IMG/VR virus record: IMGVR_UViG_3300024313_000009
Span: 1 to 54,894 of that record
Strand: one strand, 5' to 3'
DNA from: a virus
Lineage: Duplodnaviria > Caudoviricetes
Length of the DNA stretch: 54,894 nucleotides
Position numbers and translations under genes: made by a program. Shown here piece by piece: positions 1 through 54,894 of this stretch; positions within the stretch are counted from its first letter, which is position 1; each line of letters opens with the position of its first letter. The notes under the pieces were generated by a model. It had not been told where the DNA came from and made no database searches. It was given only the letters and a program-made list of their open reading frames with translations.

Positions 1-861
1 CCAGTCGTCGCACAATATGAAGTAACTGGTATTAATATCCAAACCGTAAATGGAATCTTATATGATGTTACATATATTTCTGGTTTTGATTTTAGTGTTG
101 GTGGTGATCCTTATGAAGTATGTCTTATACCTGTTGGGCCACAAGGACCACAAGGAGTAAGCGGACCACAAGGAGTAAGCGGACCACAAGGAGTAAGCGG
201 ACCAAGTGGTCCGAGTGGATCAGGTGATATTAACCCTCTTATTGTAAAGTCATCATTTAGTGTTCGTGATGGCTTACCTAGATACTTTATTTCTAACCCA
301 GCACTTAGTAGCTACCGCGTAGGACCACCACGAGGTACCGGTAGTTTGTCTGAAGGTGGCGGATGGAGTTCATCAACATGGCCAGGTGGTGGTGGTACTG
401 GTGGAATTTTAGATGGTACAAGTGGTACAGAAGATGCATTTACTCTACTAGGTAATGGTATTGTTTTAACAAGAAGTCTAGCTGCGGATTCAATAGTATC
501 AATCAGAGGTACTGTAGTAGGAGTTAAAACTAATGGCCTATATACGAATGATGCAACAAATTTTGGTATTCAATTATTTTCCCACGGTTGTGGTATGAAT
601 GGTCAAGGGGAACAGGACTGGGAGGCAATTTGTAATACTCAATTAGATTTTAATGTAACTTATGAAACATATGTTGATGGAGAAACCGGTAGGGCTGTCG
701 CATGTTTTAACGGAACGTTTTTACTTGCAAAAGGTGTCACTAGATGGAATGAAAGATTAATGGTAGGTTTTGCTTGTGATAGGGTAACCGCTGCTCACTT
801 AGGTGGAAATGATGTAATTATTACTTATGCTCTATTCGAAGGAGCTGATCCTCAGCCATAA
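1..861 (+). CDS. Collagen-repeat fibre/structural protein, C-terminal part (5'-truncated)
   Basis: Frame 1 is open from base 1 ([10 protein letters not shown]...[28 protein letters not shown]...) and continuous with the listed 346..861 ORF, so the start called at 346 is internal. Gly-X-Y repeats precede a globular C-terminal domain. Confidence 0.8.
145..198 (+). repeat. 3 x 18-bp perfect tandem repeat GGACCACAAGGAGTAAGC (GPQGVS)
   Basis: Read directly at 145-162, 163-180 and 181-198. Confidence 0.95.
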
Positions 862-863
862 TT

Positions 864-892
864 TTAAACAATTTCTTTTTTCTAGGTATAAT
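864..892 (+). promoter_or_regulatory. Putative early/middle promoter TTAAAC-N17-TATAAT
   Basis: TTAAAC 864-869, TATAAT 887-892; the same hexamers and spacing occur at 9599-9627. Confidence 0.55.
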
Positions 893-912
893 AACTATAA
901 AAGAATAATAGT

Positions 913-1404
913 ATGGAAAACACAGAGGAAAAGAAACTCCAGTGGATTAAGGGTGATAAGTTAGGTAATGTAGAAATAGTCAAGGGTGTTGATAATGAAT
1001 GGACTATATTTAATAGTGGTGGTAGGATAGCAACAAATTTACTTAGTGAATTTTTAGAACCTTTAGATGGTGAACCTTTAGATTTTAATCCACCTACACC
1101 AGCATCAACAAAGGCAGCCAAGGTATATAAAGAAAAATTACCACCACAAAAAGAAACCTCATCTCCAATAAGAACTCTTTTTGATAAGCAGAAAAAGAAT
1201 GATAAAGTAAAACTGAATCTTTCATTTCCAATAAACGTTCCTAAAAAAGCTATATATGAAATTATCAGCTCTTCGTTTGATACCGAAGAAGTAAATGATG
1301 AATTAGAATCCTTTATTAAAAATCAAATATCAGAAGACTTAATTTTAGATAGTCTTTTTGACAGCATTAAGGAATTAATTAAAACTAGATATAAAATTGA
1401 CTAA
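913..1404 (+). CDS. Hypothetical protein
   Basis: 163-aa ORF with A-rich leader and phage-typical codon usage; no family recognised. Confidence 0.8.
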   Translation: MENTEEKKLQWIKGDKLGNVEIVKGVDNEWTIFNSGGRIATNLLSEFLEPLDGEPLDFNPPTPASTKAAKVYKEKLPPQKETSSPIRTLFDKQKKNDKVKLNLSFPINVPKKAIYEIISSSFDTEEVNDELESFIKNQISEDLILDSLFDSIKELIKTRYKID

Positions 1405-1440
1405 GCAATTTAAGGTATAATATATAATAAAATCAATCAT

Positions 1441-1815
1441 ATGACACAAGCACCAAATAGAAGACAGAGAAGATTAGCGATGAAGTACCAAGGACTTCTA
1501 AAAGCTAAAAGTAAATTACCATTTCATAAGTGGATGGAATTTACAAGAGAGAATATTGAAAGAGGTAAGGAAATACATGCAGCTAATGTTGATAGTGTTG
1601 ACAAAAAAATAGCATCTCAATTAGAAGCAGCAGAAGAAAGACAAATAGAAGTGTGGAGAGAAGTTGGTTATGATGAATCTGAAATTAAAATGTTAAGAGA
1701 AGCTAATGCCATCTTAATGGTTAAGAATAAAGAAACTTGGAAGGCTGATAAAAAGGAAGCTAGACAAATAATGAAAGATGCAAGAGAATCTTTAAATAAA
1801 AGATTAAATGGTTAA
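1441..1815 (+). CDS. Hypothetical basic, helical protein (N-terminal NRRQRR motif)
   Basis: 124-aa ORF preceded by TATAAT (1416-1421) and AATATATAA (1419-1427). Confidence 0.8.
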   Translation: MTQAPNRRQRRLAMKYQGLLKAKSKLPFHKWMEFTRENIERGKEIHAANVDSVDKKIASQLEAAEERQIEVWREVGYDESEIKMLREANAILMVKNKETWKADKKEARQIMKDARESLNKRLNG

Positions 1816-2137
1816 AATTGTTTTAGAGCCTGCAAGAAATGGTGTTATCAAAAGAGTGATTGACGATAATCATGGTGGAGGTAGAGAACAATGGACCTCG
1901 ACCGATGTATATGAATCAAATGATGAGCATAGAAATAAATATGAATACATCATGCGATTCTTTTGGGAACTTTGCGAAGACATAGGATTAGAGTGCGGTA
2001 ACAAATTTGAAAAAGATTGCTTACGGATCAAAACTGAATGGGGTACTCACTATGAACCTAACCAAAAAGAGGTGGATAGTAAAATAAGAGAACTCCAAGC
2101 AGAGATCGATTTATTGAAAGAATGGAAACAGAAATAG
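1808..2137 (+). CDS. Hypothetical protein with C-terminal coiled coil
   Basis: 109 aa; overlaps both neighbours, consistent with translational coupling. Confidence 0.75.
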   Translation: MVKIVLEPARNGVIKRVIDDNHGGGREQWTSTDVYESNDEHRNKYEYIMRFFWELCEDIGLECGNKFEKDCLRIKTEWGTHYEPNQKEVDSKIRELQAEIDLLKEWKQK

Positions 2138-2511
2138 AATTTAATTTTATATACTCTAAGGATGCAATAAAAGTAAAAAAGTTTTTAGGCAGTGTACCAA
2201 GAAATATTGAATGTATAAGTTATATGGATATTTTTAACAAGCTTACAAAAAATGACTTTTATCAATATGAACCGTCTGATGCCGTAGTATCATCTTACTT
2301 AATGAGGCAGTTACAGACAGTCTTAGGTAGGAACACTACAACTTCTATTTTTTATGTTTTAGGAAATCTTAATAAAGGAACTATAATTGGTGTAAAAAAA
2401 TATGTAGAATCTTTAACTGATAGGGCTATATATTATAACATATATCATTCACCTGATATTAATGTAAACGGTACGGCTGAATTATTTAAAGATGCTGTAG
2501 AGTTTGAATGA
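2122..2511 (+). CDS. Hypothetical protein
   Basis: 129 aa; ATGA overlap with the next gene. Confidence 0.75.
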   Translation: METEIEFNFIYSKDAIKVKKFLGSVPRNIECISYMDIFNKLTKNDFYQYEPSDAVVSSYLMRQLQTVLGRNTTTSIFYVLGNLNKGTIIGVKKYVESLTDRAIYYNIYHSPDINVNGTAELFKDAVEFE

Positions 2512-3071
2512 AAGCCCATAGGATATTTACAAAAGGACAAACTGTTTACTGCCTGCTATCATCTTTTAGCAGGCCTAATGTTTTGTTGCCAATAAAAGGC
2601 CTTATAGTAGATACCCAATGGGATCCTGTGAATCCACTATACCAAATACGTATTATTAAGATGTATGATAATATGAAGTATCTTAAGTCTAATTTTTTTG
2701 ATATGAACTTTAAATATGAATTTGATAATAGAGCCAGAAAAATGCCTATTAAAAAAGAAGACTTTAAAAATAAAAGTTTATTAGAGGAAAGATTTAATGA
2801 AAGTGATAGGGAACGGTTTTATGTAATAGTAGAATCGGTTATGTGCAAAAAAACTAAAAATGATTTACAAGGTTTATTTGAAAAGGTTCAGTTTTATATA
2901 ATATCAAAAAATCTAAAAGAAATAAGAGACATATCATCAAGGCCTTTTTTTAAAGGTTCTCTTTCAACTGATAGTTCACAAGAGTTTAATATTAGGTTTA
3001 AAAAAGGCTGGAGCGATAAGTTTAAAAATGGAGATATTGACATTGATAAGTATCTCAACAGCTTAAGCTGA
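2508..3071 (+). CDS. Hypothetical protein (possible SH3/KOW-like N-terminus)
   Basis: 187 aa; FTKGQTVY start resembles KOW/SH3 barrels (weak). Confidence 0.75.
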   Translation: MKAHRIFTKGQTVYCLLSSFSRPNVLLPIKGLIVDTQWDPVNPLYQIRIIKMYDNMKYLKSNFFDMNFKYEFDNRARKMPIKKEDFKNKSLLEERFNESDRERFYVIVESVMCKKTKNDLQGLFEKVQFYIISKNLKEIRDISSRPFFKGSLSTDSSQEFNIRFKKGWSDKFKNGDIDIDKYLNSLS

Positions 3072-3096
3072 ATATATACTAAAAATAGACTATTAT

Positions 3097-4887
3097 ATGG
3101 GATTCTCTGATAAGATAGGAAAACTTAACGATGCATTATTTCCAACCAACCCAAGCAAAGAAACCGACCAAATAGTTGGGGCGTTTGGTGGCGAATCATT
3201 TGGGTTTGCACATGGGGTAGATACACTGTTTGCAAAAAACTTTTATACACAAGGTGCTGTGCCTGATGTATTTGGTGTAGCTGTAGGTATGAATTCTGTT
3301 ATTCCTAGATCTATTTTTAATAGATATGCTTTATTTAATTTTAGGGGATTGTATGGCGGTTTAACCGGAGGAGAAGTTTTTAATGGGTTTCATGATCAGC
3401 CAGATAATCCTGCTATGGGTGGTGCTGATGCTAGAAATGTATCTATTGCTAAACTCATAGATTACTTTAATACTAATTATCCTAGAATATCTTATACCGC
3501 GCAAGATTTTCTTTATTGTAAATATTATAAACAAGTTCCGGTTAATCATCTGATTACATTGAGAAGGTTCCCTACTCCGGTAAATGATAACATATTTGAT
3601 TTATCTGTTTCTCCTGGGTCTAAAGATCCTAAAGCACCTAAACCAGGTGAAGCTGTAGATGCTACACAGACTGCTGGTGTTACTGCTGTTACTTATATGG
3701 GTGAAGCGGCTGGAAATAAACTAGATGATATTTTAACAATGTCTTATGGATTAAACTATAAGGAAGTTAAATCTGAAATGGAAGATATTAGTAGTGGTGA
3801 TGGTGGTTATACGTCTCAACCTTTTTATTCCAAAATGGGTGGTGTTGGTAAAGCAACCGCTGATGCATTTAAAGGAATTAGTTCAAGACAAAAATTTGCT
3901 AAACAGAATATGTCTACTGGTGATAAGCTAGGAACTACTTATGCTAACTTTGTAATAGGACCAGTTAATGTTATTGATTCAACTAACGTTAGAGATCGTG
4001 GTATGAAATTTTCAAATGACTTAAAACTTAATTTTGAATATGAACTTAAATCTCTTAATTATGTTAATCCTAAAATTGCAATGATTGACATTATAAGTAA
4101 CATGTTAACTATGACTTATAATAATGGTCAATTCTTTGGAGGAGGACAGAGGTACTATGGTAGTGCTGGTGCAGTAGCTAGTCAGTTTGGAGATATTAAT
4201 AAATTAAAACAAGGTGATTTTAGTGGATATATTGGAAGTGTAGTTACTGATGTTGAAACTGGATTTAAAAATGTGTTTGGTGGTGGAACTGGTGAATTTA
4301 ATTTAGAAAATGGTGTAGAAGGATTACTTAAGGTTGGTAAGACTATGTTAGGTAATATGCTAGGTGGATTTTTAAGTGATAATGTTGGGGCAGTTTCTGG
4401 TACACAAGCATCTAAAGCTTTAATAAGTGCGGAACCTACTGGTGATTGGCACGTGACTGTTGGTAATCCATTAAATCCTATTGTTACTATGGGTAACATG
4501 TATTGTGATAATTCAACAATGACGTTAGGTCATGGCTTAGGATATGATGATTTCCCTATGGAAGTTAAATTTGAAATTGATCTTAAGCACGGTAAGCCTA
4601 GAGATAAAGGTGATATAGAAAACATGTTTAATGCTGGTCGTGGTAGAATTTACGCGTCTGCTCAAGGTGAAGAGGATATTTTAAATTTAGCCGGTGAAGA
4701 CATTGCAACATACGGATCAGTTAAGGCAGGTAATTATAAAAAAGGATTACAACCTACACAAGGTGGTTCAACATCTAATGTAAAGAATAGTAAAATAAGT
4801 AACATAAAAAGCAATCCTAATAAACAAGCTACTAGTGATAGTGCAGAATATATTTCTAATACAGTAAGTATGTTTATAGATTCATAA
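3097..4887 (+). CDS. Virion structural protein, probable baseplate/tail-tube initiator (gp48/gp54-like)
   Basis: 596 aa, first gene of the baseplate cluster; Gly-rich helical linkers and tube-fold-like C-terminus (WHVTVGNPLNP...MEVKFEIDLKHG). Assigned mainly by synteny. Confidence 0.5.
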   Translation: MGFSDKIGKLNDALFPTNPSKETDQIVGAFGGESFGFAHGVDTLFAKNFYTQGAVPDVFGVAVGMNSVIPRSIFNRYALFNFRGLYGGLTGGEVFNGFHDQPDNPAMGGADARNVSIAKLIDYFNTNYPRISYTAQDFLYCKYYKQVPVNHLITLRRFPTPVNDNIFDLSVSPGSKDPKAPKPGEAVDATQTAGVTAVTYMGEAAGNKLDDILTMSYGLNYKEVKSEMEDISSGDGGYTSQPFYSKMGGVGKATADAFKGISSRQKFAKQNMSTGDKLGTTYANFVIGPVNVIDSTNVRDRGMKFSNDLKLNFEYELKSLNYVNPKIAMIDIISNMLTMTYNNGQFFGGGQRYYGSAGAVASQFGDINKLKQGDFSGYIGSVVTDVETGFKNVFGGGTGEFNLENGVEGLLKVGKTMLGNMLGGFLSDNVGAVSGTQASKALISAEPTGDWHVTVGNPLNPIVTMGNMYCDNSTMTLGHGLGYDDFPMEVKFEIDLKHGKPRDKGDIENMFNAGRGRIYASAQGEEDILNLAGEDIATYGSVKAGNYKKGLQPTQGGSTSNVKNSKISNIKSNPNKQATSDSAEYISNTVSMFIDS

Positions 4888-4901
4888 TATATTGAAAAGA
4901 T

Positions 4902-5444
4902 ATGGATATAAAATCATTAACATTAAAGAATAAACTAATCATAGATAAGACGGGTGAAGGTTACTGGGATCTTACAGCACCATCTTTTATTTATGATTCT
5001 GATTTAGGTGTTAGGGCTTTGCATTATGTAATGCAAGATCAAATTGGTAGAATAGATAAAATTTCAAATATTTATTTTGGTAGTGGTGAATTTATAGATG
5101 CTATTTGTGTTGTTAATAATATCTTTAATCCTTTTAGCGTTAATGAAGGTGATATTTTAATTATTCCAAATTTAAGTAGAAAAGATCTTGTTTATAAAAG
5201 ACCTAATCCTGCATCAAGGCCTAATGCAGTACAAGAGGCTTATGTTGATACTGGGAGACAAAGTGAAAAAGATCAATCAAGAATTCAGAGACTAATTGAA
5301 AAAGCTAAAACGAAAGAGGCTGGTGTAAAACAACCAATGCCACCGAATATGCTACAACTTGGACAAGAATCTAAAACTTACGAAGGTGGAAAAATACAAT
5401 TAGGAACTAACCTACCAAGCAGAAATACTAAACAATCAAACTAA
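4902..5444 (+). CDS. Baseplate wedge protein, gp53/LysM-like
   Basis: GRIDKISNIYFG...ICVVNNIFNPFSVNEGDILIIP is the LysM-like pattern of gp53/tail X proteins. Confidence 0.7.
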   Translation: MDIKSLTLKNKLIIDKTGEGYWDLTAPSFIYDSDLGVRALHYVMQDQIGRIDKISNIYFGSGEFIDAICVVNNIFNPFSVNEGDILIIPNLSRKDLVYKRPNPASRPNAVQEAYVDTGRQSEKDQSRIQRLIEKAKTKEAGVKQPMPPNMLQLGQESKTYEGGKIQLGTNLPSRNTKQSN

Positions 5445-5445
5445 T

Positions 5446-6942
5446 ATGTCAACGGTAGAAAGAAATATACTAACAGTTATAGAACCGACGATTGAGTTAG
5501 ATGAACTAGAAATGACTGATGTAGAAAGTGGTACTGAAAATTCCGATGGTGATACAATAAAAGAAAAACCTAGTAAGTTTTCTACAATGATACCACTCAT
5601 TAAAATTAATTCTTATGAAGTACAGGGTGATAGATTAGAAACGTTTGAGCTTAAGTCAGTTGGGTTTTATCCAACCTGTAAATTTAGCTTTTTTGATGTT
5701 GATGCTATGTTTACTGCTAGATTTTTTCCAAAGGATGGTGATATTATTCAATTGTATATTAGGTCCCAAGGAGAAGAGACTACATTTAAACCTATAAGAA
5801 TTGATTTTACTATTGAAAAAATAACACCGTTAGGTGGAGGTGGAGCATCAGATGAAGCTTCACAAATCATGGTAGATGGTAGAATGCATGTACCTAATTT
5901 ATTTACCGAGAAGGTTCAGTTTCAAGATAACACTAGTTGGAATTCTTTACTTGCTATTGCAGAAGAATTAAAATTAGGATATGCATCAAATGTTGAAGAT
6001 ACGACAGATCAACAAATATGGACAAATCCTTATGACACTGCACAGAGGTTTATAGAAGATATAACATCAAATTCATATATGAATGATGAGTCTTTTTTCA
6101 CTGCATATATTGACCCTTATTATTATTTAACCTTTGTTGATGCTAATAAGTTTTTTGGAATGGAGGATGATTTAGAAACTAGCCAAATGTTTTCACAAAA
6201 TGCAATAGATACTATGGGTACTGGTGATGACGCTGATAGTGAATTTAACTTTCCTAATATGTTAAGTAATAATTTATCATTGCAGGGTAGCGCTAGATAC
6301 ATATCAAAATATCAGCAAGTAAATAATAGTGGTAAGATAAGTAAAAACAACGGATATAAAAGATATACACAATATTGGGATTTAAATGCAAAAGAATTTA
6401 TAAGTGAATTTGTTGATCCTATAACTAGTGATACTCCAGGAATGGTGCCTGTCACTAAAGGTAGAACAATTAATGGAGAAGTAGAAGGGCCTGTTAATGA
6501 TCAAGTTAAATTTAAGTTTTTAGGTACACAAGGCGATAATGTACATGATAATTATTATTATGCATCTATACAAAATTTTCAAAACCTTGCAGAGATTAAT
6601 AAATTAGGAATGACTATTGAGTTAGATACGGTTAATCCTGCTATATTAAGGTATAGTAGAATTTATTGTTCAATAATGGAAACTGCTCAAATGGTAAAGG
6701 GTACTTTAACTGCTCCAGAAAACGATGAAAATGCGCCTAGTGATTCAGTAAGAAGGACTGAAACACCTGATAATTTAGGTAGTGATGTTAATAATGAATT
6801 TGGTGTTATTAATGAATACCTTTCAGGGTTTTATGTTATTACTGGTATAGAGTATTTTTTAATAAGTGGTGAAGAGGCCGGTGGCGCTGGGTTAAAGCAG
6901 AGGCTACATTTGCGTAGAAGAGAAGTAACTCCATCTACATAA
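5446..6942 (+). CDS. Baseplate hub protein, gp27-like
   Basis: 498 aa between gp53-like and gp5-like genes; C-terminal YLSGFYVITGIEY...QRLHL resembles gp27/gpD hub ends. Confidence 0.55.
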   Translation: MSTVERNILTVIEPTIELDELEMTDVESGTENSDGDTIKEKPSKFSTMIPLIKINSYEVQGDRLETFELKSVGFYPTCKFSFFDVDAMFTARFFPKDGDIIQLYIRSQGEETTFKPIRIDFTIEKITPLGGGGASDEASQIMVDGRMHVPNLFTEKVQFQDNTSWNSLLAIAEELKLGYASNVEDTTDQQIWTNPYDTAQRFIEDITSNSYMNDESFFTAYIDPYYYLTFVDANKFFGMEDDLETSQMFSQNAIDTMGTGDDADSEFNFPNMLSNNLSLQGSARYISKYQQVNNSGKISKNNGYKRYTQYWDLNAKEFISEFVDPITSDTPGMVPVTKGRTINGEVEGPVNDQVKFKFLGTQGDNVHDNYYYASIQNFQNLAEINKLGMTIELDTVNPAILRYSRIYCSIMETAQMVKGTLTAPENDENAPSDSVRRTETPDNLGSDVNNEFGVINEYLSGFYVITGIEYFLISGEEAGGAGLKQRLHLRRREVTPST

Positions 6943-6969
6943 TGAATAAATAAAAAAACAAAAGTATAC

Positions 6970-8331
6970 ATGGCAGATCCAGGTATTTGGAACCAAGAAC
7001 CACCAGAGGAGCTAGCTAACTTAGCTAAAAACTTTCAAAAATCATTTCCTAATAGTTATGACTTTGCAAAGACGTTTGTGCAAACTGCATCTTCTGCTGC
7101 TGGTGGTGGTAATGGTGTAACTAGTTTAGATGATCCAACATACCTAGGTTTTAATGTTAGGTTTGATCCTATGTCACCACTATTTGAAGGCGCACTAGAA
7201 GGTAGTCCTGCTATTCCTGCTGGTGTAGATCCATTAACATTTCAAGGAGGTGATGCTAATAATTTAGGTTCTCATCCTTCTGGTGAATCTGCTGTTGGGT
7301 ATCTGAATAATCTAGGTGAAGTTACAAGGGCTACATATTTGAAAGCTTTCTGCCAGGGTCTTAGAGAAATACAAACAAAAAGACCTTATTATTTTCAGAC
7401 AATAGAAGGATTACAAGAAGCTTTTAATAAAACGGTTAATATGACACCGTATGGTGGAAGCGCTGAAGGTGAAGGAATCACAGTAGGTTGCCTAGAGGCA
7501 ATAGATTTAAAAATGGCTGCAATATTTAATCTTTATAAAGCTGCATGTTATGATGTTAAATATAGAAGAAATCTTTTACCTGTAAATTTAATGTATTTTA
7601 CATGTTATGTTGATGTTGTGGAAGTAAGAAAATTTAAACAAGTTAGAAATTTTATAAATGCCCTCAATCCTCTTTCACCAGAACCAGAACTTAGTAAATT
7701 TGTAAATGAAAACTTTTCAAAGATAACTTTAAAATTTGATGAGTGTGTTTGGGACGCTACTGCCAGTGGGCAAGTTTTTGCAGATGTTACTAATGTACAA
7801 GGTAGTGGTGCTATGACTACGTCATCTATAAAATGGTCATACGGAAGAGTTGAAATACAATCACAATTTGCTGGTTATGATTCTGCATTAATTGATTCAG
7901 CAAATGTAAAACCTAAAACTTTTGGTGATTTAGCAAAAGCAGCAGGTAAAAAATTATTAGATAAAGCAATCCAAGGAGCAGAGAATGCAATCCAAAGAAA
8001 GGCTTTAAGTTTTGTACAAGGTTTAAAGTTTGGTAATGTATATGGCTTAAGAAACCAAGTTCTGAATACCATTAAAAATCCACAAGGTTTATTAAGTACT
8101 CTACAAGGTGCCTTGGCACAAGAAGAAACTACACCAGGATTTGTTGACCCACTTGGTGCTAATATATTTGAAGGAGAGGCTGAAAGAATTGGTGGTAGTA
8201 CACAAAGTATAGAAAGTAATAATATCTTTCCAGAAGAAGATGACGCTTTACCATTACAAAGCAGCAACATATTTGGAACTCAGCCATCAGGGCCTACTCC
8301 ATTACAGAGTAGTAATATATTTGAAGATTAA
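6970..8331 (+). CDS. Virion structural protein (tail-tube-fold baseplate component, tentative)
   Basis: 453 aa inside the baseplate cluster; short C-terminal repeats (ANIFE, NNIFP, SNIFG, SNIFE). Confidence 0.5.
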   Translation: MADPGIWNQEPPEELANLAKNFQKSFPNSYDFAKTFVQTASSAAGGGNGVTSLDDPTYLGFNVRFDPMSPLFEGALEGSPAIPAGVDPLTFQGGDANNLGSHPSGESAVGYLNNLGEVTRATYLKAFCQGLREIQTKRPYYFQTIEGLQEAFNKTVNMTPYGGSAEGEGITVGCLEAIDLKMAAIFNLYKAACYDVKYRRNLLPVNLMYFTCYVDVVEVRKFKQVRNFINALNPLSPEPELSKFVNENFSKITLKFDECVWDATASGQVFADVTNVQGSGAMTTSSIKWSYGRVEIQSQFAGYDSALIDSANVKPKTFGDLAKAAGKKLLDKAIQGAENAIQRKALSFVQGLKFGNVYGLRNQVLNTIKNPQGLLSTLQGALAQEETTPGFVDPLGANIFEGEAERIGGSTQSIESNNIFPEEDDALPLQSSNIFGTQPSGPTPLQSSNIFED

Positions 8332-8334
8332 TAT

Positions 8335-9240
8335 ATGGGAAAATTAACAACAAAGGATTTAAAAGATGATAATCTTAAAGGTACGCAATGGATTGGTATA
8401 GTTGAAAATACTGATGATGATATCTTTGAAGGCCGATGTAGGATTAGAGTTTTTGGTAAAATGGACCAGAGAGAAGATCCAGAAGATCCAAGTAGTGCTT
8501 ACATAATGCCAACTGAATCTTTACCTTGGGCAAGACCATCAGTAGCATCTTCAGGTGGAAGTAACAGTGGAAGTGGTACCTTTTCAGTACCTAAACTAGG
8601 CACGATATTAAGGATAACATTTGACAATGGTAATTATTATTCTCCTGTATACCATGAGTCACTATACCCTTCTGATGAGACTAAGGCGGAGATAGAGGCG
8701 GCTTATCCTAATTCACATGTATTAATATATGATACAGCATTTGGGTTAACAGGGGATCTACAATCTGGTGATCCTGAAGTTACTAACGAAAGGGAGGGGG
8801 AACATATTAAAGTTTTCTTTACAGAAGAAAAAGGCTTAATGATGGATTACACGACAACAGAAGGTCCAACAACAGTAAATATAAAACCTGATAATTCAGT
8901 TGAAATAATAAATGCAAATGGAGATTCAATTGTAATGCTTAATGATGGAAATATAACATTTACTCATTCTGCTCAGTTTACAATTAATAGTGGTGCTAAT
9001 ACTGAAATTAATTGTGAAGATGCAATAATTAATTGTACTAACACCGTTGTAAATCATGCCTCATCTATTGAATTAGGACAAGGTGCAGTTGAAAAGGTAG
9101 TACTAGGAGATACATTTATGGCTCTATTTAATAAGCATACTCACATTGGAAACTTAGGGGCACCGACATCTCCACCACCAGCAACCGGTAATGCAATGAC
9201 TGCAAAAGAATTAAGCCAAAAGCAAGTTAAAACTCTATAA
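8335..9240 (+). CDS. Baseplate central spike, gp5/gpV-like (OB fold, beta-helix, HxH apex; no lysozyme domain)
   Basis: WIGIVE...GRCRIRVFG...LPWARP...FSVPKLG..ITFDNGNYYSPVY is the gp5/Vgr OB signature; C-terminal KHTHIG resembles the metal-binding apex of gpV-type spikes. Confidence 0.85.
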   Translation: MGKLTTKDLKDDNLKGTQWIGIVENTDDDIFEGRCRIRVFGKMDQREDPEDPSSAYIMPTESLPWARPSVASSGGSNSGSGTFSVPKLGTILRITFDNGNYYSPVYHESLYPSDETKAEIEAAYPNSHVLIYDTAFGLTGDLQSGDPEVTNEREGEHIKVFFTEEKGLMMDYTTTEGPTTVNIKPDNSVEIINANGDSIVMLNDGNITFTHSAQFTINSGANTEINCEDAIINCTNTVVNHASSIELGQGAVEKVVLGDTFMALFNKHTHIGNLGAPTSPPPATGNAMTAKELSQKQVKTL

Positions 9241-9266
9241 ATATATAAATTAATAAAACTAAAAAC

Positions 9267-9596
9267 ATGGCATTAGTAAAACCTGTATTAGATACCGCTC
9301 TAACAAATACATTAAATGCAGCATTTGCAGCAGCAATGACTGACTTCGTTACTGTTATTAAAGCTAGCCCTGCAACCGGAAACGATTCCGAGGCTATAAA
9401 TTTAACTGCTGCAATAGCATCATCGTCATTAGTATTTTCTAATTTAGCAGGACCCGGTATTTCTACTGCTGTCGATGCATACATAAGGTCACAAACATTA
9501 ATTGTGCCACCAGGTCAACTTGTAACAACCGCAGGTTCTGCTGTTGCTCAGGCTGGTGCAACATCCGCACCTTCACCACCAATTCCTGTTTTATAA
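9267..9596 (+). CDS. Small Ala-rich virion protein next to the spike gene
   Basis: 109 aa preceded by AATATATAA (9240-9248). Confidence 0.65.
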   Translation: MALVKPVLDTALTNTLNAAFAAAMTDFVTVIKASPATGNDSEAINLTAAIASSSLVFSNLAGPGISTAVDAYIRSQTLIVPPGQLVTTAGSAVAQAGATSAPSPPIPVL

Positions 9597-9598
9597 TC

Positions 9599-9627
9599 TT
9601 AAACTATTTAATATCTAAAGGTATAAT
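9599..9627 (+). promoter_or_regulatory. Putative early/middle promoter TTAAAC-N17-TATAAT upstream of the S1 gene
   Basis: TTAAAC 9599-9604, TATAAT 9622-9627; a late-type AATATATAA follows at 9647-9655. Confidence 0.55.
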
Positions 9628-9684
9628 AATTAAATCTAAACCGAGTAATATATAATCTATAATAACACTCTTAATAAAAAAATA

Positions 9685-10857
9685 ATGAACGAACAAGAAA
9701 TCACCATCCAATTAAGTGATGATCCATTTGACACTAAAGTAATTAAAGTTAAAGTACCTAAGGGAACTAAGTTAATGTCAACCGAGGCATATTCTGCTGA
9801 TGTGTTGGATATGTATGATATGAGCGATGAAGATGCTAAAAAGCTTCAAATGTCAGAAGAGAATAATAATTATATTACTCAAGCCGAGATTGCTTATATT
9901 AAAAAAGAAATACAAATTGTTGAAGGTGAAGAAAGAGAGGTCAAAACAGAGGCACTGGTTGACATATCTAGAAAAAATACAGCTGTATGTATTTTATCAA
10001 AAGAAGATCCGGATATAGTAGAACAATTAGAGGTTGGGATGATAGTAGATATTAAAGTTAAACATTCTAAACAAGGTACCTTATATGCTTCTATTAGTGA
10101 TGCATTAGACGAAGTTAAACGTAATGAAATTTATAATGCCATTGGAAATAAAACTATTGGGTTTACTGGTAAAGTAAAAGAACTTATTCATGGTGGTTAC
10201 TGGGTAGAAGTAGGCGGTGTTGAATGTTTTATGCCAGGTTCATTAGGCGGTTTAAATAAACTGCATAACTTTGAAAAATTAGTAGGTAAAGAAATTATCG
10301 TTATGCCTATAACTTATTCTAATGAAAAACAAACCATTGTCGTTTCCCATAGAGAATATCTAAGAACTATGATACCTTCTGCTGTGGAAAATCTTAGAGA
10401 AAATATTAAAGAGCATGTAACTGGGTTTGTTACAGGTGCAACTAAATTTGGTATATTTGCTGAATTTAACGATTGCTTAACCGGATTAATTCCTAAAAAT
10501 GAATTAGATGAATCTACATTAGAGAAGTTTAATAATAGAGATATTAAACCAGGTGATGAAATTGATTTTTGGACTAAAGAAATAATTTCGGAAAGAAAAA
10601 TAATACTTAGCCAAACCGGACCTAAGATAGATTTATGGGATGGTGCTGATGAGAAATACAAACCTATGATGGTCACTGAAGGTAAAGTTACTAAAGTTAC
10701 TAAGTATGGCGCATTTGTCGAATTAGAAAAAGGTATCAGTGGTCTTATTCATAAAACTAAACTTAAGAATACTGAACTTACAAAAGGCGACCTTGTAAAT
10801 ATTAAAATTGGTAGTGTGAATGTTAGTGATCGCAAGATTACAATGAACTTAGTATAA
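9685..10857 (+). CDS. rpsA: Phage-encoded ribosomal protein S1 homologue (about four S1/OB domains)
   Basis: Tandem S1 repeats: GKVKELIHGGYWVEVGGVECFMPGS (D2-like), GFVTGATKFGIFAEF..LTGLIPKNEL, and GKVTKVTKYGAFVELEKGISGLIH, plus a degenerate D1-like domain. Confidence 0.9.
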   Translation: MNEQEITIQLSDDPFDTKVIKVKVPKGTKLMSTEAYSADVLDMYDMSDEDAKKLQMSEENNNYITQAEIAYIKKEIQIVEGEEREVKTEALVDISRKNTAVCILSKEDPDIVEQLEVGMIVDIKVKHSKQGTLYASISDALDEVKRNEIYNAIGNKTIGFTGKVKELIHGGYWVEVGGVECFMPGSLGGLNKLHNFEKLVGKEIIVMPITYSNEKQTIVVSHREYLRTMIPSAVENLRENIKEHVTGFVTGATKFGIFAEFNDCLTGLIPKNELDESTLEKFNNRDIKPGDEIDFWTKEIISERKIILSQTGPKIDLWDGADEKYKPMMVTEGKVTKVTKYGAFVELEKGISGLIHKTKLKNTELTKGDLVNIKIGSVNVSDRKITMNLV

Positions 10858-10862
10858 CATCC

Positions 10863-10895
10863 ATCCTGGTTTGGAATATATAAACAAATCAGGAT
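10863..10895 (+). promoter_or_regulatory. 11-bp hairpin whose loop is the late-promoter motif GAATATATAAA; 3' arm abuts the amidoligase start
   Basis: ATCCTGGTTTG (10863-10873) pairs with CAAATCAGGAT (10885-10895) with one G-U; ATG at 10900. Confidence 0.7.
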
Positions 10896-10899
10896 AAAT

Positions 10900-12198
10900 A
10901 TGTATTCTAACGAACAACTAAATGCTATACATTCTTCAAAGATAGGTTTTGAATTTGAGTTCTTTTCAAACGAAAACCTTGATCTTACTAAAGATAGTTT
11001 AGCACAAACCTTAAACAAGTCAATTAGAGTAGAAGAAAAAGCACATAGTGACTTTATACCTACTCAAGATATTTTTAAATTAGAACCAGATAACTCCGGT
11101 GGTACTGGAATGATTGAGTTAGTAACCGGTCCACTACCTTTTGTTGAAGCCAAATTAGTTATGGCTAAAACTTTAAAATGGATTAGAGAAAACGGTAAGA
11201 CTAATGAAAGATGCTCTATTCATATAAACATTGCGTTTGATGGAAAAAAGTTAGGACCTATTGTTAATATGTCAAAATTAGACGTAGGTAAATTTGTACT
11301 TAACTTTGATGAAAACAAAGTATATGAAGCCTTCCCAAACAGAAGAGATTCTGTTTATGCAAAATCTATAAAGTTTATTGTACCTTTAAGTGGTATGACT
11401 CAACCTTCACCAGAAAAAAATCTTTGGAAAAACTATATGTTTGTCAAAGAGAAGTATTATGGTATTAATTTTGAAAAGCTACAAAAAGGTTATATTGAAT
11501 TTAGATATCTTGGTGGTGCTGATTATGAAAAGAGGTATTCTACAATACTTTCAATGACCGAACATTTTATTACTTCATTATATGAAACTTTAGTTAACCC
11601 AAAATATAATGAATCTGATTTAAAGGTTTTGGATAAGATTTTAGAAAAGCATAAAACTGTTATTGAATCTTACCGAACATATTCTTCATTTAAAGAAAAA
11701 TTTCCTAATGTTCATTTAATGGTTGATCTTCAAACATATGATCAGCTTATTGAAATGTATTACCCTAAAATTAGAGAAAAGATTTTTGATTTAATTACTA
11801 GGGCTGATATGAATGAAGGTTTAATCAATTACGATAGTGATACCGGTAGAATTCAGATTAAAGATGCTAAGTTAATGAGATGTTTTGAAATAAACGGTGT
11901 TGATATTGTTGATTCAGTTATCCAAGGAAATATAGTTAATTGTGATATCTTTGGTTGTGACCTTAAAAACGCGTCAGTATTTGAATCTAATTTATTTGGG
12001 GCTACTATAGCCGAAGATTGCAAAATAGAAGAATCATATGTTAGTAGAAATGTAATATGTGAAGATAGTTATGTATTTGGTAAAAGAGGCGTTTTTAGTG
12101 GTGAAATGGTTGGTGGTATTTTTAGACAAGGTAGAGCAACAGGGCTTGCGAGGTTTAGTGATAAAACTGAAGTAATTGAAATAGAAAAAATTAAATAA
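10900..12198 (+). CDS. Putative amidoligase (COOH-NH2 ligase, Amidoligase_2-like) with C-terminal beta-helix-like repeats
   Basis: Motifs in family order: IGFEFEF, EPDNS, IELVTGP, CSIHINI, KYYGIN, IEFRYLGG. The C-terminus has repeating I/V-x-D/N-S/C units. Confidence 0.8.
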   Translation: MYSNEQLNAIHSSKIGFEFEFFSNENLDLTKDSLAQTLNKSIRVEEKAHSDFIPTQDIFKLEPDNSGGTGMIELVTGPLPFVEAKLVMAKTLKWIRENGKTNERCSIHINIAFDGKKLGPIVNMSKLDVGKFVLNFDENKVYEAFPNRRDSVYAKSIKFIVPLSGMTQPSPEKNLWKNYMFVKEKYYGINFEKLQKGYIEFRYLGGADYEKRYSTILSMTEHFITSLYETLVNPKYNESDLKVLDKILEKHKTVIESYRTYSSFKEKFPNVHLMVDLQTYDQLIEMYYPKIREKIFDLITRADMNEGLINYDSDTGRIQIKDAKLMRCFEINGVDIVDSVIQGNIVNCDIFGCDLKNASVFESNLFGATIAEDCKIEESYVSRNVICEDSYVFGKRGVFSGEMVGGIFRQGRATGLARFSDKTEVIEIEKIK

Positions 12199-12202
12199 AG
12201 AT

Positions 12203-13054
12203 ATGTCAAATAAAAGTTGGTGTAACCCAGATTCACAGGAATGCTTAGACGCGCTAATCAAAGAAATTAATGATGACTTAACAGTAGGTTGCCAAATACC
12301 TTTTACAGTACCTAAAAAAGAGTTGGCTCATATTATTAATAGAGCCAAAGATTATTTTTATAAAATATATGAAGATAGTGTAGAAGAAATGTATATTGCA
12401 TTACCTAAGTCTGCTTGGTATGAAAAAGATTTTAGGCAAGGCGTTAGTCATAGTAACGGTAGTAATAAATTAACAGAGAAGGATGTAAACAATCCTAGGG
12501 GTGTTGTAAAAATGCCTTCAACCGTTTGGGCAGTTAATAATGTATTTCAAATAAATGGATTCTCTGGTGAAGATGGTGGCTTTGGTGATAACTCATTTTC
12601 TGCAGGTGATCCGGATTTTTCATTAGATAAGTTTATTTACTCTGATGTGTATGGTGCTGGTATTGGATCCGAAGAATTAATGTACTATGTAATTAATTCT
12701 AAATTTATAGATAATGCAAGACAAGTTTTACAGGCTCAGATATCATACAATTATAATAGACTAACTAAAAAGTTTAGATTTATGGGGGAGTTACCAAATA
12801 AAGGTGCATGCATATTTCAGGTTTATAATACTATTCCTGATTGTGATCTTTTTCAAGATGAGGCTTTTATAAGATACTGTATAGGTATGGCTAAAATACA
12901 ATTATCTAGAATATTAGGTACATTTCAATTTAACTTACCTGGTAATATTACTATTAATTATGATTTGATATCTAGTGAGGGTAGAGAAGAAGTTGATGCT
13001 ATCGTTGAAGAAATAAAAGGTGATGAAGGTGTTGATTATTTTTTCACAGGATAA
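12203..13054 (+). CDS. Neck protein, T4 gp13-like
   Basis: YNYNRLTKKF and AKIQLSRILGTFQFNLPGNITINYD match the gp13 C-terminal LPGGVTxN pattern. Confidence 0.75.
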   Translation: MSNKSWCNPDSQECLDALIKEINDDLTVGCQIPFTVPKKELAHIINRAKDYFYKIYEDSVEEMYIALPKSAWYEKDFRQGVSHSNGSNKLTEKDVNNPRGVVKMPSTVWAVNNVFQINGFSGEDGGFGDNSFSAGDPDFSLDKFIYSDVYGAGIGSEELMYYVINSKFIDNARQVLQAQISYNYNRLTKKFRFMGELPNKGACIFQVYNTIPDCDLFQDEAFIRYCIGMAKIQLSRILGTFQFNLPGNITINYDLISSEGREEVDAIVEEIKGDEGVDYFFTG

Positions 13055-13083
13055 TTTATAATCTAAGACCCTCAAAAAATGTA

Positions 13084-13110
13084 GAGAATATATAATAAAA
13101 GAATATTCTC
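13084..13110 (+). promoter_or_regulatory. 8-bp hairpin overlapping the late motif GAATATATAA and ending 1 nt before the gp25-like start codon
   Basis: GAGAATAT (13084-13091) pairs with ATATTCTC (13103-13110); motif at 13086-13095; ATG at 13112. Confidence 0.6.
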
Positions 13111-13111
13111 C

Positions 13112-13477
13112 ATGATTAAAGAAATATACAGTAGAGACATAGATGCACCGAAGTACAATGATGACGTCATTGAGGTGACTGATCAATTACAACAGCTTAT
13201 CCTTAAGATAGAGAATTGTTTGTTTACAAGACAAGGTGATGTACTAGGTTCTCCTAATATGGGATGTAATTTAGATGATCTTGTCTTTTCTTTAGTTTTA
13301 AATGAATCTGTTATTTCACAAAAGATAAGTAGTCAGATTCAAACATATTGCTTAAATAGCAGCAGTTCACAGTTTGGAATTGATGTAAGAGTTCAATTTT
13401 TTAGTGTGACAGAGCGAAACGGTTGTTTGGTTGATATTTATGTAAATGAACAAAGGGTCATTGGGGCTTTGTTTTAA
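13112..13477 (+). CDS. Baseplate wedge/sheath initiator, gp25-like
   Basis: LFTRQGDVLGSPNMGCNLDDLVF matches the gp25/GPW motif (T..GE....P.FG..L...LF). Confidence 0.8.
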   Translation: MIKEIYSRDIDAPKYNDDVIEVTDQLQQLILKIENCLFTRQGDVLGSPNMGCNLDDLVFSLVLNESVISQKISSQIQTYCLNSSSSQFGIDVRVQFFSVTERNGCLVDIYVNEQRVIGALF

Positions 13478-13496
13478 AATAAAAATAAAATAGTTA

Positions 13497-15353
13497 ATGT
13501 CATTTTTCAGTAAAACAAGAATAAAAGCAACAGAGTTATTTTTTGATGCTTTTCAATATTTACAGCGCCAGTATGATCAAGCCGGTGAAGTGTTTACGCC
13601 TGCATCACCATTTGGGCAAATTCTTACCGTGGTTGCCAACTTAGGGGAACTTATTTTATTTTACATTGAAGCGGTTGGGACAGAGCTTAACATTAGCAGA
13701 GCAAGAAATATAGAATCAATATACGGTTTATCAAGACTAACTGGGCATGATCCTACTAGAGGAATATCTGCGCAAGGTATAATTGGACTAAGATTAAATA
13801 CATCTGCAGCCACATTAGTTGAAGGCGACTTTGTACAAATATTAAATTATGCTGAGCTAGAAATTGGACAAAATGGTCTAAGTTATTTTATTAAGTTTGA
13901 TAGTGATTATATAAGATTAGAAAAAACAACAAGGTCATTTGTTAATGTTCAATTAATACAAGGTATAATTGAAGATCAAAAATTTACCGGAACTGGTGAA
14001 CCTTTACAAAGCTACAATTTAACTACCAAAGACCCAACAGATCAATATATGGTTGATGTACATGTAGATGGTAAATTATGGAAAAATGTTAATTCTTTAT
14101 ATGACATGAATAATGGCGAAGAATGTGTTATGATAAAAACTAGTGTTAATGGTGGCTTAACTTGTTTCTTTGGAAATAATCAATTTGGCCAACCTCCTGC
14201 ATTAGGATCTATAATAAAAGTTACTTATGTAAAGACCAGAGGATCTGCTGGTAATATTGGTGGAAAGAATTTAGATATGAAATTTAAAACCCCAGGAACA
14301 GATTCTACAGGAGAAGAAATAGATCTTAATGAAGTGTTATCTTTAAACATTGTTCGTAATCCTATATTTGGTTCAGATAGCGAAGACCCTACATTTACAA
14401 GGTTAATTGCGCCATACCAAAGTAATTCATTTGTATTAGCTAATCCTAATAATTATATTTACTATCTAAGTAAGTATGATTACTTTTCTTTTGTAGACGC
14501 ATATAATACAAAGGATGATCAATATTTAGATGATGACAATATTATATACTTATTTTTAATACCGGATATTGCTAAAAAGATAACAAGTGATAAAGATTAT
14601 TTTAGTGTTCCTGTAGATGAATTCTCAATGACACCTGACGAAAAAGAAATGGTATATGAAATTCTAAATGAAAGTGGCCGACAGATAGTTACTGCTGAAG
14701 TTAGAATTAATGATCCTATAATTAAAAGGTATGCATTAAATATTGTTTTGAGATATGTTGAAGGATTTGATAAAGATGAAATTCATGCATCCATTAGAGA
14801 ACAACTTAGTACTTATTTTATATACATAAACAGGAGAGATAGAATTCCAAGATCCGACTTAATTTCAATTATTGAAAACGTAGATGGTGTAGATTCTGTT
14901 AATGTATTTTTTATATCCGAAGCTAATGAAAAGGCTATGGCCGATGGGTTTTATGAAATTCCTGTTTATGGCACAGATCCTGTAACAGATCAAAAAGTAT
15001 TAATAGAAACCAAGAAGGTAATGCTTAAAGGTGATGAGGATCCTCAAATAGGATTAGATGAATTTGGTGATGTAATTATTGGCCCTGAAGATTTGGCTAT
15101 TATAAGAGGTGGTTGGGATGATAGGAATGGAACTTTTTATGAAAGCATACCTAATAAGAATACAATAAGTTCTCTTAATATTTTCTTTAAAGGTACTATT
15201 CCAAATAACCTTTATAATAAAACTCAACAGTCTAAGTTTCAAGATTTAAAAAGAACTAGAGGAACAACTATTGCAACATCAGGAAACTCAAGAAGTACAA
15301 ATACTGGAAGGTTAAAAGATAACCCTACATTAAAAGCAATACAAGGAAAGTAA
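13497..15353 (+). CDS. Baseplate wedge protein, gp6-like
   Basis: ELNISRARNIESIYGLSRLTGHDP, FFGNNQFGQPP and YVKTRGSAGN are gp6 signatures; follows gp25. Confidence 0.85.
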   Translation: MSFFSKTRIKATELFFDAFQYLQRQYDQAGEVFTPASPFGQILTVVANLGELILFYIEAVGTELNISRARNIESIYGLSRLTGHDPTRGISAQGIIGLRLNTSAATLVEGDFVQILNYAELEIGQNGLSYFIKFDSDYIRLEKTTRSFVNVQLIQGIIEDQKFTGTGEPLQSYNLTTKDPTDQYMVDVHVDGKLWKNVNSLYDMNNGEECVMIKTSVNGGLTCFFGNNQFGQPPALGSIIKVTYVKTRGSAGNIGGKNLDMKFKTPGTDSTGEEIDLNEVLSLNIVRNPIFGSDSEDPTFTRLIAPYQSNSFVLANPNNYIYYLSKYDYFSFVDAYNTKDDQYLDDDNIIYLFLIPDIAKKITSDKDYFSVPVDEFSMTPDEKEMVYEILNESGRQIVTAEVRINDPIIKRYALNIVLRYVEGFDKDEIHASIREQLSTYFIYINRRDRIPRSDLISIIENVDGVDSVNVFFISEANEKAMADGFYEIPVYGTDPVTDQKVLIETKKVMLKGDEDPQIGLDEFGDVIIGPEDLAIIRGGWDDRNGTFYESIPNKNTISSLNIFFKGTIPNNLYNKTQQSKFQDLKRTRGTTIATSGNSRSTNTGRLKDNPTLKAIQGK

Positions 15354-15354
15354 T

Positions 15355-15624
15355 ATGAATAAATTTACAGAAAAAAGAAAAGGTATGCCTAGTGTTTATA
15401 AAGCAACATACGAAGAAGGATGGGAATTAAAAAACTTAGGTAATGACTATAATGAAAATTTAATGAGAAATTCATTTTCAAATTATATGTTCAGAAACGA
15501 GAGACTCTCAACCTTTTTAGATTCTTACTTAAAACCAATTATGACATTTTGGATTAATAAAGTAAAATATCTTAGAATTTATTATAACTTCGGTGTACCT
15601 AAAGATTACCAAAAAATAAATTAA
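15355..15624 (+). CDS. Small baseplate-region protein
   Basis: 89 aa, packed 1 nt from each neighbour. Confidence 0.7.
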   Translation: MNKFTEKRKGMPSVYKATYEEGWELKNLGNDYNENLMRNSFSNYMFRNERLSTFLDSYLKPIMTFWINKVKYLRIYYNFGVPKDYQKIN

Positions 15625-15625
15625 G

Positions 15626-18600
15626 ATGGCTAACAATTGGCAACATTTAAATTTCTTTGACAAGAACGGTAAGTATTACAATTTTGATTATGATACTTCT
15701 GCTGATAAGTGGTCAGGTACGGTTTACTTACCTGAAGTTTCTATCGGCCTGTTTGAAGTTGGTCAACTATTTATATTAGAGGAATTTATTGATAAAGATA
15801 CGAATATAAAAAAATTCGGTTTCCCACATGGGATAGAAGTTGTAACAGGAACTAGTGGATCTACCAATGGGATTTGTAATTGGGTTGCTGAATGGCAAAC
15901 ATCCGATCCTACTGAAATATTCTTATTTCAATTTAACATGGATTTTAATAGTGGAACACAAACATCTCTAGAAATAGAACCAGATGGACCACCATTAGAA
16001 ATCATATCAGAATTAGAAATACCTTTAGACTCAGATCCTAGTGAAACGGTTAGCCCAGAAGGTTATACGATTACCAATAAGATTACATCCGAAGCTTTAC
16101 AGGTTAATTTTGCGATTAGGTCAGAATCTGAGAATACATTTAAAAGAACTTTGTTAATTAAAGATGACTGCACAGGTAATGTTATTGCTGAGATTTTAGT
16201 ATGGGGAGAAACTGTTGGTGAAGATGAACGGTTAAAAGTTATGACCGAGAATATGGGTTATAATATTTTAGAGTCTGACAGTATGGTATTTAGAGATACA
16301 AATATAAAAGAGCTATTACCTGATTTTGAAACTGTGAATTTAAAGAGAAAGGAAATAATGTTAGAAGGATCTAATATTTATCCTTGGATAGGTTCGTATA
16401 AAGGTCTAATAAATGCTATTAAGTTTTTCGGATATGATACTTTGCAAGTGAAGGAGTTTTGGAAAAATGTAGATGCTAATTCCCCACAATTTGGAAAGTA
16501 TATACAAAGTAATAATATTGCTTTATTTGATCCTACTGTTCAATTTAACGATAAGTCAATTACACTTCCTAATAAAAGGTTTAGAAAAACTAGTTTATTC
16601 AGTTTAGTTTATAGAATCAATGAGATTGTACCAGACAGTTATGACTCTGAAGATTTACCTTTAACTGAAGAGAATTTTGATTTTACTATTGAAGAAATTT
16701 TAATTAAGTTATTTGGATTAAAGAAAAAATTAGAAAATGAATTTTTACCACTTAATGCCAGAATAAAAGATATAACAGGTGAAGCTGATTTTTTCGGTTT
16801 ATTGGAGGTTACAAATACATTAAGTAGAAATGATAAGGCAGAAATTGTAGCAGGAATAGATACTAGTTTTAAGTTGTCAACCGATGATTGTATTTATATG
16901 GAAGATCTTAGGTCTTTTAGTTCTTTTTGTGTATCATCCGAAGCTATAGTTAATCAAGCAATAGTCAATTACTGTAATGCATATATAGCACCACTAACAA
17001 CAGGTATTGGTATTGGTCGTAATTTAGTTGCAGGACCTATCACAGCCAGCACTATTTACCCACCGCCTCCAATTGGCCCAGATTTAAATGGAATTTATGG
17101 ATTACCTTTTGATGGTGGTAATGCAACGATAAATGATTTGGCTGATGCGTTTCTTGCATATTTTACAAGGTACTCGCCTGATCTTAAAAAGGTTGGTGCT
17201 TGGCCTGATGGTGAGTCATCTTATTATTTGCCAGATAAACCAGGTATTCCTGTTGGTGCTATGACAGTATTAGAAAACGATTCATTTAATAATATAACTT
17301 GGGATAATGTAGATTCAACATGGAATCAATTAAATGATGCTAATACCTTCTTTACTTTTGATATTGACCCACAAGGTGTGAATCCTGGTGATGTATTTAT
17401 TGTTAATGATCCGGATTCAAATACAGGTGCAACATACACTGCTATGGTTGGTGACACTGATACCGATGTGGTTAATGCTTTATTTAATCAATTAAAAACT
17501 CTTAAAGTTTCATTTATTGATCCTTGGGTATATTGGGATATTAGTAAAGAGAATGTTGTAACTGGGGACGTTGTTAGAATATTTGGACAAAATGTAGATA
17601 GATTAAAAGTTTCTTGTCAATCAGCGTTTGGTTCAGAACTTCTTTTTAATCAGCAGCCTGGAGAAACTTTATTTACATGGGACGGTATTGAAAGAGGAAA
17701 CTTTGATGAAATTGAATGGACTATTTATAAGGAAGAGACCGATATATCACCATCATATTATAAGGTATTCAGAGGACCTCTATCACAATATAATAAGTTG
17801 CCAATAATACTACCGTATGTTGGAACATATAGTGTTGAAATGAAGCTATTTGATTTATATAACAATATTTCATCTAACGTTAAACCTGATTTTATTTGTG
17901 TAGAGAGTAGAGAGGTTGAATATTCTGGGTGGTACCAATCAAGAAAGTTAAACTATAGTTGGAATAGTGAATCAAAATATATTTGGAATGATTATGGTTC
18001 ATTATGGGATTTGCCAATTACACCTGAAATTACATGGGATCAAGAAACTCCAAGTTTATATGAATCTCTTGATAGGGTAAATGCAATTTTAAATAACTTC
18101 GGTTTAGGTACATCTCCAAATTTTCAACTCTTAAACTATCAAGATGACGGTAAAGCTAGTTTTTCTGGTCCATATAGATGGGATAATTTAAATAGCGGTG
18201 GCTGGGATGACACTTATCACTTGTGGTGGGACATGACTAGTACGACTGGTGATACTCCAGCATTTTTCCAATTCAAAGAAGTTGTCCCTGAAACATATTT
18301 AAGAATAACAGACGTTCATGGAATTACCGCTGAGCATTATTTTGATTTAAGCATAACGACTTTAGCTCAAGCCGCATCCAGTTTAAATGTCAGCACAAAC
18401 AAAATTATTAATAAGTATGTTTATAATGTTGTTTATGATGCATCCAGTAATCAGAAGTTTATACAAGCAGTATGTAGATATTTTGGGGTTCATGGTGATT
18501 GGGAGTTTATTGATATGGTATATGCCAATGGTGATAGAGTATGCCCATCAGGTGTAACTGGTTCGCCTTTCCCAACAGGATTTACCGGTTGCCCTAGTTT

Positions 18601-18913
18601 AATTTATAGAAAAGGTTTGCATAAAGCAAGCAACCCAACATGGAACACCGCTAAATTTATAAATAATGGGAAAACATTACCTAAAATGAGTTGGCTTATG
18701 TTTGTGTATGATAAATGTAAGATTCCTGGTAAAGGTAATCCTAGATGGATAATTAAGAATACAACTAACTCTAAGATGGCTGATATATATTTTGAGAGTA
18801 AATACTTAACTTATCTGTTTAAGGAATCTGGTAAATACGAGATCACTCTTGAACTTACAGATACGAATGGGAATAAATATAAAAAGGGAAGAAATATCCT
18901 AGTAATAAAATAG
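15626..18913 (+). CDS. Large baseplate wedge protein (gp7-like) with PKD/Ig-like domains and Trp-rich repeats
   Basis: IGSYKGLINAIKFFGY resembles the gp7/tail I motif; GTYSVEMKLFD and GKYEITLELTD are PKD-like strands. Confidence 0.6.
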   Translation: MANNWQHLNFFDKNGKYYNFDYDTSADKWSGTVYLPEVSIGLFEVGQLFILEEFIDKDTNIKKFGFPHGIEVVTGTSGSTNGICNWVAEWQTSDPTEIFLFQFNMDFNSGTQTSLEIEPDGPPLEIISELEIPLDSDPSETVSPEGYTITNKITSEALQVNFAIRSESENTFKRTLLIKDDCTGNVIAEILVWGETVGEDERLKVMTENMGYNILESDSMVFRDTNIKELLPDFETVNLKRKEIMLEGSNIYPWIGSYKGLINAIKFFGYDTLQVKEFWKNVDANSPQFGKYIQSNNIALFDPTVQFNDKSITLPNKRFRKTSLFSLVYRINEIVPDSYDSEDLPLTEENFDFTIEEILIKLFGLKKKLENEFLPLNARIKDITGEADFFGLLEVTNTLSRNDKAEIVAGIDTSFKLSTDDCIYMEDLRSFSSFCVSSEAIVNQAIVNYCNAYIAPLTTGIGIGRNLVAGPITASTIYPPPPIGPDLNGIYGLPFDGGNATINDLADAFLAYFTRYSPDLKKVGAWPDGESSYYLPDKPGIPVGAMTVLENDSFNNITWDNVDSTWNQLNDANTFFTFDIDPQGVNPGDVFIVNDPDSNTGATYTAMVGDTDTDVVNALFNQLKTLKVSFIDPWVYWDISKENVVTGDVVRIFGQNVDRLKVSCQSAFGSELLFNQQPGETLFTWDGIERGNFDEIEWTIYKEETDISPSYYKVFRGPLSQYNKLPIILPYVGTYSVEMKLFDLYNNISSNVKPDFICVESREVEYSGWYQSRKLNYSWNSESKYIWNDYGSLWDLPITPEITWDQETPSLYESLDRVNAILNNFGLGTSPNFQLLNYQDDGKASFSGPYRWDNLNSGGWDDTYHLWWDMTSTTGDTPAFFQFKEVVPETYLRITDVHGITAEHYFDLSITTLAQAASSLNVSTNKIINKYVYNVVYDASSNQKFIQAVCRYFGVHGDWEFIDMVYANGDRVCPSGVTGSPFPTGFTGCPSLIYRKGLHKASNPTWNTAKFINNGKTLPKMSWLMFVYDKCKIPGKGNPRWIIKNTTNSKMADIYFESKYLTYLFKESGKYEITLELTDTNGNKYKKGRNILVIK

Positions 18914-18920
18914 AAAAGAA

Positions 18921-19559
18921 ATGGCAATTAGCGTAACAGAAATTCTTGGAACAGATTCATTATCCGGATCCAGGCTTGTATTGAACGATAACTTCAATAT
19001 TTTGACCAGCGAAATTAATGCAATGGAGGTTTACTTTAACCCTACGGCTGGTACTATAACTAATCTTAACGATTTAAAAACAGAATCATTAAGAGTAGGT
19101 TTAAGTACTATCTTATTAGATGTTAATGCTTCCACATTTGATGTTTTAACAAACGTCAACATGACAGGTAATCTAAACTTAAATGGTGGTGGATTATTTA
19201 GAAACGACGTAGATCCACAAACCTTAAACGATACATTTGCAGGTGGATCACCAATCCCAATTGGGACTAGCACCGCAGTACCACCTTACACAGTAGAGCG
19301 TGTAGGAAACAGTTCAGGTACTACTGTAACCATTCAATTAAATGATGGTTCAATAGGCCAAGAAATATTCTTTGTTTATTCAGAGGCACAAACTGGTATT
19401 GTGGAAATAGGCGGGGCTGTAAATCCTATTGTTTTAGATGGGGGTAATAAAGTTCAATTAGCTGCACAAGGACAGTCGGTCCATTTATTATGTGTTGATA
19501 ATGGTACAGGAAATGGTGACTGGTATTTAGTAGGTGGTAAATATTCTGCAATAGTTTAA
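18921..19559 (+). CDS. Baseplate/fibre-attachment protein with gp9/gp10-like N-terminus
   Basis: DSLSGSRLVLNDNFNIL resembles the D.LR...KIN.NF N-terminal motif. Confidence 0.55.
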   Translation: MAISVTEILGTDSLSGSRLVLNDNFNILTSEINAMEVYFNPTAGTITNLNDLKTESLRVGLSTILLDVNASTFDVLTNVNMTGNLNLNGGGLFRNDVDPQTLNDTFAGGSPIPIGTSTAVPPYTVERVGNSSGTTVTIQLNDGSIGQEIFFVYSEAQTGIVEIGGAVNPIVLDGGNKVQLAAQGQSVHLLCVDNGTGNGDWYLVGGKYSAIV

Positions 19560-19577
19560 TAAAAAGAAAAGAGATAC

Positions 19578-21701
19578 ATGGCAACGACGCCTTTAATTAA
19601 AACACCGCAGGCTGATGGAGGTACATTTTATACCTTCTCTTCATCTGCGAGAGATCTTTCAAAGACCCTTAACAATGATCAGCTTAAGTTGGTCTTTTCT
19701 AAGTTTGTGCTTTTAAATTTACCGGACTTTGATAAATTAGACCCAAATATAACAGGCTCTCTTGATTATGCTAACTATATGCAATTTGATACTATTGATG
19801 GTATGATTGCAAGTGGTGGCTTAAAAGGTGATCCTAATGTTAATTTTACTGAGAGTCTTCAGAATTACGCGCTGAACTTAGAGGAATTGATTATTAGTGA
19901 TGCTTCTTATGATAATACTATACAGAGATCTGTTGCTGAAAGAGTATTCTTTAAGTGGTTAAAGGAGACTGGTGCTATGAGGTTCCGTGCTGCTACTACT
20001 TTAGAAAAGAACCCAGGTGTGGCAAGGCCATTATTTGTGGAAGAAGATTCTATAAGTACTGCAACGGAAGAATATAACCGAGTAGTGAAATACGTAGGTG
20101 ATATTGATATTGTAAACAATGTAGATAAAGCAGGTGAAGCTTATACAGAACTTTACATTAATGTACCAACTGAAGTAGGAGGAACTCCAACTATTCTATT
20201 TGATTCTATATCGGATGCAAATTATCAACCTAGTTTAAAAATTCAAGGTAAAGACGAATTTATATTAGGTCGTAATGCAAGCACAATTCAACCACAAGGA
20301 TTAAGCATTAATGCATTTTATGATTACGATCAACCTTTATTAAACCCAACAGGGCCAGCTGGTTATACTGATCCTAATGCAAATTGGATGGATGAATCAA
20401 CTCCGCCAACGACAATAGATTCTTATTTTACTGAACCTAATACATTTACTAATCCTACTAGTGTTTTTATACAAAAATACCCTGCTGATTATGGCAGTCC
20501 TATAGGATATAATGGAACTGCATATATTAGATCAGAATTGGATGGTATTTCAGTTGACTTTACACCTAATGATTATGAGCAGATTATAACAGATCCTACT
20601 ATTTCTACCATTGCACAATTTAATGGAACTGATTTAGCAAGTACATTTGAATTTAATGCAGTATTGGTTTATTATGATTTAGTAGATACTAGCAATACCG
20701 CAAACACTGTAACAAATCTTTATGGTATTTTACTTGTAGACAATGTTACCCCAACAACAGATGGTGGCTATATTCAAAGATACCCAAAATATAAACCTAA
20801 TAAAGTTACTGGGCAAAATGGAAACAGTTATGGATTTAAAATTAATTTACGATTTGATGCTTCGCCAGGATCGGCCGGCATCGACACAATTGTTAATGAC
20901 TATAATACATTTTCAATGCAGCTCTTCAGTGAAGCAACTGCACAGTTACAGGAATCGGCTAAAATATTCCAAACACAGCAATTAGAAATATCTACAATAG
21001 ACCAAAAGGTTCAATCATTAGAAAATCAAATTACTAGTGTAGCGGATGTAACTTCACTCCAAGCGCAAATCACAAGTGTACAAAACCAATTGGACAATGC
21101 TAACTTGGCTTTTGCAAATGACACCGTTTTGTTAGATCTTATTGCAAAAAATTCGGATGAAATACAAGCATTGGCAAATGGCAATGTACCTATTACATTA
21201 CAATACAATACTGATGTATTAAGACAAGGTACAGGAATCATAGTAAATAATAATATACCTAATTTAGTAACCATATCATTAGCCACACAAGAATATAATT
21301 TTATGGTACCTTTTAATACTAGTGAAGTTCAGGTCACATCTGCAAACCCATTAAATTTAAATCAGGCTATACCGAGGGTGTTTGCTCAATTAGAGACTTA
21401 TACTAACATGCTGAGATTAGATACTGTTAATGAGGCTGGTGGAGATTTAAATATTTATATTAATGATACTGATATTCAATGGAGTACTGGACAAACATTA
21501 AGATTAACATTTAATAATGATTTAAATATAGGATCAAGAAACATTAGAGTATGGACCGATGCATCTGACAGATTAAATACTGGAGTTTATGGTGTATCTA
21601 TGGGAGTAATACCAAATGCTATTATTTCAACAAAACCCATTATTGAATTTATATGTACTGAGCAGGGTGTGTTAAGTTTTGTATATGACTGTATTAAATA
21701 A
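19578..21701 (+). CDS. Virion structural protein with coiled-coil segment
   Basis: 707 aa, Thr/Asn-rich, heptad segment (IDQKVQSLENQI...VQNQLDN); structural context. Confidence 0.65.
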   Translation: MATTPLIKTPQADGGTFYTFSSSARDLSKTLNNDQLKLVFSKFVLLNLPDFDKLDPNITGSLDYANYMQFDTIDGMIASGGLKGDPNVNFTESLQNYALNLEELIISDASYDNTIQRSVAERVFFKWLKETGAMRFRAATTLEKNPGVARPLFVEEDSISTATEEYNRVVKYVGDIDIVNNVDKAGEAYTELYINVPTEVGGTPTILFDSISDANYQPSLKIQGKDEFILGRNASTIQPQGLSINAFYDYDQPLLNPTGPAGYTDPNANWMDESTPPTTIDSYFTEPNTFTNPTSVFIQKYPADYGSPIGYNGTAYIRSELDGISVDFTPNDYEQIITDPTISTIAQFNGTDLASTFEFNAVLVYYDLVDTSNTANTVTNLYGILLVDNVTPTTDGGYIQRYPKYKPNKVTGQNGNSYGFKINLRFDASPGSAGIDTIVNDYNTFSMQLFSEATAQLQESAKIFQTQQLEISTIDQKVQSLENQITSVADVTSLQAQITSVQNQLDNANLAFANDTVLLDLIAKNSDEIQALANGNVPITLQYNTDVLRQGTGIIVNNNIPNLVTISLATQEYNFMVPFNTSEVQVTSANPLNLNQAIPRVFAQLETYTNMLRLDTVNEAGGDLNIYINDTDIQWSTGQTLRLTFNNDLNIGSRNIRVWTDASDRLNTGVYGVSMGVIPNAIISTKPIIEFICTEQGVLSFVYDCIK

Positions 21702-21725
21702 ATAATAAAAGAAAGAAGATAACTA

Positions 21726-24700
21726 ATGGCTGAAAATAATTCAATATCAACAATGTTACCAGAGCTTCTTAGACTTTTTAACAATTCTTTAGAGAGTTTT
21801 GAAAAGGTTAATCAAGCCATAACTTCCAGTAACGAGTCAGTTACAATTAACATTCAGAATAATGATGGTACTAATGCTAGAGTAACAATACCTAGCTTTG
21901 GGTATTTAAAAAATTCAGTAGATAGATTACAATCAAATATTGATACTATTACTAATTTAAATGGAGCTGATAGTTCTATAAGATTAGCTGATGGGACATT
22001 TAGAAAGTTGGTTTTAGCTAAACTACCTACAGAAGCACCAGACCTATCTTCTATTAATTCTATTAATACTTTTGATATTAAACCTAATTGGTTTTTTGAA
22101 GAATTAATTAATCCATTACTTTATGTATCTTTTGATTTAACTGGCCAAGTGCCTATTGATACTGAAAGAGCTATTATACAAAGATACATTTTAAATACCA
22201 ATACTCAGACTAAAATAAACTTTTTTAATAATTCATATGAAGGTAGGTCTGATATTTCATTTAACACCTTTTTACAAGATATTGTAGAAAAAAATATATC
22301 TTATGTATTAGATGAAGCCGTTGTTGATTTACCACCGAGAGATAAAAGATACTTTGGTAACTTTAGTGTATTGAGAATATCAGACGCCACTGTTACAGAG
22401 GAAATAAACGGTGTTAGTGTCACTTCACAAAGAAAACAATATAAACTAAATAAGATATTTTATACTGACACTGAAGCTGATTTTGATGATACTATACAGC
22501 TTGCGGTTGGTGATAGCTTAGAGGTAATTACAAATCCTATTAATACAAGATATAGAATTACTAAACTAGATTCTAGTACAAACACAGTTATTCTAGAATT
22601 AGTAGAAGGGTCTGCGCCAATAAGAATAGGTTCGGACATATTAAAAATATCCTCAGCATTAGAAGACAATATACAAGTTGATGTAACCGTTGGATTTAAT
22701 GAAAGGTGTGTTACTTTTGTAAAACCTATTGACCCAGAATCAAAAATACCTTCAGTGAACTGGTCACCAGGTAGTGCATTTTACACGAACACTTTAACCA
22801 CTATCAATTCAGGTGGAGTAGAACAGACATTATCAGAATTTTACCAACAGAGTGCAATAGATTTTGGATCTATGCTTCTTTCTTTTGCAAACGATAAGAT
22901 ACCTACAACAAGAGAAGGTGCTAAACCTAATCCGCCTACATTAGACGCAAGTGACTTTGGCGTCAAGTTAATAAATGGGCAGGTTAGTAATTCTCCGGCT
23001 ATTATAGAACTTACCGATTTAAGTAATCAAAAAAATACAATTGAAGCTACATTAAAAGAATTAGATGGCGCTATAGTACAGAGTAGAGCAAAAATACAAA
23101 CTACCAACTATTCAACTAACGTTGAGCGAGATGCTGATAAAAATGCTGCACAAGGTTTAATAACAGAGAGATCTTCACAGGCCGAATTATATGCATCTGT
23201 AGTTAAAGAAATAGATGCAAAAGGACAAGATAATTCTGTTGCTAGTATATCACCTAAATATAGGGTAAGAGGTTTTTGGGCAATGCCTGAGGAAAGATCC
23301 ACACCAGCAACTGGCCCACAAGCAGTCGTTAAATTTAAAACAAGATATCGCTATTTGTCTAGTGATGGTGCCGCTAACCCGGTAGACCAATTTACTTTTG
23401 TTGATGGATCAGGCAAGAGCCAAGGTGCATTTTCTAATTATAATATTGTAGATAGTACCTTAAGACCTAGAGAAAAGAATCCTATCAATGGTACTTATCA
23501 ATGGGTTGATATAAATGCTGATAATGCAGAAGCTGTAAATATTAATCAACTAGACATACCTATTAGAAAAGGTGAACAAGTAGAAATACAAGTTAAATCT
23601 GTCTCTGAGGCAGGATGGCCATCGAATCCGTTAGAGAGTGATTGGTCAACTCCAGTTATAATTGGATTCCCTGCTGATCTTAGTTCTGATAACGCGGTAG
23701 AATCAATTATTAATCAAAATCAACAAGATAGAGCAAAGGTTGCATTAGAGCAAGATTTAGGTGCTAAAGGAATAGATGAACATTTAAGTAGTTCGTTTAC
23801 TGCAAATGAAACTTATTTTGCTCATTCATCACCAGTAATAGCATCAGGGTTTTTATCAGAGAACCAAACCCCAATTGATTTGTTTACTAAATTAACTGAG
23901 ATGCAAAATCAATTAGATTTGTTTTCAGAAATACTAGCAAATGCAAAAGGGAACTTGGTGGTTACTTTAATTGATGATCAAGGAAATGTTACTAACCTAA
24001 AAAGAAATTCGGTAACTAAAATATTTGCTGGTTTTTATTCACAAGAAGTATCTAATCTTGATGATCCTAGAGGTGCAATTATATCAAAAACATTCTTTAT
24101 TAATTTAGCTAACAACGAACAAACAGGATTAAGAATAGTTTCTAGGATTGCTGGTAACAGAGGGAGAATGGTTAAACAATCAGAAAATCCTGGTTATACG
24201 GTGGTGGATGTTACTTCTGGTAATACCATATTACCTGCAACATATTCATGGCTAGATAATAGCGCGGCTAATCAATCAAACAGTAGAGCTACATATTCAT
24301 CAGATGATACTGATTATAATACAATTAGAAAATACGACTTAACGCCAGAGCTTTTAACAAATCCAACAGTTGATTCTTCATGGCCTTATGGTCAAACTGT
24401 ATCAACTCCGCCATTTCAATCTTCACAAAACAAAAACCAATTTATTTATAGTAGATTTAGTGATGTATCAAATGAAGGTAATTTTTATAACTACCAAAGA
24501 CCTAATGATGATTTTTACACTTTTAACTTAGATAGTATAGAAAATTTTTATGGTAGAACAAGTGATACTGGGGCGGTTGTATCTGGTGAATTTATTTGGG
24601 GTGGAGGTTTCGATAATGCTGGTGCACCTACTACAGCTACAGGATATCCACTAGGGGATCCTAATACATTAGAACTTCATACATCTCACCCATATTTAAC

Positions 24701-25610
24701 TAGTTATGCTACATACAAAAAGGCATATGAGAATACTACTGGTGATACAGTAACATTACCACTTGATGCAACGGGTGGGGTTGATTGTACTAATAGTGGA
24801 AATGGTACTGCGGATGTTTTATTTAGACATTCTAGATTTATACCTTTACAATCGGATCAAGATAAAGGTAAACAGCAAGCAATTTATTTAAATGAAAATA
24901 TTAATGATCTACAAGCACTAGGAACAACAGGGTTACTAAGTGGTGCAGCCTTTACCTCTACTGGTCAAACGATTCAAGCTAGCCCGTCATTATATAATAC
25001 TACTTTAGTAGAATTGCAGTCTGTTAATGGTGGTAAAGGTTATAGCAGAAATACTAAAACTTCCTTTGAAAATTTTGACCAATACTTATTAGGTGAACAG
25101 ACTTGCGGTTCATATTTATTTATGTCTTCTGATGATCACCAAAATATTCAAGTTAGTGGAGATTCTATACAGTCACAAAGAATAATACAGTTTGGGCAAC
25201 AGAATTCTATAAATATACCTTTGGTGTTTCAATATAGAATGACTGATTATTTCGGTACTGGTTCTGGTGCCGCTGGTGGGCTAGGTAATATTGGAGGTGA
25301 TTCGTCTGGTGCAACAGTAAACGTCACGTATGCTAAGAAAGTAGGATTTGATATATTTCCTAATAACACAGATGTATATCAATATGACATTGAGGTATTT
25401 TCTAAATATAGATCTGATAATCTTAATATTGATGTATTCCCTACACAAACAGTTACAAAAGGTCTAAACGACCTAGAAAAGGTATTAACTAAATTAAGTC
25501 CATCAGTTACTGCTACAAGAGTAAATGAAATTGTTAGAACAGGTGGAGTCAACTCCCGTGGATCTGGTGGAGTTGATCGAGGTTTTGTTAGTGTTGATGC
25601 TAATATTTAA
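21726..25610 (+). CDS. Large virion structural protein (coiled coil plus FN3-like domain)
   Basis: 1294 aa; VEIQVKSVSEAG...SDWS resembles an FN3 C-terminus. Confidence 0.65.
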   Translation: MAENNSISTMLPELLRLFNNSLESFEKVNQAITSSNESVTINIQNNDGTNARVTIPSFGYLKNSVDRLQSNIDTITNLNGADSSIRLADGTFRKLVLAKLPTEAPDLSSINSINTFDIKPNWFFEELINPLLYVSFDLTGQVPIDTERAIIQRYILNTNTQTKINFFNNSYEGRSDISFNTFLQDIVEKNISYVLDEAVVDLPPRDKRYFGNFSVLRISDATVTEEINGVSVTSQRKQYKLNKIFYTDTEADFDDTIQLAVGDSLEVITNPINTRYRITKLDSSTNTVILELVEGSAPIRIGSDILKISSALEDNIQVDVTVGFNERCVTFVKPIDPESKIPSVNWSPGSAFYTNTLTTINSGGVEQTLSEFYQQSAIDFGSMLLSFANDKIPTTREGAKPNPPTLDASDFGVKLINGQVSNSPAIIELTDLSNQKNTIEATLKELDGAIVQSRAKIQTTNYSTNVERDADKNAAQGLITERSSQAELYASVVKEIDAKGQDNSVASISPKYRVRGFWAMPEERSTPATGPQAVVKFKTRYRYLSSDGAANPVDQFTFVDGSGKSQGAFSNYNIVDSTLRPREKNPINGTYQWVDINADNAEAVNINQLDIPIRKGEQVEIQVKSVSEAGWPSNPLESDWSTPVIIGFPADLSSDNAVESIINQNQQDRAKVALEQDLGAKGIDEHLSSSFTANETYFAHSSPVIASGFLSENQTPIDLFTKLTEMQNQLDLFSEILANAKGNLVVTLIDDQGNVTNLKRNSVTKIFAGFYSQEVSNLDDPRGAIISKTFFINLANNEQTGLRIVSRIAGNRGRMVKQSENPGYTVVDVTSGNTILPATYSWLDNSAANQSNSRATYSSDDTDYNTIRKYDLTPELLTNPTVDSSWPYGQTVSTPPFQSSQNKNQFIYSRFSDVSNEGNFYNYQRPNDDFYTFNLDSIENFYGRTSDTGAVVSGEFIWGGGFDNAGAPTTATGYPLGDPNTLELHTSHPYLTSYATYKKAYENTTGDTVTLPLDATGGVDCTNSGNGTADVLFRHSRFIPLQSDQDKGKQQAIYLNENINDLQALGTTGLLSGAAFTSTGQTIQASPSLYNTTLVELQSVNGGKGYSRNTKTSFENFDQYLLGEQTCGSYLFMSSDDHQNIQVSGDSIQSQRIIQFGQQNSINIPLVFQYRMTDYFGTGSGAAGGLGNIGGDSSGATVNVTYAKKVGFDIFPNNTDVYQYDIEVFSKYRSDNLNIDVFPTQTVTKGLNDLEKVLTKLSPSVTATRVNEIVRTGGVNSRGSGGVDRGFVSVDANI

Positions 25611-25611
25611 G

Positions 25612-25667
25612 CATTTAAATTTTCACAACCTTCATGGTGAATAAATAAAAAAAGTGAAAATTAAATG
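25612..25667 (+). promoter_or_regulatory. 14-bp hairpin (one bulge) covering the ATG of the 1544-aa gene, with late motif GAATAAATAA in its loop
   Basis: CATTTAAATTTTCAC (25612-25626) pairs with GTGAAAATTAAATG (25654-25667); motif at 25639-25648. Confidence 0.7.
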
Positions 25668-28600
25668 GCTGAAAAACTTTTTGATAAAGCGTCTTATAGT
25701 ATAATTAGAACTAATCCTAAATTAACAGGTAATGTTAAATTAGTTAGTAATGGTGAAGATTTATATCTAGAATCTTTTAGTGCTAATACTCAACTGGCAA
25801 CATCTACATTTAAAGCATTTAAGTTAAGTGGTAAAGAAACTTATGATACTGATGTATTTAAGTTCTTTCAGCTTGGTAAATTCCCAACAGATTTAGCATA
25901 TGAAGTATTTCAGGAATATCAAGATGTTTCTGTTTTGTCACAGTATCAAAATCAGTATGAAATGTTTTACTCAGCTGGTACTAGATCAGTAGCATCTGAA
26001 GCATATTCTGAAAACTTAGGTATGCTATCTCCACTTTGGCTAAATGAACAAATACCTAACAAGTTTGTTATATTTAGAATAGATAACCCAGCAGCAGTAA
26101 ATAACATAAACCAAAGTTTACAGAATGTTAATAGCGCAGATGCACAAACATCTATTGCATTTACTAAGAATGTCTTAGAGAACTGTACGGCAATTAAAAC
26201 ATTTGACCTGTCTTCTAATAGCTTATTAGGATCTTATATTAGAAATTATAGAAACCAAGATTCGTTTCCAACAACACCCCTTAATGTTAGCTGGAGGCAA
26301 GATGAGCCTATACAATGGAACGGCATAAATTATAATAGAGGAGGGTTTACTTCTTCTGGTAGTTTCTCGTATGATGATCTGGTGGTTAATGATGCTACCA
26401 TAATCCAAAACGAGCATTTTTTTACTGAAGGGTTTCAGCGTAATAATATTCTTTTAGCAAATTTAATAAATATGGAATTTTTGTTTTCTGATACTAATGC
26501 AAAGGATTATTCATTAAATAGGTATTTCGGTTTATATGTAAATGAAGTAGAGGAGGGGTTGTTTGATATTTCTGGAGAAGGTTTTTATAAGAATACCGAA
26601 AAGACACAACTACCAAAAATAAAAACAATTACACAAGTTTCTGAAGAACTTAATACTCCGTTTGAGATGACTAATGAAAATGGTTTATTAATATATTTAG
26701 ATCCTGCTAAAACAACTACAATAACAGGTTTACCTACACCACAAAGAGTTAATGAGGTTGAATCTATATTTTATATTAAGGATAAGAATGAACAGTTTCA
26801 TACTGTTAAAAAAGGATCTGTTTGGGGAGAAAATCAAATTAGGTTATTTGATACTATAATGGATATTTCAACTATAGCAGGATATAAACAACCTGATACT
26901 TTTGCTGATGCATCTATAATTTCAAGAAAAGGTAAAGCTATAAGTTATTTTAAAATCTTAGAGGAATTGACTGATGGGTTTAAAATTACATTTTATGATG
27001 GTTTAGATTTAGTAGGGGAAGTTGCTGCATCTACTGCAACAGTACCTATACCTGGCAATCATAAGTCACAATTTTTTAATCCTAATGGTACACCTGAAGA
27101 AATTGCTAAATCAATAGAAGGAGCTATCAATAATGGAATTTCATTAGAAAAAAGATTTTTTGAAGCTACTCATAATAATGATACTGTATATGTGCAGTCT
27201 AGGTTTTCTGGTAGCAGATTTAACAGATTAAATTTTGTTATAGATTATGCACAATATCCACTTATGGTTAATAATATTACTTCATACCCTATTACTTCTA
27301 TCATAGAACCAGGTAAACATTTTGTTGGTGGAAATGATGTTAATAATTCTTTATTAAAAGTTAATAATGGCGACCAAGAAAGATTTAAAAAAGGTAATTG
27401 GGTTCAATCAAAAAACGGTTTTGCTGAAATTGGCGACTGGGTTCCTTATTTAGATGAACCTATAACAAACCAAAACGGTACAGTGTTAGGCTATACAGGT
27501 GTAAATGAATATGCGATAATTACATTAGATGATAATCAAATAAATGTTACTAGGACTGGTCAAGTTGCATTATATTCTGATTATAGACCTTCGTTTGGTA
27601 GATTTTCAATTTTTCCAATAAAGGATTTTGATTATGACTTTTATAGTAAGCTATACAGTCAAATGGGAGAACTGGAATATGAAGAAGATCAATATAACCA
27701 AACCGATGCGAGTGGTAGTTTTACGGGTATAAGTGCTAACCCTGAGGTTAGAGAATTTTATAGGGATGGTGGATTTACTAGATTAATTGGTTTATTAAGA
27801 TCAGCAGACCCTGATGAAAGTTTTGACTCTATAATAGAATCAGAATATGATAGACTAGAAGAAAACTATTTAAAGCAACAGGCTGTAGCATCTAGAGTCA
27901 TACCTTATATAAATAAATGGTCTTGGGTTAATGATGGTAAAAATGTTAGGAATTTACCTTATGGATTAAACTTAAGTGAAGCGTTTAGTCAAAATAACTT
28001 TGCGCCTTCCAAGTATTCAATTGGGCAAGAGCCACTGGGCTTTTCACATGAGTGGTATTACTTATGTGAATTTCCTTATTACTTTAATAATGAAGCAATT
28101 AAGAGTTCATGGAGTTATATTGATAATGCACCAACTGATACCATTGAAGAAAATCCTTTTACTGGGGCTGTGTATACACCAGGAACATTCCAAAGAGTAG
28201 ATAAAGATTATTTTAATGATTATTTTATAGTGGATAAGTTTACGACAGGTGGTACTATTAATTTAGTTGATAGACAACTTAGATATGGTAGATTTAGTGG
28301 AGGCGATGAAAAGAATTTTGCTGAGGCGTTTTTGAGAGGAGTTAGAGTAATTGCTAAACCTAAAGCAGATGCTTTTGAAAAGCCTAATTTTAATGCTAGG
28401 TCAATTAAGTATGTTAATGACGGTAGGTTTAATGATTATAGATTTTCAGTTATGCTTGTTCCTAATGCACCAGATAAACCTGAAGTAGAGGTTAAGTTTA
28501 TAAAAAATGATAAGTGGAGAACCGTAGTAATGTTAATCTTTTTAGATTTAAGCAATGATTGTATAAATGGCCCTGGTGACCAGAGTATTGATCGTACAAC

Positions 28601-30299
28601 CTTATATTCATTTGGAAGTGATTACAAAACACAGTTACCGCCTAATGAGTGTGAACCTGAAATTAACCCTATTGATAATACTTTTATGTTTGAAGCCGGT
28701 GAAGTCCAAGGGGCAATAAATTTAGCTAATGTGTCATGGAATAGCACAGTTGGCGCTTATCTTTTTCAAGGGCAACCAGACGTAAATGGAATTCCTACAA
28801 GGTTTTTAAGAGATCTAACGAGAGGGGCAAACGGGCAGTTTAACAGAATTGAATTTACTATAGGGTCTGATGTATACCAAATTGGTGGAATAGTAAGAAT
28901 TGTTAGTGATACCGAATTCTTTGCAACTAGGATTACGGAAAACGGGTTGACTTTTATTCCAGGTGGACCTAACCCATCTCCGTTTTCACTGTTAACTGCA
29001 GATTATATTACTATTGGTGGTGGCTTTAACACTTATTCATCCAGGCTTTCTGATGTTGGTTTTGCTACATTATTTAAAAATATTAATCAAGGTAATCCAA
29101 CAATAATTTATGAAACTATAGATAAGGATGGGAATAGGGTTTTAGATAAAGATGGCAATCTAGGTCAAACGTTTTCAATAGAATTAAGAGCCCAGGCAGA
29201 TATATTAAAATCTGTGTATATAGGTGTATTACCTGACCCTGCAAAACCAACTGCATTTAACTTAACTGATATTATTGGATATGACTTGTCTTTGCAAACT
29301 AAACCAAGAATAACTCCTATAGGTAGGCATGCTGGTTATTATCAACCAACGGCCCTTGATGTTATATTTTTTAGAGATCCATATTTAAATATTGATTTTG
29401 ATAGTGTGACAGGTGGAACTGGAATAACTGGCGGTTCTATTAATGATGAACTATATAAGATAAAGGTTAAAGAATTATGTAGATATGAGAATACTCAATT
29501 TAATAGTAGTGATTATGAAAACTTTGGACAAATAAAGAATTTATTTTATCATAAAGTAAATGAAGAAGATCCATCTACTATACTTGAACTTTCCACAGAA
29601 AGTGCATTCTTAAGTTTATACCCTCTTATTAATGAGGTAGGTATTGCAAGTAGGGACTTTTACGCGTTTTCGTCTAATTGGGAACCTTCTTATTTTAGAA
29701 AAAGTATTGATAAGTCTAAGATTGAATCTATTATAGGTACTAGGGCAATGACTGAAAAGAAGTCGTTCTTTGGTTCAAAATATTTAAAGGTACCTCAACT
29801 AATAGAATTAGAAACATTTATACATTCTCCTTTTACTGAAGGTGCTATAAAGCAGCCTAGTTTAATTGATGGGACATTTATTACGCGAGAAAATGAAACT
29901 AATGTTAGATTTTATATGTTCATACAAAAAAGATTAGAAGAGTTTTTGTTTGATCCAATTAAAGAAGAGTTTAAAAAGTACATAAAACCTGAGTTTAGCT
30001 TTGGTGACATTGAAACGTTAGACGATGATGTGTTAAGGTATATTAGGCAAAATGTTTTACAATTATATAAAATAGAAAACGTAGATTTTTATGTTAAAAC
30101 TTCTAGAGAAATTTCATTGTTGGATTTTTCAACAGCCGAATTAACTAATTCTGAAAAGGTTTTGGCTGGCCTAACAGTAAACACTGCAATAGGATCGAAA
30201 TTATTAAATACTAATCCATTTGATCTAAGCCTAATATATAACAAAAGGAAAGGTTTTACTGAGTCTTTTGGTTTCAGTATAACCATAGTTAAAAAATAA
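25665..30299 (+). CDS. Giant virion structural protein
   Basis: 1544-aa ORF in the tail/baseplate module; no family recognised. Confidence 0.7.
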   Translation: MAEKLFDKASYSIIRTNPKLTGNVKLVSNGEDLYLESFSANTQLATSTFKAFKLSGKETYDTDVFKFFQLGKFPTDLAYEVFQEYQDVSVLSQYQNQYEMFYSAGTRSVASEAYSENLGMLSPLWLNEQIPNKFVIFRIDNPAAVNNINQSLQNVNSADAQTSIAFTKNVLENCTAIKTFDLSSNSLLGSYIRNYRNQDSFPTTPLNVSWRQDEPIQWNGINYNRGGFTSSGSFSYDDLVVNDATIIQNEHFFTEGFQRNNILLANLINMEFLFSDTNAKDYSLNRYFGLYVNEVEEGLFDISGEGFYKNTEKTQLPKIKTITQVSEELNTPFEMTNENGLLIYLDPAKTTTITGLPTPQRVNEVESIFYIKDKNEQFHTVKKGSVWGENQIRLFDTIMDISTIAGYKQPDTFADASIISRKGKAISYFKILEELTDGFKITFYDGLDLVGEVAASTATVPIPGNHKSQFFNPNGTPEEIAKSIEGAINNGISLEKRFFEATHNNDTVYVQSRFSGSRFNRLNFVIDYAQYPLMVNNITSYPITSIIEPGKHFVGGNDVNNSLLKVNNGDQERFKKGNWVQSKNGFAEIGDWVPYLDEPITNQNGTVLGYTGVNEYAIITLDDNQINVTRTGQVALYSDYRPSFGRFSIFPIKDFDYDFYSKLYSQMGELEYEEDQYNQTDASGSFTGISANPEVREFYRDGGFTRLIGLLRSADPDESFDSIIESEYDRLEENYLKQQAVASRVIPYINKWSWVNDGKNVRNLPYGLNLSEAFSQNNFAPSKYSIGQEPLGFSHEWYYLCEFPYYFNNEAIKSSWSYIDNAPTDTIEENPFTGAVYTPGTFQRVDKDYFNDYFIVDKFTTGGTINLVDRQLRYGRFSGGDEKNFAEAFLRGVRVIAKPKADAFEKPNFNARSIKYVNDGRFNDYRFSVMLVPNAPDKPEVEVKFIKNDKWRTVVMLIFLDLSNDCINGPGDQSIDRTTLYSFGSDYKTQLPPNECEPEINPIDNTFMFEAGEVQGAINLANVSWNSTVGAYLFQGQPDVNGIPTRFLRDLTRGANGQFNRIEFTIGSDVYQIGGIVRIVSDTEFFATRITENGLTFIPGGPNPSPFSLLTADYITIGGGFNTYSSRLSDVGFATLFKNINQGNPTIIYETIDKDGNRVLDKDGNLGQTFSIELRAQADILKSVYIGVLPDPAKPTAFNLTDIIGYDLSLQTKPRITPIGRHAGYYQPTALDVIFFRDPYLNIDFDSVTGGTGITGGSINDELYKIKVKELCRYENTQFNSSDYENFGQIKNLFYHKVNEEDPSTILELSTESAFLSLYPLINEVGIASRDFYAFSSNWEPSYFRKSIDKSKIESIIGTRAMTEKKSFFGSKYLKVPQLIELETFIHSPFTEGAIKQPSLIDGTFITRENETNVRFYMFIQKRLEEFLFDPIKEEFKKYIKPEFSFGDIETLDDDVLRYIRQNVLQLYKIENVDFYVKTSREISLLDFSTAELTNSEKVLAGLTVNTAIGSKLLNTNPFDLSLIYNKRKGFTESFGFSITIVKK

Positions 30300-30306
30300 G
30301 AATATA

Positions 30307-33300
30307 ATGGCAATAACTATACAAGATTTGATAGCCTCTGATACTATCTCTCAAGCTGTTGATAAAATAAATTTTAATTTTGATCAGCTCTTGTTAAATG
30401 GTGGAGGGCCAGTAGGTCCTAGTGGCCCACAAGGTACACCTGGCCCAATCGGTGGTAGAGGGGAAAGAGGATCTGATTGGTATGATGGGACGGTTAATCC
30501 TAACACAATTATAGTATCACCTTCACTCTTACCTGGTGATTATTACTTACAGAGCGATGGTCAAGTATGGGAATATAATGGAACTACTTGGTTTACGACA
30601 CCAGTTAATTTAACAGGTCCTACTGGAACCCCAGGAACCTCTGATGGTTGGCTATATATCGGTAATGATGGATCTGGTAATGTAATTCCTGCAAACAAAA
30701 ATACATTATACCCTTCAGGTATGCCAGGTGGTGCTGGTGCTAATGCTTCTAACGAAGGTGTAGCTATGGTTTTAGTTGGAGGTGTTACTACACAAACCCC
30801 AACAGTAGGATATAGTTATTCAGCTGCATATGAATTAACTGATGATATGACAGCTTCTTTAGACTCATCAAGAGTTAGTATGCTCATACATCAGAAAAAC
30901 ACATCTGCTAGGGCTATTAAGTTTATGGGAGGTGATGCTCTTCCCGAAAATTTTGAACAAGATAATCTTGGTAACTTAGCCGAAATTTATTTAGGTGCCG
31001 ATGATGTACTTAACATAAACATACCTAAAGTAACTACACCAACCAGCACATCATCTGCAATTGGATTTAATTTATACAGTGGACCGCGCGGTATGAATTT
31101 TAGGTCTGGGAGAGGTGTTAAGTATGTAACTGGTGGAATAGGTAGTGGTTCTGGTGGATATGATATTGCGGATTATGAAATTGAAATAAATGAAGTTAAT
31201 GCTGCGTTACCTCCAGCATTTAGTGTTAATGTTCTAGGTAATAAATCTGGATTATTTCAATTAGGGCAGACTACCCCTCCTACAACTAATGCATTTAATG
31301 GTCTTGCTTATTTAGGGGCTGATGAAATTTTAATTGATGGTAGAACTTCAATAGAATTTAAATCTGATGCAAGTACATATATATTTGATGGATTAAGTAG
31401 TATTTCAACTGCACCGACAGGTTTAGTTGCATATACAGCTGGAGAATCTTTAACTAAAATTGGTTTTGATGGGGGTGTTGTACCAGTCGGTCAGATATCT
31501 TATAATACTGTAAACTCAAATTTGGAAGGCTCAACCGGTACTGATAATTATCTAGTCTCATGGGGTGCTCAGAATACATTACAAAACCAAAATTGGATAA
31601 TGTCTGGGGACGCAATATATCCTAATCAGACTGATACACAAAAATTAGGGTCGACTTACGGCGGAGGTATTAGAGCCCTCCATCTTTCAGGTGGAGATAG
31701 TACTGGTAATAGTCTCTTGTCTTTTTATGATGATCTTGGTACATATAATAGAAATACATTACAAATATCGGGTGGCAACTCACCTAGCACTGGGGTTGTG
31801 AGATTTGTACCAGGGGATGAGCTTTCCTTTCAACCACCACTCACTGGATCTACAAGGTCAAATACTAATACGCAATTTCAGCTTAATCTAACCTTTGCTG
31901 AACAAAATGAGGGAAGTAGTAGTGGTAGTTGGTATCAAGGAAAGCTTCCTGGTACCGTAATGGTGATTGGTAGTAGAACCGTAAGCGGGAAGCTAAGGAA
32001 TGGTACTACGAGCACAGTTAATTATGGTAAGATAGAAATTGCACCAAAGACCAATTCTGCTGGGCAATGTACCGGAAAGGAAATGGCTGGTATATGGGCC
32101 AGGCCAGAGGAGACATCAACTACTGCAGGTGGTACTACCAACAATTACTGGCAGAATAAACCAATAGTTTTTAAAGGCTCAGATGGCTCAGAGACAACTA
32201 CGTCTGGATCTAGACATTATGGTGGTGGTGCAGCTGTTCTTGGTGGTGATGGTGGAAATACATCAGGGCAAGCTGGTTGGGTTACTCTTTCACCAGGTGG
32301 TCAAAATCAGCTTGTCGCAACTGAATATGGTAAAGGTGTTCAAATTGGATATAATCCATACTATGACTTACCTAATGGTGCATCTACTAGCGAGGAAAAT
32401 GCTACTAGGAGATCTGCTGCCCAGATAACAATAGGACCGCCTCTTACTATGAATAGCACATCATGGAATCCTAATTATAAAAAGGATGAAATATTTTTAA
32501 AGATTCATCAGCCGCCATCTATAATTAACATCGGTAATACTGATGAGGAAAGAAGAAATGAATCTAGATATGTAATGATGGTTAAAAGTTGCTATTCCGA
32601 TGCGGATTCAGCTGGAGCAGTAGCTTTTTATAATAGAAACAATTCTAACGGTATAGAATTCTACCCACATTTAGGAGCAAACGATTTTAACCCGCATGTT
32701 GAAGAGAATGATACTTTAATAATGCACATGAATAATGGAACAAATGGAGCTGTGCAAGTAGGAGCTGGTGAAGGTGGTTTAGTTATTGGTGCTAAAGATG
32801 GTTATTGGGGAGCAATGAGGATTAATCAGGGTGGTGATTATGATGGGCGAGTCGTTAATAACCCAAATGAACCTAAACTACAGTTTTATGGACATGGAAA
32901 TTATTCTAGTGTAGACGACTTCCAAGATCTAGGATTCCAAGTTAGAAGTATTAACAGTATAGTCGATCATCCTAATGTACTTTCCTGTGATTCAACCAGA
33001 AGTATTTTTGCGTCTGGGTGGATGAAAGCTAAACAGGCTGGTGGTATTGCTATTAACGTTAATAATTCATATATACATTGGCAACGAATAGGTAACACAA
33101 TATCGTGTCATGGTAATATACAGTTTGGTAATGGTGTCGGTCAAAGAATTGTATATCTACCGGTTAAAGGAACAAGTGGTGGTGCCAATCTTGTTAGAGG
33201 ACACTGTGATATAGTAAAAGGAGGAACTTTAGATGATGTGACTGGCCATGTTGTTCAAGTTGGTAGTGACAGATTTAGTTTTAGAAGAAATGCTGCTTGG

Positions 33301-33354
33301 GTAAGTTTAGCCAACTCAAATGTACACTTCTCATTTGCTTATATAATGCTATAA
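30307..33354 (+). CDS. Tail fibre/receptor-binding protein
   Basis: N-terminal DTISQAVDKINFNF anchor, short collagen stretch (GPVGPSGPQGTPGPIGGRGERG), Gly/Ser/Thr-rich shaft and fibre-tip-like C-terminus (WQRIGNTISCHG...LPV). Confidence 0.75.
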   Translation: MAITIQDLIASDTISQAVDKINFNFDQLLLNGGGPVGPSGPQGTPGPIGGRGERGSDWYDGTVNPNTIIVSPSLLPGDYYLQSDGQVWEYNGTTWFTTPVNLTGPTGTPGTSDGWLYIGNDGSGNVIPANKNTLYPSGMPGGAGANASNEGVAMVLVGGVTTQTPTVGYSYSAAYELTDDMTASLDSSRVSMLIHQKNTSARAIKFMGGDALPENFEQDNLGNLAEIYLGADDVLNINIPKVTTPTSTSSAIGFNLYSGPRGMNFRSGRGVKYVTGGIGSGSGGYDIADYEIEINEVNAALPPAFSVNVLGNKSGLFQLGQTTPPTTNAFNGLAYLGADEILIDGRTSIEFKSDASTYIFDGLSSISTAPTGLVAYTAGESLTKIGFDGGVVPVGQISYNTVNSNLEGSTGTDNYLVSWGAQNTLQNQNWIMSGDAIYPNQTDTQKLGSTYGGGIRALHLSGGDSTGNSLLSFYDDLGTYNRNTLQISGGNSPSTGVVRFVPGDELSFQPPLTGSTRSNTNTQFQLNLTFAEQNEGSSSGSWYQGKLPGTVMVIGSRTVSGKLRNGTTSTVNYGKIEIAPKTNSAGQCTGKEMAGIWARPEETSTTAGGTTNNYWQNKPIVFKGSDGSETTTSGSRHYGGGAAVLGGDGGNTSGQAGWVTLSPGGQNQLVATEYGKGVQIGYNPYYDLPNGASTSEENATRRSAAQITIGPPLTMNSTSWNPNYKKDEIFLKIHQPPSIINIGNTDEERRNESRYVMMVKSCYSDADSAGAVAFYNRNNSNGIEFYPHLGANDFNPHVEENDTLIMHMNNGTNGAVQVGAGEGGLVIGAKDGYWGAMRINQGGDYDGRVVNNPNEPKLQFYGHGNYSSVDDFQDLGFQVRSINSIVDHPNVLSCDSTRSIFASGWMKAKQAGGIAINVNNSYIHWQRIGNTISCHGNIQFGNGVGQRIVYLPVKGTSGGANLVRGHCDIVKGGTLDDVTGHVVQVGSDRFSFRRNAAWVSLANSNVHFSFAYIML

Positions 33355-33376
33355 ACATAATATTAAATTTTTAAAA

Positions 33377-33619
33377 ATGACAAAAAAAGAAAAGAAAGAA
33401 TTAACTGAATTTATTGACAAATACAAACAGATTGAAACATCTATTGATCTTATGCAAAAAAGTATTCTTAGCTTAGCAGAAAAGAGAGATGATCTATTTA
33501 ATGATCTTGAAAAAATGAAAGTTAATGAAAAACAGTTTATGGATAAGCTAATAGAAAAATATGGAGAAAGTAATGTTACACCATATAAGTTATTACAGGT
33601 CTACGAAGAAGGATTATGA
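33377..33619 (+). CDS. Small coiled-coil protein (possible fibre chaperone)
   Basis: 80 aa with heptad pattern, directly after the fibre gene. Confidence 0.6.
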   Translation: MTKKEKKELTEFIDKYKQIETSIDLMQKSILSLAEKRDDLFNDLEKMKVNEKQFMDKLIEKYGESNVTPYKLLQVYEEGL

Positions 33620-34398
33620 TAATTATAAAAAACATAATACAAATACTAACTGATCCTAAAAATACAAGAATGTTTTTATTAGGTGGTATTGTAGTGTTAT
33701 TTATTTTATTATTTAGACAATGTGAACAAACAAATATAGCAAAAGGAGAAGCTGTTAAAATTAGCAATAATTGGAAAGCATCATTAGATACAATTGAAAA
33801 TTATATTGATAAGAATGGTAATGCTGCCGCTGAAATAAGAGCTCTTAATTTATCTATAGAAGAAATAGAAGGACAGTTAGAATTTGAAAAAGAAAAACCA
33901 CCTATAACTATTATTAAAACAGAAACGGTAATTAAAGAAGTTATAGTAGAAGTTCCGGTAGTTATATTAGATACAATTATAAATACCGTGGTTGGTGATT
34001 TTAATTCAGCCTTAACGTTTTCAGATAAAAAGGAATGGGGTAAAAGTTCTAGAATTATTGATGCTATAATACCTTATAAAACTTCTGATAGTCTTATATC
34101 ATTCGGTAATGCTAATATAGGATTAAAGCAAAATATATTTTTAACTGCATCATTAACAAGAGATGTTAAAACAAAAGAATTATTTGTAAATCTTTTAACC
34201 GATTATCCTGGTACTACATTTAATAGTGCCGAAGGAATATTAATTGATCAAAAGAGTAAAGCATTTAAAGGTTTACAATATGAAAACAGAAAAACCATAG
34301 GTCTAGGTTTACAATTAGGCGTAGGTTTAACTGGAAATCAAATTAGCCCATACATAGGTATAGGTTTAAATTATACACCAAAGTTTTTACAATGGTAA
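33616..34398 (+). CDS. Membrane-anchored protein, candidate spanin-like lysis protein
   Basis: Hydrophobic N-terminal segment ending in Cys (FLLGGIVVLFILLFRQC), coiled coil, and amphipathic C-terminal beta-hairpin (IGLGLQLGVG...PYIGIGLNY..W). Confidence 0.5.
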   Translation: MIIIKNIIQILTDPKNTRMFLLGGIVVLFILLFRQCEQTNIAKGEAVKISNNWKASLDTIENYIDKNGNAAAEIRALNLSIEEIEGQLEFEKEKPPITIIKTETVIKEVIVEVPVVILDTIINTVVGDFNSALTFSDKKEWGKSSRIIDAIIPYKTSDSLISFGNANIGLKQNIFLTASLTRDVKTKELFVNLLTDYPGTTFNSAEGILIDQKSKAFKGLQYENRKTIGLGLQLGVGLTGNQISPYIGIGLNYTPKFLQW

Positions 34399-34411
34399 AT
34401 AAATAAAAAGA

Positions 34412-35797
34412 ATGGAATCATCTAAATTTATACAACTATCAGACGGTATATTATTGGAGTATATTTATACTAGCCAATCAAACCCAACGGAGCTTAATAC
34501 AGGTACTTATCCTATTGAGATAATGAGGGATGGGCATACTGGTGGAAGTTTTCTTTTTAATACAGAAGCAGTATCACCAGAAATGGGGAACTATAGAGAT
34601 ATATCTGCAGTACCTATTAACGAGAACAAAACACAATACGCGTATTTAGATACCGACGTAGGTGTACCTTATAACGATTTTGATCCAGAATTAACTGATA
34701 GTGTAAATTTATTACAATCCTTTAGCCCACAGCAAAACATTGCATATGATAAAATAAGAATACATTTTATATCAGGATTTACATTCACTGGATATGACGG
34801 TATAATATTTGAAACTTTAATACCGAGAAGAGATGGTGTTTTGCTTAATCTTTCTTCTATTAATTTTTTAAAGAATGATACACCAGTATTTAACCCAGAC
34901 CCAGTATTAATAAACGATAAGTTATTTGCAAGTTACATAGAATGGAGAGTACCTTCATTGTTCTTTATGAATAACACCTTTAATACAGGAGATCCTAACG
35001 GATTAGGGTATAGGTTAACTGAAGGTCAAGGATTTTTAAGTACACCTACAATTACATTTAAAGCTACCGGTATATATGAAACTATAGTAGATAACGGATA
35101 TAGTTATTATAATGTTGAAGAGATAAACGCAGCAACATTTGCAAGTAGAGATATATACGATAATCTTTACGCAGAAGTTAAGGAGGCTGATGGTGGAGAC
35201 TATTTTGAATTGAGTGGTCAGGTTACCGGTTCAACTTTTGCTAATTTTATTGCTCAATTAAACTCTTCTTCTGGTGGTGCTGATAATATAGTATTTCATG
35301 AAATTAATGTAAGTGAACAAATAGGTACAAACTTTATAAAAACCAGCACACAAGTATTTACACAAACTACGAATTTTGATAACCCTATTTTATTTAGGCC
35401 TATTATTTTAAACAGTGCAGTTGCCGCGTCGTTTTCTATTAATTATATGTTAAGAATTTATAACCGAGCTGATAATACTCAAATAGTGAAAATTGCTAAA
35501 TTGACTTCATTTGATGTTAATAAGTATGGTCGAAGATTAATGAAAATAAATTTAGGTGTAGTACCAACTGTTGCTAATGTTTATAATCAAGTAGCAGAAG
35601 ATGATGGTAAAAACATAATTGTAAATAATGGCGGTGTTGGTAATAATCCAGGACAGACGTCAGATCAAATAGTAGAACAGCTGGTAGTAAAGACAAAATA
35701 TGTAACTTCATTTAGAGATAGAATAAATGTAAAGGCTGCAATTTCACCAGCAAAAATACAAACAATAACAGAAAACGATGGCAGCACAACAGAATAA
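34412..35797 (+). CDS. Virion structural protein (unknown family)
   Basis: 461 aa, beta-rich, preceded by late-type motif at 34397-34406. Confidence 0.6.
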   Translation: MESSKFIQLSDGILLEYIYTSQSNPTELNTGTYPIEIMRDGHTGGSFLFNTEAVSPEMGNYRDISAVPINENKTQYAYLDTDVGVPYNDFDPELTDSVNLLQSFSPQQNIAYDKIRIHFISGFTFTGYDGIIFETLIPRRDGVLLNLSSINFLKNDTPVFNPDPVLINDKLFASYIEWRVPSLFFMNNTFNTGDPNGLGYRLTEGQGFLSTPTITFKATGIYETIVDNGYSYYNVEEINAATFASRDIYDNLYAEVKEADGGDYFELSGQVTGSTFANFIAQLNSSSGGADNIVFHEINVSEQIGTNFIKTSTQVFTQTTNFDNPILFRPIILNSAVAASFSINYMLRIYNRADNTQIVKIAKLTSFDVNKYGRRLMKINLGVVPTVANVYNQVAEDDGKNIIVNNGGVGNNPGQTSDQIVEQLVVKTKYVTSFRDRINVKAAISPAKIQTITENDGSTTE

Positions 35798-36791
35798 CGC
35801 GAAGACTACTTCAAATGCAAATACTAACATGCCGAATGAAACTACAACACCACTAGGAGTTCAAACTGATGTTGCAGTTACTGCTGAGAGTTATGAATAT
35901 TTTAAAAAATTTACTTCTTTAAATCCTGGTGCAGAACCTTTACCTGAAGGCGATGGGACTATTAGGATTTCCCCATTTGATGACTATATAATTTTTACAT
36001 TATTCGATGAAACAGGCAATGATGGTGAGCTAGCAGATACTCCAATTGACTTAAGTAATGTTGGAACTTTAACATTAGTTTTTATTGGTGAAACCGATGA
36101 AATAAGAATTCCTAACTGGACACAAGTACAAGAGGTTGACCTTTCGCAAGGACAGGTGTTATTTAGAATAAGTAAAGAAGATTCCAAAAAGATCTTAGCT
36201 TTAGATAATAATATTTTTTATGTATCTACAAGAATGGAGAATGAAAGTGGAGTTAGTGACGAAAGTGCAATTTATTCAGGTACCTTTTTAAGTTTGCAAG
36301 ATTCTGTACAAAAAAACATGACAGATAGATTAAATCGCCAAGCTGCAATATATGCTGCTGATATGGCAGGTAAGCAAAGAATCATAGATAATTATGAAAC
36401 TGAACTACGTGAAATGATTTCGTTAGATGAAGATCAAACTGCAACAATAGCTGGATTAGAAGCATCTAATTTACAATTAACAAATGAGTTAGCATTATTA
36501 TCAGAACAGTTAGGAAGTACTGAATCTGAATTGGCATTAAAGACTTCTCAGTTAATTGCACAGTCATTGGAAAGATTAAAAAGAAAAAGATCTCAGATAT
36601 TTGCCATACAAAAAAATGCTAAAGCACAGGCTTCTAAAGCAAAATCTATAAGCTTTTATAAACAGGCCGCTAAACTTAATGAAGACTTTGTTTCCACTGC
36701 TAACCCAGTGTATGACCCAGAGCCTGGTAAAGGGGTTCTTATTGATCCGGACTATAACCCAAACCAAGGCAGTGATTTTTTAAATAAATAA
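35778..36791 (+). CDS. Structural protein with C-terminal coiled coil
   Basis: 337 aa; overlaps the previous gene. Confidence 0.6.
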   Translation: MAAQQNNAKTTSNANTNMPNETTTPLGVQTDVAVTAESYEYFKKFTSLNPGAEPLPEGDGTIRISPFDDYIIFTLFDETGNDGELADTPIDLSNVGTLTLVFIGETDEIRIPNWTQVQEVDLSQGQVLFRISKEDSKKILALDNNIFYVSTRMENESGVSDESAIYSGTFLSLQDSVQKNMTDRLNRQAAIYAADMAGKQRIIDNYETELREMISLDEDQTATIAGLEASNLQLTNELALLSEQLGSTESELALKTSQLIAQSLERLKRKRSQIFAIQKNAKAQASKAKSISFYKQAAKLNEDFVSTANPVYDPEPGKGVLIDPDYNPNQGSDFLNK

Positions 36792-36794
36792 GAG

Positions 36795-37349
36795 ATGATA
36801 TTAAGCGCAAGAAATAATCAGTTTAAATTTGAATTTCCTAGAAATTTTATACCTAAGGAAATTTCAGATAAGTATAAGCCATACTTAAATAAGATGCCAG
36901 GCTCTATGATTAAAGAACCTATTGATTACTTTAATTATGGAATACAGTCAATGAATTTACCAGGTCCTTCATTTGATCCAATATCGCAAAATGATTTTCC
37001 TGGAAATACTAGAAAGTTTAGAACTAGTTTACCTAAACAAGAATTGTTTGATAAATCATTAACTATAACAATGCAAGCGTTTGATGGTTGGGTCAATTAT
37101 TGGATGGCTATCGAGGTGTTTGATTATTATTATAAACAAAGTGGAAAAAATCCGTTTGTACCAGAAGGAGTAGGATTACAAATGATTGATGGTAATGGCA
37201 ATATTTTTGTTACATGCCAATTAAAGGATATGATTTTTACTGGTGTTAGTGCATTGGATTTAAACTTCTCAAGTAACACGATAGAATTTCAAACATTTGA
37301 TATTGACTTTAGCTATAACTTATTAGAAACTGTAGTTAATCTTACTTAA
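36795..37349 (+). CDS. Tail completion/tube terminator, T4 gp3-like
   Basis: YFNYGIQSMNLPG and FTGVSALDLNFSS...FDIDFSY match the gp3/tube-fold pattern. Confidence 0.65.
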   Translation: MILSARNNQFKFEFPRNFIPKEISDKYKPYLNKMPGSMIKEPIDYFNYGIQSMNLPGPSFDPISQNDFPGNTRKFRTSLPKQELFDKSLTITMQAFDGWVNYWMAIEVFDYYYKQSGKNPFVPEGVGLQMIDGNGNIFVTCQLKDMIFTGVSALDLNFSSNTIEFQTFDIDFSYNLLETVVNLT

Positions 37350-37372
37350 TATATAAACAAATAGAAACAGCA

Positions 37373-37729
37373 ATGAAAACATTTAAAGATTACCTTACTG
37401 AAAGCCATAATGAATCTATAGATATCCAAAATCTATTAAACGAATCTTATGATTTAACAGAAGAGCAAGAAACTGCAATTGATAATGCAGTAGATAGAAT
37501 TATGGAGGAACATAATAACGGAAAAGACTTAGAGGTTATTATGGAGGAAATAATTAATGAAGGTATATTAGGATCTGTTTTAGGTGGTCTTACCGGTTTT
37601 GCTTTAGGTAAATCTGTAGGAAAGGCTATTGCAAAAGTACTAGGTATTCAAAAAGGAGCCTTGTATGATTTATTAACCAGTCGATTAATCGGTGCTGCAT
37701 TAGGAGCAGTATTAGGTAAAAGACTCTAA
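37373..37729 (+). CDS. Putative internal head protein: capsid-targeting N-terminus, acidic pro-region, glycine-zipper C-terminus
   Basis: Starts MKTFKDYLTES; C-terminal GILGSVLGGLTGFALG...LIGAALGAVLG. Confidence 0.65.
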   Translation: MKTFKDYLTESHNESIDIQNLLNESYDLTEEQETAIDNAVDRIMEEHNNGKDLEVIMEEIINEGILGSVLGGLTGFALGKSVGKAIAKVLGIQKGALYDLLTSRLIGAALGAVLGKRL

Positions 37730-37739
37730 TCCATTATAA

Positions 37740-38414
37740 TTGATTTACTCAGGTATAGATTTTTCTCTTAATAGTCCAGGTACATGTACACAGGACCATA
37801 AAGGCAAATACACATTTATTACATTCTTTAATTACGGTAATAGAATATGGGATGAAGAAGGTAGAAAGATACCGAAGTCCTTTTCGGTTCATAAAGAATT
37901 AATGGACGATAAAACAATATTAGGGTTTCCTTATTATAGACAAGTAAAGGATAAGGACTTTTTACTTAGGGAAAGAGAAAAACTCACAGATGGTCAAAAC
38001 ATAGCCGACTTAATTTCAAATATTTTAATAACATTATATGGAACAGAAAACCATAAGATTGCACTAGAAGGTTTTTCGTATGGATCAAAAGGGAATTCAT
38101 TCATTGACATTGTTCAGTATAATACATTCTTAAGAAATGAAATTGTAAATTCTTGGGGTGTAGAAAATATTTCAATTTACCAGCCATCACATGTTAAGAA
38201 ATTAGCAGGTAAAGGTAATGCAAATAAACATTATATGGTTAAAGCATTCCAAGACGATGTTTTTAACGATAAAGATTTAAGGAAAACTAAATTATGGAAA
38301 TGGACTCAAGGTAAAGACTTTACAGAAAAGATCCCTAAACCAATAGATGACCTTGTAGATGCGTACTTTATATTAAATGCAAATAAAGAAAAAGGGTGGT
38401 CATTAAAAACTTAA
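37740..38414 (+). CDS. ruvC: RuvC-like Holliday junction resolvase (TTG start)
   Basis: GIDFSL, IALEGFSY, PSHVKK..GKGNANK and DDLVDAY give the RuvC acidic residues and signature. Confidence 0.8.
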   Translation: MIYSGIDFSLNSPGTCTQDHKGKYTFITFFNYGNRIWDEEGRKIPKSFSVHKELMDDKTILGFPYYRQVKDKDFLLREREKLTDGQNIADLISNILITLYGTENHKIALEGFSYGSKGNSFIDIVQYNTFLRNEIVNSWGVENISIYQPSHVKKLAGKGNANKHYMVKAFQDDVFNDKDLRKTKLWKWTQGKDFTEKIPKPIDDLVDAYFILNANKEKGWSLKT

Positions 38415-38520
38415 TACATAGAATACCACTAAATACTTTAATGACTAGTAATTACATACTTCTCTTTCTTTAATTTAGTATATTTTATATATAGAAACCA
38501 GAACTTAGTTTCAGAATATT

Positions 38521-38787
38521 ATGATAAAAGCGATAAAAAATAGAATATTTATTAAAAAAGATGAATTACCAGAAAAAATCGGTAACATATATGTCCCAAA
38601 AACAGAAGGTCAGTATGCACCACCATATTCAGGTACTATCATTTCTGTAGGCGGTGACATAGAAGATCCGGATTATAAAGTAGGATCACGAGTACTATTC
38701 CACGACTTAGCAGGCACAGAGTTTAAATATGATGGCAATACCATATTCAGCATCAGAGAAAATGATGTAACCGCTATTATACAATAA
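38521..38787 (+). CDS. groES: GroES-like co-chaperonin
   Basis: IKAIKNRIFIK...GNIYVP...GTIISVG...KVGSRVLF...GTE...IRENDVTAII is the Cpn10 pattern. Confidence 0.9.
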   Translation: MIKAIKNRIFIKKDELPEKIGNIYVPKTEGQYAPPYSGTIISVGGDIEDPDYKVGSRVLFHDLAGTEFKYDGNTIFSIRENDVTAIIQ

Positions 38788-38793
38788 AAAAGT

Positions 38794-38834
38794 TCTATTT
38801 AGACTGAAACTAAATAGAGATATGAATATATAAT
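38794..38834 (+). promoter_or_regulatory. Hairpin plus promoter motifs upstream of gene 32
   Basis: TCTATTTAG/CTAAATAGA 9-bp stem (38794-38818); TGAAAC (38805-38810)-N18-TATAAT (38829-38834) overlapping GAATATATAA (38824-38833). Confidence 0.55.
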
Positions 38835-38872
38835 AAACAAAGGAACTGATATTATTCAGCGACTTATAAACA

Positions 38873-38987
38873 GGCATATAACAAGGCAAAGTATATTGGC
38901 AATACCCGGGCAAATTAAAAATAGGCAGAGCTGCGTTATATCCACAATTAATAACAAAGTAAAAATAAAAAGGCAATTAAAATGGCA
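38873..38987 (+). repeat. Seven GGCA tetramers in the gene 32 leader, mostly about 12 nt apart
   Basis: GGCA at 38873, 38885, 38898, 38909, 38924, 38972 and 38984 (the last overlaps ATG). Confidence 0.75.
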
Positions 38988-39902
38988 AATGAATTCGACA
39001 TTTTCAGTGTAAGCGTCAAGGACCTTGACACTGGAGACAGACCCGCACCAAGTAGCGATCTGTACACACCAAAACCCGACCAGGGAACTGACGGTACTTA
39101 CCGTTCACTAATTAGGTTTCTTCCTAATGTAAAAAACCCACGTAAACCTTTCGTTCGTAAATATGTCTATTGGTTAGAAGATAGAGATGGCAACGGCTTC
39201 TACGTAGATTCACCTTCAACAGTTGGAGAGAAATGTGCAGTACAAGACATGTTCTTTAAACTTAGAAATTCTGAATCTGCTGTAGATAAAAAGATGTCAG
39301 AAGGACTGAAGCGTAGAGAAGTATTTTATGCATTAGTGCAAATCGTAAAAGATCCACAGAACAGAGATTTAGAAGGACAAGTTAAAATCATGAAATTTGG
39401 TTATAAGATTAAAACCAAAATTGATGAGGAATTAAATCCACAATTTGATGAACCTACTCAAGTATTCGATCCGTTTGAAGGAAAGAATTTTGAATTAGTA
39501 ATTTCTAAGAAAGGTGGTTATCCTAACTATGATTCTTGTAAATTTCAAGGAAGTAAATCCGCTATGACGATTAACGAAGAAGCAGTAACTTCTGATGACG
39601 CAGGTAGAACTGCAATTCTTGATTTTATTAAGGATGCACCAGAGTTAGCAAACTTTGATTACCGTCCTTGGAATGATGAACAGCGAAATAAAGTAATGGG
39701 TGTACTTTCTCAATTTAGTAACCCAGGATCTTCTATTGAAACTGTTACTAAAAAGCAAGACGCACCAGAACCAGTAAAAGTAGCAGCCGCTGTATCGGCG
39801 GTAAATGAAGCTGCAGGATCTGCTGCACCAACTGCAACTAAAACTGAAGATTCTTCTAAAGGAGATGATTTCGATGATTTCATTAATGGTTTAGATCTTT
39901 AA
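38982..39902 (+). CDS. 32: Single-stranded DNA-binding protein, T4 gp32-like
   Basis: IRFLP, VKDPQNRDLEGQV..KFG.KI, FDPFEGKNF.L and GYPNYD.CKF motifs, plus acidic tail DDFDDFINGLDL. Confidence 0.93.
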   Translation: MANEFDIFSVSVKDLDTGDRPAPSSDLYTPKPDQGTDGTYRSLIRFLPNVKNPRKPFVRKYVYWLEDRDGNGFYVDSPSTVGEKCAVQDMFFKLRNSESAVDKKMSEGLKRREVFYALVQIVKDPQNRDLEGQVKIMKFGYKIKTKIDEELNPQFDEPTQVFDPFEGKNFELVISKKGGYPNYDSCKFQGSKSAMTINEEAVTSDDAGRTAILDFIKDAPELANFDYRPWNDEQRNKVMGVLSQFSNPGSSIETVTKKQDAPEPVKVAAAVSAVNEAAGSAAPTATKTEDSSKGDDFDDFINGLDL

Positions 39903-39906
39903 TAGT

Positions 39907-40980
39907 ATGGCAACAGAAGTAATAATATCTTCTGAAATGAAAGCTCGGATCATCGATAAGGTGGTCCGAGTTCTTCATACTAACCATTCTCATCCAGAAA
40001 AAAGAAGATTATTAGAAAGTAAAGAAAGATTAAATTTTGCATGTCCATATTGTGGAGATTCAACAGATAGTCCTAGAAAGAAAAGAGGAAATTTATACTG
40101 GAGCAATTTACAGTTTCATTGTTATAACTGCTCTGCTCATGAAAGTTTAGATGTTTTTCTTAAAGATCATAATGTAAACTTTGAAGGTGAAGATCGTATA
40201 GATGTAATTAATTTTATTAAAGAAAATAGAAAAAACTTTTCTTTAGGAGAAAGTTTAGAATTTCATTTATTTGAAATGGCTAATAAATTAGCATTAACAT
40301 TTGATGAGGTTGCTTTAGGCTTTAATGTGTATCCTATAAATAGTTTAACATACCGAGCATACCCTTATTTAAAAAGTAGATTACTTCATCATAAAACTGA
40401 AAGATTCGGTTATGACCCAAGAAGAAAAGAACTATATGTATTTAATCTTAATTCCAAAGGAAACATTATAGGTTTTCAAGTTAGAGCATTAGATGATAAT
40501 AGCGGTCCTAAATATAAAACATGGAATATAGAAAGAATATATGACAGGCTTAAAAAACCTTTAAATATAACTGAAGAAGAACTAGATTCTTTAAACAAAA
40601 TATCAATGATCTTCGGTATACTAACAACAGATTTGAGTAGACAGTTCACGGTATTTGAAGGTCCTATTGATTCATTCTTTATGTCAAATACCATTGGTCT
40701 TACTGGTGTTAAAAAACAAATATTGGATTTTGATGATATACCTACCGTTAGATATTTCTTTGATAATGATATTGAAGGTAAATCAAAAATGATCCAAAAA
40801 CTAAAAAGAGGTAATACTGTTTTTATGTGGCAAAAGTTTTTAAAGGATTTTAATATTCCTTCAAAAAAGGTAAAGGATTTAAATGACTTAGTTAAGTATG
40901 AATTTAAACATAGAACAGGGTGCTTGCATGAGTTGGATAAATATTTTACAAACAATCATTTAGATCTTATATTTATATGA
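39907..40980 (+). CDS. 61: DNA primase, T4 gp61-like
   Basis: Zn ribbon CPYCGDS...HCYNC; TOPRIM motifs VFEGPIDSFF, FFDND and KDLND. Confidence 0.93.
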   Translation: MATEVIISSEMKARIIDKVVRVLHTNHSHPEKRRLLESKERLNFACPYCGDSTDSPRKKRGNLYWSNLQFHCYNCSAHESLDVFLKDHNVNFEGEDRIDVINFIKENRKNFSLGESLEFHLFEMANKLALTFDEVALGFNVYPINSLTYRAYPYLKSRLLHHKTERFGYDPRRKELYVFNLNSKGNIIGFQVRALDDNSGPKYKTWNIERIYDRLKKPLNITEEELDSLNKISMIFGILTTDLSRQFTVFEGPIDSFFMSNTIGLTGVKKQILDFDDIPTVRYFFDNDIEGKSKMIQKLKRGNTVFMWQKFLKDFNIPSKKVKDLNDLVKYEFKHRTGCLHELDKYFTNNHLDLIFI

Positions 40981-41192
40981 TAAAAAATTACAACAATTTT
41001 GTGACTGAACAATTTGATGATTTTTATAATGATTTAGCAATCTCTAAAAAGAAGCTTAAATTATTTACTAAATTTAAAAAGATTAAAACTGATGATGTAA
41101 AAACAACCTTTACATTACCGCAACCTAAGAAAAGGTTTCAGCCAAAGATTAAGCAGTACAAAAAGATTAATAACGATAAAGGAATATTTTAA
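40977..41192 (+). CDS. Small basic protein with capsid-targeting-like N-terminus
   Basis: MIKNYNNFVTEQ followed by a Lys-rich region; overlaps both neighbours. Confidence 0.6.
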   Translation: MIKNYNNFVTEQFDDFYNDLAISKKKLKLFTKFKKIKTDDVKTTFTLPQPKKRFQPKIKQYKKINNDKGIF

Positions 41193-41641
41193 TGGCATTT
41201 GATGATACACAAATAAAAGAGGCTAATGAACAATTAGAACTTAGATTAGGTTCTGATAGGAATGATTGGAAAGCAAAAATCAAAGATCTTGTTTCTAAGC
41301 TAAAAAACATGAATGAATTAGCAGAGTGCCAAGTAAGAATGCTTTCATACCGGCAAATCTTATTAGACAAAGTAACTGATTTTAAGACCACCATATATAA
41401 AAGGAATGCTACTTGGGACAGGTATTATAAGAACCAATATCGAGAGTATTCAGTTAACTATGATGTTAAACTAACTAATGGCGAAAAGCATCAATTTATA
41501 AAAGCCGATCTGTCTTCTTTAAAAACTCAGATTGACATGTTACAATCACATATAGATTATTACTATGAATGTATTAAGACTTTAGATAACATGGCATTTG
41601 CAATAAGAAACAGAATAAACTTAGATGATAAGGAATTTTAA
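41192..41641 (+). CDS. uvsY: Recombination mediator, UvsY-like
   Basis: 149-aa helical protein ending IKAD...IKTLDNMAFAIRNRI, immediately upstream of uvsW. Confidence 0.75.
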   Translation: MAFDDTQIKEANEQLELRLGSDRNDWKAKIKDLVSKLKNMNELAECQVRMLSYRQILLDKVTDFKTTIYKRNATWDRYYKNQYREYSVNYDVKLTNGEKHQFIKADLSSLKTQIDMLQSHIDYYYECIKTLDNMAFAIRNRINLDDKEF

Positions 41642-43143
41642 TGGAACTATCTCTGTCTGAAAATAAAAAGTTTTTAGTAATTGATTCATGTACCGAATTG
41701 GAATATGAACAGTTAAAATCTAGTCTTACTAAGAAAATAGAAGGTTGGCGGTTCCACCCTTTAGTAAAGAAAAAGGTATGGGATGGTAATATTTCGTTTA
41801 TTAAAAGAAATAAAATTCCGGCAGGGTTATGGAAAGAAGTTATAGACATCTGTAAACAATATGATTATCAATTTACACTAAATGGCATAACTGATATTTT
41901 TGATACTTCGATAGATGAAGATATGTTTAGAGGTTGGGTAGATGAATTTTTTGCAAAGTCTGAAATTAAACCTAGAGATTATCAGATTGATGCTGCAATT
42001 AAAATTTTAAAATATAGAAGGTGTTTAGCTGAATTGGCAACGTCTGCAGGTAAAACTTTAATTTCATTTATGGTGGTTGCTTATATGATGGAACAATTAG
42101 GCAAAAAGAAAATCTTAATGATCGTGCCTAATGTAAGTTTAGTAGTTCAGGCGAGTGGAGATTTTGAAGAATATAATAAAGGCAGAGTACCTATTAAGAT
42201 TCAACAAATTTATGCAGGAGTTAAACTAAGAAAGAGTTCTAATATAGTTATAGGTACTTATCAATCATTAACTAAAAAAGACGAGGAATACTTTAGCCAA
42301 TTTGATGCAGTATTTGTAGATGAAACTCATAAAGCAAAAGCAAATTCAATCCAAAAGATAATGGATAAATGTTGGCACTGTGATTATAGATTTGGTTTAA
42401 GTGGTACTATACCTAAAAGAGGAACTGTAAATAGACTTAGTTTAATGTCGGCAATGGGCCCACTAGTAACTCAAGTAAAGGCTGCTCATTTACAGGAAGA
42501 AGGTCATATTGCAAAATGTAAAGTTTTACAGATCCACATGGAATATGCAACCGATGCACAAAAAGAAGCATTCTCATCTCTGTCTAAAAATCCGTATGAT
42601 AGACAAAAGCTATTTAGTTTAGAACAAAACTTTATTAACGAAAGTGAAAAGAGACTAGACTTCGTTTGTCAGGTAATTAAAAAATCAACATCCAACTCAT
42701 TAGTCTTATTTCATAAAATAGCATACGGTGAAAAACTATATCAAAAGCTTAGAACAATAACAGATAAAAAAGTCTATTATGTTGACGGTTCTGTTAAGTC
42801 TGATTTTAGAGAAGAGTTTAAAAAGAGAATGGAAAAGAATGATGATGTTATTATTGTAGCATCATACGGAACATTCTCAACAGGTATTTCAATTAAAAAC
42901 ATTCATAACATTTTCTTTACTGAATCATTTAAATCAGAAGTAATTATCAGACAGTCAATAGGTAGAGGTTTAAGAAAACATGAAGCCAAAGATGTTGTAA
43001 AAATATATGACTTCATTGACGATTTTAGATATAAAGTAGATGATCATGACTGGGTAAATTATATCTATAGACACGGTATGGAAAGAAGAAAAATATACAA
43101 GGAAGAAAAGTTTCCTTTTGAGGTACAAAATGTAAGGTATTAA
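41641..43143 (+). CDS. uvsW: SF2 DNA helicase UvsW
   Basis: PRDYQ, ATSAGKT, DETH, GLSGT, SYGTFSTGISIKNIHN and QSIGRGLR. Confidence 0.95.
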   Translation: MELSLSENKKFLVIDSCTELEYEQLKSSLTKKIEGWRFHPLVKKKVWDGNISFIKRNKIPAGLWKEVIDICKQYDYQFTLNGITDIFDTSIDEDMFRGWVDEFFAKSEIKPRDYQIDAAIKILKYRRCLAELATSAGKTLISFMVVAYMMEQLGKKKILMIVPNVSLVVQASGDFEEYNKGRVPIKIQQIYAGVKLRKSSNIVIGTYQSLTKKDEEYFSQFDAVFVDETHKAKANSIQKIMDKCWHCDYRFGLSGTIPKRGTVNRLSLMSAMGPLVTQVKAAHLQEEGHIAKCKVLQIHMEYATDAQKEAFSSLSKNPYDRQKLFSLEQNFINESEKRLDFVCQVIKKSTSNSLVLFHKIAYGEKLYQKLRTITDKKVYYVDGSVKSDFREEFKKRMEKNDDVIIVASYGTFSTGISIKNIHNIFFTESFKSEVIIRQSIGRGLRKHEAKDVVKIYDFIDDFRYKVDDHDWVNYIYRHGMERRKIYKEEKFPFEVQNVRY

Positions 43144-43206
43144 TATAGAATATCTTTCTCATGAGAGATGGATATATAAAAAAAGAATCAAAAAAAGATA
43201 ATTATA

Positions 43207-44739
43207 ATGAAACCAATTAAAAAGTTTTCACTGATGGCTAAAGCTGATGATTCAATTAATGAATCGGCTGACCCAAATCATGATGCTGTAATGGATCTAG
43301 TTAAAAAGATGGGTTACGAAAGTGTCGAAGAATTAAAGAAAGAAAAAAATCTTTTAACTAAATTAGAAGGTTTATTAAAAGATGTTTCACCAAAGGACGA
43401 TATTTCTGAGGATGAACTTGAAGAAGATAGAGCCGAAGATATAGCTGATGAAGTTAAAAAGAAAGGTGAACCTAAATCATTAGAATCTGAAGAAGATAAA
43501 GATGAAGATAAAGTTGGTACCGATGGTGAAGTTGCTGAAACTGATGAAGTTGAAGAAGACTCTGCAAAAGATATTGAAGATGAAGTATTAGCTAAAGGCG
43601 AACCTAAAGATGTAGAAGATAAGGCAGGTGATAAGGTATCTGATGATCCTGAAATTACCGCTGAGGTTCCTGCTGAAGCTGATGAAGTTGAAGATGAGGA
43701 AGGTGTTGAGGTTGCTGCTGAAGAAGAGGAAACTCCGGCTGCTACAAAAAGAATTATGGCTTTCGAAGATTTCATTAAAGAAAAAGAAGTTACAATAAAT
43801 AAGAATGTCAAATATCACGATGATGATGAAGAGAAAGAAGACTATTCTGTTGTTGCTGCATCTGCCGATGCTATTTCTGAGGATGATGAAGATAAAGGAA
43901 TGGAAGATGAAAAAGAAGGAGATGAGTTAGAAGACAAAGGTGATAAGAAAGTTGATTCTGAAGATGACAAAGAAAAGGCTGACCATTATAAAGGAGCTGT
44001 AAAATCTGATGACTCCGAAATTGATGCATTAAAGAAAGATGCTGAATATGATGAAGAAGAAGAAAAGAAAGATGAATCAAGAATTATGTCTTTTTCAAAT
44101 TTTGTAACTGAATCGTATGATGAAGAAGAAGTAGAAGAAGAAGAAGAAATAGAGGCTGAAGAAGAAGCTGTAGAAGAAGCGGTAGGTGAAGTAATTACTA
44201 AAGTTACCGGTGATGAAATTGCTGATGAAGAAGCTGGTGATGATGGCCTTGCTATTCCTGCAGAAAAAGGCGACGGTTCTGAAACTGCTGCTGGTATTGC
44301 TGGTGATATAATGGATATGGGTAAAGTAAAAGTACAACCTGAATCAAAAGGCGAAGAATTAGTTACTAAAGACCAAAAGATTACAACTGAAGTAAAAGGT
44401 GAAGCTGATGATCTTAAGGATGCTACTGAAGTTCCTGCAAAAATGGGAGATGGTTCTGAATCTGCCGCAGGTATTGCTGGAGACATAATGAATATGGGTA
44501 AAGTAAAAGTTCAGCCTGAAGCAAAAGGTGCTGCATTAGTTGGAGAAGCTAAGATTACAGAAAAAGAAATTACTTCTGCTGATGAATTTAAAGAATATGC
44601 AATGGCAATTCTAAAAGATGCATTCGGAGATGATTTTGATGAAACTAAAGCAACTGAAACTGCTGATGGATTAATTAAGAAGTATGGTGAAGATTACGGC
44701 GCAATGGTCGGAGCTTTACAATCTACTATGGGATCATAA
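43207..44739 (+). CDS. Highly acidic repeat protein with several capsid-targeting-like motifs (prohead core/internal protein candidate)
   Basis: Asp/Glu-dominated; RIMAFEDFIKE and RIMSFSNFVTE motifs; internal duplications. Confidence 0.65.
   Translation: MKPIKKFSLMAKADDSINESADPNHDAVMDLVKKMGYESVEELKKEKNLLTKLEGLLKDVSPKDDISEDELEEDRAEDIADEVKKKGEPKSLESEEDKDEDKVGTDGEVAETDEVEEDSAKDIEDEVLAKGEPKDVEDKAGDKVSDDPEITAEVPAEADEVEDEEGVEVAAEEEETPAATKRIMAFEDFIKEKEVTINKNVKYHDDDEEKEDYSVVAASADAISEDDEDKGMEDEKEGDELEDKGDKKVDSEDDKEKADHYKGAVKSDDSEIDALKKDAEYDEEEEKKDESRIMSFSNFVTESYDEEEVEEEEEIEAEEEAVEEAVGEVITKVTGDEIADEEAGDDGLAIPAEKGDGSETAAGIAGDIMDMGKVKVQPESKGEELVTKDQKITTEVKGEADDLKDATEVPAKMGDGSESAAGIAGDIMNMGKVKVQPEAKGAALVGEAKITEKEITSADEFKEYAMAILKDAFGDDFDETKATETADGLIKKYGEDYGAMVGALQSTMGS
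44255..44528 (+). repeat. Imperfect direct repeat of about 97 bp, period 177 bp (PAxxGDGSExAAGIAGDIMxMGKVKVQPExKG)
   Basis: Copies at 44255-44351 and 44432-44528. Confidence 0.85.
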
Positions 44740-44759
44740 TAAAAACAAGAACTAAAGAT

Positions 44760-45194
44760 ATGAGTAATATAAAAAAGTTTGCAGAATTTGTAAATGAATC
44801 ACTTAATGAAGCTGAATTACCATCATGGGTTGAAGGCGGTCCTTATGACTCCCTCAAAGATATGACAGGTAATATTGATCTTGATGGAATGACAGTAGCG
44901 GATATTAATAAAAATTACCAACCAGCTTTAAAATATTTAGGAGTAAAATCTATTGCTGATATGGGATATCTTTCAAGTACTGCTAATGATGATGAATTGT
45001 ATGATATTGTTTCGCCTCAAATGAAAGGTTCCAACCTTCTTGGTAATGATAGAGGGAAAGGAATGGATCCATCACCATACACAGCTGCTTATAAAGGAAT
45101 GCTAGGAGACGTAAAAATAATTATAGTACAAGATATTAATCAAGAAAATAGTTATGCATACGCTGCGGTTGATTCTAGAGGAAACCTTAAATAA
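44760..45194 (+). CDS. Putative internal head protein
   Basis: Starts MSNIKKFAEFVNESLNEA (targeting motif plus LxE site). Confidence 0.65.
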   Translation: MSNIKKFAEFVNESLNEAELPSWVEGGPYDSLKDMTGNIDLDGMTVADINKNYQPALKYLGVKSIADMGYLSSTANDDELYDIVSPQMKGSNLLGNDRGKGMDPSPYTAAYKGMLGDVKIIIVQDINQENSYAYAAVDSRGNLK

Positions 45195-45202
45195 ACATAA
45201 AC

Positions 45203-46474
45203 ATGAAACATATAAAATTGTTTGAACAATGGCTGGCCGACAAAAGCCAGCCATTTCTTTTTGAAGGAGGTGCCGCTGGTCACATGGCCCATCCATTTGA
45301 CGATAAAGATTTAACCTTTGGTGATTTTAAGGCAATGATAGATGCTGGTCTTAGAGGTGAATTAAACTTTGAAGAAGATGCTACTGAAAAGACCGATGGC
45401 CAAAATGCATTTGCTACTATCCAAGACGGTGAAGTTAAATTTGCAAGAAACAAAACAGAGTTAAAGAATCCAATGACTCTTTCTGAATTTAAGAATAAAT
45501 TTGAAGGGCATCCTAGTAAATTAGTACAAGATACTTTTCAATTTGCTGCACAGGATTTAGCTAGGTTGCTAATGGCTCTTTCTCCAGCTGACCAAGAAAA
45601 ATATTTTAAGAATGGAAAAGACTTTATGAACATGGAGTTAATCTATTCACAAAACCCTAATGTTATTCATTATGATACAGATGTAATTCAATTTCACGGG
45701 ATAAAGGAAACTGATGGTAACGGTAACATTACAGGCACTAATAATAAACCTGCAAAAGAAATTGCAGATATACTTAAAAAGGTACAATCAGATATTGGTA
45801 AAACTTTTAAAATAATTCCACCTAGAGTTATTAAATTACAAAAAGATTTGGATTTTACCACAAACAAGAAAAGATTTATAAACCAAGTTAACGCATTAGA
45901 AAAAAGATACGGTTTAACTGATAGCGATGAAGTTGCTAAATATCACGAAATGTGGTGGAGAGAATTAATTGATAAACAATTCCCTACATTATCTCAAGAT
46001 GTAAAAGAAGGTTTACTTAAGAGATGGGCGTACGGCGATAAGAAGAGTTTAAATATGAGATCTCTTGCTAAACAAATTGGACCTAAAGAAGCTGCACTAG
46101 TTAAAAAGTTTGACAAAGAAGATGTTGCTAAAAAGTATAAAGAAAACATTAGACCTTTTGAAGATCTGTTCTTAGAATTAGGATCTGTGATTCTTAAAAA
46201 CGCATCTGACTTTTTAGCAGCTAATCCATCCGATGAAGCACAAAGGCTAAGAGCTCAAATACAAACAGCAGGAAGTAAAATTAAAAAGACTGGTGGGGCT
46301 GATCAAGTAAGAAAGGTAGAAGCTGAACTAGCAAGGCTTGATAGAATTGGTGGAATAGAATCTATATTTCCAACTGAAGGAATAGTATTTAAATACAAAG
46401 GAAAGATTTATAAACTTACTGGTACATTTGCTGCAATCAATCAATTGTTAGGTATCATTAAGTTCGGTAGGTAA
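45203..46474 (+). CDS. ATP-dependent ligase-fold nucleotidyltransferase (RNA-ligase-like), putatively virion-packaged
   Basis: Motif I TEKTDG, Ia FARNK, III NMELI, IIIa IQFHGI, IV EGIVF, V IYKLTG; no OB domain apparent; N-terminus MKHIKLFEQWL. Confidence 0.7.
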   Translation: MKHIKLFEQWLADKSQPFLFEGGAAGHMAHPFDDKDLTFGDFKAMIDAGLRGELNFEEDATEKTDGQNAFATIQDGEVKFARNKTELKNPMTLSEFKNKFEGHPSKLVQDTFQFAAQDLARLLMALSPADQEKYFKNGKDFMNMELIYSQNPNVIHYDTDVIQFHGIKETDGNGNITGTNNKPAKEIADILKKVQSDIGKTFKIIPPRVIKLQKDLDFTTNKKRFINQVNALEKRYGLTDSDEVAKYHEMWWRELIDKQFPTLSQDVKEGLLKRWAYGDKKSLNMRSLAKQIGPKEAALVKKFDKEDVAKKYKENIRPFEDLFLELGSVILKNASDFLAANPSDEAQRLRAQIQTAGSKIKKTGGADQVRKVEAELARLDRIGGIESIFPTEGIVFKYKGKIYKLTGTFAAINQLLGIIKFGR

Positions 46475-46560
46475 ATAGTAGATACACCTATACAGCTCAC
46501 CTGTATTAAGAGATAACATTTACGGTATTTGTATATACTCTGATTAGTACAGAGTATGAT

Positions 46561-46589
46561 AAAGGATAGGTATATACTATCCTTTTTTT
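46561..46589 (+). terminator. Intrinsic terminator
   Basis: AAAGGATAG/CTATCCTTT 9-bp stem followed by a T run. Confidence 0.7.
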
Positions 46590-46640
46590 ATATAGCTATT
46601 TAATCAAAGAATATATAAATTGACAATATAAAATAAGCAA

Positions 46641-49600
46641 ATGAAAGAGTTAACTCAAATTTATAAAGATGCAGGCCAACAATTAATAGAAGATCTTTTT
46701 AAGGATTATCTTATAGTATCCGAAAAACTATCAGGTTCTTCATTTTCATTTAAAAAAGACGGTGAAGGAATTACTTTTTATAAAGGTGGAAACCAAAAAC
46801 CTATTAACTTAATTGATAGGACTATAATGGTTTATTATGAAAAGCCTATTAATTTTATAAAATCTGTAACCAGCAAAAATCTTTCTTCCATTCCTGAGAA
46901 TTGGAAGTTCTGTTTTCAATATTTTGTAAATACTAATCCTGGTATTATTACTTATGATAGGCTACCTAAAAATAATTTAGTACTTACTCATATTAAAGTA
47001 ATGACACCAGCTGGTAAAGTTACAAAGGTTATAGAAGATCCTAGGGTAATTAGAGACTGGGCAAACGCACTAGGTGTTACTCCACTACTTCCATTATTTA
47101 AAGGTTACTTAACAGAAGATCAAAAGAAAAAGATTAAAGAATTTTTAGAAACGCCAAAAGAAGATCATGCTGAGATTTTTAGTACTAATTCATTTGCTGA
47201 ATATTTACTTAGAATTCTAAATCCTAATATTCAATCAACGACTTTACAAAACGATCTTAAGAAGCCTATAGAATCTATTGTATTTAAATTTTACAAATCT
47301 GGTACTAAACAAGTTATTGCTGCTAAGTTAATAGATCCTTATACAATTAATTTAATGAAAGAAAAGGAACCTATAGATATGAGAAAGGCTCCTGCTGATA
47401 TTAATGAAATTATTTTATTGGATCTTTTAGCATTTATAGAAGAAAGAGGAATTAAGAAGCATGAGATTTTAGGGGATGGTGAAGATATGAGATACATAGA
47501 ATTAGTTTCAAATATATTTAATGACTATGTAACTAAAAGAGGGAAAGATATTGCAAAGATTGATATTGAAAAAGCTGAGTTTGCTAAAGGTAAAGAATTT
47601 GATTTAAATGTAGAATTAATACCAAGCCAAAGAACTAAAGATATCCTTAACAGTAACCCTAAGCTAAAAGACTTGTTTAAAATAATGTTAGGCTCTTTAA
47701 AAAAGAAAAGAAAGAACACTGGTAATATTATGACGCCATCAGTTGTTGAAGATTTTAATAAAATGGTAGATAAAGTAACCGATGTAATTCAAACAAAAGA
47801 TGATGGTAAATTTAAAACCTTTGATGATTACTTAAAAATCAAATCAACCAATGAATCTCTTTTACCTAACGCTGAAGAACTATTAATTGAAGATAAAGTT
47901 TTAGACTATAACAACTTTATTAATTTAGGTAAAGTTATTGTAGAAGATAATAGAAAGAGTGGTGAAATTTGGAAAACCTCAACAGGGTTTAGAGGACAGG
48001 ATGCTAACGGTGATAGAAAAACATTTAAGTCTAAAGAACAGACTCAATCGTGGATAAAAACCGGAAGAGAGGATGTTGATAAAGAACCTACTGAGAAAAC
48101 TGAAGATTTTGATATTTCTAAAATTGATAAAAAGAAAAGTCCTGCTGCTTTTGATATAGCAAAAGACATAGATAAAATTGAAGATCCAAAACAAAGAGAA
48201 GAGGCTAAATCATTTGTTAAGAATTTAACAGATTATGAAATGGCTGAACCGGGTTCACCTGAAAGAAAAAAGGCTTTAGAGAAATTCTTTGAAGAAGGTG
48301 GTATTAATAGAAATGCGTTAGGAACTGATACAAATAAATTTTATGTAGGCCAATCTGATGAGTATGAAGGTTCAGGTAGAGGTAATAGGTTTAATAAGAA
48401 AACAGGTTTATCATATAGTAAAGCTTTTACTAAAGGCCAAACTGCTAAGATGATGGCTGATGCTGAAGAACTAGGAGTTTTAATTCCTATGCAAAATGGA
48501 ATACCAAGAACTAATGGAAAAAGATTAGCACCTACAAATGTTCATACTGATTCAAAAGGAAAAAAACCTAAAGCAGTTGCTGTAAAGGTTTCTAAAATAG
48601 AACCTAAAGGAAAACCCGGTGATAAAGACTATGATCCAGGTGGTGTTAAGATTGGTGGTGAGAATGGTGTAGAGATGAAAAACACTCCTCCTATGACTGA
48701 AGGCCAAAGGGCTGACCTAAAAGAAAAATTTAAAAAGGCAAAACCTAATGCAACAGAAGAAGAGATTAATAGATATGTTGCTATTAATGAAACTTTTAGA
48801 GAACAAAATAATCAAAAGATTAAAGACATACAAGAAAAAGAATTAACTATAATTCCTATTTTGGACGAAAATGATCAAGAGATAGATGTTTTTACAAAGG
48901 ACGGTCAAAAGAAAGCGGTTAAGGCTGTTTCTAAAAATGTAACAGGTAAGGTTAAAGAAATATTAAATTCTCCACCAAAGATAACACCGTCACCAGATTT
49001 ACAAAAAGCTTTGGATGATTTTGATACAGCTGCATCTGATTTTGCAGATGGTAAAATAACACAAAAAGAATTTAAAAAACAAATGGATGATACTTTATTA
49101 GAAATGATAAATGATCCTCATACTAGGCCAGGTATGCCAGACTTAGTAGAAACATTTGCTATGATGGAAGATTTGAGCGAAGGTAGAGCATCAGTTTCTC
49201 CAGATGCTGCAAACTTTGCATTAGCTGATATAATAACATTTGATCCTGCTGAACTACCACCAAACGCCACACCTGAAGAAGTAAACAAACATATTAATGT
49301 TATGACAACTTCAAGTGGTAGTCGTTCAATTAAATTTGAAGCAGGTGGAGCTAGCCAATCAAGTAATAAAATAGATGCAACAGAATATGCTGACTTTAAT
49401 GATAAGATTAAAGGCGCAGAAATAAAATCAGATTTACAAGATTTAACAAATAAGCAATATGATGACATTTACAATGTACAAGAAGAGCCGCCGTTTAAAA
49501 CATTAGAAGGAGTAACTAATAATGCCAAAAGCTTAGCTAAAAAATATGATGTAGATTTAGAAGGTTTAGATCCACTTAGTGATAAGAAGAGGGCGGTTTA

Positions 49601-50090
49601 TGAAAAGCGTGCTGATAAGAAAATGGTAGGTAATGTTATTAAAGAATATAAAGAAAAAGGTATTGACTTAAGTGAAGATGATGCTAAAGATTTATTAGTT
49701 AGGAGATGGACTGCAATGGATATGAATGGTAAAATAATGCAAGAGGTTAATAACAAACAACAGATGTCTCAATCATTTACCAACCGTTCTTATAATACTG
49801 ATCCTGCTGATGCAGGTACATCTAATCCTGATAATCCAGAAGTTATGAAAGATGAAGATGGTAAGCCAATAGTAATTTTAGACATGGAAGGTAATCCTAA
49901 GTTAAAGAATGGAAAGAAACAGTATAGGAGAAAACAGAAAATGAAAATAAAAGAAACAAATGGAGTTTCTGATATGGCTTGTATGAATTATGCTGATAAC
50001 CCAGGCTTTAGTAAAACAGGAAAGCCTACAAATAAAATGCCAGCCAGAGTTGTTAATTGTAAAGATAGCAATAAGTGGCTAGGTTCTTAA
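46641..50090 (+). CDS. Multidomain protein: divergent ligase-fold N-terminus plus PD-(D/E)xK-like C-terminal domain
   Basis: N-terminal SEKLSG, TPLLPLFKG, ESIVF, AAKLID; linker KFKTFDDYLK; C-terminal LVETF...PDAANFALADII...SIKFEAGGAS. Confidence 0.55.
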   Translation: MKELTQIYKDAGQQLIEDLFKDYLIVSEKLSGSSFSFKKDGEGITFYKGGNQKPINLIDRTIMVYYEKPINFIKSVTSKNLSSIPENWKFCFQYFVNTNPGIITYDRLPKNNLVLTHIKVMTPAGKVTKVIEDPRVIRDWANALGVTPLLPLFKGYLTEDQKKKIKEFLETPKEDHAEIFSTNSFAEYLLRILNPNIQSTTLQNDLKKPIESIVFKFYKSGTKQVIAAKLIDPYTINLMKEKEPIDMRKAPADINEIILLDLLAFIEERGIKKHEILGDGEDMRYIELVSNIFNDYVTKRGKDIAKIDIEKAEFAKGKEFDLNVELIPSQRTKDILNSNPKLKDLFKIMLGSLKKKRKNTGNIMTPSVVEDFNKMVDKVTDVIQTKDDGKFKTFDDYLKIKSTNESLLPNAEELLIEDKVLDYNNFINLGKVIVEDNRKSGEIWKTSTGFRGQDANGDRKTFKSKEQTQSWIKTGREDVDKEPTEKTEDFDISKIDKKKSPAAFDIAKDIDKIEDPKQREEAKSFVKNLTDYEMAEPGSPERKKALEKFFEEGGINRNALGTDTNKFYVGQSDEYEGSGRGNRFNKKTGLSYSKAFTKGQTAKMMADAEELGVLIPMQNGIPRTNGKRLAPTNVHTDSKGKKPKAVAVKVSKIEPKGKPGDKDYDPGGVKIGGENGVEMKNTPPMTEGQRADLKEKFKKAKPNATEEEINRYVAINETFREQNNQKIKDIQEKELTIIPILDENDQEIDVFTKDGQKKAVKAVSKNVTGKVKEILNSPPKITPSPDLQKALDDFDTAASDFADGKITQKEFKKQMDDTLLEMINDPHTRPGMPDLVETFAMMEDLSEGRASVSPDAANFALADIITFDPAELPPNATPEEVNKHINVMTTSSGSRSIKFEAGGASQSSNKIDATEYADFNDKIKGAEIKSDLQDLTNKQYDDIYNVQEEPPFKTLEGVTNNAKSLAKKYDVDLEGLDPLSDKKRAVYEKRADKKMVGNVIKEYKEKGIDLSEDDAKDLLVRRWTAMDMNGKIMQEVNNKQQMSQSFTNRSYNTDPADAGTSNPDNPEVMKDEDGKPIVILDMEGNPKLKNGKKQYRRKQKMKIKETNGVSDMACMNYADNPGFSKTGKPTNKMPARVVNCKDSNKWLGS

Positions 50091-50129
50091 TATTAATTTA
50101 ATAAGAGTGAATAAATAAAAAAAGTGTAC

Positions 50130-51500
50130 ATGGATAATCTAAAAAATATACAAGATTTTATAACAGAAAAAAGAGTTACTGTTAAGAGGAGATATACTGA
50201 AAAGCATCCAGCTAAAAATGTATCTACTGCTGCCAGGGTTCGTTCTGCTATTTTAGATGCTGTTGCTGATGGACATTTAACTGAAGATGAGGTTAACAAT
50301 ATCTTATCTGAAATAAAGGCTCACAAAAGATGGCTTAAAAGAAATGTAGGATTATTTAATATCAGTGAAGATGAGACTGGGATTAAGAGATATTCCTTAT
50401 CTCCTTATGGTCATAGAGTAAGAACTGCAACTGCTCCACTTAATGAAGCTTTAAAAGTTCCTCATAAAGAACAAGGTAAGAAAAAGGTTAATATGTTTGT
50501 TGGTAGATTCCAACCTTTTACATTAGGTCATGTTAAAGTATTTGAAAAAATGTATAAAGAAAATGGAAAACCTGTAGTTGTATTTTTAGTTAGAGGAAAA
50601 AACAACGATCCTGAGAAAAGACCGTTTGATGAAGAAATGCAACAAGCAATGTTTGCTAAGATGGCAAAACAATATCCATTTTTAGAAACTGCTATTGTAG
50701 TTCCTAATGGTTCAATTGACACGATGTTTGCAGCAGCAAGGCCAGCATATGAACCTGTGATGTGGGGATATGGAACGGATAGAAAAAAATCATACGGTGC
50801 AATGATTGACAAACAATCATACCGAGATCAATTAGGAGTAGATCCTGATTTTAAAGGTTTTGAGATTTTTAGAACTGATGATAACATTTCAGCATCTAAA
50901 GTTCGTAATGCATTAAAGATAGATGATGAAAAGACTTTTAAGAAAATGACTCCTAAAAGCATACATAGTTTTTATAAACCATTACAAAATATATTAGAAC
51001 CAATAAAAGAAAATAACAATATGAAAAATTTAAAATCACTAACAAGTTTTAGCATTGACGAATCTTTGAATGAAGGTAAAAAAGCTAAAGCAAAAAACCC
51101 TAATAAAGTAAACACTATAGATGTTGATTTATCTGGAGACGATTCAGATATAATGGATGCAATTAAATCATTTAATCTAAAGGTTAAATCTAACGGAGCC
51201 AATAAAGGAACTGGGTATGATATGACAGGTAAAAATAAAGATATTCTTGATTATTTACAAAGTGACTATTATGCATTAGATGCTAGAGATATTGAGGATA
51301 TGTTTCCAGAATTATTAGAAGGTGAAATCAATGAAGAGTATATTGAATTAATGCCTGGGATGGAAGAAGGGTTAGAACAAATAGTAGAAGGTTGGATAGA
51401 ATGGAAAGGCGGCCCTGCAACAGAAAAGACTGACATTGCTCCAGCAAGAAAAGAATTATTAAACTTTTGTACAACTTATTTAAAAAAGAATATTAAGTAA
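50130..51500 (+). CDS. HxGH-superfamily nucleotidyltransferase (NMNAT/cytidylyltransferase-like) with wHTH-like N-terminus
   Basis: VGRFQPFTLGH and ISASKVR motifs. ATG at 50130 is the likelier start than GTG at 50124. Confidence 0.8.
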   Translation: MDNLKNIQDFITEKRVTVKRRYTEKHPAKNVSTAARVRSAILDAVADGHLTEDEVNNILSEIKAHKRWLKRNVGLFNISEDETGIKRYSLSPYGHRVRTATAPLNEALKVPHKEQGKKKVNMFVGRFQPFTLGHVKVFEKMYKENGKPVVVFLVRGKNNDPEKRPFDEEMQQAMFAKMAKQYPFLETAIVVPNGSIDTMFAAARPAYEPVMWGYGTDRKKSYGAMIDKQSYRDQLGVDPDFKGFEIFRTDDNISASKVRNALKIDDEKTFKKMTPKSIHSFYKPLQNILEPIKENNNMKNLKSLTSFSIDESLNEGKKAKAKNPNKVNTIDVDLSGDDSDIMDAIKSFNLKVKSNGANKGTGYDMTGKNKDILDYLQSDYYALDARDIEDMFPELLEGEINEEYIELMPGMEEGLEQIVEGWIEWKGGPATEKTDIAPARKELLNFCTTYLKKNIK

Positions 51501-51727
51501 TGTCTAAAGACGTAAAGGAAAATGAAGCAGGTACTGTTGGCCTAAATCCTAATATGAATGTACAGGGCATGGGAGCAGTTGAGCTTCCTGGCGATCCTGG
51601 TTCTGCAAATTCTTTTGCTACACAAAAGGTTGGCAGTGGTGATGATCCTGAAGGAAAAAAGAAAAAGAAAAAGAAAATGTTACTTCTATCATTTGATAAG
51701 TACATGGAACTTTTAAAATCAAAATAA
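51500..51727 (+). CDS. Small protein with poly-Lys tract and C-terminal targeting-like motif
   Basis: GSGDDPEGKKKKKKKMLLLSFDKYMELL; TAATG overlap with the previous gene. Confidence 0.65.
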   Translation: MSKDVKENEAGTVGLNPNMNVQGMGAVELPGDPGSANSFATQKVGSGDDPEGKKKKKKKMLLLSFDKYMELLKSK

Positions 51728-51737
51728 ATAAGGTATA

Positions 51738-53972
51738 ATGGCAATACTACCAAAATATCAATTAGAGGCTCTTTTTGAAGCTGGTGATTTAATGACTGAA
51801 ACCACCTTAGGCGACTTTATTGATTCGGCATATAATCCTGTTCTTCAAGCAGGTGCAAACATAATATTAACTACCGTATCTACCTCATCTGGTGATACTA
51901 TAACAATATCATCAACTGGTGGCGGTGGAGGTTCCCCAATTATAGAAGGCCCAGGTATAGACATTACAACAGTAGGCTCTGATGAGAAGGTATCTGTTGA
52001 TTTAGATAATAGCCAGACTAATTTAATATTTAATGGTAGCAATAAATTAACATTTGCAGGTATTCATATAAAAGACGAAGGTTCAGTAGTAGGTACTTAC
52101 CCAACAATTAATTTTATAGGTATTGATGTATTAGCTGAAGATAGCGGCAGTCCAGGCCAGGTAAATGTTTATATACCAACACCAACATTCGCTTCTCACT
52201 TTAATACTACAGATGGTACTACAAATGGTATTGTTGCAGAGAGTGGCTTCACAAGAAGTATAGTAAGAATAAGTGACCCAACAGACGAAGCTAACGGTAT
52301 TCCATTTAAAACAGGTGGTTGGGCAGGTACTAATCGATCTTCATATAATAATACAACAACAGCAGTTAATACATTTCAAACTGCACAACAGGTTACTGGC
52401 TTTAGTGTTGATGCTACTGGTGATGCAACAATAACAGTTGCAGTACTCGATGCAGATGGTAGTACAGCGATGCAGTCATTTACAACAGGAACTATTTTTG
52501 CCGATGGAACTCAATCATTAAATGACATAAGTGTAAATATTTCTAGTTATGCTAATGATACTTCTAAAAGAAAAGGTGTTGTTACAGTTAATGTAAACAT
52601 GGCATCTCTTTTTTCTAATGCAGGTAGGAGCGGTGGTAGATATCATGTCGTTGTAAGAATGGACACTGATACTGCAACTGATGGTGGTAATATTTACGTA
52701 TATACACAATCAGATGTATTTTGGGATATTAATAATGAAGGTGGGTATCCAGCAACTCCTATAATTAACGGAATTGTAGCAATACAAGAATCTGCAGTAC
52801 CTGCAAATATAAAAACTAAACATTTAAGTGGTATTGAGTATTACATATTAGATTCAGAGTTCGAAATTGATGTTACTGATATAGATAATCTTAATGCAAA
52901 TACACAAGGTAGAAGCTTAGGTGCTGGTTATAATTTCTTAGCACAAGCTAGTGACTATGGTTTAACTGATTTACAGCAATCTGCATGGAGTCCTACGTTA
53001 GGTACTTTTGCAGGTTGGACTAATTTATGGAATTGTAATGATATTAATTATTCTTATGATAATTGGGATATAACTAATACTTTTTACAGGTTTAGGGGCG
53101 ATGATGCAGTATGCACATCAACTGTTTTTGATCCATGGAATTCATCATTACAAGAATTATCAGGTACTAATTCTATTTTAATTGATACTTACCCTAGTAG
53201 ATCTACTAATTTAGGAGAGGCATTTGCTGATGAGACTGAAAGGCTTTATAGAGATACTGTAACTAGTTCATATGTTGCATGGGATTCTACTAAATCATTA
53301 TCTGATGTATCACAACCGCCTAACGGAACAGGGCCTGCCGGTACATTTAATAATGGGTGTATAGTAGGTAGCTATTTAGTACAAGGTTCTCAATTCTTTA
53401 AGGATAATGGTGATTCTCCATTAATAGGTTCTTTAATACCTAACCTGGCACCATACAAACCAGACAAATCAGGTACTAATCCTAATTATTCAACATTAAC
53501 CAATATACCGGTATATCATAGAAGTTTTTATACGGCATCACCTCTAGCTATATCCAATGTAGTTTTAGATTTTAGCGGTTCGTTTGGTGTTAGTGGTAAT
53601 GCAACAACAGCATTATCAAATTCTCAAATGAAAATTTATATAAGGAGAGAGGGTACTAATTCAGTTGGTGATACTGGCTTTAGTGCTAATCCATTAGCTG
53701 TACATGGAGGATTATATAATTCAGGCTCACCAGGTAGTCCATTTGATGATGGTATAAGTGGTGTTGATTCACTAGGATCATTAATAAGAACTGGTGCAAG
53801 TTCAGGAAATAGTGTAGAATTTACATTTGGTCCTGGTACTTATTTATGCACAGGTGGTTTCTGGATAGAAATACAATTAGTTGCAACAGATATTAAATTA
53901 GATACTATTAATGCGACTCTAAAATTTAGTAACGGAACAAGTGAGACTGTGAATGCATCCACTCCAAACTAG
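51738..53972 (+). CDS. Virion structural protein (Thr/Ser/Gly-rich, beta-rich)
   Basis: 744 aa; N-terminal LEALFEAGD...FIDS resembles fibre-type attachment motifs. Confidence 0.6.
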   Translation: MAILPKYQLEALFEAGDLMTETTLGDFIDSAYNPVLQAGANIILTTVSTSSGDTITISSTGGGGGSPIIEGPGIDITTVGSDEKVSVDLDNSQTNLIFNGSNKLTFAGIHIKDEGSVVGTYPTINFIGIDVLAEDSGSPGQVNVYIPTPTFASHFNTTDGTTNGIVAESGFTRSIVRISDPTDEANGIPFKTGGWAGTNRSSYNNTTTAVNTFQTAQQVTGFSVDATGDATITVAVLDADGSTAMQSFTTGTIFADGTQSLNDISVNISSYANDTSKRKGVVTVNVNMASLFSNAGRSGGRYHVVVRMDTDTATDGGNIYVYTQSDVFWDINNEGGYPATPIINGIVAIQESAVPANIKTKHLSGIEYYILDSEFEIDVTDIDNLNANTQGRSLGAGYNFLAQASDYGLTDLQQSAWSPTLGTFAGWTNLWNCNDINYSYDNWDITNTFYRFRGDDAVCTSTVFDPWNSSLQELSGTNSILIDTYPSRSTNLGEAFADETERLYRDTVTSSYVAWDSTKSLSDVSQPPNGTGPAGTFNNGCIVGSYLVQGSQFFKDNGDSPLIGSLIPNLAPYKPDKSGTNPNYSTLTNIPVYHRSFYTASPLAISNVVLDFSGSFGVSGNATTALSNSQMKIYIRREGTNSVGDTGFSANPLAVHGGLYNSGSPGSPFDDGISGVDSLGSLIRTGASSGNSVEFTFGPGTYLCTGGFWIEIQLVATDIKLDTINATLKFSNGTSETVNASTPN

Positions 53973-54003
53973 AATATATAAAACAGTAAAAGAAAATTAA
54001 ATA

Positions 54004-54894
54004 ATGGGATTTACTAAAGAAGAAGTAAGGAAGTTAAATTTTAAGGTACAGGCTGGTAATGTTATTGATGCAGACTCAGGTAATTTCTGGTATCAGTCTA
54101 GGCTTGAAAATCAACCTGCAGTAAAACCATCAAGAATACTAAATCAATATTCTACTGTAACAGCCAATCCACCAACTAGCCTTGCTAACTTAATTACAAT
54201 GACACAAGGTGGTGGTGCACTAAGTGGAATAGTAGGTGATGAGTATACTGGAATTTCTACAAGACTAAATAGATTAACTCCAGGTTTAGATAATACATGG
54301 ATTTCTTATGATAATTATGCAACTGGGGCATCATCTGGTAGAAAAGATTTATGGATAAATCCTTCAAGTGTACCTGATTCAAATGGGGATCCTTCAACTT
54401 CATATACTATTTCATTATATAGTGGAGATCCTGCGGCTGGTGGTGTTTTTATATCAACCTCAACTGGGCAAGGCTCAGGTGCTGATGCAGAAGTCGGCTG
54501 GGTATGGAATTATGACCAAGGTTTATTATTTTTAGCAAATGACCTTGTTTCAACTATTGACGGTAATCTTGCAACATATCCTGATGGTTTAGATTTTTAT
54601 GTACAGGGTTTTAGATATATTGGAACTACAGGTGGTGGTGGTGGCGGTGGCGTCCAAGGAGAACAAGGACCACAAGGACCAACTGGTGCGGCATCAACCG
54701 TATCTGGACCACAAGGACCACAAGGACCAAGTGGGCCTGCTGGTACTGGAGCACAAGGACATCAAGGACCACAAGGACCACAAGGGGAACAAGGCCCTAG
54801 CGGACCTGCTGGTAATACTGGTATACAAGGACCGCAAGGTAATACTGGTGCCGTTGGGCCACAAGGTATACAAGGTGAACAAGGACCACAAGGT
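54004..54894 (+). CDS. Collagen-repeat fibre protein, N-terminal part (3'-truncated; absent from the ORF track)
   Basis: ATG at 54004, open to the end: [14 protein letters not shown]...WNYDQGLLF...[27 protein letters not shown]...; late motif GAATATATAA at 53972-53981. Confidence 0.85.
54649..54894 (+). repeat. Collagen-coding Gly-X-Y repeats (GGACCACAA units)
   Basis: Repeated GPQ/GEQ/GIQ triplets up to the window end. Confidence 0.9.

Follow-up and report, generated by a model that had tools for sequence, protein, structure and literature searches.

In Escherichia coli, the contacts that ribosomal protein bS1 makes with uS2, as described in PMC4288201, involve F5 and F9, which lie in the N-terminal helix and stack on uS2 F32, and D39 and K43, which lie in a loop of domain D1 at the uS2 zinc pocket; the same source describes a F5A substitution that abolishes binding. 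For huge phages, the account by Al-Shayeb et al. (PMC7162821) described 'possible rpS1' homologues in 2020 and linked them with missing Shine-Dalgarno (SD) sequences; the proteins have as many as six S1 domains, and their status as 'true' rpS1 could not be confirmed in that study. A second initiation-related ribosomal protein, bS21, is encoded by Bacteroidetes phages within a block of structural genes, with which it is co-expressed, and has been proposed to enter host ribosomes late in infection, as set out by Chen et al. 2022 (PMC9723584). A literature search found no experiment on any phage S1. In Bacteroidota, which choose start sites without SD pairing, bS1 is a prime suspect for guiding this choice.

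Here, we analyzed the S1 homologue encoded in a window of 54,894 nucleotides that makes up the whole of the virus fragment IMGVR_UViG_3300024313_000009, which CheckV estimates to be 23% complete. Contigs carrying relatives of this gene reach 215 kb, and the phage lineage comprises marine genomes of roughly 215–240 kb. A megablast search of the phage collection with 20 kb of the window gave no match, and scans of the window for tRNA genes and for terminal repeats found none. The open reading frame that had been singled out for S1 is genuine, and the features discussed below are collected in Table 1. Judged from sequence comparison and structure prediction, the protein appears to be a shortened copy of bS1 that retains the ribosome-docking parts, and its role is a proposal that we develop below.

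Table 1 Features of the S1 locus and of its product; positions refer to the window and residues to the S1 homologue
Feature	Position	Residues	Strand	Basis
Baseplate hub-like gene, upstream neighbor	8335..9240		+	phrog_430, E 3.8e-13
88-nt spacer with two conserved A/T-rich elements and an A-rich leader	9597..9684		+	Blocks kept in 34 distinct related upstream regions
GGTATAAT, -10-like element, 'early' promoter of the first-pass annotation	9620..9627		+	Motif count, relatives
AATATATAA, member of recurrent gene-proximal motif, late-promoter-like	9647..9655		+	Copies in window, relatives
bS1-homologue coding sequence, stop codon included	9685..10857	390 aa	+	ATG start
N-terminal beta-hairpin extension, family-specific (PFD ... 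VPxGxK)	9685..9774	1-30	+	Model strands 2-9, 17-24
Anchoring-helix region, aligned with uS2-binding N-terminal helix of bS1	9775..9870	31-62	+	Helices 37-42, 48-58
D1-like OB domain with long inserted hairpin	9871..10092	63-136	+	Strands 63-79, 82-93, 99-103, 120-127, 133-136
D2, bS1-specific second domain	10162..10347	160-221	+	D2 HMM
Third OB domain, canonical S1 RNA-binding type	10414..10611	244-309	+	PF00575 stretch, model
Fourth OB domain, canonical S1 RNA-binding type	10672..10854	330-390	+	Best PF00575 stretch, 329-387
Viral amidoligase-like gene, downstream neighbor	10900..12198		+	PF12224, E 9e-4, under cut-off
Baseplate wedge gene closing the conserved block	13497..15353		+	phrog_219, E 5.6e-21

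Domain architecture and descent of the S1 homologue

The AlphaFold2 model of the protein is confident (mean pLDDT 85.6, pTM 0.61) and contains four S1/OB domains spanning residues 63-136, 160-221, 244-309 and 330-389; moreover, the NCBIfam rpsA models run co-linearly with bS1 D1-D4 (query 45-387 versus profile 18-371 of 580), in agreement with the about four S1 domains counted in the first-pass annotation. The alignment with E. coli bS1 (query 115-364 versus 62-313) stops at residue 313-347 and leaves D5 and D6 without a counterpart, giving four domains instead of six. The extended N-terminus noted at first pass is equally evident, with 62 residues preceding D1 versus about 20 in E. coli. Within its hairpin, P14, F15, P25 and G27 are present in 115/115 close homologues and K29 in 113, while among diverse homologues P14 and K29 are each kept in 34/42. 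A few family members carry a F-x-W-x-x-[FY] motif that certain Flavobacteriaceae bS1 proteins have in their N-terminal extension.

The domain identities proposed at first pass fared unevenly. An HMM for D2 built from 12 cellular bS1 proteins scored 55.7 bits in the query versus at most 10.1 bits for the D1 and D3-D6 HMMs and was the best HMM for this domain in 42/42 family members; with a mean identity of 61% in the diverse set, D2 is also the most conserved region. By these profile comparisons, the second domain is specifically bS1-D2. The first domain is D1-like, with a weak D1 HMM score (3.6 bits in the query); across the family, D1 came out as the top HMM with at least 5 bits in 23/42 members and no HMM reached 5 bits in 16/42. 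The label 'D3/D4-like' for the last two domains held up only in part: both score best with the D6 HMM, the third domain at 28.1 bits (D4 20.2, D5 20.1, D3 16.4) and the fourth at 46.9 bits (D4 44.9, D5 38.8, D3 34.9), and D6 is likewise the best HMM for the third domain in 25/42 and for the fourth in 33/42 family members. The last two domains are thus of the generic S1 RNA-binding type and not specifically D3 and D4.

A grouping with non-ribosomal S1 proteins would have spoken against the ribosomal reading made at first pass, and the profile and fold comparisons place the protein with bS1 instead. The best 11 NCBIfam matches are all rpsA models, although the curated cut-offs lie far above the scores obtained (TIGR00717, 121.5 bits vs 577; NF004952, 129.7 vs 524; NF005208, 118.8 vs 368; NF000907, 140 vs 624). 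The Pfam S1 domain PF00575 matched in two stretches with 69.9 bits versus a gathering threshold of 22. By comparison, models for non-ribosomal S1 proteins (CvfD/GSP13/Ygs, PNPase, RNase R, Tex and NusA) matched residues 323-388 only, that is the last domain, with 23-52 bits and every one under its cut-off. In Foldseek searches, the top matches were bS1 structures on the 30S subunit (9gut_B, E 1.1e-23; 9guq_B, covering D1-D2, target-normalised TM-score 0.71), and non-ribosomal S1 structures ranked lower.

In the comparison with cellular rpsA products that had been suggested at first pass, a D1-D2 tree used a branch with SH-aLRT 100 to separate 44 family members and eight unnamed rows from the 74 remaining rows (26 Bacillota, 25 Bacteroidota, 21 other bacteria including E. 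coli, and two unnamed). The phage S1 family forms its own long branch outside every cellular bS1 group sampled, a sampling that took in no Cyanobacteria or Actinomycetota bS1. At least 578 IMG/VR stretches encode relatives. Cluster look-ups for 20 of the nearest cellular or unnamed relatives yielded names for two, from MAGs of Wallbacteria and Elusimicrobiota, and pointed to no donor lineage. An alignment-based scan of genome contigs returned one relative, which lies in a Flavobacteriaceae MAG on a contig with the phage gene order; we take this contig to be a binned phage contig and, as such, weak evidence on the host. The probable host is a marine bacterium of the Bacteroidota.

We also considered that the gene is a recently captured host gene or a decaying passenger without a role of its own, as might be suggested by JGI automatic naming, which lists the relatives as 'ribosomal protein S1'. 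The gene evolves under purifying selection (median dN/dS 0.129, 102 pairs); this constraint, the breadth of the family in IMG/VR, its strongly supported separation from the Bacteroidota, Bacillota and other bS1 and a synteny that holds at 41% identity make such an origin scarcely credible. Recent host capture was rejected as a candidate explanation because the trees place the family away from the sampled cellular bS1.

The predicted uS2-docking surface

Alignment with the E. coli protein equates Y44 with F9, V40 with F5, D93 with D39 and K97 with K43. Y44 is tyrosine in 32/42 diverse and 115/115 close homologues, D93 is aspartate in 32/42 and 106/115, respectively, and K97 is lysine or arginine in 38/42 diverse and lysine in 115/115 close homologues. 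The position of F5 is aliphatic and not aromatic (V, L, A or M), with phenylalanine in 2/42. The helix pattern [LM]xxxLY is shared with several Bacteroidota bS1.

A model of the protein with uS2, also suggested at first pass, was then computed using a stand-in for the uS2 of the real host; because the uS2 of the Flavobacteriaceae MAG itself has ambiguous residues, we took the protein from a sister genome (Bacteroidota, G013). The predicted interface scored 0.79 with uS2 versus 0.32 in the best of three controls, one in which uS2 was replaced, and thus passed its controls; however, because an S1-uS2 complex from E. coli is already solved, this pass may be memory of that complex and shows likeness only. 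The mark used for such scores is reached by 58/80 solved complexes and 2/110 mismatched pairs, counts that hold only roughly here because our own alignment was used for the prediction. The runs share at least 97% of contacts, with a partner pLDDT of at least 83. The interface is predicted to consist of the N-terminal hairpin (residues 24-32), the helix region (36-37, 40-41, 43-44, 46, 51, 54-55 and 58-59) and the D1 loop 95-101, which faces uS2 residues 14-20 and 204-209. On the basis of this model, the phage protein would bind the 30S subunit via uS2.

It is important to note that the D1-D2 surface of S1, including D39 and K43, is also used by Q-beta replicase, as described in PMC4288201, and its conservation is therefore no proof of ribosome docking. 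The protein could instead be an RNA-binding factor that works off the ribosome, either free or built into a phage enzyme as one of its subunits, with D1-D2 binding a phage partner and the canonical S1 domains chaperoning, protecting or presenting phage RNAs. The distance of the family from cellular bS1, its scores under all rpsA cut-offs and the constant presence of the amidoligase-like gene next door are in line with this alternative; nevertheless, we consider it unlikely, as the anchoring helix and its tyrosine are conserved, the helix resembles the Bacteroidota type (xxLY), the predicted uS2 interface outscores that of the uS2-replaced control and no candidate partner was found.

The evidence for docking applies equally to a protein that acts as a dominant-negative blocker by filling the uS2 site and excluding the six-domain host bS1, thereby silencing those host mRNAs that depend on the complete RNA-binding array, with no active recruitment of phage mRNAs. 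The absence of D5 and D6 and the extra N-terminal hairpin, which widens the predicted uS2 interface, would suit such a blocker. We nevertheless hold it to be improbable: constraint acts on both canonical S1 domains (58% mean identity for D3 and 43% for D4 among the diverse homologues), which argues for RNA binding within the function, and E. coli S1 without D5-D6 is reported in PMC3858243 to support growth, with D1-D3 retaining 30S binding, mRNA binding and melting.

Gene neighborhood and upstream region

The position of the gene inside a baseplate module, as described in the first-pass annotation, is correct and is deeply conserved. All 61 related viral contigs have S1 between their hub and wedge genes, and so does LR756500.1, a 462-kb huge phage whose homologue is the nearest database relative (41% identity over 96% of the query) and has the same neighbors. 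More specifically, the hub gene lies upstream of S1 in 58/61 IMG/VR loci, the three misses being contig ends, and in LR756500.1, and the amidoligase-like gene lies downstream in 60/61 loci, in LR756500.1 and in the MAG contig. The atlas clusters of the amidoligase-like gene are 100% viral and carry PF12224.

This conserved hub-wedge position, together with a promoter-like motif common to structural genes (see below), is all that favors a protein carried in the virion, i.e. one packed with the tail or baseplate and delivered at infection, where it would help the first phage mRNAs to be translated. We regard this as very improbable, given that the fold is wholly that of soluble bS1 without a structural-protein domain, that a PHROGs search with the S1 protein returned no families, tail families included, and that a search around the S1 homologues of four further huge phages (LR745206, LR756501, LR756504 and Lak-B2) detected none of these neighbors at E 1e-3 or better.

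Both an early and a late promoter had been assigned to the gene at first pass, and the two elements differ in how well they stand up. AATATATAA belongs to a recurrent motif class of which 10/10 copies are on the + strand and 9/10 touch intergenic DNA, which makes up 4.4% of the window; 8/9 of the intergenic copies sit 13-29 nt before a start codon and the ninth 148 nt before one. The ATATATAA motif is kept upstream of S1 in 31/34 distinct related regions and is common to structural genes. The 'early' element GGTATAAT, by contrast, is not over-represented (eight copies in the window vs 4.13 expected, with 9/100 shuffles reaching eight), is exact in just 4/34 distinct related upstream regions, although a GTATAAY-like block persists at this position, and had no -35 partner in a consensus scan. 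We conclude that the ATATATAA motif is real and conserved and that GGTATAAT is weak; the promoter function of both and the labels early and late are putative. Neither a two-hexamer site of the sigma-70 type nor a terminator-like one occurs in the spacer; around the gene, scans for sigma-70 two-hexamer sites (24 vs a shuffle mean of 29.0) and for terminators (one vs 1.7 in shuffles) did no better than shuffled sequence.

The claim that genes in the window lack SD sequences and have A/U-rich leaders was confirmed. SD-like GGAG, GAGG or AGGA motifs at positions -20 to -4 precede 3/39 starts versus a background of 10.3%, i.e. there is no enrichment, and the leaders are rich in A, which is found in 20-30 of the 39 starts at positions -14 to -5 versus 36.7% A overall. 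Contigs with at least 99% identity from seawater RNA libraries (four metatranscriptome runs) cover S1 and its neighbors; such contigs cannot indicate transcription, its ends, strand, level or timing, and the libraries possibly contain DNA.

Proposed role and comparison with known systems

The first-pass annotation had interpreted the gene as an S1 swapped in to bias ribosomes towards phage mRNAs. The docking half of this interpretation has in silico support in the D2 signature, the anchoring helix, the D39 and K43 equivalents and the uS2 prediction; 30S binding itself, competition with host bS1, a preference for phage mRNAs and late timing are steps that we infer. Our working hypothesis, to which we give about an even chance, is that the protein is a phage-lineage paralogue of bS1, cut to four domains, that acts late on the 30S subunit, where it replaces host bS1 or competes with it. 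Specifically, the N-terminal helix and D1, aided by the family-specific hairpin, would dock on host 30S uS2 at the bS1 site; D2 and both canonical S1 domains would hold leaders that are single-stranded, rich in A and devoid of SD sequences. The S1 gene would be transcribed together with the baseplate and tail genes from a ATATATAA-type promoter and, because of this joint transcription, S1 would act when structural proteins are mass-produced, adding to or displacing host bS1 during their bulk synthesis.

A more far-reaching version of this hypothesis, which we put forward tentatively and consider possible though doubtful, is that an old, virus-only bS1 lineage with a larger grip on uS2 and a shortened RNA-binding arm is produced along with the baseplate, displaces host bS1 late in infection and leaves the ribosomes of SD-independent Bacteroidota phage-specialized, with a preference for short, unstructured, A-rich leaders, with the amidoligase-like protein perhaps modifying a component of the same process. 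The larger grip in this version refers to the N-terminal hairpin and the Tyr-type anchoring helix.

How does the phage protein compare with described systems? Bacterial bS1 (rpsA; E. coli P0AG67, six S1 domains) has the same order of helix, D1, D2 and canonical S1 domains, the D2 signature GGxxV..G...F[LM]PGS and the residues equivalent to Y44, D93 and K97, and it provides the best fold matches on the 30S subunit. The phage protein differs from it in having four domains instead of six, about 30 extra N-terminal residues folded as a hairpin, an aliphatic residue at the F5 position, scores of about one quarter of the curated rpsA cut-offs and a separate long branch. In domain number and length it resembles the four-domain S1 of Bacillota (NF005208/PRK06676 type, and the S1 part of NF000907), with which its profile scores are comparable (118.8 and 140 bits, respectively); unlike the phage family, however, the 26 Bacillota proteins fall with cellular bS1 in the D1-D2 tree. 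An abundant marine phage family whose four-domain bS1 keeps its docking features and two RNA-binding domains amounts to a natural minimal variant of the protein suspected of guiding start-site choice in Bacteroidota.

The 'possible rpS1' of huge phages, as presented in PMC7162821, is likewise a multi-S1-domain protein encoded by large phages with SD-less genes; LR756500.1 is one of the genomes of that study, and the present family may already figure among its rpS1 candidates. Phage rpS1 homologues have been on record since 2020, as has their association with absent SD sequences, and the gene described here therefore joins a known kind; what is added is resolution and not a new class, in that D1/D2 identity, docking residues, the place in the baseplate module and a separate branch are resolved. 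Phage bS21, finally, shares with it the placement of a gene for an initiation-related ribosomal protein in a conserved structural block of large phages with SD-independent hosts, going by the account in PMC9723584; it is a different ribosomal protein and lies near host sequences, whereas the phage S1 is far from the sampled host bS1. If the proposed ribosome swap is true, S1 would be a second example, alongside bS21, of phages refitting the platform on which SD-independent hosts initiate translation.

Identity and domain architecture of the S1 gene

The window, which is the complete IMG/VR record, is a linear virus fragment of 54,894 bases with a CheckV completeness estimate of 23%, and its + strand carries every long ORF; no terminal repeats were found in it and a tRNA scan of it returned none. 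The replication module is placed after the tail genes. Based on the hub, wedge, phrog_211-like, gp32-like and helicase genes, we therefore conclude that the window is a piece of a large T4-like myovirus.

Features of the window and of the S1 gene, with positions in the window
Feature	Position (strand)	Description
AATAAATAAAAA	6945, 25640, 34398, 50110 (+)	4/4 copies on + strand and in intergenic DNA, 2-13 nt ahead of a start codon
Baseplate hub-like gene	8335-9240 (+)	phrog_430
Small ORF	9267-9596 (+)	Rich in Ala/Ser
Supposed early-type motif GGTATAAT	9620	
S1 gene	9685..10857 (+)	ATG start, 390 aa
F-x-W-x-x-[FYW] site, S1 aa 14-22	9724-9750	PFD alone retained
Insertion of ~13 residues, S1 aa 75-87	9907-9945	Extends first hairpin of D1; only in nearest relatives (alignment)
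Amidoligase-like gene	10900-12198 (+)	PF12224, E 9e-4, below cut-off
phrog_211-like gene	12203-13054 (+)	
Baseplate wedge gene	13497-15353 (+)	phrog_219
Spacer, 272 nt	15354-15625	No + strand ORF ≥90 aa
Spacer, 567 nt	38415-38981	No + strand ORF ≥90 aa
gp32-like ssDNA-binding protein gene	38982-39902	Replication module
DNA helicase gene	41641-43143	Replication module
Cytidylyltransferase-like gene	50124-51500	Replication module
Supposed late-type motif AATATATAA	1419, 9240, 9647, 10875, 13087, 30233, 37348, 38825, 46610, 53973 (+)	

The ORF read as S1 in the first-pass annotation was borne out exactly in its coordinates, with an ATG start on the + strand and 390 aa. Pfam S1 (PF00575) matches the protein in two stretches (69.9 bits; threshold, 22), and the top 11 NCBIfam matches are all rpsA equivalog models with co-linear alignment (for NF004952, query residues 45-387 on profile positions 18-371 of 580); the curated cut-off was reached by none of the NCBIfam rpsA models. 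Non-ribosomal S1 families in NCBIfam match the last domain only and, hence, the domains do not group with non-ribosomal S1 proteins. The best match among solved structures is E. coli bS1 (E 3.3e-27, query 115-364 versus residues 62-313). The AlphaFold2 model, generated with a 42-sequence alignment, is confident (pLDDT 85.6, pTM 0.61) and comprises four OB domains (63-136, 160-221, 244-309 and 330-389) and two linker helices, preceded by a hairpin (2-24) and short helices (37-42 and 48-58). In Foldseek, bS1 on the 30S subunit ranks first (9gut_B, E 1.1e-23), and D1-D2 fragments of ribosome structures superpose on the model with target TM-scores of 0.64-0.71.

To assign the domains, we scored 42 family members with six domain HMMs made from E. 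coli bS1 and 11 six-domain relatives. The second domain is D2-specific in 42/42 members (29-58 bits); for the first domain, D1 is best at ≥5 bits in 23/42 and another HMM is best in three, while none reaches 5 bits in 16. The third and fourth domains are generic, the D6 HMM being best in 25/42 and 33/42, respectively, and D5 and D6 of six-domain bS1 are without counterpart in the query. From these scores it follows that the description of the repeats as D1/D2-like was right, while D3/D4-like is correct only if it is taken to mean canonical RNA-binding S1 domains, without D3/D4 specificity.

Relatives, gene order and phylogeny

Of 5,430 candidates from a word-index search, 2,817 proteins had E ≤1e-5; the top 120 of these are 66-100% identical to the query, 335-390 aa long, largely marine and encoded on contigs of up to 215 kb, and some bear the JGI automatic name "ribosomal protein S1". 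An exhaustive search of cluster representatives yielded 5,311 matches at E ≤0.001 and 133 at ≤1e-30, and at least 578 IMG/VR stretches encode relatives. In the phage collection, the 462-kb huge phage LR756500.1 alone covers ≥80% of the query (41% identity); partial matches come from other huge phages and from Lak phages.

Across 61 IMG/VR loci at 57-86% identity, S1 is preceded by the hub gene in 58 and followed by the amidoligase-like gene in 60; the exceptions are all contig ends. This gene order also holds for LR756500.1 and for PAUJ01000008.1, a 57.8-kb contig assigned to a Flavobacteriaceae MAG, in which S1, the amidoligase-like gene, g12203, g13112 and the wedge gene follow the window's order at 40-46% identity. 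PAUJ01000008.1 is probably a phage contig and represents weak evidence for a Flavobacteriaceae host. A search around the S1 homologues in four other huge phages yielded none of these neighbouring genes. The median dN/dS of the S1 gene is 0.129 (102 pairs, dS 0.05-1), similar to that of the hub gene (0.155), and the wedge (0.072) and amidoligase-like (0.063) genes are tighter. The S1 gene is a real, well-conserved phage bS1 paralogue. The amidoligase-like gene is among the most constrained of the block, and its Atlas clusters are 100% viral, partly with PF12224 and some with pentapeptide repeats; a functional tie to S1 is our guess.

We also considered that the S1 gene might have been captured recently from a host. 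In D1-D2 trees (quick IQ-TREE search, LG+C20, without bootstraps, on a sample lacking Cyanobacteria and Actinomycetota), a branch with SH-aLRT 100 separates the family (44 rows) and eight further proteins of ~405 aa from all sampled cellular bS1, whether without (120 rows) or with Bacillota (126 rows). Of 80 named non-Bacteroidota loci, every second was dropped for the former tree and three in four for the latter, so as to limit tree size; in the latter, the cellular side holds 26 Bacillota, 25 Bacteroidota, 21 others including E. coli, and two further proteins. The check for phage context covered LR756500.1, a single MAG contig and the clade that holds the query; the other family rows were assigned by similarity and length. 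The comparison with cellular rpsA proposed at first pass, thus, places the family outside every sampled cellular bS1 group, and this separation means that no host lineage in the sample donated the gene recently. Preceding the helix, the motif F-x-W-x-x-[FYW] occurs in 7/44 family rows, 2/10 further rows and 3/25 Bacteroidota bS1, these three being nearest to the Flavobacteriaceae MAG, and in 0/81 other bacterial bS1; it may hint at an old link to Flavobacteriaceae.

Predicted docking on uS2

In E. coli, as described in passages of PMC4288201, F5 and F9 in the N-terminal helix of bS1 stack on F32 of uS2, D39 and K43 of D1 form a bridge to the zinc pocket of uS2, and F5A or F9A abolishes binding. 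In our alignment, query Y44 corresponds to F9 (Y in 32/42 diverse and 115/115 close homologues), V40 to F5 (mostly aliphatic; F in 2/42), D93 to D39 (D in 32/42 diverse and 106/115 close) and K97 to K43 (K or R in 38/42 diverse; K in 115/115 close). Several Bacteroidota bS1 have a helix of the form [LM]xxxLY, as in the phage family, in which a very strongly conserved hairpin of its own, PFD...VPxGxK, precedes the helix.

The modelling with uS2 suggested at first pass was done with query residues 1-150 plus alignment and the uS2 of a Bacteroidota genome (G013), a stand-in for that of the real host. The predicted complex scored 0.79, compared with 0.32 for the best of three controls, and passed a mark reached by 58/80 solved complexes and 2/110 mismatched pairs, counts that are rough here, our own alignment having been used. 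Runs share ≥97% of contacts with partner pLDDT ≥83, and the predicted interface joins the hairpin (24-32), the helices and a D1 loop (95-101) to uS2 residues 14-20 and 204-209. Because the S1-uS2 complex is already solved, the pass shows a predicted likeness to S1-uS2 but not binding by the phage copy. Judged from sequence and modelling, the phage bS1 paralogue is probably a ribosome-docking protein.

Start sites, promoter-like motifs and published phage S1

As the first-pass annotation had it, starts in the window lack SD enrichment (SD-like 4-mers at 3/39 starts versus 10.3% background). Leaders are A-rich, A being the commonest base at positions -14 to -5. The first-pass claim of early and late promoters held in part. 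AATATATAA has 10/10 copies on the + strand, nine of which touch intergenic DNA (4.4% of the window); eight of these nine sit 13-29 nt upstream of a start and the remaining one 148 nt, and ATATATAA lies upstream of S1 in 31/34 distinct related regions. This real, conserved motif is likely a phage promoter class, which we take to resemble T4 late promoters. By contrast, GGTATAAT is not over-represented in the window, no -35 partner of it was found, and it is exact in just 4/34 relatives, even though they retain a GTATAAY block overall; "early" and "late" are labels that we infer. Because the ATATATAA class is common to S1 and structural genes, their co-expression is suggested. Contigs ≥99% identical in four seawater RNA libraries cover S1 and its neighbours, although contigs cannot prove transcription or timing. 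Separately, AATAAATAAAAA is a candidate leader or promoter element.

No experimental work on phage S1 was found in the literature searched, the supplementary tables of which, outside its scope, may name the family. Passages in Al-Shayeb et al. (PMC7162821) report that huge phages with a possible rpS1 rarely carry SD sequences and propose for it an initiation role "on or off the ribosome". Mizuno et al. (2019, PMC6375957) refer to earlier signs of viral bS1 in metagenomes and, regarding S1-domain proteins as ambiguous, put them to one side, and a jumbo cyanophage bS1 was reported in 2026 (PMC13157829). Phage bS1 homologues are, therefore, already in print, and the S1 gene described here is another example of them, with phage bS21 as a parallel case (Chen et al. 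2022, PMC9723584).
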